Source: Nitrosopumilaceae archaeon
GTDB lineage: Archaea; Thermoproteota; Nitrososphaeria; Nitrososphaerales; Nitrosopumilaceae
Assembly: GCA_052389415.1 (NCBI GenBank)
Contig: JBQTHX010000077.1
Span: 1-33,122 of the forward strand
Reading direction: 5' to 3'
Length of the DNA stretch: 33,122 nt
Part shown: piece after piece, positions 1 to 33,122 of the stretch
Position numbering within the stretch: the stretch's first letter is position 1
Layout: every line of letters begins with the position of its first letter
Translations under genes and position numbers: made by a program
Notes under the pieces: model-generated
The model's database searches: none
What the model saw: the letters and a program-made list of their open reading frames with translations, nothing else
Told to the model about the DNA's origin: nothing

Positions 1-71
1 ACTCATGATATGAGGCATGCAGCGGGATTTCCATGCCATTAGTTTTAAAACAAGTAATTGCTGATTTTTAC

Positions 72-138
72 TAGGCCGCAATGAAGAATCAGAGTTATAT
101 CTGAATCATGATGTAAAGGCATTTGTCTGAGCTGCCTA
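72..138 (+). ncRNA. Candidate archaeal C/D-box methylation-guide sRNA (dual guide)
   Basis: Terminal stem TAGGCCGC(72-79)/GCTGCCTA(131-138), 7 of 8 pairs; box C ATGAAGA 81-87; D' CTGA 101-104; C' ATGATGT 108-114; D CTGA 127-130; 12-13 nt guides. Confidence 0.8.
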
Positions 139-208
139 TTGCAGTTTTTTACGAATCCTTGATTTGATAAATTTGATTCGAAGAAAACCGTGTTAGAATG
201 TTACAGAG

Positions 209-230
209 TATATATAAAGCCCATATATAA
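209..230 (+). promoter_or_regulatory. Tandem TATA-like boxes upstream of tbp
   Basis: TATATATAAA at 209-218 (22 nt before ATG 241) and TATATAA at 224-230. Confidence 0.5.
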
Positions 231-240
231 GGAAGCAAAC

Positions 241-804
241 ATGCCTCAAACAAAACCTATAGTTAGTATAGAAAATGTTGTAGCTTCGGCGTCCGTTGAT
301 CAAAAAATTGATCTCAATGTAATAACACAGACGTTTCCAGATGTTGAGTATCATCCAGATCAATTTCCAGGATTAGTCTTCAGACTCAAATCACCCAAGA
401 CTGCAACGTTGATTTTTAGTTCTGGCAAGATGGTTTGTACAGGAGCAAAATCCGAAGAGCAAGCTATCAAGGCGGTAAGAAGCGTGGTGCAAAAACTTCG
501 AAAAGGTGGCATAAAAATCAAAAAAGATGCTGTCATTGTAATACAAAACATAGTGGCATCAGCAAGCCTTGGTGGTAAAATCCACTTGGAACAGGCTGCG
601 AGGACACTACCTCGAAGTATGTACGAACCGGAACAATTTCCTGGTTTGATACACAGAATGCTTGATCCAAAAACAGTGATCCTACTTTTTGCATCTGGAA
701 AACTAGTATGTACTGGTGCCAAAAAAGAATCAGAAGTATATAGAGCAGTACACAACTTGCACACTTTGCTTGAAGAAAAAGAACTAATGATCTATGAAAG
801 CTAA
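241..804 (+). CDS. tbp: TATA-box binding protein
   Basis: Two TBP repeats (IENVVASA...YHPDQFPGLVFR...LIFSSGKMVCTGAK / IQNIVASA...YEPEQFPGLIHR...LLFASGKLVCTGAK); start ATG 241 preferred over GTG 190. Confidence 0.97.
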   Translation: MPQTKPIVSIENVVASASVDQKIDLNVITQTFPDVEYHPDQFPGLVFRLKSPKTATLIFSSGKMVCTGAKSEEQAIKAVRSVVQKLRKGGIKIKKDAVIVIQNIVASASLGGKIHLEQAARTLPRSMYEPEQFPGLIHRMLDPKTVILLFASGKLVCTGAKKESEVYRAVHNLHTLLEEKELMIYES

Positions 805-826
805 ATCTGTAAGCAATTTTTCCGCT

Positions 827-1435
827 TCAGATTATGCCTATTTGTTTTTTAACACGCTCCAAGATCTGGTCATCAACTAATTTTTCTTTATGTAGTATAT
901 TTGCTAACGTCATAATGTCCGTAATTTCATATAATCTGACATTCTCAGTTGATAGTTCTTCTCGCGCACCCTCGAATCTGTTGATGATTGTAAATGCATC
1001 TGTTACTACTGCACCTATTTTTTTTAATGGTTTTATAGCATTTATCAAAGAAAGACCAGTTGTTGCAACATCATCCACAAGTAATACATTCATTCCTTTT
1101 TCTAATCTCCCTTCTATCACATTCTCAGTACCATAGTCCTTTGGTTTTTGTCTGATGTATATGAGCGGTTTTACAATCTCATAGGAAAGTGCAGAAGCTA
1201 TGACCAATCCAGAAGTAGGAACAGAAGCAATACAGTCGAAATTCTCAAATCCTATCTTTTCTGAGATTGAATTTTTGAGCATCTTTATCATCATCCTAAA
1301 CTGGTGTGGAAAGCTAGGCACTAACCGCAGATCTACGTAGTAAGGACTTTCCTTGCCGCTTGAAAGCTTGAAATCTCCAAACTTTATCGCACCATTTTGA
1401 TACAAAAATGTTGCAAATTCTTTGACAAACTCCAC
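827..1435 (-). CDS. pyrE: Orotate phosphoribosyltransferase
   Basis: FGDFKLSSGKESPYYVDLR, KPKDYG loop, PRPP motif LLVDDVATTG. Confidence 0.95.
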   Translation of the reverse strand: MEFVKEFATFLYQNGAIKFGDFKLSSGKESPYYVDLRLVPSFPHQFRMMIKMLKNSISEKIGFENFDCIASVPTSGLVIASALSYEIVKPLIYIRQKPKDYGTENVIEGRLEKGMNVLLVDDVATTGLSLINAIKPLKKIGAVVTDAFTIINRFEGAREELSTENVRLYEITDIMTLANILHKEKLVDDQILERVKKQIGII

Positions 1436-1485
1436 AGCAAAATTAACTATATCAGATTTATTTTAACTGTCCTATCCCTAGACTT

Positions 1486-2574
1486 ATGCCAGAAATTTGG
1501 CTTAATTATGGACCTACAGATATTGTATTAGACATCAAAGCAGAAAATCTTGACAAAAAAATTGACTCCAAAGGTGTGGTTATAACAGATTCTGAAATTA
1601 TTTCAAAATTAGACCAAATTGATCTTTCGAAGCCAACAGAGCTTGTTATTCTTGATCATTCCAAAACAGTACTAAAAATGATCTCACTTTTATTTGATAT
1701 GTGTAATCAAAAATCAATTTCAAAACCTAGACTTTTAGTCGAAAAACCTAGTATGTCTTTGATAAAAAATATTTTTTCAGATCCTAGTTTGACAATTACA
1801 GAATTTAGTGACAGTCAACTCTCAAATTCTAATTTAATATTTGTTGGAGAAATAGAATTTGATGGGCTATTTGGATTCAATACAGTTTCAACAAAATTGA
1901 TTAGAAAATTTGGGAAAGAACACATGCTTGCAGCGTACGAGAAGAGGAAAGGAAATCTTCCTGCACCTGGAGAGGATTTAGCAAATTTGGCAATAGCCCA
2001 GAAATTTACTGATACATTTGAAATTTCCGCTATAGAAATAGCTGGTAATTCTATGGGAATAATGAATCTCGAAATAGGACATCCATCGGCTACATCCTCA
2101 ATATCAAAATCATTTTTACCTACAGCGATCAATGAGGTAGGAAAAAATAGAACGGTGATAATCAGTCCTGGTAAAGAAAGTGGTAGCGAGACACTTGGAA
2201 GATCACTTAACTCACTTTGGAATTGTTATGATGCAATCAAAGAAGAAGGGCTTGCAATACTTCTAGCTGAATGTGGCAGAGGAGTAGGCTCTGAAGCTAT
2301 TCAACAGTATATGGAAGGAAGGATGACTCTGGATCGACTGAAAAACCCATCAAAATATGTTGACGGAATGGAAGATCTTTTATTCTTAACTGAAACAGCA
2401 AAAAAGTTTCAAATAGGAATAGTTTCTATTCTTCCAGAGTTTTATACAAAGGAAAAACTTGGAATGCTAGCATTTAATGGAATAAAGGATGCCATAGACT
2501 ATATCTTAAAGACACAAGGTATGCGTCAAAAAATTACTGTAGTTTCCGATGGAGCACATGTTCTGTTAAGGTAG
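1486..2574 (+). CDS. Conserved protein, lactate racemase (LarA)-like fold, probably catalytically degenerate
   Basis: N-terminal 'PEIWLNYG' and C-terminal 'GLAILLAECGRGVGS...VVSDG' resemble the LarA/DUF2088 family; catalytic residues not evident. Confidence 0.5.
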   Translation: MPEIWLNYGPTDIVLDIKAENLDKKIDSKGVVITDSEIISKLDQIDLSKPTELVILDHSKTVLKMISLLFDMCNQKSISKPRLLVEKPSMSLIKNIFSDPSLTITEFSDSQLSNSNLIFVGEIEFDGLFGFNTVSTKLIRKFGKEHMLAAYEKRKGNLPAPGEDLANLAIAQKFTDTFEISAIEIAGNSMGIMNLEIGHPSATSSISKSFLPTAINEVGKNRTVIISPGKESGSETLGRSLNSLWNCYDAIKEEGLAILLAECGRGVGSEAIQQYMEGRMTLDRLKNPSKYVDGMEDLLFLTETAKKFQIGIVSILPEFYTKEKLGMLAFNGIKDAIDYILKTQGMRQKITVVSDGAHVLLR

Positions 2575-3640
2575 AATTGAAGATGGAAGAGGAGCGCAGA
2601 TGATGGCAAGACCAATTACTAGAACAAATAATTTTTTTCGTTTTTTAGAAAGTGGTGAAATATCATCAAGCGGTCTTATCTCGTTTCTAGACATACTAAA
2701 GGAAAGTAAAAAGAATGCCATGAACCAATATCCAAGAATAAAAAGAATGGCAATACTGATGTACGTTGTGAGTTTGTGCAATCTTCTTCCGAAAGTTGCA
2801 CGAGCTATATGTCCTCCATCAAGCTGCCACGCCGGAAGAAGATTCAGGAAGGTTAGCAGAAATCCAAGCCATGCAGCATAAAGTACAGGTGACATGATTA
2901 CCTCCATTCCCTCAACAGCTTTCCCTGTGATGACAAGCGTGCCGCTCATGATTATACTTGGATGGATATCTACAAGTTCTGATTTAGAAAAAAGTGGTTG
3001 AGCTTGTTCATCTGGTATCATCGGAGAAAGATATGCACCATATGTTGAAACAATAATTGCTACAATTAGTCCTGCGATCGGTCCTGAAATTCCGATATCA
3101 AACAATATGTCCCTATATGGTAAAACTGCGTGACATGATAAGGGCGCCAAATGTAGGGATACCAAACACTGGTATGCCAGGAATAAAGTAAGGCCAACTG
3201 GTTTTCAGTTTATGCCACTTTGAAGCAATCATGTGACCTAACTCATGTATTCCTAATATTCCAATTAAAGAAACAGTGTAGAGTAGAGCAATTTCTATTG
3301 GTTCTCCTATTCTTACTATGTAATTTGCATCAACGGTTCGGTAATAACCATCAATCATGACCATGGCCACCGTCGCAGCAAAAAGTATTCGCGGTATCCA
3401 AGCACGCCTAGACTTGGGTGGATAAAACTTTCCAACTAAAAGAAACGTTCTTCCCTCTAACTTCTCTAGTCTTCCAACTAGGTTTTTTGATTCTAATCTG
3501 TGTGCAAGTTTTACAAATCTTTGTTTTAACCCATCTTGCTCGATCTCAAATTGAAGCACATCTAGATTTTGATTAATACTCTTTATCTCAAATATAGATG
3601 AAACAATAGATGTTACTTCTTCTTGTGAGGGTTCACTCAA
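2566..3640 (-). pseudogene. Site-2 (M50) membrane metalloprotease split by a frameshift near 3113-3118 (pseudogene or sequencing error)
   Basis: HELGH zinc motif in ORF 3113-3640; NLLPAWQLDGGH motif in ORF 2566-3165; the halves join as ...SFTI / RDILFDIGISGP. Confidence 0.85.
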
Positions 3641-3720
3641 TGAATATTGATTTCCATTTCATGAATTAATTCTTTTATTGGCTTAAAGTTAAATAATTGA
3701 TAGATGCAGATAATTCCAAA

Positions 3721-4221
3721 TTGCAAGTAGCTCTTAGAGAAATTGGAGATTGTATTATTAGAAGATGCGACCCTAGTGACTTGATTCCAGTAATGGAAAT
3801 TAATATGAAAACATTACCTGAACACTACTCTGACTATTTTTATGAAAGTTTGCTTGCAGAACTTCCGGAATCATTTCTCGTTGCAGAAGTTAATAGTAAA
3901 CTCGTTGGATATATAATGTGCAAAACAGAATATGGATTTTCTAATTTTAAGAAACTAGGATTTGTAAAAAAGGGCCATGTTGTTTCTGTAGCCGTGCTAG
4001 AGTCACAACGGAAAAAAGGAATTGGAAGAGCTTTAGTTGAAGAAGCAATAGCAGGAACAAAGATAAAAAAAGCAGATGAGCTGTATTTAGAAGTTAGATG
4101 TAGTAATAATGAAGCAGTCAGATTATATGAAAAAATTGGTTTTATCATAAAGCAGAGAATAAAATCGTACTATCGCGATGGAGAAGATGCATATCTGATG
4201 GCAATAGAATTCTTCTACTAG
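3721..4221 (+). CDS. rimI: N-terminal acetyltransferase (RimI/Ard1, GNAT)
   Basis: LPEHY, GHVVSVAV, RKKGIG acetyl-CoA motif, LEVRCSN, YYRDGEDAY; start TTG 3721 likely (ORF open from 3697). Confidence 0.92.
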   Translation: MQVALREIGDCIIRRCDPSDLIPVMEINMKTLPEHYSDYFYESLLAELPESFLVAEVNSKLVGYIMCKTEYGFSNFKKLGFVKKGHVVSVAVLESQRKKGIGRALVEEAIAGTKIKKADELYLEVRCSNNEAVRLYEKIGFIIKQRIKSYYRDGEDAYLMAIEFFY

Positions 4222-4257
4222 ATTACATTAAATTACTCTCGAAAAGATTCTAGGTCT

Positions 4258-4482
4258 GTGACTCGACAAAGAAACGTAGGAATAACTATTTTTGTATTGT
4301 GTATTGTAGGGTTTGTTGTATATGCCTATCTTCTAATGCTTTCAGAATGGAGTCCGATTGTTCTACAACTCTCAGTACTAATGGCTGTAGGGGGAATTCT
4401 AGGAGTCATATCATGGATTGGATACAACATGGCAACATCGAAACCTTCTCCATCATCTACAGTATCTGATGACAAAAAATAG
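4258..4482 (+). CDS. Small two-TM membrane protein
   Basis: 74 aa, two hydrophobic helices, 'WIGYNMATSKP' tail. Confidence 0.7.
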   Translation: MTRQRNVGITIFVLCIVGFVVYAYLLMLSEWSPIVLQLSVLMAVGGILGVISWIGYNMATSKPSPSSTVSDDKK

Positions 4483-4522
4483 ATTTTCGTGAATGTTAAA
4501 ATTCTTCGTGGCTCTAGCAAAA

Positions 4523-5356
4523 CTATAAAATTTTTGCATCAACAACGGTTTGATAATAATGAGGTCCAACTGGTCTCACCATTCTCCCACCAAGGAGTTC
4601 AGATTTTATCGGCATCACTTGCAAAAAATGTTGTTTTGATAACTCTACAGCATTTTGTCTTTTATCTGCATGTTGATGTGAATAATAATGAATTGTTCCT
4701 CCACTTTTTGTTGCTTTTATCGCTGAACCAAGAAACTCATCAGAGCGTTCAGGAAGAAGCATAAGAATTCTATCTCCTTTATTCACTAATCGTTCTTCAA
4801 TTATCTTAGATGCATCTCCAATAATTGGCTCAACCTGTCCTTTCAATTTGTTTATGTTAATACTTCTCTTGCAAAGTTCTATGGCATGCGGATTAATGTC
4901 AATGTTGTAAACAATGCATTTTTTTTTCTTGGCGGCAATAATTGAAAACATGCCAACCCCACCAAACATATTGATAACAATCTCTCCATCATTGATGATG
5001 TTTGCAATCCTTTCTCTTTCTGTGGAAAGTCTGGGAGAAAAAAATGCCTTTTGTACATCTACTACGAATCTGCATCCATGTTCTTTGTATTCTGTTTCTG
5101 TACTATCCTCTCCCGCAACCAGTTCTAGATTCCTTGTTCTAAAATCACCTTCCACTGGTGATGATTGGTAAAAAACAGATCTAGCAGTTTTTACTTTTTG
5201 TAAGAGGGTCTCTCCAATTATTTTCTTTTTAGAAATAAGAGAATCTGGTATTCTAATAACTATGATATTTCCAATCTGATCAAACGCTCCATACAACTCA
5301 GAAACTTCTTTTTCTGAGAGTATGCCTGAAACTGCCTCTTTTAACATTCGCGTCAA
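4523..5356 (-). CDS. trm5: Trm5/Tyw2-family SAM-dependent tRNA methyltransferase
   Basis: FDQIGNI, KEHGCRF, FFSPRLSTER, NMFGGVG motif I, DINPHA. Confidence 0.85.
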   Translation of the reverse strand: MTRMLKEAVSGILSEKEVSELYGAFDQIGNIIVIRIPDSLISKKKIIGETLLQKVKTARSVFYQSSPVEGDFRTRNLELVAGEDSTETEYKEHGCRFVVDVQKAFFSPRLSTERERIANIINDGEIVINMFGGVGMFSIIAAKKKKCIVYNIDINPHAIELCKRSININKLKGQVEPIIGDASKIIEERLVNKGDRILMLLPERSDEFLGSAIKATKSGGTIHYYSHQHADKRQNAVELSKQHFLQVMPIKSELLGGRMVRPVGPHYYQTVVDAKIL

Positions 5357-7137
5357 TTTCTATAATAAAAATGCCCTGACTGCTTTTGTTCTCGATCTAA
5401 CCTGCTTTCAGTTTTATTGACCCTCGGTCTCATGCTTGTTTCATCACGTCTGTATGTGATGTCTAGTGATCTTAGGAAACGATTCATTCCTTCTGCCTTT
5501 GATACTGGTGATGAGCCATGGCCCTCCTTTCCTGGAATCCCTTCAAAAATAACCAATGAGTCAGAAATCAGATCCATGAGTTGAATATCATGATCTATGA
5601 TGATTGCTGATTTTCCGTAAGAGCGAACAAATCTCTGAATAAGTTTAGCTATTGCAATTCTGTCTTCAACGTCTAAAAAGGCTGATGGCTCATCAAGAGC
5701 ATATAGATCCACTTTTTGCAAAAGGCATGCAACTATTGCCACCTTTTGTAATTCGCCACCTGATAAATTCTTGACAGATTTGTTGTAAATCTTTTTTATC
5801 TTTAATGGATCGACTACTTGCTCTTCTTCGATGGTTCCTTCTAACCCGCCTTCATTTGCTTTTTCCAAAAGTGAAATCACTTCAACATCATAATCATTAG
5901 TCAAGTATTGTGGCTTGTAAGATATCTTGATTCTAGCTTCCAGTGGACCAGAATCTGGTTTTTCAACACCTGCAATCATCTTCATCAAGGTTGTTTTTCC
6001 TAAAGCGTTTGCTCCAACTATACCAAGCACTTCATTTTTTCGCACCCTTCCAGCTTCTATGGAAACTAAAAATTTTGGATACTTTTTTTGTAAAGCCGGA
6101 TAGGTAATCATGTTTTCTGTCATAACAAATTCATCCGATGAGGTAGATGCGTCAAACCTGAACGCAGTGTCTCTAAATCTTACATTCTCATTTGGTAGAT
6201 ACCCATCCAAAAACACGTTAATTCCAACTTTGGCTGATAATAGATCTGCAACAATGCCATAGGCAGCGGGTTCGCCGTAAAGTACATCAACAAAATCACT
6301 GAGATAATCAAGTACTGTCAGATCATGTTCTACTACCATTACACTTTTACCTAATTTTGCAAGGCCTTGAATTACTCTTGCTACTCCTATTCTCTGAAAT
6401 ACGTCATTATAAGAAGAAGGCTCGTCAAAAAAATAAAAATCAGAATCCTTTGATGCCGCAACTGCAATAGCAAGTCTCTGCAATTCTCCTCCACTAAGTT
6501 CGCTAAGTTTGTTTTCCATAGAATTTAGCAAACCTAATTCTCTTACAAGTTCTGGCAAAACATTGCGTTCATCGTATCTTTCTAAAAGTTCTTTGGTAGT
6601 TCCATCAAAGACTTTCGCTAAATTGTAGACTTGTTGAGGTTTTATTGATGCCTTGATCTGACCATTTGCAATTTTTTCAAAATGTGATTTTAGTTCAGTT
6701 CCTTGAAAATTTTTCAAGATATCATTCCATTCAGGCGGTGATACATAATTTCCTAGATTTGGTTTCAGGTTTCCAGAAAGAATATTGACAATGGTGCTTT
6801 TTCCCATCCCATTCCTTCCAAGAAGTCCTATGACCTGGCCTTTTTTTAGTGTAGGAATTCTGTATAGCCTAAAGGAATTGATTCCATACTGATGAATTTT
6901 TTCTGTTTTCAGTTCTTGTGCTAGATTTACTATCGTGATGGCATCAAAGGGACACACCTTTACACAAATGCCGCAGCCATTGCATATGTTTTCATCAATC
7001 TGAGCTTTTCCAATTTCCTCATTTAGTATAATGCAATCTGCTCCTGACTTGTTTACAGGACAATACTTGATACATTCAAGACCGCATTTTTTTGGTTGAC
7101 ATAATTCTTTGTCTAATACAGCAACCCGATGAGTCAT
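5353..7137 (-). CDS. rli: Ribosome recycling ATPase ABCE1/RLI
   Basis: N-terminal FeS domain (CQPKKC...CNGCGICVKVCP) and two ABC domains (GRNGMGKST, LSGGELQ; GANALGKTT, LSGGELQ). Confidence 0.97.
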   Translation of the reverse strand: MTHRVAVLDKELCQPKKCGLECIKYCPVNKSGADCIILNEEIGKAQIDENICNGCGICVKVCPFDAITIVNLAQELKTEKIHQYGINSFRLYRIPTLKKGQVIGLLGRNGMGKSTIVNILSGNLKPNLGNYVSPPEWNDILKNFQGTELKSHFEKIANGQIKASIKPQQVYNLAKVFDGTTKELLERYDERNVLPELVRELGLLNSMENKLSELSGGELQRLAIAVAASKDSDFYFFDEPSSYNDVFQRIGVARVIQGLAKLGKSVMVVEHDLTVLDYLSDFVDVLYGEPAAYGIVADLLSAKVGINVFLDGYLPNENVRFRDTAFRFDASTSSDEFVMTENMITYPALQKKYPKFLVSIEAGRVRKNEVLGIVGANALGKTTLMKMIAGVEKPDSGPLEARIKISYKPQYLTNDYDVEVISLLEKANEGGLEGTIEEEQVVDPLKIKKIYNKSVKNLSGGELQKVAIVACLLQKVDLYALDEPSAFLDVEDRIAIAKLIQRFVRSYGKSAIIIDHDIQLMDLISDSLVIFEGIPGKEGHGSSPVSKAEGMNRFLRSLDITYRRDETSMRPRVNKTESRLDREQKQSGHFYYRN

Positions 7138-7214
7138 AAACTAACCAATTCTTTCGTTAATTTATACCTCTTATTCAAGTAAGATTAATACAGAAGATTA
7201 TGGAAGTAATATTC

Positions 7215-7333
7215 AAGCCGGCCATAGTGTTGGGGTCCGACCCGGTCCCATTCCGAACCCGGAAGTCAAACCCAACATCGCTGCTGTGTTACTAAGGTGC
7301 GAGAGCCCTTGGGAAGCAGTAGTGCTGGCACTT
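7215..7333 (+). rRNA. rrf: 5S ribosomal RNA
   Basis: GGCCATAG, CCCGGTCCCATTCCGAACCCGGAAGTCAAAC core, helix I GCCGGC/GCTGGC, ~119 nt. Confidence 0.96.
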
Positions 7334-7590
7334 TATTCTATTGCAACACTGTTTGGGACAGCTTTCCAGGTAGCCTCTGTGGGAATTGTAAAGTCAATAC
7401 CACGTCTTTTTGCATCGTATGGAAAATACTCTATGTATTCCCCTACAAGTTTGGTTATCTGCTCGTCGATTTCTTCGATTTTCTTGGAATCAGTGAAAAG
7501 ATATGGGATCTCGTTACATGCTATAAGGTAACCTTGTTCGTTTGGCGTGATTGAAAATGAAAGTTTAGGAATACGTGCACTTTTCTGCAT
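7333..7590 (-). CDS. Small protein with HicB-like N-terminal fold (putative)
   Basis: 'EQGYLIACNEIPYLFTDSKKIEEIDEQI...EY' resembles the HicB pattern; stop codon abuts the 5S 3' end. Confidence 0.5.
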   Translation of the reverse strand: MQKSARIPKLSFSITPNEQGYLIACNEIPYLFTDSKKIEEIDEQITKLVGEYIEYFPYDAKRRGIDFTIPTEATWKAVPNSVAIE

Positions 7591-7643
7591 ATGTATCTAT
7601 ATGGCATGAAAACGTAAAAAGATGGCGATTGCAGATATACAGC

Positions 7644-7772
7644 ATGGCAAGTTGCGCAGTCTGCGGTGAAAAGTTTGTTGACGATATACGGTTTTTGAAC
7701 CATATGATGGAAAAACATGGATTTAGAAACCCAAATAACTCAATGCCAGATAGAAACAGCCGAGGATACTAG
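7644..7772 (+). CDS. 42-aa C2H2 zinc-finger microprotein
   Basis: MASCAVCGEKFVDDIRFLNHMMEKH = C-x2-C-x3-F-x8-H-x4-H; in-frame ATG at 7644 within ORF 7575-7772. Confidence 0.7.
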   Translation: MASCAVCGEKFVDDIRFLNHMMEKHGFRNPNNSMPDRNSRGY

Positions 7773-7961
7773 TATTTCGAGTAGATAAAAGTCATTATTT
7801 TTTATAATAGGAAATAATATTTTTGCGTTATTGCCTCTGATCTACAATAACCATCTAGATGAAATTTAATGAAATAACTTTTTATTTGCTCCAAATACGC
7901 TAAAAATTGTGGATATAGATTCAATTTTAGATGTTCTAGATTCTCAGAATTTGGATAAGAC

Positions 7962-9629
7962 ATGGGACTGAATTACTATCACATTTTAAAACAAATTCGA
8001 GAAGCTCGCAAACTTGTCATAAAGGGGACCTCTACGGCAGGATCTGGTCATCCAGGTGGTTCTTTTTCTATGGCAGAAATAATGGGTTGTATATTTTTCA
8101 AATTTTTGCGATATGACCCAAAGAATCCTTTATGGGAAGATCGTGATAGACTAGTATTATCAAAGGGACATGCATCCCCAGGACTATTTTCAAACCTTGC
8201 AGTAGCTGGATATTTTGACAAAACAGAAATTGAAACTCTAAGAAAATTTGAAAGTCGATTGCAGGGACATCCTGATTTCAAATGTCCAGGGGTTGAATTT
8301 TGTGGTGGCTCTCTGGGGATAGGTCTATCTTTTTCTATAGGAATGGCTCTTGCAGCAAGAATTAATGGGAAATCACACCGAATCTATACTATAATTGGTG
8401 ACGGTGAGTCAGACGAAGGTCAAGTTTGGGAGGCTGCCATGACTGCATCAAAATACAAACTAGATAATCTCACAGTTTTTTTGGATAGAAACTTCATCCA
8501 ACAAGATGATTATACTGAAAAGGTCATGCCTCTTGATGAAATACTTGAAAGTGATGACATTTCAGAAATGTGGAAAGACGCAGCAAGGTGGAAGACAGGA
8601 GACAAGTGGAGATCCTTTGGTTGGAATGTTTTAGAAATTGACGGCCATAGAGTCGAACAAATAACTAAAGCAATAAGATCTGCTCAGCAGACAAAAGGAA
8701 CCCCAACAATCATCGTGTCACGTACCATAAAGGGAAAAAACGTAGAACATATGGAGGATAACCCAAAGTGGCACGGAGTCGCACCGAATCCAAAAATCGC
8801 GCCAATAATTGATCTAGAGCTTGACTGCCAATTTCTAATTGCACCGTCGATTATTGCAGGGGACATGACCAATTTGGAAAATGAAGTAAAACGAGCTGCT
8901 CATGGACGAGCTGATTTTATTCATCTTGATGTGATGGATGGACAATTTGTTCCAAATACTACCTTTGACCATACAAAAATCAAAGAACTAAGATCAATAA
9001 CACCAATTCCATTTGATGCACATCTCATGATAAGTGAACCTGTAAGACATGTTCGAAATTATGTTGATGCAGGCAGTGACATCATTACAGTACATGCCGA
9101 AGTCTGTGATGAATCAAGCTTTGGAGAAATTCATGACATATTGCGTTCAAACGAAGTGAGTGTAGGACTAGCCATAAATCCTGATACTGAACTTCCAAAC
9201 TGGGCTGAAAAATTCGTGCCTGACTTGGACCAGCTCATTATAATGTCAGTTGTTCCTGGTAAATCAGGCCAAAAATACATCGAGTCTACTCATGAAAAGG
9301 GACGGAGGATTTCAAGAATTCTTGCAGAAAAGCGATTCACTGGACTAATTGAGGCAGATGGTGGCGTGGACCTTTCTAATATTGACTCTTGTTTTTTGGA
9401 TGGAGCCAGAGTCTTTGTAGGAGGTAGTGCAATCATAGGTCAAAAAGATGTACGTGCAACTATAACTGAATTTAGAAAGAAGATCCAGCAAGCACGAAGA
9501 AAACTGTTGATACAGAAGGCACATGATCTTGGCGGTATAGATCTTGTCAATAAATGGATAGACCTGCATGAAGTTGGAAAGAAAAAGACCGAACTATTAC
9601 AAATTGCAAAGGAGGCAGGTTTTGTATGA
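7962..9629 (+). CDS. rpe: Transketolase N-terminal subunit fused to ribulose-5-phosphate 3-epimerase
   Basis: SGHPGGS, LSKGH, ThDP motif GDGE...N; then IAPSII, HLDVMDGQFVPN, DAHLM, MSVVPGKSGQ, ADGGV of Rpe. Confidence 0.93.
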   Translation: MGLNYYHILKQIREARKLVIKGTSTAGSGHPGGSFSMAEIMGCIFFKFLRYDPKNPLWEDRDRLVLSKGHASPGLFSNLAVAGYFDKTEIETLRKFESRLQGHPDFKCPGVEFCGGSLGIGLSFSIGMALAARINGKSHRIYTIIGDGESDEGQVWEAAMTASKYKLDNLTVFLDRNFIQQDDYTEKVMPLDEILESDDISEMWKDAARWKTGDKWRSFGWNVLEIDGHRVEQITKAIRSAQQTKGTPTIIVSRTIKGKNVEHMEDNPKWHGVAPNPKIAPIIDLELDCQFLIAPSIIAGDMTNLENEVKRAAHGRADFIHLDVMDGQFVPNTTFDHTKIKELRSITPIPFDAHLMISEPVRHVRNYVDAGSDIITVHAEVCDESSFGEIHDILRSNEVSVGLAINPDTELPNWAEKFVPDLDQLIIMSVVPGKSGQKYIESTHEKGRRISRILAEKRFTGLIEADGGVDLSNIDSCFLDGARVFVGGSAIIGQKDVRATITEFRKKIQQARRKLLIQKAHDLGGIDLVNKWIDLHEVGKKKTELLQIAKEAGFV

Positions 9630-10594
9630 CTGAAATGACAGACATGCGTACAGTGTATGGGGAAACCCTGATCAAAATAGGAGAAGAAAATCCAAACGTT
9701 GTAGTAGTTGGTGCCGACACCACAGATTCATTAAAGACAAAACCTTTTGGTAAAAAATTTCCAAATAGATTTTTCAATGTAGGAATTGCAGAGGCAAACT
9801 TGGTTTCTGTTGCTGCAGGTCTTGCAGTAGAAGGAAAGATTCCATTTGCAAGTACATATGCAATTTTTTTACCTGGAAGATGTGTTGACCAAATTAGAAA
9901 TGCAATAGCGTATCCATCACGCGATGATAAAAAGGGACTAAATGTGAAGATGGTGGTTTCACATGGAGGATTAAGTGTCGGTGCAGATGGAGGTTCGCAT
10001 CAACAAATAGAAGACATTGCTATCATGCGAGTAATTCCAAATGTCAAAGTAATGATTCCAGCTGACACTGTTACAGTTTCTAAACTTGTTTGGATAATGT
10101 CACAAACATATGGACCATTTTACATGCGAATGGCTAGATCAAAAACTCCTATTGTGCATTCTAATGCTCAAGACTTTGAAATTGGAAAAGGAATTGTTTT
10201 GCGTGATGGTTCTGACTGTACTATTGCTGCGTGTGGAATAACAGTACAGATGGCACTTGAGGCAGCAGATGTTCTCAAACAGGAAGGCGTCTCATGTAGA
10301 GTTTTGGATTTATTCTCGATTAAACCAATAGATTCTACTCTCATCGAAAAGGCAGCGCGTGAGACAGGAGGTATAGTAACATGTGAAGAACACAACATCA
10401 TGGCAGGTTTTGGTTCTGCTGTAGCTGAGGTAGTAACTGAGACATATCCTGTATCGATGAGACGAATTGGAGTTCAGGACAAATTTGGTGAGTCTGCGCG
10501 TGACAATGAAATTCCACTATTGTTTGCAAAACATGGTATGACATCAATTAATATAGCTAATTCAGTAAAAGACATTAGGAGCAAATCCAGATGA
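9626..10594 (+). CDS. Transketolase C-terminal subunit
   Basis: RFFNVGIAEAN, DGGSHQ, TCEEH; ATGA overlap with the upstream gene. Confidence 0.93.
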   Translation: MTEMTDMRTVYGETLIKIGEENPNVVVVGADTTDSLKTKPFGKKFPNRFFNVGIAEANLVSVAAGLAVEGKIPFASTYAIFLPGRCVDQIRNAIAYPSRDDKKGLNVKMVVSHGGLSVGADGGSHQQIEDIAIMRVIPNVKVMIPADTVTVSKLVWIMSQTYGPFYMRMARSKTPIVHSNAQDFEIGKGIVLRDGSDCTIAACGITVQMALEAADVLKQEGVSCRVLDLFSIKPIDSTLIEKAARETGGIVTCEEHNIMAGFGSAVAEVVTETYPVSMRRIGVQDKFGESARDNEIPLLFAKHGMTSINIANSVKDIRSKSR

Positions 10595-11256
10595 AAATAT
10601 TCCTTGATACTGCCAATATTGCATCAATCAAGATGTACAATGACATGGGTCTAGTTGATGGCATAACAACAAACCCATCACTTTTAGCAAAGGAAGGTGG
10701 TGACCCACAAAAAACTATGGAAGAAATTGTTAGAATTGTAAAAGGTGATGTTAGTCTTGAAGTCATTGCAACAGAGACTGAACAAATGGTGGAGGAGGGT
10801 CGTCGACTAAGAAAATATGGAAAAAATGTTGTCATTAAATGCCCACTTACTCCAGAAGGACTAAAAGCATGTCGAAGACTAACTGATGAAGGAATTCCAG
10901 TGAACGTTACACTATGTTTTTCACCAACCCAGGCAATTCTTGCTGCAAAATCTGGAGCAAAATATGTCAGTCCATTCATTGGTAGATTAGATGATGTAGG
11001 CCAAGACGGAATGGGTTTGATAAAAGAGATTCGTGAAATTTTTAAAAACTATCAATATGGAACTCAGATCTTGGTTGCAAGCATTAGGCACCCATTACAC
11101 GTAGTTGATGCTGGAAAGATTGGTGCTGATGTCGTGACTGTTCCGCCTGATATATTGGGAAAGATGCTAAAACACCCATTGACAGATATCGGCCTTAAAA
11201 ACTTTCTAGCTGACTGGGAAAAACTAAAGAAAGAAAATCCAAGCATAAGAATTTAA
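10591..11256 (+). CDS. tal: Transaldolase (Fsa/TalC type)
   Basis: IFLDTA, GITTNPSL, VVIKCP (Schiff-base Lys), NVTLCFS, SPFIGR, ASIRHP. Confidence 0.95.
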   Translation: MKIFLDTANIASIKMYNDMGLVDGITTNPSLLAKEGGDPQKTMEEIVRIVKGDVSLEVIATETEQMVEEGRRLRKYGKNVVIKCPLTPEGLKACRRLTDEGIPVNVTLCFSPTQAILAAKSGAKYVSPFIGRLDDVGQDGMGLIKEIREIFKNYQYGTQILVASIRHPLHVVDAGKIGADVVTVPPDILGKMLKHPLTDIGLKNFLADWEKLKKENPSIRI

Positions 11257-11310
11257 TTCTATGTAATAACGATTTTTTATCCTTAATTGATAACTAGTTT
11301 GTTTTGATAT

Positions 11311-11766
11311 CTAATGTCTGCCTACGAACTGGTATCTCCATTCTTCGTCAAATAACTCTGATTTGATATCGTTTTCTTTCGCTTTTGTATTTAGATTTAC
11401 ATTGAAAAACCCAAGACTTCCTTTGTAAGGAATTGGTAGTTTTAGCTCATGAGGATTCTTAAGTAAAAACCCATACCTGTGATGCAAAAATTCTTCCGAA
11501 GCAAAATGCTTCTTGTAATCAGATCTTAACTCTGACACTGAATTGTATATCTTGACATCACATATCTCGACTTTGCCAATTATTAATCCAGTTCTAAGGC
11601 TTTTCTTATCAATTCCTAGTTTCTTGCAAGCTTCGGTTCTTATTTTATCAGGTGCATGAACAAGAAATTCGCCACGATATTTTGTATTCCACGTTCTTAG
11701 CTCGATTGTTTTCTTACCTTTAACTATAAGGTCAGCATAAGGTTGTGATACTGACAGACATTTCAT
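11311..11766 (-). CDS. ASCH domain protein
   Basis: LSVSQPYADLIVKGKKTIELRTW...YRG...HA...KGSLGFF. Confidence 0.9.
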   Translation of the reverse strand: MKCLSVSQPYADLIVKGKKTIELRTWNTKYRGEFLVHAPDKIRTEACKKLGIDKKSLRTGLIIGKVEICDVKIYNSVSELRSDYKKHFASEEFLHHRYGFLLKNPHELKLPIPYKGSLGFFNVNLNTKAKENDIKSELFDEEWRYQFVGRH

Positions 11767-11767
11767 T

Positions 11768-13333
11768 CTAATTTCTTCCTAGAACATTCAAAACTCTATT
11801 TGGGATGTCATTTAATCTGCTTACTGCCAAAGTATTTTCATATCCCAAATGTTTGAGATTGCTTGCAATTATTGTTGATATAGTTGGGCTGGGCCCAACT
11901 CCAATGGCCACCATCTTTATCCCCAAAAGCTTTAGTGTATGGACCATTGAACGAACAGCATCAGGATCAGAGGGTTCGCCATCTGACAGAGTAAGAAAGA
12001 TATCTGGTTTTTTTGAGCGTAACATTGGCAGCATTATGGAATAAACTTCGGCAAGAGGAGTTCCGCCGTTTGCATTTATTTGGGCTAGTCGTTTTGCCGC
12101 AATCCTATTCCATTTTACATTCTCTGACTTGACAAGCCAGCATGTTACTTGTCTTTGTTCTGTATTAAATGCATAAACCGAGAATTTTATTTTTAAAAAG
12201 GAAAGAACCTCGCACAATGCTAGAGTAGCTTTTTTGTACTGCGTCTGTTCGTTTGCTATGCTAGAAGAATGGTCAAGTAATATCACAATCCTGGTTTTGA
12301 TTGTAATCTTTTTGTCTGTAAAAAATGGAGTATGTCCATCCAAATATGTTTCTTCATCAAACTCATCACCTGAGATAACATGTTGTTCTTTCCATCCTGT
12401 CTTCCATTCTTTGAATTTAGTTTTGAGGTTACTTACAAGTTCTGCATCGTAGATCTTTGATTCATCCACATTTATTCCGCTTGGGACACTCATGCCTATG
12501 TTTTCTGCGCTCAAACCTCTGTTTTCATTTAGCTGGTTTTCCTCTAGCAAAACTTTGAATTCTTCAAAAATATTGGTTCCTTCAGAAATTTTCTTGGGAT
12601 CAAGCTCACCAAAATCACTCTCACGGAATTTTGCGATCTTTCCCAATGTTTTGACGAAATCTTCATCTGAAATTGCTATGCCTGAGCTGATCTTTGGAAC
12701 CGATAAGGGAATTGTTAAAAGTGAATCGATTTCTAAAATTTTTATAATCTCTGGAATCTTTTTCTCAAGCCATTCAGTAGCGTGATTTTTTTCTATTGAT
12801 TCTCTGACAACTTCTTTTGCAAACTCAGCCGCCTTAACAATTTTATCAAATTGACTTGGTGTAAGTTCTCCTTTGATGTCACCCATCAAAAAATACTGTG
12901 AAAATCCTTCAACAATTCTTGATTTGCCAAATAAAGAGTTTAGCAGAGGCCTGTACAGCCATGCAAAACCATAACTGAATATTATTTCATCGTTCATCCC
13001 CTTCCAATGTTTTCTACCTATTGTTTCAATACGTCGTGTCTCAAGGGTATTTAATAAAAAACCAAAAGCATGATCATTACTTAGTATCTTGGTGCAGTGC
13101 TTCAGCCTCATCGCTTCGTACCAAAGAGTAACCCTTAGTTGTCTGTATTTTTGAAAACCAGTTCCAAAATAATGATCCAGCGGAAACAGGACTACCTTGT
13201 TTTCTTTTATTTTTGTCTGAATATCGGTTCTGTCTGAAAATCCTACCGAAATGTTTTGTTTTTCAGACCATCTTCTAACAAGAAAAGTGGCGATTTCAAG
13301 TAAAGTGTCGTTTCTAAGATGTAATGATTGCAT
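11768..13333 (-). CDS. VWA-domain protein, partner of MoxR ATPase
   Basis: MIDAS LLDHSSS, GGTPL, LSDGEP. Confidence 0.88.
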   Translation of the reverse strand: MQSLHLRNDTLLEIATFLVRRWSEKQNISVGFSDRTDIQTKIKENKVVLFPLDHYFGTGFQKYRQLRVTLWYEAMRLKHCTKILSNDHAFGFLLNTLETRRIETIGRKHWKGMNDEIIFSYGFAWLYRPLLNSLFGKSRIVEGFSQYFLMGDIKGELTPSQFDKIVKAAEFAKEVVRESIEKNHATEWLEKKIPEIIKILEIDSLLTIPLSVPKISSGIAISDEDFVKTLGKIAKFRESDFGELDPKKISEGTNIFEEFKVLLEENQLNENRGLSAENIGMSVPSGINVDESKIYDAELVSNLKTKFKEWKTGWKEQHVISGDEFDEETYLDGHTPFFTDKKITIKTRIVILLDHSSSIANEQTQYKKATLALCEVLSFLKIKFSVYAFNTEQRQVTCWLVKSENVKWNRIAAKRLAQINANGGTPLAEVYSIMLPMLRSKKPDIFLTLSDGEPSDPDAVRSMVHTLKLLGIKMVAIGVGPSPTISTIIASNLKHLGYENTLAVSRLNDIPNRVLNVLGRN

Positions 13334-14130
13334 TAGTTACCAAACATTGACGTAATGATGTCATTGACCTTTTGATACTCTACATTTCCCCATTGTGCAT
13401 AGACATTTGCAAATACGATGTCGGCCGCCTGTCTTGGTTTTAGATCAGCATCAAGGAGCCTGCCATATGCAATTGTTTCTCGCAAACTTGGAGAATAGTA
13501 CAGTTCTTCTACAGAGGCAGCTTGTCGCAATAAATTTGCGAGTTTGATTCCCTGCAAGATCTCTTTTTCATGAGCACCAACTATGTATTTTTTCACTATT
13601 TGAAGTTCAATTTCTTCTGGTGGATATTCTAATCTTATTCTGATGGGGAATCTACTTAAGATCTGTGGAGGAAGCTCTTTTGTTCCAACATGTGTTAGGG
13701 GATTTATAGTTCCGATGACAAACCATTCCTTGCTTGCTTGAATCAATTCTCCTCCTGACTCCTTTAAGATAATTTGTCTTCTATCATCTAATGCCTCATC
13801 TAGTCTGAGCAACACATCTGCCTCTGCTGCATTTATCTCATCGAGATAAAGCATATTTCCTTCCTTCATTGATTTTACCAAAATCCCTTCATCAAAACCT
13901 ATAGAACCGTTTTCCAAACTTTTAGACCCTACCAGATGGCTTTCACGGGTTCTCAAGCTAAAGTTTATCGATTCAAGCTTAATGCCTTTTTTGGCAGCAA
14001 ACTCGCGAACAAGAGTTGTCTTTCCAGTGCCTTTTGGACCTATAATTAAAACAAATAACCCTGCGTCATATGCCTTGTTTAGAATCTCAAAGGAATTATT
14101 CCAATCAACATAGAGTGATTCTGTAAGCAA
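13333..14130 (-). CDS. MoxR-type AAA+ ATPase (CbbQ/NirQ/NorQ/GvpN-like)
   Basis: Walker A GPKGTGKT, Walker B LYLDEIN, TINP, LSRF, SLRE. Confidence 0.92.
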   Translation of the reverse strand: MLTESLYVDWNNSFEILNKAYDAGLFVLIIGPKGTGKTTLVREFAAKKGIKLESINFSLRTRESHLVGSKSLENGSIGFDEGILVKSMKEGNMLYLDEINAAEADVLLRLDEALDDRRQIILKESGGELIQASKEWFVIGTINPLTHVGTKELPPQILSRFPIRIRLEYPPEEIELQIVKKYIVGAHEKEILQGIKLANLLRQAASVEELYYSPSLRETIAYGRLLDADLKPRQAADIVFANVYAQWGNVEYQKVNDIITSMFGN

Positions 14131-14236
14131 TACTCTTGGGAGAGCGCGACCTTAATTTAAGAATAGTCTTGCTGTATTATTAATCCACAACAACCGTAAT
14201 TACGATCATGTTAATTTGAAAGTTTGATTATCTTAT

Positions 14237-15070
14237 ATGATAATGAGGACCAAAACAAGATTTGTTCTTTCAAGCCTAATCTTACTTGGTATATTACAAC
14301 TAACATATGCTGAGGAAATAAAAATTCCAGATTGGATAAGAAACAATGCTAAATGGTGGTCAAACGGAGAGATTGATGACAAAACCTTTGCTAACGGAAT
14401 TCAATATCTAATAAAATCCGAAATAATAAAAATTCCCATAACTGAACGAAGTCAGATAAACCAAGACACAAAGATCCCAGATTGGGTAAGAAACAATGCC
14501 AAATGGTGGTCAAACGGGGAGATTGATGACAAAACCTTTGCTAACGGAATTCAATATCTAATAAAAGCAGGAATAATCTTTATAGCTACTGATAAAATCT
14601 CTTCTTCAGATAATCCTGATCTATCAAACTGTGATCAGTTTTTAACTGCAGCAGAAAAAAGAACTTGTCAAAAGGAGATTGAGCTTGCTAATAAAATACA
14701 AGCTGACATGGAAAAATCAACTCCTTACAACGTTGGCCCTGTGATTTTTTACTATATAGATAACAAGATTGAAAAAACATCAAGCGGAACCATTCTAACA
14801 ATATATTTTGTTGTAGAAAACACTGGAACTTCAGATGTAACCATGTCCTGTCCTGTAAACTCTTGTCATTATATGCTCAATGATGGCCAAAAAGAAATAC
14901 AGTACACTACAAACACGCTTGTGTATGGTTCATTGACTTTACAGCCCAACACTCCAAAACAGTTGGAATGGAGCTTCTATAAGGGATTAGATTATGATCC
15001 TGCAAAAGATTACTCTTTTAAGATAAAAGAATCCTGGGGCATTGGCACTATACCTTTAGGATTAGATTAG
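14237..15070 (+). CDS. Secreted protein with two thaumarchaeal IPxWxxNNAxWW repeats and an Ig-like C-terminal domain
   Basis: Signal-peptide-like N-terminus; 2x IPDW(I/V)RNNAKWWSNGEIDDKTFANGIQYLIK; VENTG...L.P beta-sandwich pattern. Confidence 0.8.
   Translation: MIMRTKTRFVLSSLILLGILQLTYAEEIKIPDWIRNNAKWWSNGEIDDKTFANGIQYLIKSEIIKIPITERSQINQDTKIPDWVRNNAKWWSNGEIDDKTFANGIQYLIKAGIIFIATDKISSSDNPDLSNCDQFLTAAEKRTCQKEIELANKIQADMEKSTPYNVGPVIFYYIDNKIEKTSSGTILTIYFVVENTGTSDVTMSCPVNSCHYMLNDGQKEIQYTTNTLVYGSLTLQPNTPKQLEWSFYKGLDYDPAKDYSFKIKESWGIGTIPLGLD
14321..14566 (+). repeat. Intragenic 96-nt direct repeat (14321-14416 and 14471-14566)
   Basis: 91 of 96 nt identical, 150 nt apart. Confidence 0.92.
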
Positions 15071-15071
15071 C

Positions 15072-16523
15072 TTAATTTTTGATCATTGCAAAAGACTCTT
15101 CCAATGTTTTGTGAAGAGTATTATGCCATGTATTGTATCCCTCTGGAGTCTTGGGGAAATTGAAATAATGCTCTGTTAAAATCTTGTTTTGTCTTGCGGT
15201 AAATCTTAAACCATCTGCCAATTCCTTGTTTAATGCGCCACGAATCATCATTCCTAGTTTTCCGACCGTTCCAAAATCTGGATGTTCTCCCCTACTTATG
15301 GCTTCAACATCCATCTTTGACAAAAAGTGTTTCATTCCATAATTTATCTGATCATTAGTTAATGTCTGCAGTAACCTTCTAAAGACCTCAAGTCCTGCAG
15401 TTTTGTACCCATAATCGTTTATGAAATCAATATTGTATTGCCACAATCCCTTTTCTGTAACATCATTTGCTTCAATTGCAGCAACCGCATCTCTTCCAAT
15501 TATTGTAGCTGCAACAATCGCAGGACCAATCCCACCAGCATCAAGTGGTTTTGGCATCCATGCAGAGTCACCTACAAGCATGAATCCATTTGCCACAAGA
15601 CAATCATTCTGTCTTCTGACTGAAACCTGCCATGTACCTGTAGAGTTAATTGAATCACTTGGATCGTCTGAAAGTCGTGGGTTCTTAATTGCCTTGTTAA
15701 TCTGAACATAATCATTTATCAGCTTCATAACATCCTCTTTCCTACCCAATCTCTCATTTCTCCTATGCAATTCCTTTTGTTGAACTCCAAGACCGATGTT
15801 TACCTTGTTCTTGCCCTTTGGGAATACCCATCCGTATCCACCCGGTGCAATGTCTTGATCCAAATGTATGATGCAATAATCAGGATCAAAATCTGTCTTG
15901 TCTTCTACTCCAGTTTCAAATTTCATAATATGTCTTCCAGTAGCTTCCAAATCGTCACGATCAATCTTCCGCTCTATTTTTGATTTGACAGACAAACCGT
16001 TTCGCAACATCGAGGCTACCCCCGTTGCATCAATTACTATCTTTGCAGTTTTCTTGTATGGCTGATTCGCTAAAAGATCTGTTCCTTCTACACCCACGAC
16101 TGAATCATTATCATAAAGTAAATTTCTTAGAGCTACAGAGAATTGTAAATTTATTCCCATCTTTTTTGAATCGCGAAGCTGGCGTTTAGGAAGCTCTTGT
16201 CTATTAAGCATAAAACCATCTCCATCAAATGGGATTGAAGTCTCTCTGTCTGGTGAAAAAGCCATGACTCCTTTTACAGGATGTTCGATCTCTGGGGTTC
16301 CCCATGAAATCTGGATTCTTTCTGTCATATAGTCAACTGTGTTTTTACCAACTGCATCTCCACAGACCCAGCCGCTAATTGTCTTTTTTCCAACCATTGG
16401 TTCTGGATTTCTATCAATTACAAGAATGGACAATCTCTGTTTGGAATAAAATGAAGCAGATTGAGCTGCAATCATGCCAGCAAGTCCTCCACCCGCAACT
16501 ATGATGTCATAATCTGTTTTCAC
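15072..16523 (-). CDS. Geranylgeranyl reductase-family FAD oxidoreductase (archaeal lipid saturation)
   Basis: GGGLAG FAD motif, VCGD, IDATG, PGGYGWVFPK, LVGDSA...PLDAGGI. Confidence 0.88.
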   Translation of the reverse strand: MKTDYDIIVAGGGLAGMIAAQSASFYSKQRLSILVIDRNPEPMVGKKTISGWVCGDAVGKNTVDYMTERIQISWGTPEIEHPVKGVMAFSPDRETSIPFDGDGFMLNRQELPKRQLRDSKKMGINLQFSVALRNLLYDNDSVVGVEGTDLLANQPYKKTAKIVIDATGVASMLRNGLSVKSKIERKIDRDDLEATGRHIMKFETGVEDKTDFDPDYCIIHLDQDIAPGGYGWVFPKGKNKVNIGLGVQQKELHRRNERLGRKEDVMKLINDYVQINKAIKNPRLSDDPSDSINSTGTWQVSVRRQNDCLVANGFMLVGDSAWMPKPLDAGGIGPAIVAATIIGRDAVAAIEANDVTEKGLWQYNIDFINDYGYKTAGLEVFRRLLQTLTNDQINYGMKHFLSKMDVEAISRGEHPDFGTVGKLGMMIRGALNKELADGLRFTARQNKILTEHYFNFPKTPEGYNTWHNTLHKTLEESFAMIKN

Positions 16524-16582
16524 AGCGAAAAAACATGATCCACTCTATTTAAAAGAACCGTGCGATTGGAAGACATAATTTT

Positions 16583-16648
16583 TGGGTCAGTTCGTCGCGG
16601 CTTCTTCACAGCGGATGCTCAGACTGGAGCGGCAAACCCTCATCCCCA
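16583..16648 (-). ncRNA. Candidate C/D-box guide sRNA
   Basis: Minus strand: TGG-GGATGA (C)-GGGTTTGCCGCTCCAGT-CTGA (D')-GCATCCGCTG-TGAAGA (C')-AGCCGCGACGAA-CTGA (D)-CCCA; GC-rich island in AT-rich intergenic DNA. Confidence 0.72.
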
Positions 16649-16671
16649 TTTTTTCTCGTCTTGAAATACTA

Positions 16672-16878
16672 TTAAACGCTCCTTCGTAAGGACTTTAGTG
16701 TTCCTGAAACTGTGACTATGTCTTCTTTTTTGATCTTTGATATAACTTGAGAAAGATCCACAAGCTTGCATGAAATGATAACTTGCCCATCTTGATTTGA
16801 AATTATTCTAACATTGGATATCTTCTCAACATCTGCTTTGTCTAGTTTTAGAAGGATGTATCTTTTTTTTTGTTTCAA
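16672..16878 (-). CDS. Short RNase P Pop5/Rpp14-like protein
   Basis: N-terminal KKRYILL and C-terminal TVSGTLKSLR are Pop5 hallmarks; only 68 aa. Confidence 0.65.
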   Translation of the reverse strand: MKQKKRYILLKLDKADVEKISNVRIISNQDGQVIISCKLVDLSQVISKIKKEDIVTVSGTLKSLRRSV

Positions 16879-17297
16879 GATTTTAAAAGTTCCATATAAT
16901 TCTTGGAAAGATCACTTTTTTTATACACTGGTATGGTAATCTTAATTTTCATGGCATCATTTTGTTGAATGTTAACAATTTTTCTTATAATGTCCTGCTT
17001 GCTGATTCGTAAAAACAACGAAGATTCCTCAAAATGCATGTTGAGATTGTTAAAAAAGTCATTCAATTGAACTTTTGAAATTTTTGAAATAGTTTTACGA
17101 AGAAACTCTTGTGCAATGTTATTTGTTAATTTTGTTTTCAGCAATAAAATTGGATTCCCAAAATGGCCTGCTAGTTTTTCTTCGGTAAACGCATCTTCAC
17201 TTATCTTAAACATTTCCAATATGGAATCTAGGATCTTTTTTCTATCCTCCGTTGCATGAATTATTATTTCAATAGCAGTTTCAAGTCGATTGGCCAT
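16875..17297 (-). CDS. Archaeal RNA-binding protein (DUF54/RL5-like)
   Basis: IIHATEDxxK, GHFGNPI, LFLRISKQ. Confidence 0.85.
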   Translation of the reverse strand: MANRLETAIEIIIHATEDRKKILDSILEMFKISEDAFTEEKLAGHFGNPILLLKTKLTNNIAQEFLRKTISKISKVQLNDFFNNLNMHFEESSLFLRISKQDIIRKIVNIQQNDAMKIKITIPVYKKSDLSKNYMELLKS

Positions 17298-17328
17298 GTT
17301 TTAGATTCTTTACTAAACAATAAATCTA

Positions 17329-17943
17329 TTAGGCTTGTAATAATGCGATCTCAGCTTCAGCGGTTCTGATTATCTTTGCTTTTTCAATGCCTATGTGTCT
17401 CACATGGATTATCTTCTTGACAGCTGCCATTATGTCTGAATTTATCTTTCCAAATGCTGTGGCTTGAACAAATTGCTCTATCGTCATCTCCGGAATTGAT
17501 TTTGACATTACATCTCGTGCTACTAATCTTAGTGCATGTTTGCGTGACGTGTTAAGCTTCTTTTGGGTAAGTGCAATAATTTTAATCCTAAAGATATACC
17601 CATCTTTTGTCTTGTAGTCTCCTATAAAATTAATTAACGATGAACCACGTCGAACAAGACTCCTCAAAAACTCTTTTGCATATTCATATCTCTTGAAAAT
17701 GGTTGTTGCAGTTTCACCTTCAACCTTGTTTATCTGAAAATATAGCTTGTATTGATGTTGAGAAGGATCTCCTTTTATGATATCAAATAACGTAACTTCA
17801 ATTACTCGACCTAATGCGCTTGCATCATCAGTAATTGGAATGTAACCTACTGGAACATTGTTAAAAGCTGAAGGAGCAAGTACAGTTACCCATTTTTTCT
17901 CTCGCCACTTGTCCTTTATTCTTGCAGTTTTTTGACGCGCCAA
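17329..17943 (-). CDS. rps3ae: 30S ribosomal protein S3Ae (eS1)
   Basis: KDKWREKKW, GRVIEVTL, LRSLVRRGSS, TKDGY. Confidence 0.96.
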   Translation of the reverse strand: MARQKTARIKDKWREKKWVTVLAPSAFNNVPVGYIPITDDASALGRVIEVTLFDIIKGDPSQHQYKLYFQINKVEGETATTIFKRYEYAKEFLRSLVRRGSSLINFIGDYKTKDGYIFRIKIIALTQKKLNTSRKHALRLVARDVMSKSIPEMTIEQFVQATAFGKINSDIMAAVKKIIHVRHIGIEKAKIIRTAEAEIALLQA

Positions 17944-17963
17944 CTATGATTGACGTTTAAAGC

Positions 17964-17976
17964 CAAAATATAAGTT
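17964..17976. repeat. Left att core
   Basis: CAAAATATAAGTT, 6 nt before the integrase ATG. Confidence 0.85.
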
Positions 17977-17982
17977 ATTAAC

Positions 17983-19203
17983 ATGGAAAGCAAAGAAAAT
18001 AGTTCTCTTAGGCATATAGGGCATAGAAAATTTGTGTCCGAATCTCCTCGAAGTTTAAGGCTCTTTGAACAGGCAATCAAGTCGCCTATAACTTACAAGA
18101 CATACAAAACGAACCTATGTATGTTTTTTGGATGGGCTAAAAAAGATCACGACTCTATTTTGGAAATGTCATCAAGTGAACTGCAGGAAGTACTTGAAGA
18201 GTATCTGTTTCATTTGAAAAAAAGATTGAGTCCAAATTCTATAGGTCCACATCTTGCTGCAATTGACAAGTTTCTTGCTGTAAATGATGTCGAATATAAA
18301 AAGCGTAAATTGCGGATGTTCCTGCCTGAAAAAGTAAAGTGCAGCGGAATCAAGGCATGGACTACACAGCACATACAAAGAATGCTAGAATATGCTGATA
18401 CTAGGAGAACCAAGGCTCTGATTCATTTTCTGTCTGCATCTGGAGTTAGGGTTGGCGCTCTTGAGGATTTGAGATGGAAAAATATTGAAGAAATGCCTAA
18501 TGGATGCTATTGTGTAACAATCTACGAAAAATCCAATCACGAATACATTACATTCCTTCACCATGAGGCTAGACAGACTCTTGATGACTATACAAATGGA
18601 AGAAGCAAATCGGGTGAAACCATAAATGGAGAATCGTTTGTTTTTCCTTCTAGGAACCGCATTAAGGACAAATCCAAACCACTAACAAGAAAAGGTATCG
18701 AGAGTTCGATTCTAAGGGTATTGAAAAGAGCGGGAATAGAAAGAACCAGAGAAAATAGGTTCAGGTTTGATATTGCAATTGATACAGGTTTTAGAAAGAG
18801 GTTTAACACCATTTTAAAAAGCAATCCTGGCATTTCCTACGCCATAGCAGAAAGGATGATGGATCATAAGACATACATGGAAACTCATTATCTTGATACT
18901 ACAAACAAGGACAAGTTTTTCGAGGAATACAAAAAAGCCATCCCAGATCTAATAATAGACGATTCTGAGAGGCTCAGAGCACAAAATCAGAAACTTGAGG
19001 CTGAAAAGGCAGAACTTGAAAAAAAGAGCCAGGAAGTTGAGGTGCTAAAGCGGAGACAAGAGGAAATCATGATGGAACTTGAAAAGATAAAGAAACGACA
19101 AGAAAGATCTGAAAAATATGGTAAAAGGACTATTGGCGATCCATTAAACTATAAAAACTTTGACAATTCGGACATATGTCCGAATTTGACAACTCGGAAA
19201 TAA
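17983..19203 (+). CDS. Tyrosine recombinase/integrase with C-terminal coiled coil
   Basis: SGVRVGAL (R), YEKS (K), TGFRKRF (HxxR with H replaced by T), MMDH, THY (Y); alternative in-frame GTG start at 18034. Confidence 0.92.
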   Translation: MESKENSSLRHIGHRKFVSESPRSLRLFEQAIKSPITYKTYKTNLCMFFGWAKKDHDSILEMSSSELQEVLEEYLFHLKKRLSPNSIGPHLAAIDKFLAVNDVEYKKRKLRMFLPEKVKCSGIKAWTTQHIQRMLEYADTRRTKALIHFLSASGVRVGALEDLRWKNIEEMPNGCYCVTIYEKSNHEYITFLHHEARQTLDDYTNGRSKSGETINGESFVFPSRNRIKDKSKPLTRKGIESSILRVLKRAGIERTRENRFRFDIAIDTGFRKRFNTILKSNPGISYAIAERMMDHKTYMETHYLDTTNKDKFFEEYKKAIPDLIIDDSERLRAQNQKLEAEKAELEKKSQEVEVLKRRQEEIMMELEKIKKRQERSEKYGKRTIGDPLNYKNFDNSDICPNLTTRK

Positions 19204-19814
19204 TCACGAAATATTTCGGAGTTGAAGAAAGGAGCAAAATGTTTTCAATCTGATATTTAACTATGGTGAATTGCGACATATGTCGCAATTGCAGAATGAG
19301 ATGCTAAAGAATGCCAGAATCTTTTTAATGTATTATTTAAAGATGATGAAATGCGCAACGTTGCGCATTTAATAGACGAGGATTTGGAAGATGCAAAAAG
19401 AATGCAGACATTTACAATCTATTATTTAAGAATGCCGAAATTAGCAATGTTGATGATTTCATAAAGCAAGATCTAGAAGAGGTCAAAAATTATGAGGACT
19501 TGATTAACCTCGCTGAGAACCTAAACGATGACCGAGAAAAGATTTGTGTCCTCTAAAAAAACTGAGAATTTTAAGGTGGAACTATTTAACTCTAGCGAAA
19601 TCGGTACTACTACCGAATTAGAGGATGACTTTGTCAATCAAGGAAAAGACTGGCTGGATGAGATAGAACTCGCTGAAACATTTTTGAATAGAAGAAAGGA
19701 ACGAAATCCTTTCAATCTGCTATTTAACTATGGTGAAATCAGGACTATTCCAGTTTTGCAAAACCTTATCAATCTAATATATAAAGAAGATGAAATCACA
19801 AAAGTTTGCGAATT
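19150..19814 (+). repeat. Array of seven TATA-like box + 22-bp palindrome units
   Basis: Palindromes at 19165, 19269, 19349 (perfect) and 19438, 19598, 19736, 19793 (8-9 of 11 pairs), each 8 nt after TATTTAA/TATATAA/TATAAAA. Confidence 0.9.
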
Positions 19815-19860
19815 GATAAATGAGATGTTTGCAGATGCCTACAATTATTACAATAACTGA
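19528..19860 (+). CDS. Hypothetical 110-aa acidic protein containing array units 5-7 in frame
   Basis: Repeated LF/Y-x3-EI motif (ELFNSSEI, NLLFNYGEI, NLIYKEDEI). Confidence 0.5.
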   Translation: MTEKRFVSSKKTENFKVELFNSSEIGTTTELEDDFVNQGKDWLDEIELAETFLNRRKERNPFNLLFNYGEIRTIPVLQNLINLIYKEDEITKVCELINEMFADAYNYYNN

Positions 19861-19916
19861 GTAATAAACACTGGAAAATAGTTCTCTTAACCTAGTTAAA
19901 TTATTCAACTAACGAG

Positions 19917-20057
19917 ATGTCATCAACTACCTTGAAGCATATTGTTGTGTCTGAGGAAAACTTCAACAAACTTAAGAATCTTGGTAAAGCAGGAGATTCC
20001 TTTAATGATGTCATTTCTAAAGTTTTGAAGAAACTTGAGGGATTAAATCAGAAATGA
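19917..20057 (+). CDS. 46-aa ribbon-helix-helix/antitoxin-like DNA-binding protein (absent from ORF track)
   Basis: MSSTTLKHIVVSEENFNKLKNLGKAGDSFNDVISKVLKKLEGLNQK; typical archaeal RHH pattern I.VS....L......SFNDVI..L. Confidence 0.8.
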   Translation: MSSTTLKHIVVSEENFNKLKNLGKAGDSFNDVISKVLKKLEGLNQK

Positions 20058-20221
20058 ATTCATCCATGACTACTTTTGCGTGTAGATGTACTGCTCCAAA
20101 AAAACATCGGCTTATCTTGGATGGAGGATCTACTGGTTTCTACTGCTTGGATCTCTGTCCATCTTGTTATGAAAAAGAGGAAAAGAAGTTCCTGATTTCA
20201 GAAGAAGAGTTGGTAAACTAA
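20054..20221 (+). CDS. 55-aa cysteine-rich putative Zn-binding protein (absent from ORF track)
   Basis: MNSSMTTFACRCTAPKKHRLILDGGSTGFYCLDLCPSCYEKEEKKFLISEEELVN; ATGA overlap with the RHH gene. Confidence 0.65.
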   Translation: MNSSMTTFACRCTAPKKHRLILDGGSTGFYCLDLCPSCYEKEEKKFLISEEELVN

Positions 20222-20228
20222 ATGATGG

Positions 20229-20348
20229 ATTCTACTCTACTTTACTTTTTACAGAATATTATCTTCCTATCAAGTTACCTCTTTACTTACTTTCTTTTAA
20301 AATTATTTTTTATTATAACAATTAGTAAAAAGTGGAGTAGAGTAGAAT
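20229..20348. repeat. 24-bp inverted repeat around an AT-rich spacer (candidate origin or operator)
   Basis: ATTCTACTCTACTTTACTTTTTAC (20229-20252) vs GTAAAAAGTGGAGTAGAGTAGAAT (20325-20348), 22 of 24 complementary. Confidence 0.8.
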
Positions 20349-20604
20349 GAAAAGAAGCATGTCAAAGGCTTTAGATAAGATATATCGACTCGTTAAGGAA
20401 AAGAAAATAGTTGATATCGTAACTTTTTGCGATTTACTAAATCTGTCGCCATCAACCTTCTATAACTATCGTAGGTTTGTTACTACTAGATATGAAAACA
20501 TAATCTATGAAAATGGATGTTTGAAATGGCTTGAGTCTGAGGCTCTTGAAACAGGAAATAATACTGAATCAAAAAATGCAGTAAAACTGCAAGAAGAGGC
20601 ATAA
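20347..20604 (+). CDS. HTH/winged-helix DNA-binding protein
   Basis: IVTFCDLLNLSPSTFYNYRR helix-turn-helix signature followed by a beta hairpin. Confidence 0.7.
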   Translation: MKRSMSKALDKIYRLVKEKKIVDIVTFCDLLNLSPSTFYNYRRFVTTRYENIIYENGCLKWLESEALETGNNTESKNAVKLQEEA

Positions 20605-20704
20605 ATAATGAGAACAAAAAATAAACATCATCTTATTGCAAAATTGAAAAAGCCTAATTTGTGCCTAGGAATGAGACAATGGAATCCCTTTTTGGAGCAT
20701 AACT

Positions 20705-20947
20705 ATGCCAACTAGTTGGAAAAATCGTTCTACATATGGAAAATTACTTCGCAGGATAATTATAAAACAAGCAGAGAGATTTGAAAAAACTACCAATGAT
20801 GAAGACGCCGTTAAAATTTCTATGAACATAGGATATCTTGTCGATAAACTAAACAATTTGTTAAAACAAGAAGAATCAAAATTAGTAGAAAGAATCGAAC
20901 AACTTGAAGAGATCTCAGGCATCACAAAAAAAGGTAATAATAATTGA
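20705..20947 (+). CDS. Hypothetical helical/coiled-coil protein
   Basis: 80 aa, LVERIEQLEE coiled coil, overlaps the next ORF. Confidence 0.6.
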   Translation: MPTSWKNRSTYGKLLRRIIIKQAERFEKTTNDEDAVKISMNIGYLVDKLNNLLKQEESKLVERIEQLEEISGITKKGNNN

Positions 20948-21369
20948 ATCTAGAGGAAAGAATTTCCAACATTAGATTTCAACACGAGGAAGATGAATCC
21001 ATTTCTGAAGAGTTAGTAAAAGAAATAATCAGAAAATTGATTTTTGAGCACTCTCTCAGGTTAATACCTGATATTCTTACCTATTGTATCATCAAACACA
21101 CCAAGTGTGATTATCATCATGCCTTGGCAATAAAGAAAAAAATGTCTGATCTTGGGATGGATGTTTGCATGGAATTCGATTATTATTCAATAGAAAAATT
21201 CGCAGAAATGCGTGATTACGTCACCGGGGAGGAATTAGAAAAAGTGTATAAGGAAATCGATGATGAAGAGAAGAAACAGAAAGAAATAGAACGATATTTT
21301 GAAGAAAAATATGGCGAAAACTGGTCAGATGAAGTTTGGGATGAATATCATGCAGCCGGCGGAATATGA
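20944..21369 (+). CDS. Hypothetical acidic protein
   Basis: 141-aa ORF in an operon-like arrangement. Confidence 0.6.
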   Translation: MNLEERISNIRFQHEEDESISEELVKEIIRKLIFEHSLRLIPDILTYCIIKHTKCDYHHALAIKKKMSDLGMDVCMEFDYYSIEKFAEMRDYVTGEELEKVYKEIDDEEKKQKEIERYFEEKYGENWSDEVWDEYHAAGGI

Positions 21370-21631
21370 TGTAGACCAAGAACTTGAATTAGATTCACAG
21401 TATACCAGCATGCCTAAAAAGTGCAAAAGTCAGCCACAATTTAATTTTGCACACCTGTCACCCTCTGTAATTCCAAATTTCGATAGGGGATCCTTCAAAA
21501 AAAGTGTACAGTTTAATTTGAAAATTTATATGCATGAGATCTACTATCTACGCATGATGCTTGACTCTTGCTGTGAATGCTGGGTAAGGCTGGCAAAAGC
21601 TTATAAATAGTCTTATGTTAGCATAAGTAGA

Positions 21632-22285
21632 ATGACATTATCGCTAGACGTTCGTAAAGGACACACCATGAGTATGGCTGTACCAAAGGATGACATAGAA
21701 ATTACAAATTTCAGAAATTATGTCTTGAAGATAGAAGGTCAGGAATTAACATCAAGAAACAGTCAGGACAAAAAACTTATGCTAAAAGTAGGAAGGGATG
21801 GAGTACTTTACCTGGAACTGATTGGCTCCGGCAAAAAACCAGTTGAAGATTTTTCTATGATATATGCCTCTGTACCAAACGGTTATACGAAATATCATAA
21901 AACTGAGGCTGCAAAAACCATCAGAGGAGTAAAGGGAAAATATCTTTATTTCAAAAATGGAGAGGATGATTTTATTGGATTTGCTGTTGGTCCTAGTGGC
22001 AAGGCGTATAAAATTGCTTTAGGAAAACTAACTGATAAAGAATCAAAATTAAGAACTGTCCTGGACAATCTTCCAGATAAACCATTTATCAAGGCATACT
22101 TCAATGACAAACTTCCATTCCATATCGTAGAAAATCGTCAACCAATCAAGGCAGCGTTAGACATCCTTGAAAAACTAGGCTACGTGAAAAAAACAGGAAA
22201 TGCTATTGGAATTTCAGAAGAATATTTCAAAACATCAAAAGTACCGCCAAAAGCGACATCTCAAATGAAACTAGCGAGAGGATAA
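21632..22285 (+). CDS. Hypothetical basic protein, possible C-terminal winged helix
   Basis: 217 aa, Lys-rich; 'KAALDILEKLGYVKK' resembles a wHTH recognition helix and wing. Confidence 0.65.
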   Translation: MTLSLDVRKGHTMSMAVPKDDIEITNFRNYVLKIEGQELTSRNSQDKKLMLKVGRDGVLYLELIGSGKKPVEDFSMIYASVPNGYTKYHKTEAAKTIRGVKGKYLYFKNGEDDFIGFAVGPSGKAYKIALGKLTDKESKLRTVLDNLPDKPFIKAYFNDKLPFHIVENRQPIKAALDILEKLGYVKKTGNAIGISEEYFKTSKVPPKATSQMKLARG

Positions 22286-22377
22286 GTAGTAACAAGAAAG
22301 GAAAGCGGATGAGAGTATGACCGTGGAGCAGGCGCTGCTCGCAATCATCATGCTAATCCCTTGTAATTACTACTTAT
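22282..22377. other. Long multi-stem hairpin between convergent genes
   Basis: ATAAGTAGTAA/TTACTACTTAT, CAAG/CTTG, GGAT/ATCC, AGTATGA/TCATGCT and GAGCAG/CTGCTC nested pairings. Confidence 0.6.
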
Positions 22378-22419
22378 ATCCTCATTCATTGTTTATTTGT
22401 CTTTTCTTGTTAAGAATAC

Positions 22420-23349
22420 TCACTTATAGTCGGCAATTTTTTTATCACTCCAAGTAGGAATTTTTTTCCATCTTGGAATTTCATTATCCTCATCAAATTC
22501 TAAAGTGAGAGACTCGTGTCTGATATTAAGTGGCTCTTTTAATCGCTTTTTTGCAAGGAGCACATACTTTTGTTGAATATCAATACCAATGAATTTTCTT
22601 CCTAGGTGTTTGGCCAGTTTTGTGGTTTGTCCACTACCATTGAAAGGATCCAACACAACATCACCAGGATATGAATACAAGTTAATTAATCGATATGGAA
22701 TTTCTTCTGGATACGGACATGGATGGTCTAGATATCCTGGTGGCACTGGTGCAATATGCCAGACAGAATTTGCAATTTCGTTATAGAGTTTTACGTTTAG
22801 ATTTTTGAAAGCGTAACCCATATCTCTTCTAAGTTTATTTCCTCCTTTTCTAAAGACAAGAATTTTTTCATGCATGATGTTTGCACGGAAATATGATGGA
22901 TAGGGATGTTGTACAAAACTTCCTGCTCTATTAGCACCACCAGTGACTTTGTGCCACACTATTTCTTCATGCAAGTTCCAACCATCTTCTACTAATTCTC
23001 TAGTTAACAACGCTGGTAGAGGTATCAATGTTCCATGATTGATTTCATTTGCAACAACTATACAACAAAAACCACCTTCAACTGTGATTCGTCTCACTTC
23101 ATTGAAAGTTCTTCTCATATCTTTTAGATATTCTTCAACTCCAATCTCTAACTTACCACGATAATTCTTTTTTGGATTGTTGCCATGTTTAACATGCATA
23201 TCATAATCTATGGCATTTCGATAATGTGGAGAAGTAATAGTCAGATTTACTGAATTATCTGGTATCTTTGACATTGCCCTGATGTTGTCAGACTTTATGA
23301 TTTGATTGCGAAGTCTGCTTGCCAAACTAGCAATCACTTTTGGATCCAT
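22420..23349 (-). CDS. Beta-class N4-cytosine/N6-adenine DNA methyltransferase
   Basis: Motif IV TSPHY near the N-terminus, IVWHK, HPCPYP, motif I VLDPFNGSGQT, GRKFIGID. Confidence 0.92.
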   Translation of the reverse strand: MDPKVIASLASRLRNQIIKSDNIRAMSKIPDNSVNLTITSPHYRNAIDYDMHVKHGNNPKKNYRGKLEIGVEEYLKDMRRTFNEVRRITVEGGFCCIVVANEINHGTLIPLPALLTRELVEDGWNLHEEIVWHKVTGGANRAGSFVQHPYPSYFRANIMHEKILVFRKGGNKLRRDMGYAFKNLNVKLYNEIANSVWHIAPVPPGYLDHPCPYPEEIPYRLINLYSYPGDVVLDPFNGSGQTTKLAKHLGRKFIGIDIQQKYVLLAKKRLKEPLNIRHESLTLEFDEDNEIPRWKKIPTWSDKKIADYK

Positions 23350-23440
23350 GCATTTAACTCTTGCTTGTTAAATTAAAAAATAATATTGAGCAATGGATAA
23401 ATGAAATATGAAAATTCAAAGAGGTTGATACGAAGACTTC

Positions 23441-24358
23441 TCAAACAGTAATGGCGCCACAGGATAGGTTTCCCCTTATTTTGCTTACTCTTATCCAGAT
23501 AAAACCATCAAAATCATTTAACACCACCTGATGATTCCTCACTAGTACATCTGTTCTCGGATCATTAACTATAGCAGATGTATTCTTCAAATCATCAACA
23601 ATGGCCTCAGGAAAATCCTTTAATTCTTTAATTAATTTCGTACTTACAAAAAATTCAAAATTCAGATAATGTGGCTCAGCCGGGTCATCATCAAGATGAA
23701 TAACTGGAAATCTAGAATTATCTCGAGCGTCTTTTATTATTTTGTATCTCCTTTGCAAATCCGGTAAATTTGCTCCACTAAAACGTATTTCTTGTGTTTT
23801 AGGCATAAGTTCTAACCTGCTTGTAGATTCTACTCCAAAAGTAAACCATCTAAATAATGAATTATTAATTTTTCTTGTATTTCTCTTACCATATTTTATT
23901 CCTTGGGTATCTTTTTCTGCTAAGGTGATATGCCATATTCTCCAATTTTCTTCTAGAGAATAATGATCAGAATTGAGGAGAATTCCATTTTCAAGTGGAT
24001 TGCTACCATCGGGTGCAATTGTAACTCTTCTATCAACTAAACCAGGAAAGAAAATGAGACGCTTTCCTGTATATGCAAAAGAACCCAAAACAAAAAATTC
24101 GTTTCTTTCTTTATAGAAGACATAAGCGATTTTTCCAATAGGTTTTCCATCCCGAATTATCTTTCTTAGAGGTCGTACTAATGCAGAATCTTCTGAAATA
24201 CTATCTCCGCTGCCAACTGGAAAACAATAGTATATGGGCATGTTTGGTCTGCCATTTTCATCAATTAGAGGATCAAGAGGCAAGAAGTATGCCTTGCCTA
24301 ATTCTCCACATTCGATTTCATGTGCAGTGGAACCGTCATTGATTATGTTGTTCTTCAT
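23441..24358 (-). CDS. Hypothetical protein (element cargo)
   Basis: 305-aa ORF, no recognised motif. Confidence 0.7.
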   Translation of the reverse strand: MKNNIINDGSTAHEIECGELGKAYFLPLDPLIDENGRPNMPIYYCFPVGSGDSISEDSALVRPLRKIIRDGKPIGKIAYVFYKERNEFFVLGSFAYTGKRLIFFPGLVDRRVTIAPDGSNPLENGILLNSDHYSLEENWRIWHITLAEKDTQGIKYGKRNTRKINNSLFRWFTFGVESTSRLELMPKTQEIRFSGANLPDLQRRYKIIKDARDNSRFPVIHLDDDPAEPHYLNFEFFVSTKLIKELKDFPEAIVDDLKNTSAIVNDPRTDVLVRNHQVVLNDFDGFIWIRVSKIRGNLSCGAITV

Positions 24359-24473
24359 TTGGGTCGTTTCTTACCTCTAGAGTTTCAGACCAATGATATA
24401 AAAACAGAAAGGAGGCAAAACTGAGGTAACAAAATAGATTAGAGCGAGTAAATGATAATTTCACTGATTCCAA

Positions 24474-25577
24474 ATGGGTTTAATTAAAGAAAATATGTAC
24501 ACCGTTGCTTCTGCGACTACTGACTTATCTGTGAATGAGGCATTTATGATTTGTAAGGATGTTTGCGAAAAAATTAAAGAAGCAAAAGTCAATGAGATAG
24601 ATGAAAACAAATTTTTGATAAAGGGAAAGTCAAAACCTAGCATACATTCGTTTGTTGGTCATAAATTTATTTTAGTAGTAACTAAGACAGAAAATGGTAG
24701 TAACATTCTGGTTTATTACAATTATTTGGGTCTTGGTGCAGGGCCAACCCCAGCGAGAGCGGACTTCATCGATCCATTATTCAATGAACTTGGTAAGAGA
24801 GTACAACTGAAGGGAATACAAACGGCGACGCAATTAATTCATGATTATTTCTTTGATAACTTGACTGGTCAAATAAAAATGGACGAAATAGATCAAAAAT
24901 TTCATTGCACAATATGTGGTAAAAATGCAGCATTCGTACAATTCCAGAAGGTTACTATATGCAATTCTTGTTTTGAAGAAAAATTTGGATCAGTGCGTTT
25001 GCGTGTAACGGGTGCTGAATATCATGGGGGTCATAAGGCATATCTAGCAGGAGGATATTTCAGTAAATTTCAATTGGGTACAATATACCTGACTGACAAC
25101 TATCTCATATTCTCAAAAGGTGACAAAGAATCCTCTCAACGCTGGGAAATAATAATCCCGTTAAGTTCGATCGTCATAGAAAAATGGGGGATAGAAGAGG
25201 AATCAAGACGAAAAGATATTTCTGGTGGTGCCGTGGCTTTAGGGGACAGTGGTGTAGCAATAGGAGGAGGAACTATACATGATTCTGGAAAAGCGCATCA
25301 TGTTGTTGTTCCATATATTGATGAGAACGGTATACCTCAAGAACCCAGGTTTGGAGCATCGTCTCTTGGTGGAAAAGTTATTCGAGAACTTTCTGCAAAG
25401 TTATACGAATTGATTGTAAAATCTAAGAAAAATAATATTCAGAATGTTAACATTAAACAACAAACTGACACACCCAAAACAAAAGAAGATGATCCTATGT
25501 TGGTTCTAAAGATGAGACTGGTTAAAGGTGAGATTACTAAGGAAGAATTTGAAGACCTAAAAAAGATGCTAGAATGA
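24474..25577 (+). CDS. Multidomain protein: Zn ribbon, PH/GRAM-like domain and C-terminal SHOCT
   Basis: CTICGK...ICNSC; YHGGH...GTIYLTDNYLIF...IIIPLSSI; DDPMLVLKMRLVKGEITKEEFEDLKKML. Confidence 0.75.
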   Translation: MGLIKENMYTVASATTDLSVNEAFMICKDVCEKIKEAKVNEIDENKFLIKGKSKPSIHSFVGHKFILVVTKTENGSNILVYYNYLGLGAGPTPARADFIDPLFNELGKRVQLKGIQTATQLIHDYFFDNLTGQIKMDEIDQKFHCTICGKNAAFVQFQKVTICNSCFEEKFGSVRLRVTGAEYHGGHKAYLAGGYFSKFQLGTIYLTDNYLIFSKGDKESSQRWEIIIPLSSIVIEKWGIEEESRRKDISGGAVALGDSGVAIGGGTIHDSGKAHHVVVPYIDENGIPQEPRFGASSLGGKVIRELSAKLYELIVKSKKNNIQNVNIKQQTDTPKTKEDDPMLVLKMRLVKGEITKEEFEDLKKMLE

Positions 25578-25622
25578 TGCATTTAGGAACAAATTAAAAA
25601 ATTATGGAATGTTTTTAAGGTA

Positions 25623-25635
25623 CAAAATATAAGTT
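25623..25635. repeat. Right att core
   Basis: CAAAATATAAGTT, 9 nt from the serS stop codon. Confidence 0.85.
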
Positions 25636-25644
25636 GTACGACTT

Positions 25645-26907
25645 TTAGATACTCGATTTTCCAACATATTTTTGCAAAATTTTTGGAATTTCGACATGTC
25701 CATCTTTTGTCTGAAAGTTTTCAAGTATTGAGACCAGAGTTCTAGATGTTGCAACAAGCGTGCTGTTTAATGTATGAAGATATTGAGGTTGATCATTTGT
25801 TCTGTCACGAAATCTAATCTTTAGTCTTCTGGCCTGGAAATCAAGACAATTAGAACATGATACAATCTCACGATAGTTATTCTGCCCAGCCATCCATGCC
25901 TCTAAATCAAAAGTCTTTGCAGAAATTTTTCCAAGATCCCCACTTGACAAAACCGTTATCCTGTATGGGATCTCCAGCTTTTGATAAAATTCTTCTACAA
26001 TGGCTAGCATTTTTTCATGCTCTTTCCAAGATTCTTCTGGTCTTGAAAAAATAAATTGTTCAACCTTTTCAAATTGGTGAACACGAAAAATTCCCTTCTG
26101 ATCTCTTCCATGTGCACCAGCTTCTTTTCTAAAACAAGGACTAACGCCTGCATATCTAATTGGCAAATTCTTTCCTTCCAAAATTTCATCAGAGTGCATC
26201 GATGCCACTGCATGCTCCGATGTTCCGATAAGATATAGATCGTCACCTTCAACTTTGTAAATTACATCCTCAAAATCATTTGCAATGATTGCCCCCTCCA
26301 TTGAATTCCGATTTATCATATAAGGTGTTTGAATAGGAGTATAATTTTTTTCAGAAAGAAAATCTAGGGCATAGTGTATTAAAGCTTGATTTAGTTTTAC
26401 AAGATCATTTTTTAGATAATAAAATCTGGCACCAGCCACTTTCGCAGCTCTTTCCAAATCAATAAGATCAAGATTCTGCGAAATGTCTATGTGGTCTTTT
26501 ATTTTAAAATCAAATTGAGGTATTTTCCCCCATCTTTTTAATTCCATGTTAGCAGTTTCATCTTTTCCAATTGGAACTGATTCATGAATGAGATTAGGCA
26601 GCGTAAGTGAGAGTTGAGCATACTCTGATTCTGTCTTAGTTTGAAGGATTTCTAATCCTGAAAGTCTTTCAGAAACTTGTCTCATCTGTTCTATGAGAAA
26701 TGTTGCATCTTGATCCAATTTTTTTTTCTGTGCAATTTCTAAGGAGATCTCATTTTTTTTCTTGCGTAAGTCATCTGTTTTGATAATCAACTCTCTTCGT
26801 TCCTTGTCTAATTTTATCAAATCATCAAGTGGAAAATCAACATCTCTGTCTTTGAGCATTTTTTTTATTGTTTCAGGATTTTCTCGAATAATCTTTGGAT
26901 CAAGCAT
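25645..26907 (-). CDS. serS: Serine--tRNA ligase
   Basis: MLDPKIIRENP, GTSEH, motif 2 FRKEAG...GIFRVHQFEKVEQF, EIVSCSNC, HTLNST. Confidence 0.97.
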   Translation of the reverse strand: MLDPKIIRENPETIKKMLKDRDVDFPLDDLIKLDKERRELIIKTDDLRKKKNEISLEIAQKKKLDQDATFLIEQMRQVSERLSGLEILQTKTESEYAQLSLTLPNLIHESVPIGKDETANMELKRWGKIPQFDFKIKDHIDISQNLDLIDLERAAKVAGARFYYLKNDLVKLNQALIHYALDFLSEKNYTPIQTPYMINRNSMEGAIIANDFEDVIYKVEGDDLYLIGTSEHAVASMHSDEILEGKNLPIRYAGVSPCFRKEAGAHGRDQKGIFRVHQFEKVEQFIFSRPEESWKEHEKMLAIVEEFYQKLEIPYRITVLSSGDLGKISAKTFDLEAWMAGQNNYREIVSCSNCLDFQARRLKIRFRDRTNDQPQYLHTLNSTLVATSRTLVSILENFQTKDGHVEIPKILQKYVGKSSI

Positions 26908-27148
26908 CGCTAGTCACTCTAAGTACCACTTGGGTTTGTTCAAGAACTTCATCAATAGTAGAGATCAAACTTCGTATATTTCCCTTGCCTTGAAAAGTAA
27001 AGACAAGTGAGTTGTCAACATTTTCAATCTGAAATGAAAGCTTTTCCGGGAAATCCACATTGTCTGGCTCCAATGCTTTTCTAATAGAATTAATCTTTTG
27101 ATCTGATAAATTATTTAGAGTAACTTGAACTCTGCACTGTAGAGACAT
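26900..27148 (-). CDS. pcc1: KEOPS complex subunit Pcc1
   Basis: ALEPDN...SLISTIDEVL; conserved position after the DHH gene. Confidence 0.8.
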   Translation of the reverse strand: MSLQCRVQVTLNNLSDQKINSIRKALEPDNVDFPEKLSFQIENVDNSLVFTFQGKGNIRSLISTIDEVLEQTQVVLRVTSDA

Positions 27149-28529
27149 TTTCTTCTAGACAATCTAAAAACGCGTCTAATTTGTCTTTAGTTATTCTTGC
27201 TCCAGCTGCTGCATCATGGCCACCGCCAACTCCGGAAACTTTGGCAGCACATGTTCTCATTAACAAACCAAGGTTTACCTCAGATTTACATCCCGTGGAT
27301 TTTCTTGATGAAAACTTGATTGTCCCCTCATCCCCATTTGTTCTAAGGATGATTATTTTTCCAGTATTTTTCTGGGACCCTCCAAGCAACGATGATACTG
27401 CACCAGTCATGTTTTCCGGAACCAGTCCATCACCATTTACCATGACATACTGACCATTGTCTACACTTCTCCATCGTTCACTAGCAAGAGCATTCATATA
27501 CGTCCTCAAGAGAGTACGATATTCCATCAGTATGCCTTCTCCTTCTTCGAGCATCTTCGTTCTGTCCCCCATGCAGATGGAAATTCCAACTCCTGCTTTG
27601 CGTATTCTTCCGCATGAATTTAACATAGTAGAAAATTCTCTTGCATCTCGCAAGAAACTTCGTTTATCTTCACCTGACAAAGTGTAAGTATATCCAACAA
27701 GCTCATCCATTATCTCAGTCGCATTCTTTGTAGATGTAAATTTCGAAATAACTTCAAGCAAATTTCTTTTTTCATCTTCTGTGAGCTCCGAAGGAACACG
27801 CCACCTACTACCCTCTTTCAATTTTATCCCTGAGGAATTCACCAGAGAAAGACAAGTATCACGGTTCCAGGTGAGGCCTTCAATGAATGGATGTGATGTA
27901 AAGGCTAACGCATCAGGAAGTGATCTAGTTTCCCGACCTACAAGTAGAATATCTAAATCAATTTCTACCTGACCATTCTTTTTCGCAGTAGTTGCAATCT
28001 CTAGGTTAGTTCCCAAGAAAGATTTTTTTTCACCCTGATCTTGTCTGTCACCTAATGCTGAAACAACGGCAATCCAAGCAAGATCTGTATTTTCTTTGTG
28101 TAATGCTTGTGAAACTAAATAACACATCCCACCTGCAGAAACTTCACGTCCTCCATCAATGTTGTATTTCCATGCATTGATCACTCGTTCATTGTCAAAT
28201 TCTTCTTTTGGGATCTGGTGATGATCAACAACAATCCAGTTGTCATCTAGTGCCATGTCAAGATCTTTTGCAAACCCTCCGCCAAGATCTGTTATGATAT
28301 GAAGATCGCGAGAATCTGTTTTGAGCTTCTCGATCAAATTCTTGCTAAACTCATTTACTGTGCGTACTGTGCACCTGGCTCCAGATCTAATCAGCGATTT
28401 TGTAATTATGCTACCAGAAGTAATTCCATCACAATCCAAGTGTGTTATTACAGAAATGCTCTTGCCCGCTTTGATACAATCAGAAACTTTGTCATGAAAA
28501 TATGATAATGCGTTATTCAAATCAACCAT
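27111..28529 (-). CDS. DHH/DHHA1 RecJ/Cdc45-like nuclease (GAN-type)
   Basis: HLDCDG, TDLG, DHH, GDRQD, GGGHDAAAG; rps15-linked context. Confidence 0.88.
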   Translation of the reverse strand: MVDLNNALSYFHDKVSDCIKAGKSISVITHLDCDGITSGSIITKSLIRSGARCTVRTVNEFSKNLIEKLKTDSRDLHIITDLGGGFAKDLDMALDDNWIVVDHHQIPKEEFDNERVINAWKYNIDGGREVSAGGMCYLVSQALHKENTDLAWIAVVSALGDRQDQGEKKSFLGTNLEIATTAKKNGQVEIDLDILLVGRETRSLPDALAFTSHPFIEGLTWNRDTCLSLVNSSGIKLKEGSRWRVPSELTEDEKRNLLEVISKFTSTKNATEIMDELVGYTYTLSGEDKRSFLRDAREFSTMLNSCGRIRKAGVGISICMGDRTKMLEEGEGILMEYRTLLRTYMNALASERWRSVDNGQYVMVNGDGLVPENMTGAVSSLLGGSQKNTGKIIILRTNGDEGTIKFSSRKSTGCKSEVNLGLLMRTCAAKVSGVGGGHDAAAGARITKDKLDAFLDCLEENVSTVQSSSYSK

Positions 28530-28978
28530 TACTCAAGTTGAGCAATGACTGACTTATATTTCCAAGTTTTGGGTATGCGACCAATTTTCTTGTAATAAGA
28601 TGATACTCTGTGTACTTTGGCTTCTAACAATTCAAGCGAACGAACGTTTCGCCTATCAGATGTATGTGTTTTAAGATGCTTTTGTAATCCCAGAGCTTTT
28701 CTAACAATATTGTTCAGATCTTCTGGCATCTCTTGCCTGACCCCTCTCTGCTCGAGAATCTCAGTTATCGATTTTTTTGTTTTTGTTCTGACCAGTGGTA
28801 TAGCATATTGATCACGAAGTTTTACTCCTATCTCACTTGTTGTGAGTCCATCCTTTGAATATTTAAGAACAAGTTCCTCAATCTCTTGGGCATTCTGTTT
28901 TACCCATTTTGCGGAACTTGGAGTAATGGGTCTAATAGAATGTGACTGACCATGTCTGTGTGAATGAAGCCTTCCCAT
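28529..28978 (-). CDS. rps15: 30S ribosomal protein S15 (uS15)
   Basis: MGRLHSHRHGQSHS, IGVKLRDQY, PEDL, WKY. Confidence 0.96.
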   Translation of the reverse strand: MGRLHSHRHGQSHSIRPITPSSAKWVKQNAQEIEELVLKYSKDGLTTSEIGVKLRDQYAIPLVRTKTKKSITEILEQRGVRQEMPEDLNNIVRKALGLQKHLKTHTSDRRNVRSLELLEAKVHRVSSYYKKIGRIPKTWKYKSVIAQLE

Positions 28979-29092
28979 AGGTCGCTTGGCCTAATGGTAA
29001 AACATAAACGTTACTTCAAATAGGAAAAATTTTTGATAATTGACAAAAAAGTTAAATATCAAAGCAAGGCACTCTGTGTCTAGGTGCATGAT

Positions 29093-29401
29093 ATGAATAA
29101 ACCTATAGTAATTAGCGCAACCATACTGGCGCTCTTCGTTGCATCTGCATTCCTTCCAATGGCTGCAGCACAATATGTGGGAGTCGGAGGAGGAGGAAAT
29201 GTCAACTTGGAGGAACAACTACAGCTTGCCAAAGATAAAGTGAAGAAAGCAGCAGATAATCCAGCAACTGGTTCTGGAACTCCTTATCTTGATGCAAATG
29301 GTGTCATTGGTGGCTCTGCGATAGTAGGTGCAGTATTTGGTGGAATTGCCATCGCCTTTATTATTAAAGGTAGAAGCGGCAGATTCGCAAAATCAAAATA
29401 A
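29093..29401 (+). CDS. amoZ: Putative ammonia monooxygenase subunit Z (signal peptide, soluble helix, C-terminal TM)
   Basis: AQY cleavage-like site, LEEQLQLAK, GSGTPY, TM then KGRSGR; lies in the amo cluster; the Y/Z assignment is from memory. Confidence 0.7.
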   Translation: MNKPIVISATILALFVASAFLPMAAAQYVGVGGGGNVNLEEQLQLAKDKVKKAADNPATGSGTPYLDANGVIGGSAIVGAVFGGIAIAFIIKGRSGRFAKSK

Positions 29402-29482
29402 CTTTTTCCTTTTTATTATTTTAGAGTCCTAATCGTAGATATCATATGTGATTTAAACAGAAATGTATATATCATACGTAAA

Positions 29483-29764
29483 ATGTTTTCATACATGATG
29501 AGCGCTATATTCAGTTTGCTCGTGGGAATTCTGTCCAACTTTGCAGGTCAGATAGGTCCAGCATACGACCCACTATTCTATGATGTGATGGTCTACATTT
29601 TTGGAACTATCATGTTTGCAGTGTTCTTATTAGGAATCATCGCATTCTGGATGAGAGTACACGGTCTGGGCGGAGATACACGAGAAAGATGGGTTTCTGA
29701 ACTAGACAAACACTTCGAAAAAGAAGGTATTGGTCTGATACCAGATAACGGTAAATACTGGTAA
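29483..29764 (+). CDS. amoY: Putative ammonia monooxygenase subunit Y
   Basis: YDPLFYD, TM, WMRVHGL...RERW...IPD; adjacent to amoZ; start position uncertain. Confidence 0.7.
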   Translation: MFSYMMSAIFSLLVGILSNFAGQIGPAYDPLFYDVMVYIFGTIMFAVFLLGIIAFWMRVHGLGGDTRERWVSELDKHFEKEGIGLIPDNGKYW

Positions 29765-29823
29765 ATATCCAAAAAATCTTTTTCCTTATTTTTCACTTTT
29801 TCTATTGGTTGATGTAATTCAGC

Positions 29824-30345
29824 TTATGTTTCTGGAGGTAGAAAGTCCTGGTCTTTCCCAGTTTCTGAGTTCTTGCTTACAAACTCACCCTTGTAATGGT
29901 ATCCGTCTTGAATTTTCGTATGAATAAAGTCTGGCGACTCGACACCATTAACTAATATTCTAGACTTGGATTCATCCATGTCACGCAAAGGAAACTTGTA
30001 TACCCACAAAAACTGTCCTATTTCAAAGTCATATTCCTTATCCCATTCAGCATAGATTACACCATCGTTTGAAAGTGTGTAAAGTGATTTCGTACATTCT
30101 TCAGAAATACCGACATTTGCTGGTATCTCGACCTTTTGTTTATCTACAACTAGCTCAAAGGTGGCAGAGATCTTGTACCCTGCATCTCTATTATTGATAC
30201 ATTGTTTGAGTGGATCATCAGCGCTTAGAAAACTAATGATTCCAAAGCTAGCAAAGTACGAACCTAATGCTACGACTGCACTTATGATGAGGAATTTGAT
30301 GGTTTTTTTTCGCTTAACAGGATCCCCCATTCCAGGCCAAATCAT
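29824..30345 (-). CDS. Membrane-anchored conserved protein downstream of amoB
   Basis: MIWPGMGDP, N-terminal TM, IPANVGI...C..LYT...GVI. Confidence 0.75.
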   Translation of the reverse strand: MIWPGMGDPVKRKKTIKFLIISAVVALGSYFASFGIISFLSADDPLKQCINNRDAGYKISATFELVVDKQKVEIPANVGISEECTKSLYTLSNDGVIYAEWDKEYDFEIGQFLWVYKFPLRDMDESKSRILVNGVESPDFIHTKIQDGYHYKGEFVSKNSETGKDQDFLPPET

Positions 30346-30468
30346 ATGACCAATCTGATATACTACGGTTATAATGATTTTGTCTAAAGCATGCCTGGTT
30401 TGAATGTCACGTTAATGATGTGATTGTATCTTAGGGGAAATTAAGAAAATGAAAAGGAGGGAAGGGTT

Positions 30469-31041
30469 TTAGATCACTTGCCACGGTCGGGTTGCAAAGG
30501 TCACAACATAACCAACACCAATGATTATGGATTGGTATGCAATGTTTGCATATGGAATTGGTTTTAATATTTTTTCACCTTCGACCACGACTGTCTGTCC
30601 CGGTCCAAGTCCTGGACCTATTGATGCAATATTAAGCTGAGTGTGCATATGATAAACTCCTGGCTCGAGTGCTTTGACTACTAGAGTATAGTCCACAACA
30701 CCATTTCCTGGAATATCAAAGACATTTCCTGGTGGATCTCGTGATACGAATTCCCATCTGTTTCCTGCGTTTGTTGATTCACCGTAAACAGAAAGCCATC
30801 CTCTAAGATCTCGTTGAATCAGACTTACCAAGGTACCTTTCACTGTCAGGAGTTCACCTGTATTCAGAGATTGTCTTGAGAATGTCTCATCTTCGATTCT
30901 AACGAAACGACTTTGAAGCTGTGCCTGTACACCGTGCGCTTCTGCTTGCTGTAGCATTTGACCAATCGTTGGACCAACTGCTCCCAAAGCAACAATCACA
31001 CCTAGTGCTGCTACGATTAATTTTTTATTTATCATAGTCAT
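30469..31041 (-). CDS. amoB: Ammonia monooxygenase subunit B
   Basis: AEA/HGVQAQLQSRF, NAGNRWE, YHMHTQL, FATRPWQVI. Confidence 0.97.
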   Translation of the reverse strand: MTMINKKLIVAALGVIVALGAVGPTIGQMLQQAEAHGVQAQLQSRFVRIEDETFSRQSLNTGELLTVKGTLVSLIQRDLRGWLSVYGESTNAGNRWEFVSRDPPGNVFDIPGNGVVDYTLVVKALEPGVYHMHTQLNIASIGPGLGPGQTVVVEGEKILKPIPYANIAYQSIIIGVGYVVTFATRPWQVI

Positions 31042-31304
31042 CCGTAACTATTCCATGACAGAAAGACCAACGATATATGTTTTACCATAATATTCAAGAA
31101 AGGATCGAGATTTGAAGAAGGAAAGACGATAATCATTAATGATTAACATCGAAATGTTTCTTTTTACTGCTATATTTTTTATATATTCATTACAGTGTTG
31201 TCACAAATTTTTAGTAAAATATTAAATAAATATGAATAAAATAAAGCAAAAAAGCCTTATTCACAAGTTCATGCTTTATATGGAGAACAACTGAAACATG
31301 TACC

Positions 31305-31868
31305 ATGGCACAAATGCCGGCACTTATTCCAAAAGAAGTCGAGATTCAAAGACTGAAGAAGATTTGGATGATCGTCATCTCAATGGGATCTACAGCGGCA
31401 TCCGTGGAAGTCGACAACTTTGTCGATGGTTCACTACATCAAACTTCTATCAGAGATAGTGCATTTACACCAGCACACTGGTGGCTCTATAGCCACTTTG
31501 TAGCACTACCACTAGGTTGGGGTGCTGTTTCAATCTATGATAGAAAGGTACCAATTCTAAGGGGTCCAAATAACTCCATGAACACTGGTTTGAAGATGAC
31601 CATTCTAGGTTATCTGGCTACCATGTTTACAATTGGTGTCAACGAGATGTGGCACTTCTGGTACGTAGAAGAGATCTTTGCAGTACCAAACCACTGGATG
31701 TTCAATATGGGTGTGGTCGTTGCATTCATGGGCGCACTTGCCTATGTAGTTAGAGTATATGCACGATTGGTCGAACTTGGAGCAGAAACCCCAGGTGAGA
31801 ATCCATATGTTGCTGAAATGTACAAGATGGCCTTAGAAGGCAAACTGTACAGCAGATCCATCCCATAG
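31305..31868 (+). CDS. amoC: Ammonia monooxygenase subunit C
   Basis: MAQMPALIPKEVEIQRLKK, DGSLHQ...RDSAFTPAH, NEMWHFW.EE.F..PNHW. Confidence 0.98.
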   Translation: MAQMPALIPKEVEIQRLKKIWMIVISMGSTAASVEVDNFVDGSLHQTSIRDSAFTPAHWWLYSHFVALPLGWGAVSIYDRKVPILRGPNNSMNTGLKMTILGYLATMFTIGVNEMWHFWYVEEIFAVPNHWMFNMGVVVAFMGALAYVVRVYARLVELGAETPGENPYVAEMYKMALEGKLYSRSIP

Positions 31869-31889
31869 AAAAGTACGCCAAAAGCGCAC

Positions 31890-31904
31890 TCTTTTTATTA
31901 TTTT
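31890..31904 (+). terminator. T-rich archaeal terminator after amoC
   Basis: TCTTTTTATTATTTT about 20 nt after the stop. Confidence 0.5.
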
Positions 31905-31976
31905 AAACCTACTAACGAAAGTTTTTCTCTCATTTACCGGAAAGACTTAAAAGTATACGGATTATTATATTGCCAA

Positions 31977-32333
31977 ATGACCTTACCAAAAGGATTCGGT
32001 TCTGGCGGTGGCGCATCTAGTTCTGACGTAAACAAGATGATAGGTAAGCGTGTAGAAAACATGCTTGGTCTGTATACTCTCTCATATCTTGCAGCCTGGG
32101 TAGCGACATTTGCTGGTACTGCAGTTGGGTACTACTATTATCCATGGGCTTATCCTGCACCAAGCGGTCACTATGCATTCATTGTACTTACAATCATAGA
32201 GGCAATTGGTTACCTATTCTGTGTTAAGGTAGGCCAAGAAGGCTCAGGGAAAAATAGCAATGGTGTAGTTGCTGCTGTTATCGGGGGAACTGCCGTTCTA
32301 ACGGTGTTTATAGCCATATTCGTAAACGGCTAG
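31977..32333 (+). CDS. amoX: Ammonia monooxygenase subunit X
   Basis: LPKGFGSGGG...MIGKRVENM, YYYYPWAYPAPSGHYAFIVLTIIE; between amoC and amoA. Confidence 0.92.
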   Translation: MTLPKGFGSGGGASSSDVNKMIGKRVENMLGLYTLSYLAAWVATFAGTAVGYYYYPWAYPAPSGHYAFIVLTIIEAIGYLFCVKVGQEGSGKNSNGVVAAVIGGTAVLTVFIAIFVNG

Positions 32334-32404
32334 AAAAACCTCACTCAATTCTTTTTCTTATTCTTTAAAATACTGGACAGTATTGAAATCAGATCTGGAA
32401 TTAG

Positions 32405-32422
32405 GTATAAAATTTTATATAT
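32405..32422 (+). promoter_or_regulatory. BRE/TATA promoter of amoA
   Basis: A-rich stretch plus TTTTATATAT ending 22 nt before the ATG. Confidence 0.6.
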
Positions 32423-32444
32423 CACACCTCTTCTCTACTGGATA

Positions 32445-33095
32445 ATGGTCTGGCTAAGACGATGTACTCACTACTTATTCATAGTAGTGGTTGCAGTCAA
32501 CTCTACATTGTTGACAATTAACGCTGGAGACTACATATTCTATTCAGACTGGGCATGGACATCATTTGTGGTATTTTCATTATCACAAACACTCATGCTA
32601 ATAGTCGGTGCCGCCTACTATCTTACGTTTACTGGAGTTCCAGGAACAGCGACTTATTATGCACTGATAATGACGGTGTATACTTGGGTTGCAAAGGTAG
32701 CATGGATTTCACTAGGATATCCGTATGACTTCATTGTTACACCGGTTTGGATACCATCAGCATTACTGTTGGATCTTGTTTACTGGGCAACAAAGAAGAA
32801 CAAACACTCTCTCATACTGATGGGAGGTGTGCTATGTGGAATGTCTCTGCCATTGTTTAACATGATAAATCTTATGCTGGTAGCAGACCCGCTAGAGACT
32901 GCATTCAAATATCCAAGGCCAACATTGCCTCCATACATGACTCCAATAGAACCTCAGGTAGGAAAGTTCTATAACAGTCCAGTAGCACTTGGCGCAGGAG
33001 CTGGTGCTGTATTGGCTCCAACGATGGCAGCATTAGGTTGTAAGCTGACAACGTGGACGTATAGGTGGATGGCAGCTTGGTCTAAGTGGGACTAA
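32445..33095 (+). CDS. amoA: Ammonia monooxygenase subunit A
   Basis: MVWLRRCTHY, INAGDYIFY.DW, TGVPGTATYY, KYPRPTLPPYMTPIEP, WTYRWMAAW. Confidence 0.99.
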   Translation: MVWLRRCTHYLFIVVVAVNSTLLTINAGDYIFYSDWAWTSFVVFSLSQTLMLIVGAAYYLTFTGVPGTATYYALIMTVYTWVAKVAWISLGYPYDFIVTPVWIPSALLLDLVYWATKKNKHSLILMGGVLCGMSLPLFNMINLMLVADPLETAFKYPRPTLPPYMTPIEPQVGKFYNSPVALGAGAGAVLAPTMAALGCKLTTWTYRWMAAWSKWD

Positions 33096-33097
33096 AC

Positions 33098-33122
33098 TTC
33101 CCTTTCCTTTTACTTTATTTTT
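33098..33122 (+). terminator. Pyrimidine/T-rich terminator after amoA
   Basis: CTTCCCTTTCCTTTTACTTTATTTTT-type tract right after the stop. Confidence 0.55.

What the first reader, a model, noticed from the sequence alone, without database searches (positions are those of the whole stretch)
19150..19814. Integrase-linked array of TATA-like box + 22-bp variable-core palindromes with a perfect-to-degenerate gradient
Seen: seven units share the layout TAT(T/A)(T/A)AA, 8 nt, then a 22-bp palindrome bounded by AAWT...WWTT, usually preceded by YAATCTR. U1 19165 AATTCGGACATATGTCCGAATT, U2 19269 AATTGCGACATATGTCGCAATT and U3 19349 AAATGCGCAACGTTGCGCATTT are perfect and stop at exactly 22 bp. U4 19438 AAATTAGCAATGTTGATGATTT (8/11 pairs), U5 19598 AAATCGGTACTACTACCGAATT (9/11), U6 19736 AAATCAGGACTATTCCAGTTTT (8/11) and U7 19793 AAATCACAAAAGTTTGCGAATT (8/11) are imperfect. 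Symmetry, length and distance from the box are conserved, but core sequence is not. U1 and U2 differ by a mirrored CG/GC swap on both arms. Perfect copies lie next to the integrase and decayed copies lie away from it, recalling CRISPR or integron polarity. Inference: something creates or rewrites palindromes at a fixed offset from a recognition motif (for example hairpin formation or template switching after site-specific cleavage), or this is a bank of distinct operators or recombination sites. I know no described thaumarchaeal element with this architecture.
Basis: partly seen in the sequence, partly recalled or inferred. Interest (0 to 1): 0.92.

Follow-up and report, generated by a model that had tools for sequence, protein, structure and literature searches.

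The report
Palindrome-bearing coding repeats in integrated element
The seven "box plus palindrome" units are real, but they are tandem copies of a short protein-coding repeat (one intact orphan gene and one broken copy) carried as an extra insert in a small integrated element of an ammonia-oxidising archaeon, and the palindromes have kept their symmetry while their sequence changed, for a reason not yet settled.

Summary
All seven units lie where stated, with 11, 11, 11, 8, 9, 8 and 8 of 11 pairs. The three perfect 22-bp palindromes are the only ones in the window and 3 of 7 in the 1.43-Mb genome.

- The units are homologous coding repeats. The "TATA-like box" is the L-F-N/K codons and the outer arms are E-I ... 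x-L codons.
- Substitutions are 3-periodic (permutation p=0.0007), and codon usage is gene-like only in each unit's own frame.
- U5-U7 lie in an intact orphan ORF, 19528-19860. U1-U4 are a decayed copy with one in-frame stop and three frame-breaking deletions.
- The block is an accessory insert of about 745 bp in a 7.66-kb integrated element (att core CAAAATATAAGTT; empty site in 9 of 9 relatives).
- The two closest related integrases have no array.

The symmetry is not explained by codons. Seven of 11 pairs covary, and synonymous recoding rarely reaches the observed pairing.

My best reading is arm-to-arm template-switch symmetrisation, unopposed in the dead copy. Functional hairpins or operators remain a live rival. 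Interest is moderate to low.

The parts
17964..17976 (.). attL core CAAAATATAAGTT, left end of the integrated element
   Evidence: 13-nt exact direct repeat with 25623-25635. Homology to 9 of 9 same-genus empty sites ends here.
25623..25635 (.). attR core CAAAATATAAGTT, right end of the 7.66-kb element
   Evidence: Contigs show loose ends at 17976 and 25623 that read the empty-site junction.
17983..19203 (+). Tyrosine-recombinase integrase, 406 aa. Its last ~25 codons read into the left end of the repeat block, and U1 lies in its last 13 codons.
   Evidence: PF00589 E=3.5e-14 and an N-terminal SAM-like domain. The C-terminal tail diverges from L031 after ...SEKY(G/S)K.
19130..19873 (+). Accessory insert of about 745 bp that holds the whole array. 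It is absent from the related element L031. Boundaries are approximate.
   Evidence: L031 goes from the integrase stop to the conserved GA(A)AATAGTTC motif in about 78 nt.
19165..19186 (.). U1, perfect 22-bp palindrome
   Evidence: RNA hairpin -12.2 kcal/mol.
19269..19290 (.). U2, perfect 22-bp palindrome
   Evidence: RNA hairpin -13.3 kcal/mol.
19349..19370 (.). U3, perfect 22-bp palindrome
   Evidence: RNA hairpin -11.8 kcal/mol.
19438..19459 (.). U4, imperfect palindrome (8 of 11 pairs; 10 of 11 if G-T is counted)
19598..19619 (.). U5, imperfect palindrome (9 of 11), inside ORF110
19736..19757 (.). U6, imperfect palindrome (8 of 11), inside ORF110
19793..19814 (.). U7, imperfect palindrome (8 of 11), inside ORF110
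19164..19545 (+). Decayed copy 'A' of the repeat gene (U1-U4). The unit frames step by -1 at each unit (unit spacings 104, 80 and 89 nt, each 2 mod 3). There is no start codon in the unit frames.
   Evidence: Frame translations. Codon-usage score is highest, and above about zero, only in each unit's own frame. 3-periodic differences within A are 0.42/0.23/0.56.
19223..19225 (+). In-frame TGA in copy A where copy B has AGA (19690-19692)
   Evidence: Gapless 63-nt alignment D2, read in B's frame.
19528..19860 (+). ORF110, an intact 110-aa orphan ORF that contains U5-U7 in one frame
   Evidence: Codon score +0.24 per codon against -0.58 and -1.19 off-frame. No relative among 5.8 billion word-indexed proteins or 1.84 billion phmmer representatives.
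19336..19342 (+). T_TTA_AAG heptamer in the incoming frame, 6 nt upstream of hairpin U3. This is the only canonical -1 slippery site in the array.
   Evidence: Read and the frames. The zero-frame stop TAA is at 19370-19372.
19207..19218 (.). Extra perfect 12-nt palindrome CGAAATATTTCG in copy A. Its counterpart in B is imperfect.
   Evidence: alignment D2.
19753..19764 (.). Extra perfect 12-nt palindrome GTTTTGCAAAAC in ORF110. Its counterpart in A is imperfect.
19874..19889 (+). Conserved motif GAAAATAGTTCTCTTA upstream of the RHH gene. It is repeated at 17995-18010 and marks the right edge of the insert.
   Evidence: A variant is present upstream of the RHH gene in L031.

Best explanation
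The array is not a set of promoters or integrase sites. It is a lineage-specific block of about 745 bp of tandemly duplicated protein-coding repeats.

What each unit is (shown). Each unit encodes roughly phi-N-L-phi-F-(N/K)-x-x-E-I-x-x-phi-x-x-L plus a variable helical tail.
- The 'TATA-like box' is the L-F-N/K codons.
- The AAWT...WWTT ends of the palindrome are the E-I and x-L codons.
- The YAATCTR motif is the (F/Y)-N-L codons.

Where it sits (shown). Units U5-U7 form an intact orphan gene, ORF110 (19528-19860). Units U1-U4 are an upstream copy that has died, with one in-frame stop, two 1-nt deletions in short homopolymer runs and a net 4-nt deletion. The block is an accessory insert between the integrase and the conserved RHH, Zn-ribbon and HTH genes of a 7.66-kb cryptic integrated element. 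That element sits in the S3Ae/SerRS intergenic site and is still polymorphic in the population.

The second layer (shown). A nucleotide-level dyad symmetry lies on top of the coding repeat. It has been kept in all seven units while the core sequence changed.

How the symmetry is kept (inferred). I think replication template switching between the two arms of a quasi-palindrome copies one arm onto the other. A change in one arm is then either erased or mirrored. In the live gene, protein constraint blocks many such events, for example at the conserved Ile codon, so its cores stay imperfect. In the dead copy nothing opposes the process, so its three cores are perfect through the centre. On this reading perfect means derived and unconstrained, not newly made by the integrase.

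The confidence given is for the whole statement, mechanism included. The coding-repeat, accessory-insert part alone I hold at about 0.85.
For: Coding origin:
- Unit-frame peptides align.
- Column entropy by codon position is 0.88/0.59/1.08, and permutation of position 3 against position 2 gives p=0.00065.
- Differences by codon position are 0.42/0.23/0.56 within U2-U4, 0.50/0.42/0.56 within U5-U7, and 0.46/0.30/0.53 between the two sets.
- Codon-usage log-odds are highest in each unit's own frame. ORF110 scores +0.24, U3 +0.34, U4 +0.32 and U2 -0.05, against -0.5 to -1.5 off-frame. The integrase scores +0.19.

Dead copy:
- TGA at 19223 where B has AGA.
- Unit spacings of 104, 80 and 89 nt, all 2 mod 3 (coordinates).
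- No start codon in the unit frames.

Accessory and not integrase-linked:
- L031 (integrase 79% identical, same att core, same S3Ae neighbour) lacks the block.
- L002 (integrase 71% identical) lacks it.
- The unit DNA is found nowhere else in the genome.

Integrated element: 13-nt direct repeat; empty site in 9 of 9 loci; contig depth 15.4 against 22, plus empty-site junctions.

Symmetry is real and at nucleotide level:
- 88% of cells are paired, 7 of 11 pairs change on both sides, and 0 of 500 shuffles reach the observed covariation score. Slid controls give 23-41% paired.
- Synonymous recoding of each unit's own peptide reaches the observed pairing with P=0.003, 0.007, 5e-5, 0.07, 4.5e-4, 0.004 and 0.10 for U1-U7.
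- The perfect units use rare codons: CGC 0.04, TCG 0.07, GCG 0.08, TCC 0.08 relative usage.

Perfect state is derived:
- Unit codon 10 is Ile in 4 of 4 imperfect units but F, L or M in 3 of 3 perfect ones.
- This is exactly the change needed to close the pair (position 3 with position 20) that an E-I ... E-L codon set breaks, as it does in U5 and U7.

Mechanism has precedent. Quasi-palindromes are template-switch hotspots, and the resulting mutations extend identity between the arms (PMC7202029 and PMC3820800; I saw only the abstract starts in the listing).
Against: - Nothing here observes template switching. The mechanism is inferred from pattern alone.
- The perfect cores are more G+C-rich (26 of 42 inner bases) than the imperfect ones (26 of 56) in a 36% G+C genome (read). 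They also fold as the most stable hairpins. This fits selection for a stable structure better than neutral symmetrisation, though the numbers are small.
- U1 and U2 cores are more alike (18 of 22) than either is to its positional counterpart in copy B (U5 16 of 22, U6 10 of 22). This could mean convergence on a binding site.
- Two mismatches in the live gene (pair 6-17 in U6 and in U7) could be closed by synonymous changes but are not.
- Symmetry is not one-directional. The 12-nt palindrome at 19753 is perfect in B and imperfect in A.
- Another perfect 22-mer in this genome (C32:577) lies just upstream of an RHH-like gene, as an operator would.
- ORF110 has no homologue and AF2 gives pLDDT 42, so its translation is unproven.
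- Only one comparable element exists, so whether the insert is ancestral or derived cannot be told.
Confidence: 0.5

Rival explanations
1. Exapted cis-elements. The three perfect palindromes in the dead copy, and perhaps the weaker ones, are selected sites. They could be operators for a dimeric DNA-binding protein of the element (RHH at 19917, HTH at 20347, or the ORF110 product). They could instead be hairpin or cruciform elements used in replication or transfer of the excised circle. On this reading selection, not mutation bias, keeps them symmetric.
For: - Zero broken pairs in 66 nt of a copy that carries four disabling lesions.
- Cores are G+C-enriched and use rare codons, and are the most stable hairpins.
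- U1 and U2 cores are 82% alike although their flanks are unrelated (D5).
- Elsewhere in this genome a perfect 22-mer lies directly upstream of an RHH-like gene (C32:577), and another lies in an iteron-rich region after a paralogous integrase (C18:22854).
Against: - The only related element has the same RHH, Zn-ribbon and HTH genes and the same att site but no array, so the family does not need these sites.
- The non-coding structure that the family does conserve is a different one, the TCTACTCTACT inverted repeat at 20229-20348.
- The three cores differ from one another, which is odd for one binding protein.
- Half-sites AAWTSSG are not enriched elsewhere in the element.
- Symmetry runs through the central 4 nt, which neither a hairpin loop nor most operators require.
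Confidence: 0.2
2. Archaeal promoter-operator units, the reader's option (b). Each TATWWAA would be a TATA box and each palindrome an operator overlapping the transcription start. U1 and U2 would drive leaderless transcripts that begin near the central CATATG.
For: - The heptamers are TATA-like, and the fixed 8-nt offset puts the palindrome centre about 23 nt after the box centre.
- ATG lies at the centre of U1 (19176) and U2 (19280).
Against: - The box is explained by conserved L-F-N/K codons with 3-periodic divergence.
- ORFs opened at the central ATGs are only about 25-30 codons.
- In this genome the A+T enrichment upstream of ATGs lies at -29 to -25, about 3-4 nt further upstream than here. 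That signal is weak because starts were guessed.
- U5-U7 lie inside an ORF.
- No RNA run was available.
Confidence: 0.08
3. RNA-level device: hairpins that stimulate -1 ribosomal frameshifting. The copy U2-U4 would then be read through its successive -1 frame steps rather than being dead.
For: - All three frame steps in copy A are -1 (spacings 104, 80 and 89 nt).
- At U3 a canonical X_XXY_YYZ heptamer (19336-19342) lies in the incoming frame. It is 6 nt before a 9-bp-stem hairpin of -11.8 kcal/mol, and the zero-frame stop follows directly after the hairpin.
- Differences within copy A remain strongly 3-periodic.
- -1 frameshifting is documented in an archaeon (PMC1616953; abstract start only).
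Against: - Only 1 of 3 junctions has a canonical heptamer. U4 has T_TTA_AGA and a weak hairpin (-4.9 kcal/mol).
- At U2 the incoming frame is closed by TGA 19251 before the site.
- The frame that enters U3 has no start codon upstream of the centre of the U2 palindrome, and it carries the in-frame TGA at 19223.
- The same motif-plus-hairpin layout occurs in frame in ORF110, where no shift is needed.
- The heptamer is simply the L-F-K codons read one base off.
Confidence: 0.06
4. The adjacent integrase, or another site-specific enzyme, creates or rewrites palindromes at a fixed offset from a recognition box, or uses them as recombination sites. This would give an integron- or CRISPR-like polar array.
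For: - The array is adjacent to a tyrosine recombinase, and U1 lies inside its 3' end.
- The 7+8+7 geometry resembles a recombinase core site. This comparison is from my own knowledge.
- Perfect units lie nearest the integrase.
Against: - 0 of 2 closely related integrases have an array.
- The integrase's actual crossover core, CAAAATATAAGTT, is unrelated to the palindromes.
- The units are homologous coding repeats whose order reflects a segmental duplication, U1-U2-U3 with U5-U6-U7, not serial addition.
- There are no cassettes or spacers.
- Contigs of two samples show no variation in unit number or cores (contigs only).
Confidence: 0.04

Closest known systems
Quasi-palindrome template-switch mutation hotspots (E. 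coli and yeast reporters; PMC7202029, PMC3820800, abstract starts seen)
   Same: Short imperfect inverted repeats whose arms are made complementary by templated, multi-base changes. This predicts mirrored ('compensatory') changes and perfection through the centre without selection.
   Different: Those are laboratory reporter sites seen as single events. Here the pattern is inferred from seven paralogous units in one natural locus, and no switching event is observed.
Cryptic integrated elements of Thaumarchaeota (Krupovic et al. 2019, PMC6563490; passages read)
   Same: A small integrase-bearing element with short direct repeats in an intergenic target and mostly orphan genes. The paper reports 15 of 68 elements in intergenic regions and cryptic elements of 2.6-98 kb.
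   Different: The passages I read describe no palindrome array. The paper's supplementary tables were closed, so I could not check whether an element at the S3Ae/SerRS site is listed.
Rickettsia palindromic elements inserted in frame in genes (recalled; no call)
   Same: Hairpin-capable palindromic DNA that is also translated as part of a protein.
   Different: Those are dispersed mobile repeats of about 100-150 bp. Here the units are local tandem duplicates found nowhere else in the genome.
Integron attC arrays
   Same: They sit next to a tyrosine recombinase, and the sites are conserved in symmetry rather than in sequence.
   Different: Here there are no gene cassettes between sites (spacing 57-160 nt) and the palindromes are perfect and loop-free rather than bulged imperfect ones. 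The array is absent beside related integrases, and the integrase is an ordinary att-site integrase.
-1 programmed ribosomal frameshift signals (archaeal example fucA1, PMC1616953; abstract start)
   Same: At U3 there is a heptamer, a 6-nt spacer and a stable hairpin, with a -1 frame that continues.
   Different: Only one junction is canonical, there is no initiating ORF, and the same layout occurs in frame in ORF110.

Membership tests
Protein-coding tandem repeat (gene plus decayed paralogue) | Divergence among the repeats is 3-periodic: position 2 changes least and position 3 most | tested here: met
   Entropy 0.88/0.59/1.08 with p=0.00065. Within U2-U4 the differences are 0.42/0.23/0.56.
Protein-coding tandem repeat (gene plus decayed paralogue) | Gene-like codon usage in the proposed frame only | tested here: met
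   ORF110 +0.24, U3 +0.34, U4 +0.32 and U2 -0.05 per codon, against -0.5 to -1.5 off-frame. The units share ancestry, so these are not independent tests.
Protein-coding tandem repeat (gene plus decayed paralogue) | An uninterrupted ORF with a start codon | tested here: inconclusive
   Met for 19528-19860. Not met for U1-U4, which have TGA 19223, three -1-type frame breaks and no start.
Protein-coding tandem repeat (gene plus decayed paralogue) | Homologous proteins elsewhere | tested here: not met
   Only the protein itself among 5.8 billion and 1.84 billion proteins. No hit in Pfam, PHROGs or the ESM Atlas (best 0.84).
Quasi-palindrome template-switch hotspot | Inverted repeat able to form a hairpin, with changes mirrored on both arms | tested here: met
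   7 of 11 pairs change on both sides and 0 of 500 shuffles reach the score. Hairpins fold at -2 to -13 kcal/mol.
Quasi-palindrome template-switch hotspot | Switching events observed directly (complex templated mutations in a lineage or in reads) | not testable with these tools
   Only assembled contigs were available, and there is no orthologous array.
Integron (attC cassette array) | Gene cassettes between successive sites | tested here: not met
   Spacings are 104, 80, 89, 160, 138 and 57 nt.
Integron (attC cassette array) | Array conserved beside related integrases | tested here: not met
   0 of 2 related integrases have one.
CRISPR array | Near-identical repeats separated by unique spacers of similar length | tested here: not met
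   Cores are 41% identical and flanks are homologous. Spacing is irregular.
Archaeal promoter plus operator | A transcription start about 25 nt downstream of the TATA-like box | not testable with these tools
   No RNA run was listed.
-1 programmed frameshift site | X_XXY_YYZ heptamer in the incoming frame, a 5-9 nt spacer, a downstream structure, and an upstream ORF with a start codon | tested here: not met
   Heptamer, spacer and hairpin are met at U3 only, 1 of 3 junctions. There is no upstream start, and TGA 19223 and TGA 19251 block the incoming frames.
Tyrosine-recombinase core site of this integrase | Resemblance to the element's own crossover core | tested here: not met
   The att core CAAAATATAAGTT and its flanks share nothing with the 22-mers.
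Thaumarchaeal cryptic integrated element | Integrase, flanking direct repeat, and an empty site in relatives | tested here: met

The most novel reading that the evidence does not exclude
The palindromes are selected cis-elements that evolve by compensatory change inside a coding repeat. They would be a small bank of hairpin or operator sites, exapted from a dead gene copy in an active integrative element of an ammonia-oxidising archaeon. The most exotic version is a serial hairpin-stimulated -1 frameshift device. In either form, one 22-nt stretch would serve both as codons and as a symmetric DNA or RNA signal, and the signal would win once the gene copy died.
Probability: 0.25. Interest if true: 0.6.

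Novelty: new variant of a known kind. Interest (0 to 1): 0.35.

Why it matters
If the template-switch reading is right, this locus is a natural side-by-side comparison. The same quasi-palindromes stay imperfect where a protein constrains them and become perfect where it does not. That would be a clean field example of a mutation process known mainly from reporter assays. It is also a warning that 'compensatory' covariation can arise without selection for structure.

If the palindromes are instead functional, they would be new cis-elements of thaumarchaeal mobile elements, whose regulation and replication are essentially unknown.

Either way, the finding is not an integrase-made array, and it rests on a single locus.

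Tried and rejected
Searches that found nothing or added nothing:
- Relatives of the array. There were no hits for the 741-bp block in INPHARED phages, and none for the unit-head pattern in JGI metagenome contigs. Among 400 other genomes of the family, 52 gave only 20-45-nt matches. The best, 24 nt in G323, lies in an unrelated gene encoding ...GDLEDAKRI..., and I treat it as chance.
- Integrase relatives. There were none in metagenome contigs or viral contigs and one in genome contigs (L031).
- The HTH-gene module was found in 2 of 401 family genomes, counting the window's own genome.
- Rfam gave two sub-threshold snoRNA matches, E 0.7-0.8 and far below the gathering score. I rejected both.
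- AlphaFold2 on ORF110 without an alignment gave pLDDT 42.4 and pTM 0.28, helical but uninformative. No fold search was run on it.
- The ESM Atlas best score was 0.84, below the level where a hit means anything.
- PHROGs and Pfam gave nothing for ORF110 or for most element ORFs.
- Sequencing runs: no RNA holder was listed, so expression is untested. The reads laid were Logan contigs only. They show identical array sequence in two samples that may be the source, and they cannot show rare variants. A third run of the same study had no cover.
- A genome-derived promoter profile gave only a weak A+T signal at -29 to -25, because start codons were guessed. It is too weak to score the boxes.
- The local alignment of the integrase 3' end with the region before U5 was not significant; 76 of 500 shuffles scored as high. 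I therefore make no claim that the duplication included the integrase tail.
- The MAFFT alignment of the window with L031 misplaced the flanks. I read the indel boundaries by eye.

Ideas considered from recall and dropped without a test: C/D-box sRNA genes, telomere-resolvase targets, shufflon sfx sites, restriction-modification sites, and archaeal terminators. For the last, no T-runs follow the hairpins.

Supplementary tables of PMC6563490, which list integration sites, were closed and could bear on whether this element family is already catalogued.


Full report
OBSERVATION. Pair counts are 11, 11, 11, 8, 9, 8 and 8 of 11. The perfect palindromes are maximal at exactly 22 bp. They are the only perfect 22-bp palindromes in the 33-kb window and 3 of only 7 in the 1.43-Mb, 94-contig genome. 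The composite layout TATWWAA-N8-AAWT-N14-WWTT occurs 10 times on both strands of the genome, and 7 of those are in this array. This is far beyond chance. Three details need correcting. CAATCT(G/A) precedes 4 of 7 units. The 'gradient' is a step. The units are parts of longer direct repeats of 57-160 nt (alignment).

SETTING. The window comes from an ammonia-oxidising archaeon; AmoC and AmoB fragments and 36% G+C point that way.
- The integrase (17983-19203; PF00589) is the first gene of a 7.66-kb integrated element bounded by a 13-nt direct repeat, CAAAATATAAGTT, at 17964 and 25623.
- In 9 of 9 same-genus loci that hold the flanking S3Ae gene, the site is empty and S3Ae abuts the 3' end of the seryl-tRNA synthetase gene.
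- In the assembled contigs of two samples the element has depth 15.4 against 22 for the flanks. Loose ends at 17976 and 25623 read the empty junction. The element is therefore polymorphic and probably active.
- It fits the 'cryptic integrated elements' of Krupovic et al. 2019 (PMC6563490, passages read).

THE UNITS ARE CODING REPEATS.
- Translated in the frame set by the conserved head, the units read as follows:
  - U2: FNLIFNYGELRHMSQL...
  - U3: FNVLFKDDEMRNVAHL...
  - U4: YNLLFKNAEISNVDDF...
  - U5: (V)ELFNSSEIGTTTEL...
  - U6: FNLLFNYGEIRTIPVL...
  - U7: INLIYKEDEITKVCEL...
- The 'box' is the (L/I)-F-(N/K) codons. YAATCTR is (F/Y)-N-L. The AAWT/WWTT ends are E-(I/L/M) and x-(L/F).
- Variation among units is 3-periodic. 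Entropy by codon position is 0.88/0.59/1.08, with permutation p=0.00065. The pattern also holds within U2-U4 alone, at 0.42/0.23/0.56.
- A codon-usage score trained on 469 long ORFs of this genome is highest in each unit's own frame.
- U5-U7 lie in one intact ORF of 110 aa (19528-19860).
- U1-U4 need a -1 step at every unit, because the spacings of 104, 80 and 89 nt are all 2 mod 3. They also carry an in-frame TGA (19223) where the intact copy has AGA, and no start codon.
- By reading the junctions against the unit consensus, I place two of the frame breaks at a CC run (19314-15) and an A5 run (19395-99). The third is a net 4-nt loss between U1 and 19208. These placements are inference.
- So U1-U4 are a dead copy and U5-U7 a live or recently live one. 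A global alignment is colinear for U1-U2-U3 against U5-U6-U7, and D2 is 84% identical over 63 nt.

NOT LINKED TO THE INTEGRASE.
- ORF110 has no relative in 5.8 billion proteins or in 1.84 billion representatives searched by phmmer.
- The closest integrase found (79% identity; L031, a Nitrosotenuis MAG contig) sits at the same att core beside S3Ae. It is followed within about 78 nt by homologues of the RHH, Zn-ribbon and HTH genes that in the window follow the array. The block of about 745 bp (19130-19873) is simply absent.
- The next closest integrase (71%, L002) has no array either.
- The non-coding structure that the family does conserve is a different one, a TCTACTCTACT inverted repeat upstream of the HTH gene.
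- The integrase's last ~25 codons differ from L031 and read into the left end of the block. U1's position 'inside' the integrase is therefore a consequence of the insert.

THE SYMMETRY IS REAL AND NOT EXPLAINED BY CODONS.
- Across the seven 22-mers, 88% of cells pair and 7 of 11 pairs change on both sides. Pair 8-15, for example, is A-T, C-G, T-A or G-C. No shuffle out of 500 reaches the covariation score, and sliding the partner by 1-3 columns drops pairing to 23-41%.
- Conserved residues account for the outer four pairs and part of the position-2 pairs, because hydrophobic NTN codons face polar NAN codons.
- When I recoded each unit's own peptide with synonymous codons drawn from genome usage, the observed pairing was reached with P=0.003, 0.007, 5e-5, 0.07, 4.5e-4, 0.004 and 0.10 for U1-U7. 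This includes units inside the intact ORF.
- The perfect units use rare codons: CGC 0.04, TCG 0.07, GCG 0.08.
- The inner core is as variable as the tail (41% against 44% pairwise identity), while the head is 66% identical. The core changes freely but symmetrically.

WHY PERFECT IN THE DEAD COPY.
- Codon 10 of the unit is Ile in 4 of 4 imperfect units and F, L or M in 3 of 3 perfect ones.
- The conserved E-I ... E-L codon set, as in U5 and U7, forces a mismatch at the pair of positions 3 and 20. The perfect units have given up the conserved residue to close it.
- Hence symmetry has overridden the protein consensus in the copy that no longer codes, and the protein consensus overrides symmetry in the copy that does. 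The perfect state is derived.
- The simplest process that does this without any new biology is template switching at quasi-palindromes. It copies one arm from the other in a single event and is a documented hotspot mechanism (PMC7202029 and PMC3820800; abstract starts only).
- It predicts mirrored changes, perfection through the centre, and blockage by purifying selection in a live gene.
- I hold this mechanism at roughly even odds. The coding-repeat, accessory-insert part of the explanation I hold at about 0.85.

WHAT SPEAKS FOR A FUNCTION INSTEAD.
- The perfect cores are G+C-richer (26 of 42 against 26 of 56 inner bases, read) and form the most stable hairpins, -11.8 to -13.3 kcal/mol against -2.1 to -10.5.
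- U1 and U2 cores resemble each other more than they resemble their positional counterparts.
- Two synonymous fixes are unused in ORF110.
- In the same genome a perfect 22-mer lies just upstream of an RHH-like gene (C32:577). Another lies in an iteron-rich stretch after a paralogous integrase (C18:22854).
- At U3 a canonical -1 slippery heptamer (19336-19342) lies in the incoming frame 6 nt before the hairpin, with the zero-frame stop right after it. The other two junctions are not canonical, and the incoming frames lack a start or are closed. I therefore rate a frameshift cascade as unlikely.
- No RNA data were available.

VERDICT. The integrase-linked, promoter-box and CRISPR- or integron-like reading is not supported. 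The idea that palindromes are being rewritten by template switching survives as a passive mutational process. The finding is a curious single-locus case. It is a new variant of known things (tandem orphan-gene duplication in a mobile element, and quasi-palindrome dynamics) rather than a new kind of system.

Noticed in passing
window 17964-25635: A 7.66-kb cryptic integrated element (integrase, RHH, Zn-ribbon, HTH, N6/N4 DNA methyltransferase and several orphan ORFs) sits in the S3Ae/SerRS intergenic site with a 13-nt att core. It is polymorphic in the sampled population: contig depth is 15.4 against 22, and empty-site junction contigs are present.
   Followed up: yes
L031 3982-6024 (Nitrosotenuis MAG contig): An element of the same family, in another genus, is integrated at the identical 13-nt core beside S3Ae. 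Its integrase is 79% identical and its RHH, Zn-ribbon and HTH genes are conserved. The module was otherwise found in only 1 of 400 other family genomes searched.
   Followed up: partly
window 20229-20262 / 20315-20348; L031 5568-5706: A large inverted repeat built of TCTACTCTACT motifs flanks an A+T-rich spacer just upstream of the HTH gene. It is conserved in both elements and is a better candidate for the family's operator or origin than the palindrome array.
   Followed up: partly
window 17995-18010 and 19874-19889: The 16-nt motif GAAAATAGTTCTCTTA occurs both inside the 5' end of the integrase gene and upstream of the RHH gene. L031 has variants at both places. It may be a regulator binding site.
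   Followed up: partly
genome contig C18 22300-23000: Downstream of a paralogous integrase (38% identity) lies a non-coding stretch full of CACAT(G/A)A-type iterons and CCTAAGA repeats. It includes a perfect 22-bp palindrome made of two inverted iterons (C18:22854). It looks like an origin or operator region of a second integrated element.
   Followed up: partly
genome contigs C32:577, C67:36266, C80:1183: These are the other perfect 22-bp palindromes of the genome. C32's lies about 12 nt upstream of an RHH-like gene, like an operator. C67's is the centre of a longer intergenic palindrome. C80's lies inside a 478-aa ORF.
   Followed up: partly
window 14237-15070: A 277-aa ORF has an internal duplication of about 32 aa (KIPDW(I/V)RNNAKWWSNGEIDDKTFANGIQYLIK appears twice) and no Pfam match.
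   Followed up: no
window 30469-31868: Short ORFs match only parts of AmoB (residues 117-156) and AmoC (profile positions 88-243). They may be truncated or divergent extra copies of ammonia monooxygenase subunits.
   Followed up: no
L035 (G323:C103:3068-3091): A 24-nt exact match to window 19380-19403 lies in an unrelated housekeeping-looking gene of another genus (peptide ...GDLEDAKRI...). It is probably chance, but it is the only long exact match to the array found anywhere.
   Followed up: partly

Follow-up and report, generated by a model that had tools for sequence, protein, structure and literature searches.

The window, that is, the whole stretch of 33,122 nucleotides analysed here, contains an integrated element of 7.6 kb (17977-25622), and the repeat region that concerns us lies inside it. 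The two ends of this element carry an exact 13-nt direct repeat (attL core, 17964-17976; attR core, 25623-25635), and the element is absent from nine of nine same-genus genomes, in which the alignment passes from 17976 straight to 25623, with the 13 nt in common. With an empty site in relatives, att repeats and an integrase gene inside, it is a cryptic integrated element (CIE) of the tyrosine-recombinase type, of the class known from Thaumarchaeota. Its target is intergenic, with the gene for ribosomal protein S3Ae on one side and that for seryl-tRNA synthetase on the other, and its host is a small-genome archaeon, whose genome of 1.43 Mb is assembled in 94 contigs.

The gene of the tyrosine integrase (17983-19203, + strand, 406 aa; Pfam Phage_integrase, E = 3.5e-14, with an N-terminal SAM-like domain) occupies the left edge of the element, and the repeat array follows it directly. 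The first conserved gene past the array codes for a 46-aa ribbon-helix-helix (RHH)-like protein (19917-20057, + strand; Pfam VAPB_antitox, E = 1.9e-5, below the gathering score); this protein, a zinc-ribbon protein (55 aa) and a helix-turn-helix (HTH) protein (85 aa) are encoded just downstream of the array. The element also encodes a DNA methylase, and most of its genes are of unknown function. Searches of Pfam, PHROGs and NCBIfam recognise no replication or partition gene in the element. A 217-aa ORF of the element has no relative among the genome contigs searched, and the integrase has none in IMG/VR; the 85-aa HTH protein matches two IMG/VR contigs, which have that gene alone in common with the element. 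The remaining genes of the window are intact, with ORFs of up to 594 aa.

Two relatives of the integrase, 79% identical (in the related element L200) and 71% identical (in genome G001), come from loci that lack the array. L200 is integrated at the same site and aligns to 17354-19118 and 19874-20673 of the window at 76-77% identity, the second block (L200 3715-4518, 76%) resuming at 19874, just upstream of the RHH-like gene. Between the two blocks, L200 holds 78 nt in place of the 755 nt of the window (19119-19873), which indicates that the array and the ORF that ends it form a dispensable, gene-sized, lineage-specific accessory segment.

The array consists of six units, U2 to U7, which start at 19242, 19322, 19411, 19571, 19709 and 19766, all on the + strand, and align without gaps; the spacings given for them earlier (80, 89, 160, 138 and 57 nt) are exact. 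The last three lie in one ORF of 110 aa that begins with ATG (19528-19860), and the first three, U2 (19242-19319), U3 (19322-19399) and U4 (19411-19488), are read in frames 2, 1 and 0, respectively. The sequence-only reading of this DNA, made before our analysis, had described the flanks of U2 and U6 (19224-19270 and 19691-19737) as matching at 42/47 nt without gaps around inner cores (19273-19286 and 19740-19753) that match at 5/14 nt, and had quoted one peptide for each unit; the two counts, the ORF and the translations, each in a single register, are reproduced exactly. With a longer flank, the identity of U2 and U6 is 51/61 in the flank and 10/22 in the core (Fisher p = 0.0013). U2 and U6 are the sole pair with such similar flanks, the other pairs being 42-65% identical throughout. 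When U4, U5, U6 or U7 is left out of the profile and the whole genome is searched with nhmmer, the omitted unit is the best match outside the profile (E = 0.0084 for U4, 0.012 for U5, 4.8e-6 for U6 and 0.0072 for U7), and the repeats exceed what chance would give. Among the columns of the unit, variation is least in a TATWWAA motif and in the outer AA.T of a dyad. The candidate U1, in the 3' end of the integrase gene, is not a true unit: it shares the palindrome only, and its E value is 46 when it is left out of the profile.

The peptides of the units open with hydrophobic residues around a conserved asparagine (FNLIF, FNVLF, YNLLF, INLIY), and a conserved glutamate follows a few residues later. 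The 110-aa protein (pI 4.6) is an orphan. It finds itself alone among 5.8 billion clustered proteins, and again itself alone in a HMMER scan of 1.84 billion representative proteins; it has no homologue in 60 related genomes and no family in Pfam, PHROGs or NCBIfam. The U4 segment matches none of the longer proteins searched. The best score in the ESM Atlas (0.86, recognition 1706) is not usable, and the AlphaFold2 model computed from the single 110-aa sequence (pLDDT 42) is uninformative. At the DNA level, the unit motif has one match with one mismatch in 400 other genomes of the family, as expected by chance. It matches 117 stretches of metagenome contigs and 32 in IMG/VR; in 149 of the motif-matched stretches, examined as loci with blastn and nhmmer, the similarity consists of the motif alone or of 25-85 nt at the motif site, and none has an array. 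One group of prophage contigs is similar to the array for about 48 nt, within a gene that looks like one of the repressor type.

Several kinds of repeats and RNA genes can be set aside. The units are homologous over their whole length and their periods are irregular, contrary to a CRISPR-like mini-array, and the order of the boxes, judged by eye, is wrong for a C/D-box sRNA. No tRNA is found, and the Rfam covariance models have no match in 17000-26000; elsewhere they give one snoRNA match at chance level (E = 0.15).

Each core is a dyad. Two of the perfect palindromes, of 22 nt, are the cores of U2 (P2, 19269-19290; hairpin of -8.5 kcal/mol, z = -4.0) and U3 (P3, 19349-19370; -9.6 kcal/mol, z = -4.2), and the third, P1 (19165-19186), which had been taken as the core of U1, would form a DNA hairpin of -8.6 kcal/mol (z = -4.4; 0 of 200 shuffles are as good). 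The dyad of U4 is degenerate and its hairpin is not significant (z = -0.28); inside the 110-aa ORF, the hairpin of U5 has a z of -3.3 and those of U6 and U7 are not significant. The genome (1.43 Mb) contains seven perfect palindromes with arms of at least 11 nt and no loop, and three of them fall within 206 nt here. Their perfect symmetry extends across the centre, more than a hairpin would require. Other inverted repeats in the region are either these palindromes within units or weak pairs.

The dyad is found at a fixed place in 7/7 units, its core centred on a codon boundary. In the 9-bp stem, 90.2% of the 61 cells are paired (19-45% in controls where the dyad is slid along the units), and six of the nine pairs have changed on both sides. 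In none of 500 shuffles is the observed value attained for paired cells, for doubly changed cells or for the score of covariation; the measures that count pairs or types are reached by 10 and 1 of the 500. The earlier description of the cores as divergent is accurate as far as it goes; the cores of all units are, moreover, dyad-symmetric, and their changes come in compensated pairs. P1 and P2, for instance, differ by a swap of CG and GC that is mirrored in both arms.

The last 15 or so codons of the integrase traverse P1, which belongs to a 26-nt tandem duplication of the 3' end of the gene (19159-19210, + strand; 19159-19184 and 19185-19210 match at 20/26). The first copy is the one that contains the perfect palindrome, and the second retains the ancestral context of the stop codon; all six differences, as read by eye, make the first copy identical to P2 at those positions. 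Partly by eye also, P1 appears as a mosaic of the integrase end and P2, and U2 as a flank like that of U6 joined to a core like P1. These mosaics are footprints of past small-scale exchange between units, that is, of concerted evolution, and are not evidence of a working diversification system. In 19 other integrase loci of the family (about 64 kb; one of them, L030, from the unpublished genome G122), two single palindromes are seen and no cluster. The half-sites of P1, P2 and P3 are found nowhere else in the element, and the spacings between successive dyads (104, 80, 89, 160, 138 and 57 nt) keep no helical phase.

The out-of-frame units have the marks of coding sequence. Over U2-U7, the differences come to 0.49 at the first codon position, 0.29 at the second and 0.51 at the third (permutation p = 0.00125), and in the out-of-frame U2-U4 alone they amount to 36/72, 11/72 and 38/70, the second position being conserved. 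Among U5-U7, there is no codon periodicity (27/56, 26/56 and 27/55). The codon-usage log-odds are positive solely in each segment's own register, in which they resemble those of the 3' end of the integrase gene and the neighbouring RHH gene. The + strand of 19226-19857 is tiled by three open stretches (0 of 3000 dinucleotide shuffles need three or fewer, the minimum being 5), and the reverse strand needs 11. U2-U4 contain no stop codon in their registers. The registers, the codon usage, the periodicity, the tiling and the absence of the segment from L200 point to a gene that once occupied 19239-19860 on the + strand and had about 205 codons. It would have encoded an acidic repeat protein, an orphan, and have run from the ATG at 19239, preceded by GGAG, to the stop codon at 19858-19860. 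Its successive parts are now in frames 0, 2, 1, 0 and 1, and four one-base frame changes can be placed at about 19243, 19318, 19395 and 19540; the passages from U2 to U3 and from U3 to U4 each need a -1 shift, and that from U4 to U5 a +1 shift. The coding signature continues across the frame breaks, as it does in pseudogenes; the homologue searches found no intact orthologue or paralogue with an undisrupted frame.

It could be argued that errors of sequencing or assembly produced the frame breaks and that the gene is intact in the cells. Each change is at or near a homopolymer, as judged by eye (TTTT at 19242-19245, TTTTT at 19322-19326, AAAAA around 19393, AAAA around 19537), the assembly consists of 94 contigs, and the contigs of one of the two runs that we compared break at 19520-19542. 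Against this, the contigs assembled independently from these two runs (X1 and X2) cover 18800-20200 fully and are identical to the window there, with no other letter and no gap; the runs belong to one study and may come from the source sample, and contigs do not reveal minority variants. Nothing matching was found in a third run, X3. That the contigs reach 88 kb at a depth of about 15 implies accurate reads, no other long gene is broken in the 33-kb window, and four errors within 300 nt with none elsewhere are implausible. Since the independent contigs of two runs reproduce them, we consider that the frame breaks are real in the DNA; that they are errors, which the sequence-only reading had listed among the outcomes that would undo its proposal, is highly improbable.

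The sequence-only reading had put forward that the units are silent variant cassettes, which recombination, as in a shufflon, or gene conversion could move into an expressed ORF. On this view U2-U4 would be the silent copies, the 110-aa ORF the recipient and the adjacent integrase the possible recombinase. A tyrosine recombinase gene does adjoin the array, the flanks of U2 and U6 match around a divergent core, the mosaic units U2 and P1 testify, as read by eye, to past exchange of short tracts, and the 22-nt palindrome can be read, again by eye, as 8-bp inverted arms around a 6-bp spacer, which is the layout of a recombinase core site. However, the integrase has its own sites, the 13-nt att repeats at the ends of the element, which do not resemble the palindromes. 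The units are all direct and on one strand, with no invertible segment and no matching ORF on the opposite strand, unlike a shufflon of the Rci/sfx type, and the out-of-frame copies are not preceded by a constant, expressed 5' part. Only one pair of units has alike flanks, and the longest identical run between a supposedly silent and the supposedly expressed copy, read off the two strings, is 17 nt (U2 and U6), so that a silent-cassette conversion locus is not a fitting description either. The contigs of the two runs show a single arrangement, without joints, variants or alternative orders, although rare forms would be missed there. Neither a relative, a recognisable function nor any detectable evidence of a promoter is found for the 110-aa ORF, L200 has neither this ORF nor the cassettes, and the coding periodicity is strongest precisely among the copies that should be silent. 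Taken together, these observations make mobile cassettes exceedingly improbable.

Other recombination-based systems were also considered. No reverse-transcriptase family was detected among the ORFs of the element that were scanned (11 with Pfam and NCBIfam, 9 of them also with PHROGs; these do not include the short ORFs at 20222-20350 and 20608-20715, the overlapping ORF at 21299-21610, or the rest of the window), which speaks against a diversity-generating retroelement. The attC sites of integrons are imperfect hairpins with R and L boxes and extrahelical bases, located between cassettes and beside an integrase of the IntI type. Here no ORFs separate the units, which are spaced at 57-160 nt, three of the palindromes are perfect and free of bulges, and the integrase scores 59 bits against the XerA/integron-integrase model, for which the cut-off is 220.

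A different possibility is that the gene is alive and translated by way of programmed -1 ribosomal frameshifts at the TTTAAx motifs, stimulated by the hairpins, or as several short, possibly leaderless ORFs that start from the ATG at the centre of the palindromes. A programmed -1 frameshift signal is made of a slippery heptamer of the form X XXY YYZ, a spacer of 5-9 nt and a stem. U3 has a heptamer T TTA AAG (19336-19342) in the frame of U2, a spacer of 6 nt, a perfect stem of 9-11 bp, and the 0-frame stop codon (19370-19372) inside that stem; U2 to U3 and U3 to U4 both want the -1 direction, U2-U4 are free of stops in their registers, and U6 and U7, where no shift is needed, have the weakest hairpins. 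As for the short ORFs, the CATATG centres lie, by eye, about 23 nt past TATA-like motifs. On the contrary, the site of U4 (T TTA AGA) is followed by an insignificant hairpin, the junction of U4 and U5 wants +1, and upstream of 19271 the register of U2 lacks a start codon; the ORF opened by the ATG at 19239 has 4 codons and ends before the motif of U2. Three serial shifts would give very little product, the motif and the hairpin are simply the architecture of the unit, which recurs where no shift is needed, and there are no homologues in which the signal could be seen to be conserved. Expression by serial frameshifting or from short ORFs thus strikes us as very improbable.

More weight must be given to the proposal that the dyads are functional cis-acting sites within a present or former coding sequence, and that their symmetry is kept by selection. 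A dimeric protein of the element could bind them (the RHH, zinc-ribbon or HTH protein, or the integrase), or they could act as hairpins or cruciforms in replication, partition or regulation. In favour of this, the dyad covaries at a fixed position in every unit, with a share of paired cells that no shuffle reaches; three of the seven perfect palindromes of that size in the genome are gathered here, their perfect centres suit a dimer bound to double-stranded DNA, the invariant columns are the TATWWAA motif and the outer part of the dyad, the array lies between the integrase and small genes of the DNA-binding type, and P1 has been installed in the tail of the integrase, outside the former gene. 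On the other side, the inner half-sites vary from unit to unit, which leaves little for one protein to read, and the perfect ones are unique within the element; the spacings lack a helical phase, L200 is devoid of the whole array and the 19 other integrase loci of any palindrome cluster, no replication or partition gene is recognised, and four of the seven dyads have no significant hairpin (U4, U6 and U7) or a modest one (U5). An iteron-type origin or centromere array is rejected on similar grounds: the cores differ, the spacings are irregular, no cognate gene is recognised and L200 has no array. We regard cis-acting dyads as unlikely on balance, but as a reading to be taken seriously.

A more elaborate version, to which we give a slightly smaller chance, holds that a selected palindrome, forming a hairpin or binding a dimer, sits 9 nt past a TTTAAx or TATA-like motif, in register with the reading frame, so that the array would be at the same time a protein repeat and a set of cis-acting modules, and its cores would diversify by mirrored double changes alone. 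The boldest variant has the hairpins drive serial -1 frameshifts, as U3 suggests, or act as sites for the neighbouring recombinase. If this were true, the selected dual-use array would be a kind of coding and structural repeat not described so far in archaeal mobile elements, and functional dyads would provide a compact model of a sequence that doubles as coding repeat and cis-acting site on such an element.

The explanation that we favour, with somewhat better than even confidence, is that 19239-19860 is the remnant of one accessory gene of the cryptic element, broken in its frame, and that its palindromes are the product of mutation. The gene would once have been intact and now be dead, its palindromes being mutational rather than selected. 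Its product would have been an acidic protein of about 205 residues made of six diverged copies of a unit of 19-50 residues, which was probably all-helical, and the 110-aa ORF is probably the surviving 3' part. According to this scenario, four one-base changes in the first half of the gene would have left U2, U3 and U4 in three frames, and only the 3' 110 codons would persist as an ORF. The dyads would have been made, and kept symmetric, by a mutational process in which replication switches template inside quasi-palindromes and adjacent units exchange short tracts by conversion, so that changes in one arm become mirrored changes in two. Such a process would explain the three perfect palindromes, the greater divergence of the cores relative to the flanks, and the writing of P1 into the duplicated 3' end of the integrase gene. 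Single events of template switching are reported to yield perfect stems and multibase compensatory changes (PMC8794818), and template switching is also reported to homogenise the arms of inverted repeats in coding sequence (PMC8604942). The alternative offered by the sequence-only reading, a decayed repeat-protein gene with targeted hypervariability, is therefore half retained: the periodicity in three shifted registers, the open frames and the reality of the breaks speak for decay, and what was called hypervariability is rather a change of core sequence under which the palindrome is preserved.

Some observations sit less comfortably with a dying gene and mutational palindromes. The intact ancestor is deduced from the remnant, with no intact homologue to show its continuity. 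For ordinary decay, four indels without any in-register stop over about 115 codons is a rather high share of indels. The constant position of the dyad and its strong covariation are features that one would usually ascribe to selection, acting on a structure or on a binding site, and U3 looks like a textbook -1 frameshift signal, with exactly the right frames. U5-U7, in the surviving ORF, lack codon periodicity, and the pLDDT of the 110-aa model is 42.

Since the locus is single and has no relatives, its biological weight is small. Yet if the favoured explanation holds, strong covariation (90% pairing, six of nine pairs compensated) can arise in DNA that is probably free of structural selection, in a gene that seems to be dying. 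This bears on the use of covariation as a proof of functional RNA or DNA structure, and on the claim that template switching makes and maintains perfect stems. Independently of the array, the analysis defines a small integrated element, its attachment core of 13 nt and its target, a new intergenic one that the S3Ae and seryl-tRNA synthetase genes flank.

The array can be compared with several systems in which repeats have a function. Like the R64 shufflon, it has a tyrosine recombinase gene beside related coding segments with short conserved repeats; in the shufflon, however, the sfx sites are inverted, both strands carry segments and a constant 5' part is joined to alternative 3' ends, none of which is seen here. 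The silent copies of pilE/pilS and vlsE are also promoterless, out of frame or truncated, and placed upstream, with conserved flanks and variable cores. Here the copies are of about 80 nt, a single pair has alike flanks and the supposed expression site is an orphan ORF; the coding constraint is strongest in the silent copies, and variants are absent from the contigs of two runs. U3 resembles a programmed -1 frameshift signal in its heptamer, its 6-nt spacer, its perfect stem of -9.6 kcal/mol and the early 0-frame stop, whereas the other junctions fail: one of them needs +1, and a start codon is missing from the first segment.

In the lambda origin, the dyad-symmetric iterons lie within gene O. 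The likeness resides in tandem units with a dyad core, in register with the reading frame, which result in a peptide repeat. The iterons of lambda share one binding sequence and lie beside an A+T-rich region in a recognisable initiator gene, whereas here the cores differ, no initiator is recognisable and L200 does without the array.

Regarding the element itself, the CIEs of Thaumarchaeota were surveyed by Krupovic et al. 2019 (PMC6563490), who report 15 intergenic elements out of 68 and sizes of 2.6-98 kb. The element described here is likewise small, at the lower end of that range, bears an integrase and a methylase, is bounded by direct repeats, intergenic and missing from close relatives. 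It differs by its internal array of repeats and palindromes, which is unmentioned in the available text of the survey, where "palindrom" occurs only in the reference list.

The closest parallel, that of quasi-palindrome correction, is with perfect inverted repeats, simultaneous mirrored changes and homogenised arms in coding sequence, as reported in three articles (PMC8794818, PMC8604942 and PMC5941160); the formation of a perfect palindrome from an imperfect one, as P1 compared to its 26-nt sister copy, is a further point of resemblance. What sets the present locus apart is that the same position has been hit in six or seven paralogous units, and that the resulting covariation is as strong as that of a selected RNA stem.

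The repeat units are carried by an integrated element. In 9/9 same-genus genomes that have the gene of ribosomal protein S3Ae, the insertion is absent and the alignment jumps from 17976 to 25623, with 13 nt in common; together with the 13-nt direct repeats found at the element ends (17964-17976 and 25623-25635), this identifies 17977-25622 as a 7.6-kb integrated element. It lies between the genes of S3Ae and seryl-tRNA synthetase, near which a geranylgeranyl reductase-type protein is also encoded; these neighbours mark the host as an archaeon. A tyrosine integrase gene (17983-19203) begins 7 nt in from the left end of the element, which otherwise holds a DNA methylase gene, small ORFs of DNA-binding type and genes of unknown function. 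Such an insertion agrees with the "cryptic integrated elements" described in Thaumarchaeota, of which 15/68 have intergenic targets (PMC6563490). In sequencing run X1, a 7706-nt contig spans 17947-25652, that is, the element and 30 nt on each side; these limits imply that the assembly graph branches at both element junctions, and that another form of the junction (empty site or circle) coexists in that sample. On the minus strand, at 22420-24358, the gene of an N6/N4 DNA methylase (Pfam E 3.8e-37) adjoins a 305-aa ORF without family match, and the two may form an element-borne restriction-modification pair. Also on the minus strand, 23602-23687 resembles an Rfam model of a C/D-box snoRNA so weakly (27 bits, where the gathering score is 60; E 0.15) that the match is most likely due to chance.

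When one genome of each species was scanned, the closest integrase had 79% identity across residues 1-391; its gene is on L200, a contig titled Candidatus Nitrosotenuis sp. MAG, and also adjoins the S3Ae gene. The presence of a related element at the S3Ae site in another species shows that this site is a recurrent target of the element family. According to blastn, L200 1871-3636 corresponds to 17354-19118 of the window (76.7%) and L200 3715-4518 to 19874-20673 (76.3%), and the two aligned blocks are separated by 78 nt in L200 versus 755 nt in the window. The ribbon-helix-helix-like (RHH) gene just after the array, the zinc-ribbon gene and the HTH gene are about 76% identical in DNA in the two elements, and the L200 contig stops 833 nt past the integrase. 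The last two codons and the stop are identical in both integrase ORFs, so the true difference extends, by eye, from about 19204/19213 to 19862. This extra segment is one gene-sized piece, running from the ATG at 19239, which follows a GGAG, to the stop at 19858-19860. There is no array downstream of the next closest integrase (71%, genome G001), and 19 other integrase loci of the family, one of them from the unpublished genome G122, contain just two isolated palindromes in about 64 kb. The HTH-like protein (85 aa, 20347-20604) has relatives, 72% and 56% identical, on two IMG/VR viral contigs of 33-45 kb (L201 and L202), which have nothing else in common with the element. Short pentamer-like direct repeats are seen by eye between the zinc-ribbon and HTH genes, at 20222-20350 and at about 4190-4330 of L200, where they are CTACT/AGTAG runs.

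Six repeat units, U2 to U7, start at 19242, 19322, 19411, 19571, 19709 and 19766; they align without gaps (alignment A1), and the spacings described in the sequence-only reading (80, 89, 160, 138 and 57 nt) were reproduced, as was every other detail of that description. U5-U7 are indeed part of an ATG ORF of 110 aa (19528-19860), and the peptides quoted for U2-U7 are the translation of each unit in its own register (three-frame translation of 19100-19900). When U4, U5, U6 or U7 is left out of an nhmmer profile run against the whole 1.43-Mb genome, the unit in question is recovered as the best non-member match (E 0.0084 for U4, 0.012 for U5, 4.8e-6 for U6 and 0.0072 for U7). The putative seventh unit, U1, located in the integrase 3' end, is not retrieved by such a profile (E = 46), and has only the palindrome in common with the family. 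The flanks of U2 and U6 (19224-19270 and 19691-19737) are identical at 42/47 positions, versus 5/14 in the inner 14 nt of the cores; with longer flanks the values are 51/61 for the flanks versus 10/22 for the cores (p = 0.0013).

Sequence statistics point to a coding history of the whole segment, including the out-of-frame units. In the peptide register, the pairwise differences between U2-U7 amount to 0.49 at the first codon position, 0.29 at the second and 0.51 at the third (column-label permutation p = 0.00125). The periodicity is strongest in U2-U4, outside the ORF (36/72, 11/72 and 38/70), and U5-U7 show none among themselves (27/56, 26/56 and 27/55). Since U2, U3 and U4 diverged in one register, they would once have been in one frame, with unit lengths of 81 and 90 nt that are now 80 and 89. 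Codon-usage log-odds, trained on 454 long ORFs of other contigs, are positive in no register but the own one of each segment, where the values in bits per codon are -0.09 for U2 (-1.2 and -1.5 off-frame), 0.46 for U3, 0.35 for U4 and 0.12 for the ORF. Such scores are of the order seen for the 3' end of the integrase gene (0.10) and for the RHH gene (0.03); the off-frame penalties come partly from stop codons. Three open stretches tile the + strand from 19226 to 19857, the reverse strand requires 11, and 3000 dinucleotide shuffles all required more than three, at least 5 and most often 12-13. The encoded pieces are acidic (pI 4.2-4.6), except that of U2.

Comparing the linkers by eye places frame changes at about 19318 (beside GCC/CAG), at about 19393-19397 (an A-run) and within 19525-19553; a fourth, also by eye, separates the ATG at 19239 (frame 0) from the U2 register (frame 2). 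That these breaks are sequencing errors is highly improbable: four errors within 300 nt are implausible while the other long genes of the window are intact, and independently built contigs from two runs reproduce 18800-20200 with 0 differing letters and 0 gaps, although both runs come from a single study and may themselves have supplied the assembly, and minority variants do not show in contigs. Regarding the interpretation proposed from the sequence, the coding history and the real frame breaks support a decayed repeat gene, whereas recombination cassettes of the shufflon type, whose defining features fail, can be given almost no credence.

The gene appears to be an orphan. The 110-aa ORF matches only itself among 5.8 billion clustered proteins and, using HMMER, among 1.84 billion representatives; the U4 segment has no match in longer proteins, and searches for a family model, an Atlas neighbour and a confident fold gave none. 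In 60 related genomes, only noise and the units of the window itself (E 1.3e-5 and 0.044) were retrieved. One chance match aside, 400 further genomes of the family lack the unit motif, and metagenome and viral contigs gave isolated matches only.

The palindromes noticed at the unit cores are real, and their signal is stronger than first described. P1 (19165-19186), P2 (19269-19290) and P3 (19349-19370), at the cores of U1, U2 and U3, are perfect 22-nt palindromes; they lie within 206 nt and make up 3/7 of the zero-loop perfect palindromes with arms of at least 11 nt in all 94 contigs. The genome's longest perfect palindrome by far (48 nt) is outside the window, at C67:36253-36300. In the 9-bp stem (A1 columns 38-46/51-59), 90.2% of 61 cells are paired and 6/9 pairs have changes on both sides. 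In a test with seven rows only, all paralogues, and a structure derived from the same sequences, none of 500 column shuffles reached the values observed for the share of paired cells, for cells with two-sided changes or for the covariation score, and two measures counting pairs or types were reached by 10 and 1 of them. Sliding the stem partners by 1-3 columns lowers pairing to 19-45%. Folded as single-stranded DNA, the cores of U1 (z -4.4), U2 (-4.0), U3 (-4.2) and U5 (-3.3) are significant, and those of U4, U6 and U7 are not. By eye, the dyad is centred between two codons of the unit register, so that the codons on either side are mutual reverse complements.

Such clean covariation, at the same position in each of seven units, is usually read as selection, but we consider a cis-acting role of the dyads unlikely, since the half-sites vary between units and are found nowhere else in the element, the unit spacings have no phase, and the nearest relative manages without the array. 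It is very unlikely that the array is read by -1 frameshifting: U3 does have a textbook signal in the correct frames, with T TTA AAG at 19336-19342 separated by a 6-nt spacer from a perfect stem, and with an early stop in the 0 frame; the site of U4, however, is degenerate, a +1 shift is needed from U4 to U5, and the U2 register has no start. As a singleton, the locus is an oddity, striking for its palindrome signature but of modest interest unless the dyads are functional.

Most simply, the segment is what remains of an orphan accessory gene that encoded a repeat protein; the lineage of this element would have acquired the gene or grown it, and indels of a single base would have inactivated it recently. 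This does not account for the dyads, for which three observations favour a mutational origin. The symmetry of P1-P3 is unbroken even at the centre, where a hairpin has no need of it. The integrase 3' end contains a 26-nt tandem duplication (19159-19210, 20/26) that lengthens the integrase tail and whose first copy is now P1; by eye, all six differences of this copy from the ancestral-type copy are identities with P2, whereas P1 and P2 differ by a mirrored CG/GC swap where P1 agrees with its sister copy, which makes P1 a mosaic. U2, too, is a mosaic, joining a flank like that of U6 to a core like P1. It may be that the ancestral unit had a quasi-palindromic core that was repeatedly "corrected" arm against arm, which would leave the cores more different than the flanks, yet symmetric. 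Single events of replication template switching are reported to produce perfect stems as well as compensatory changes of several bases (PMC8794818), and the process is also reported to homogenise the arms of inverted repeats inside coding sequence (PMC8604942).
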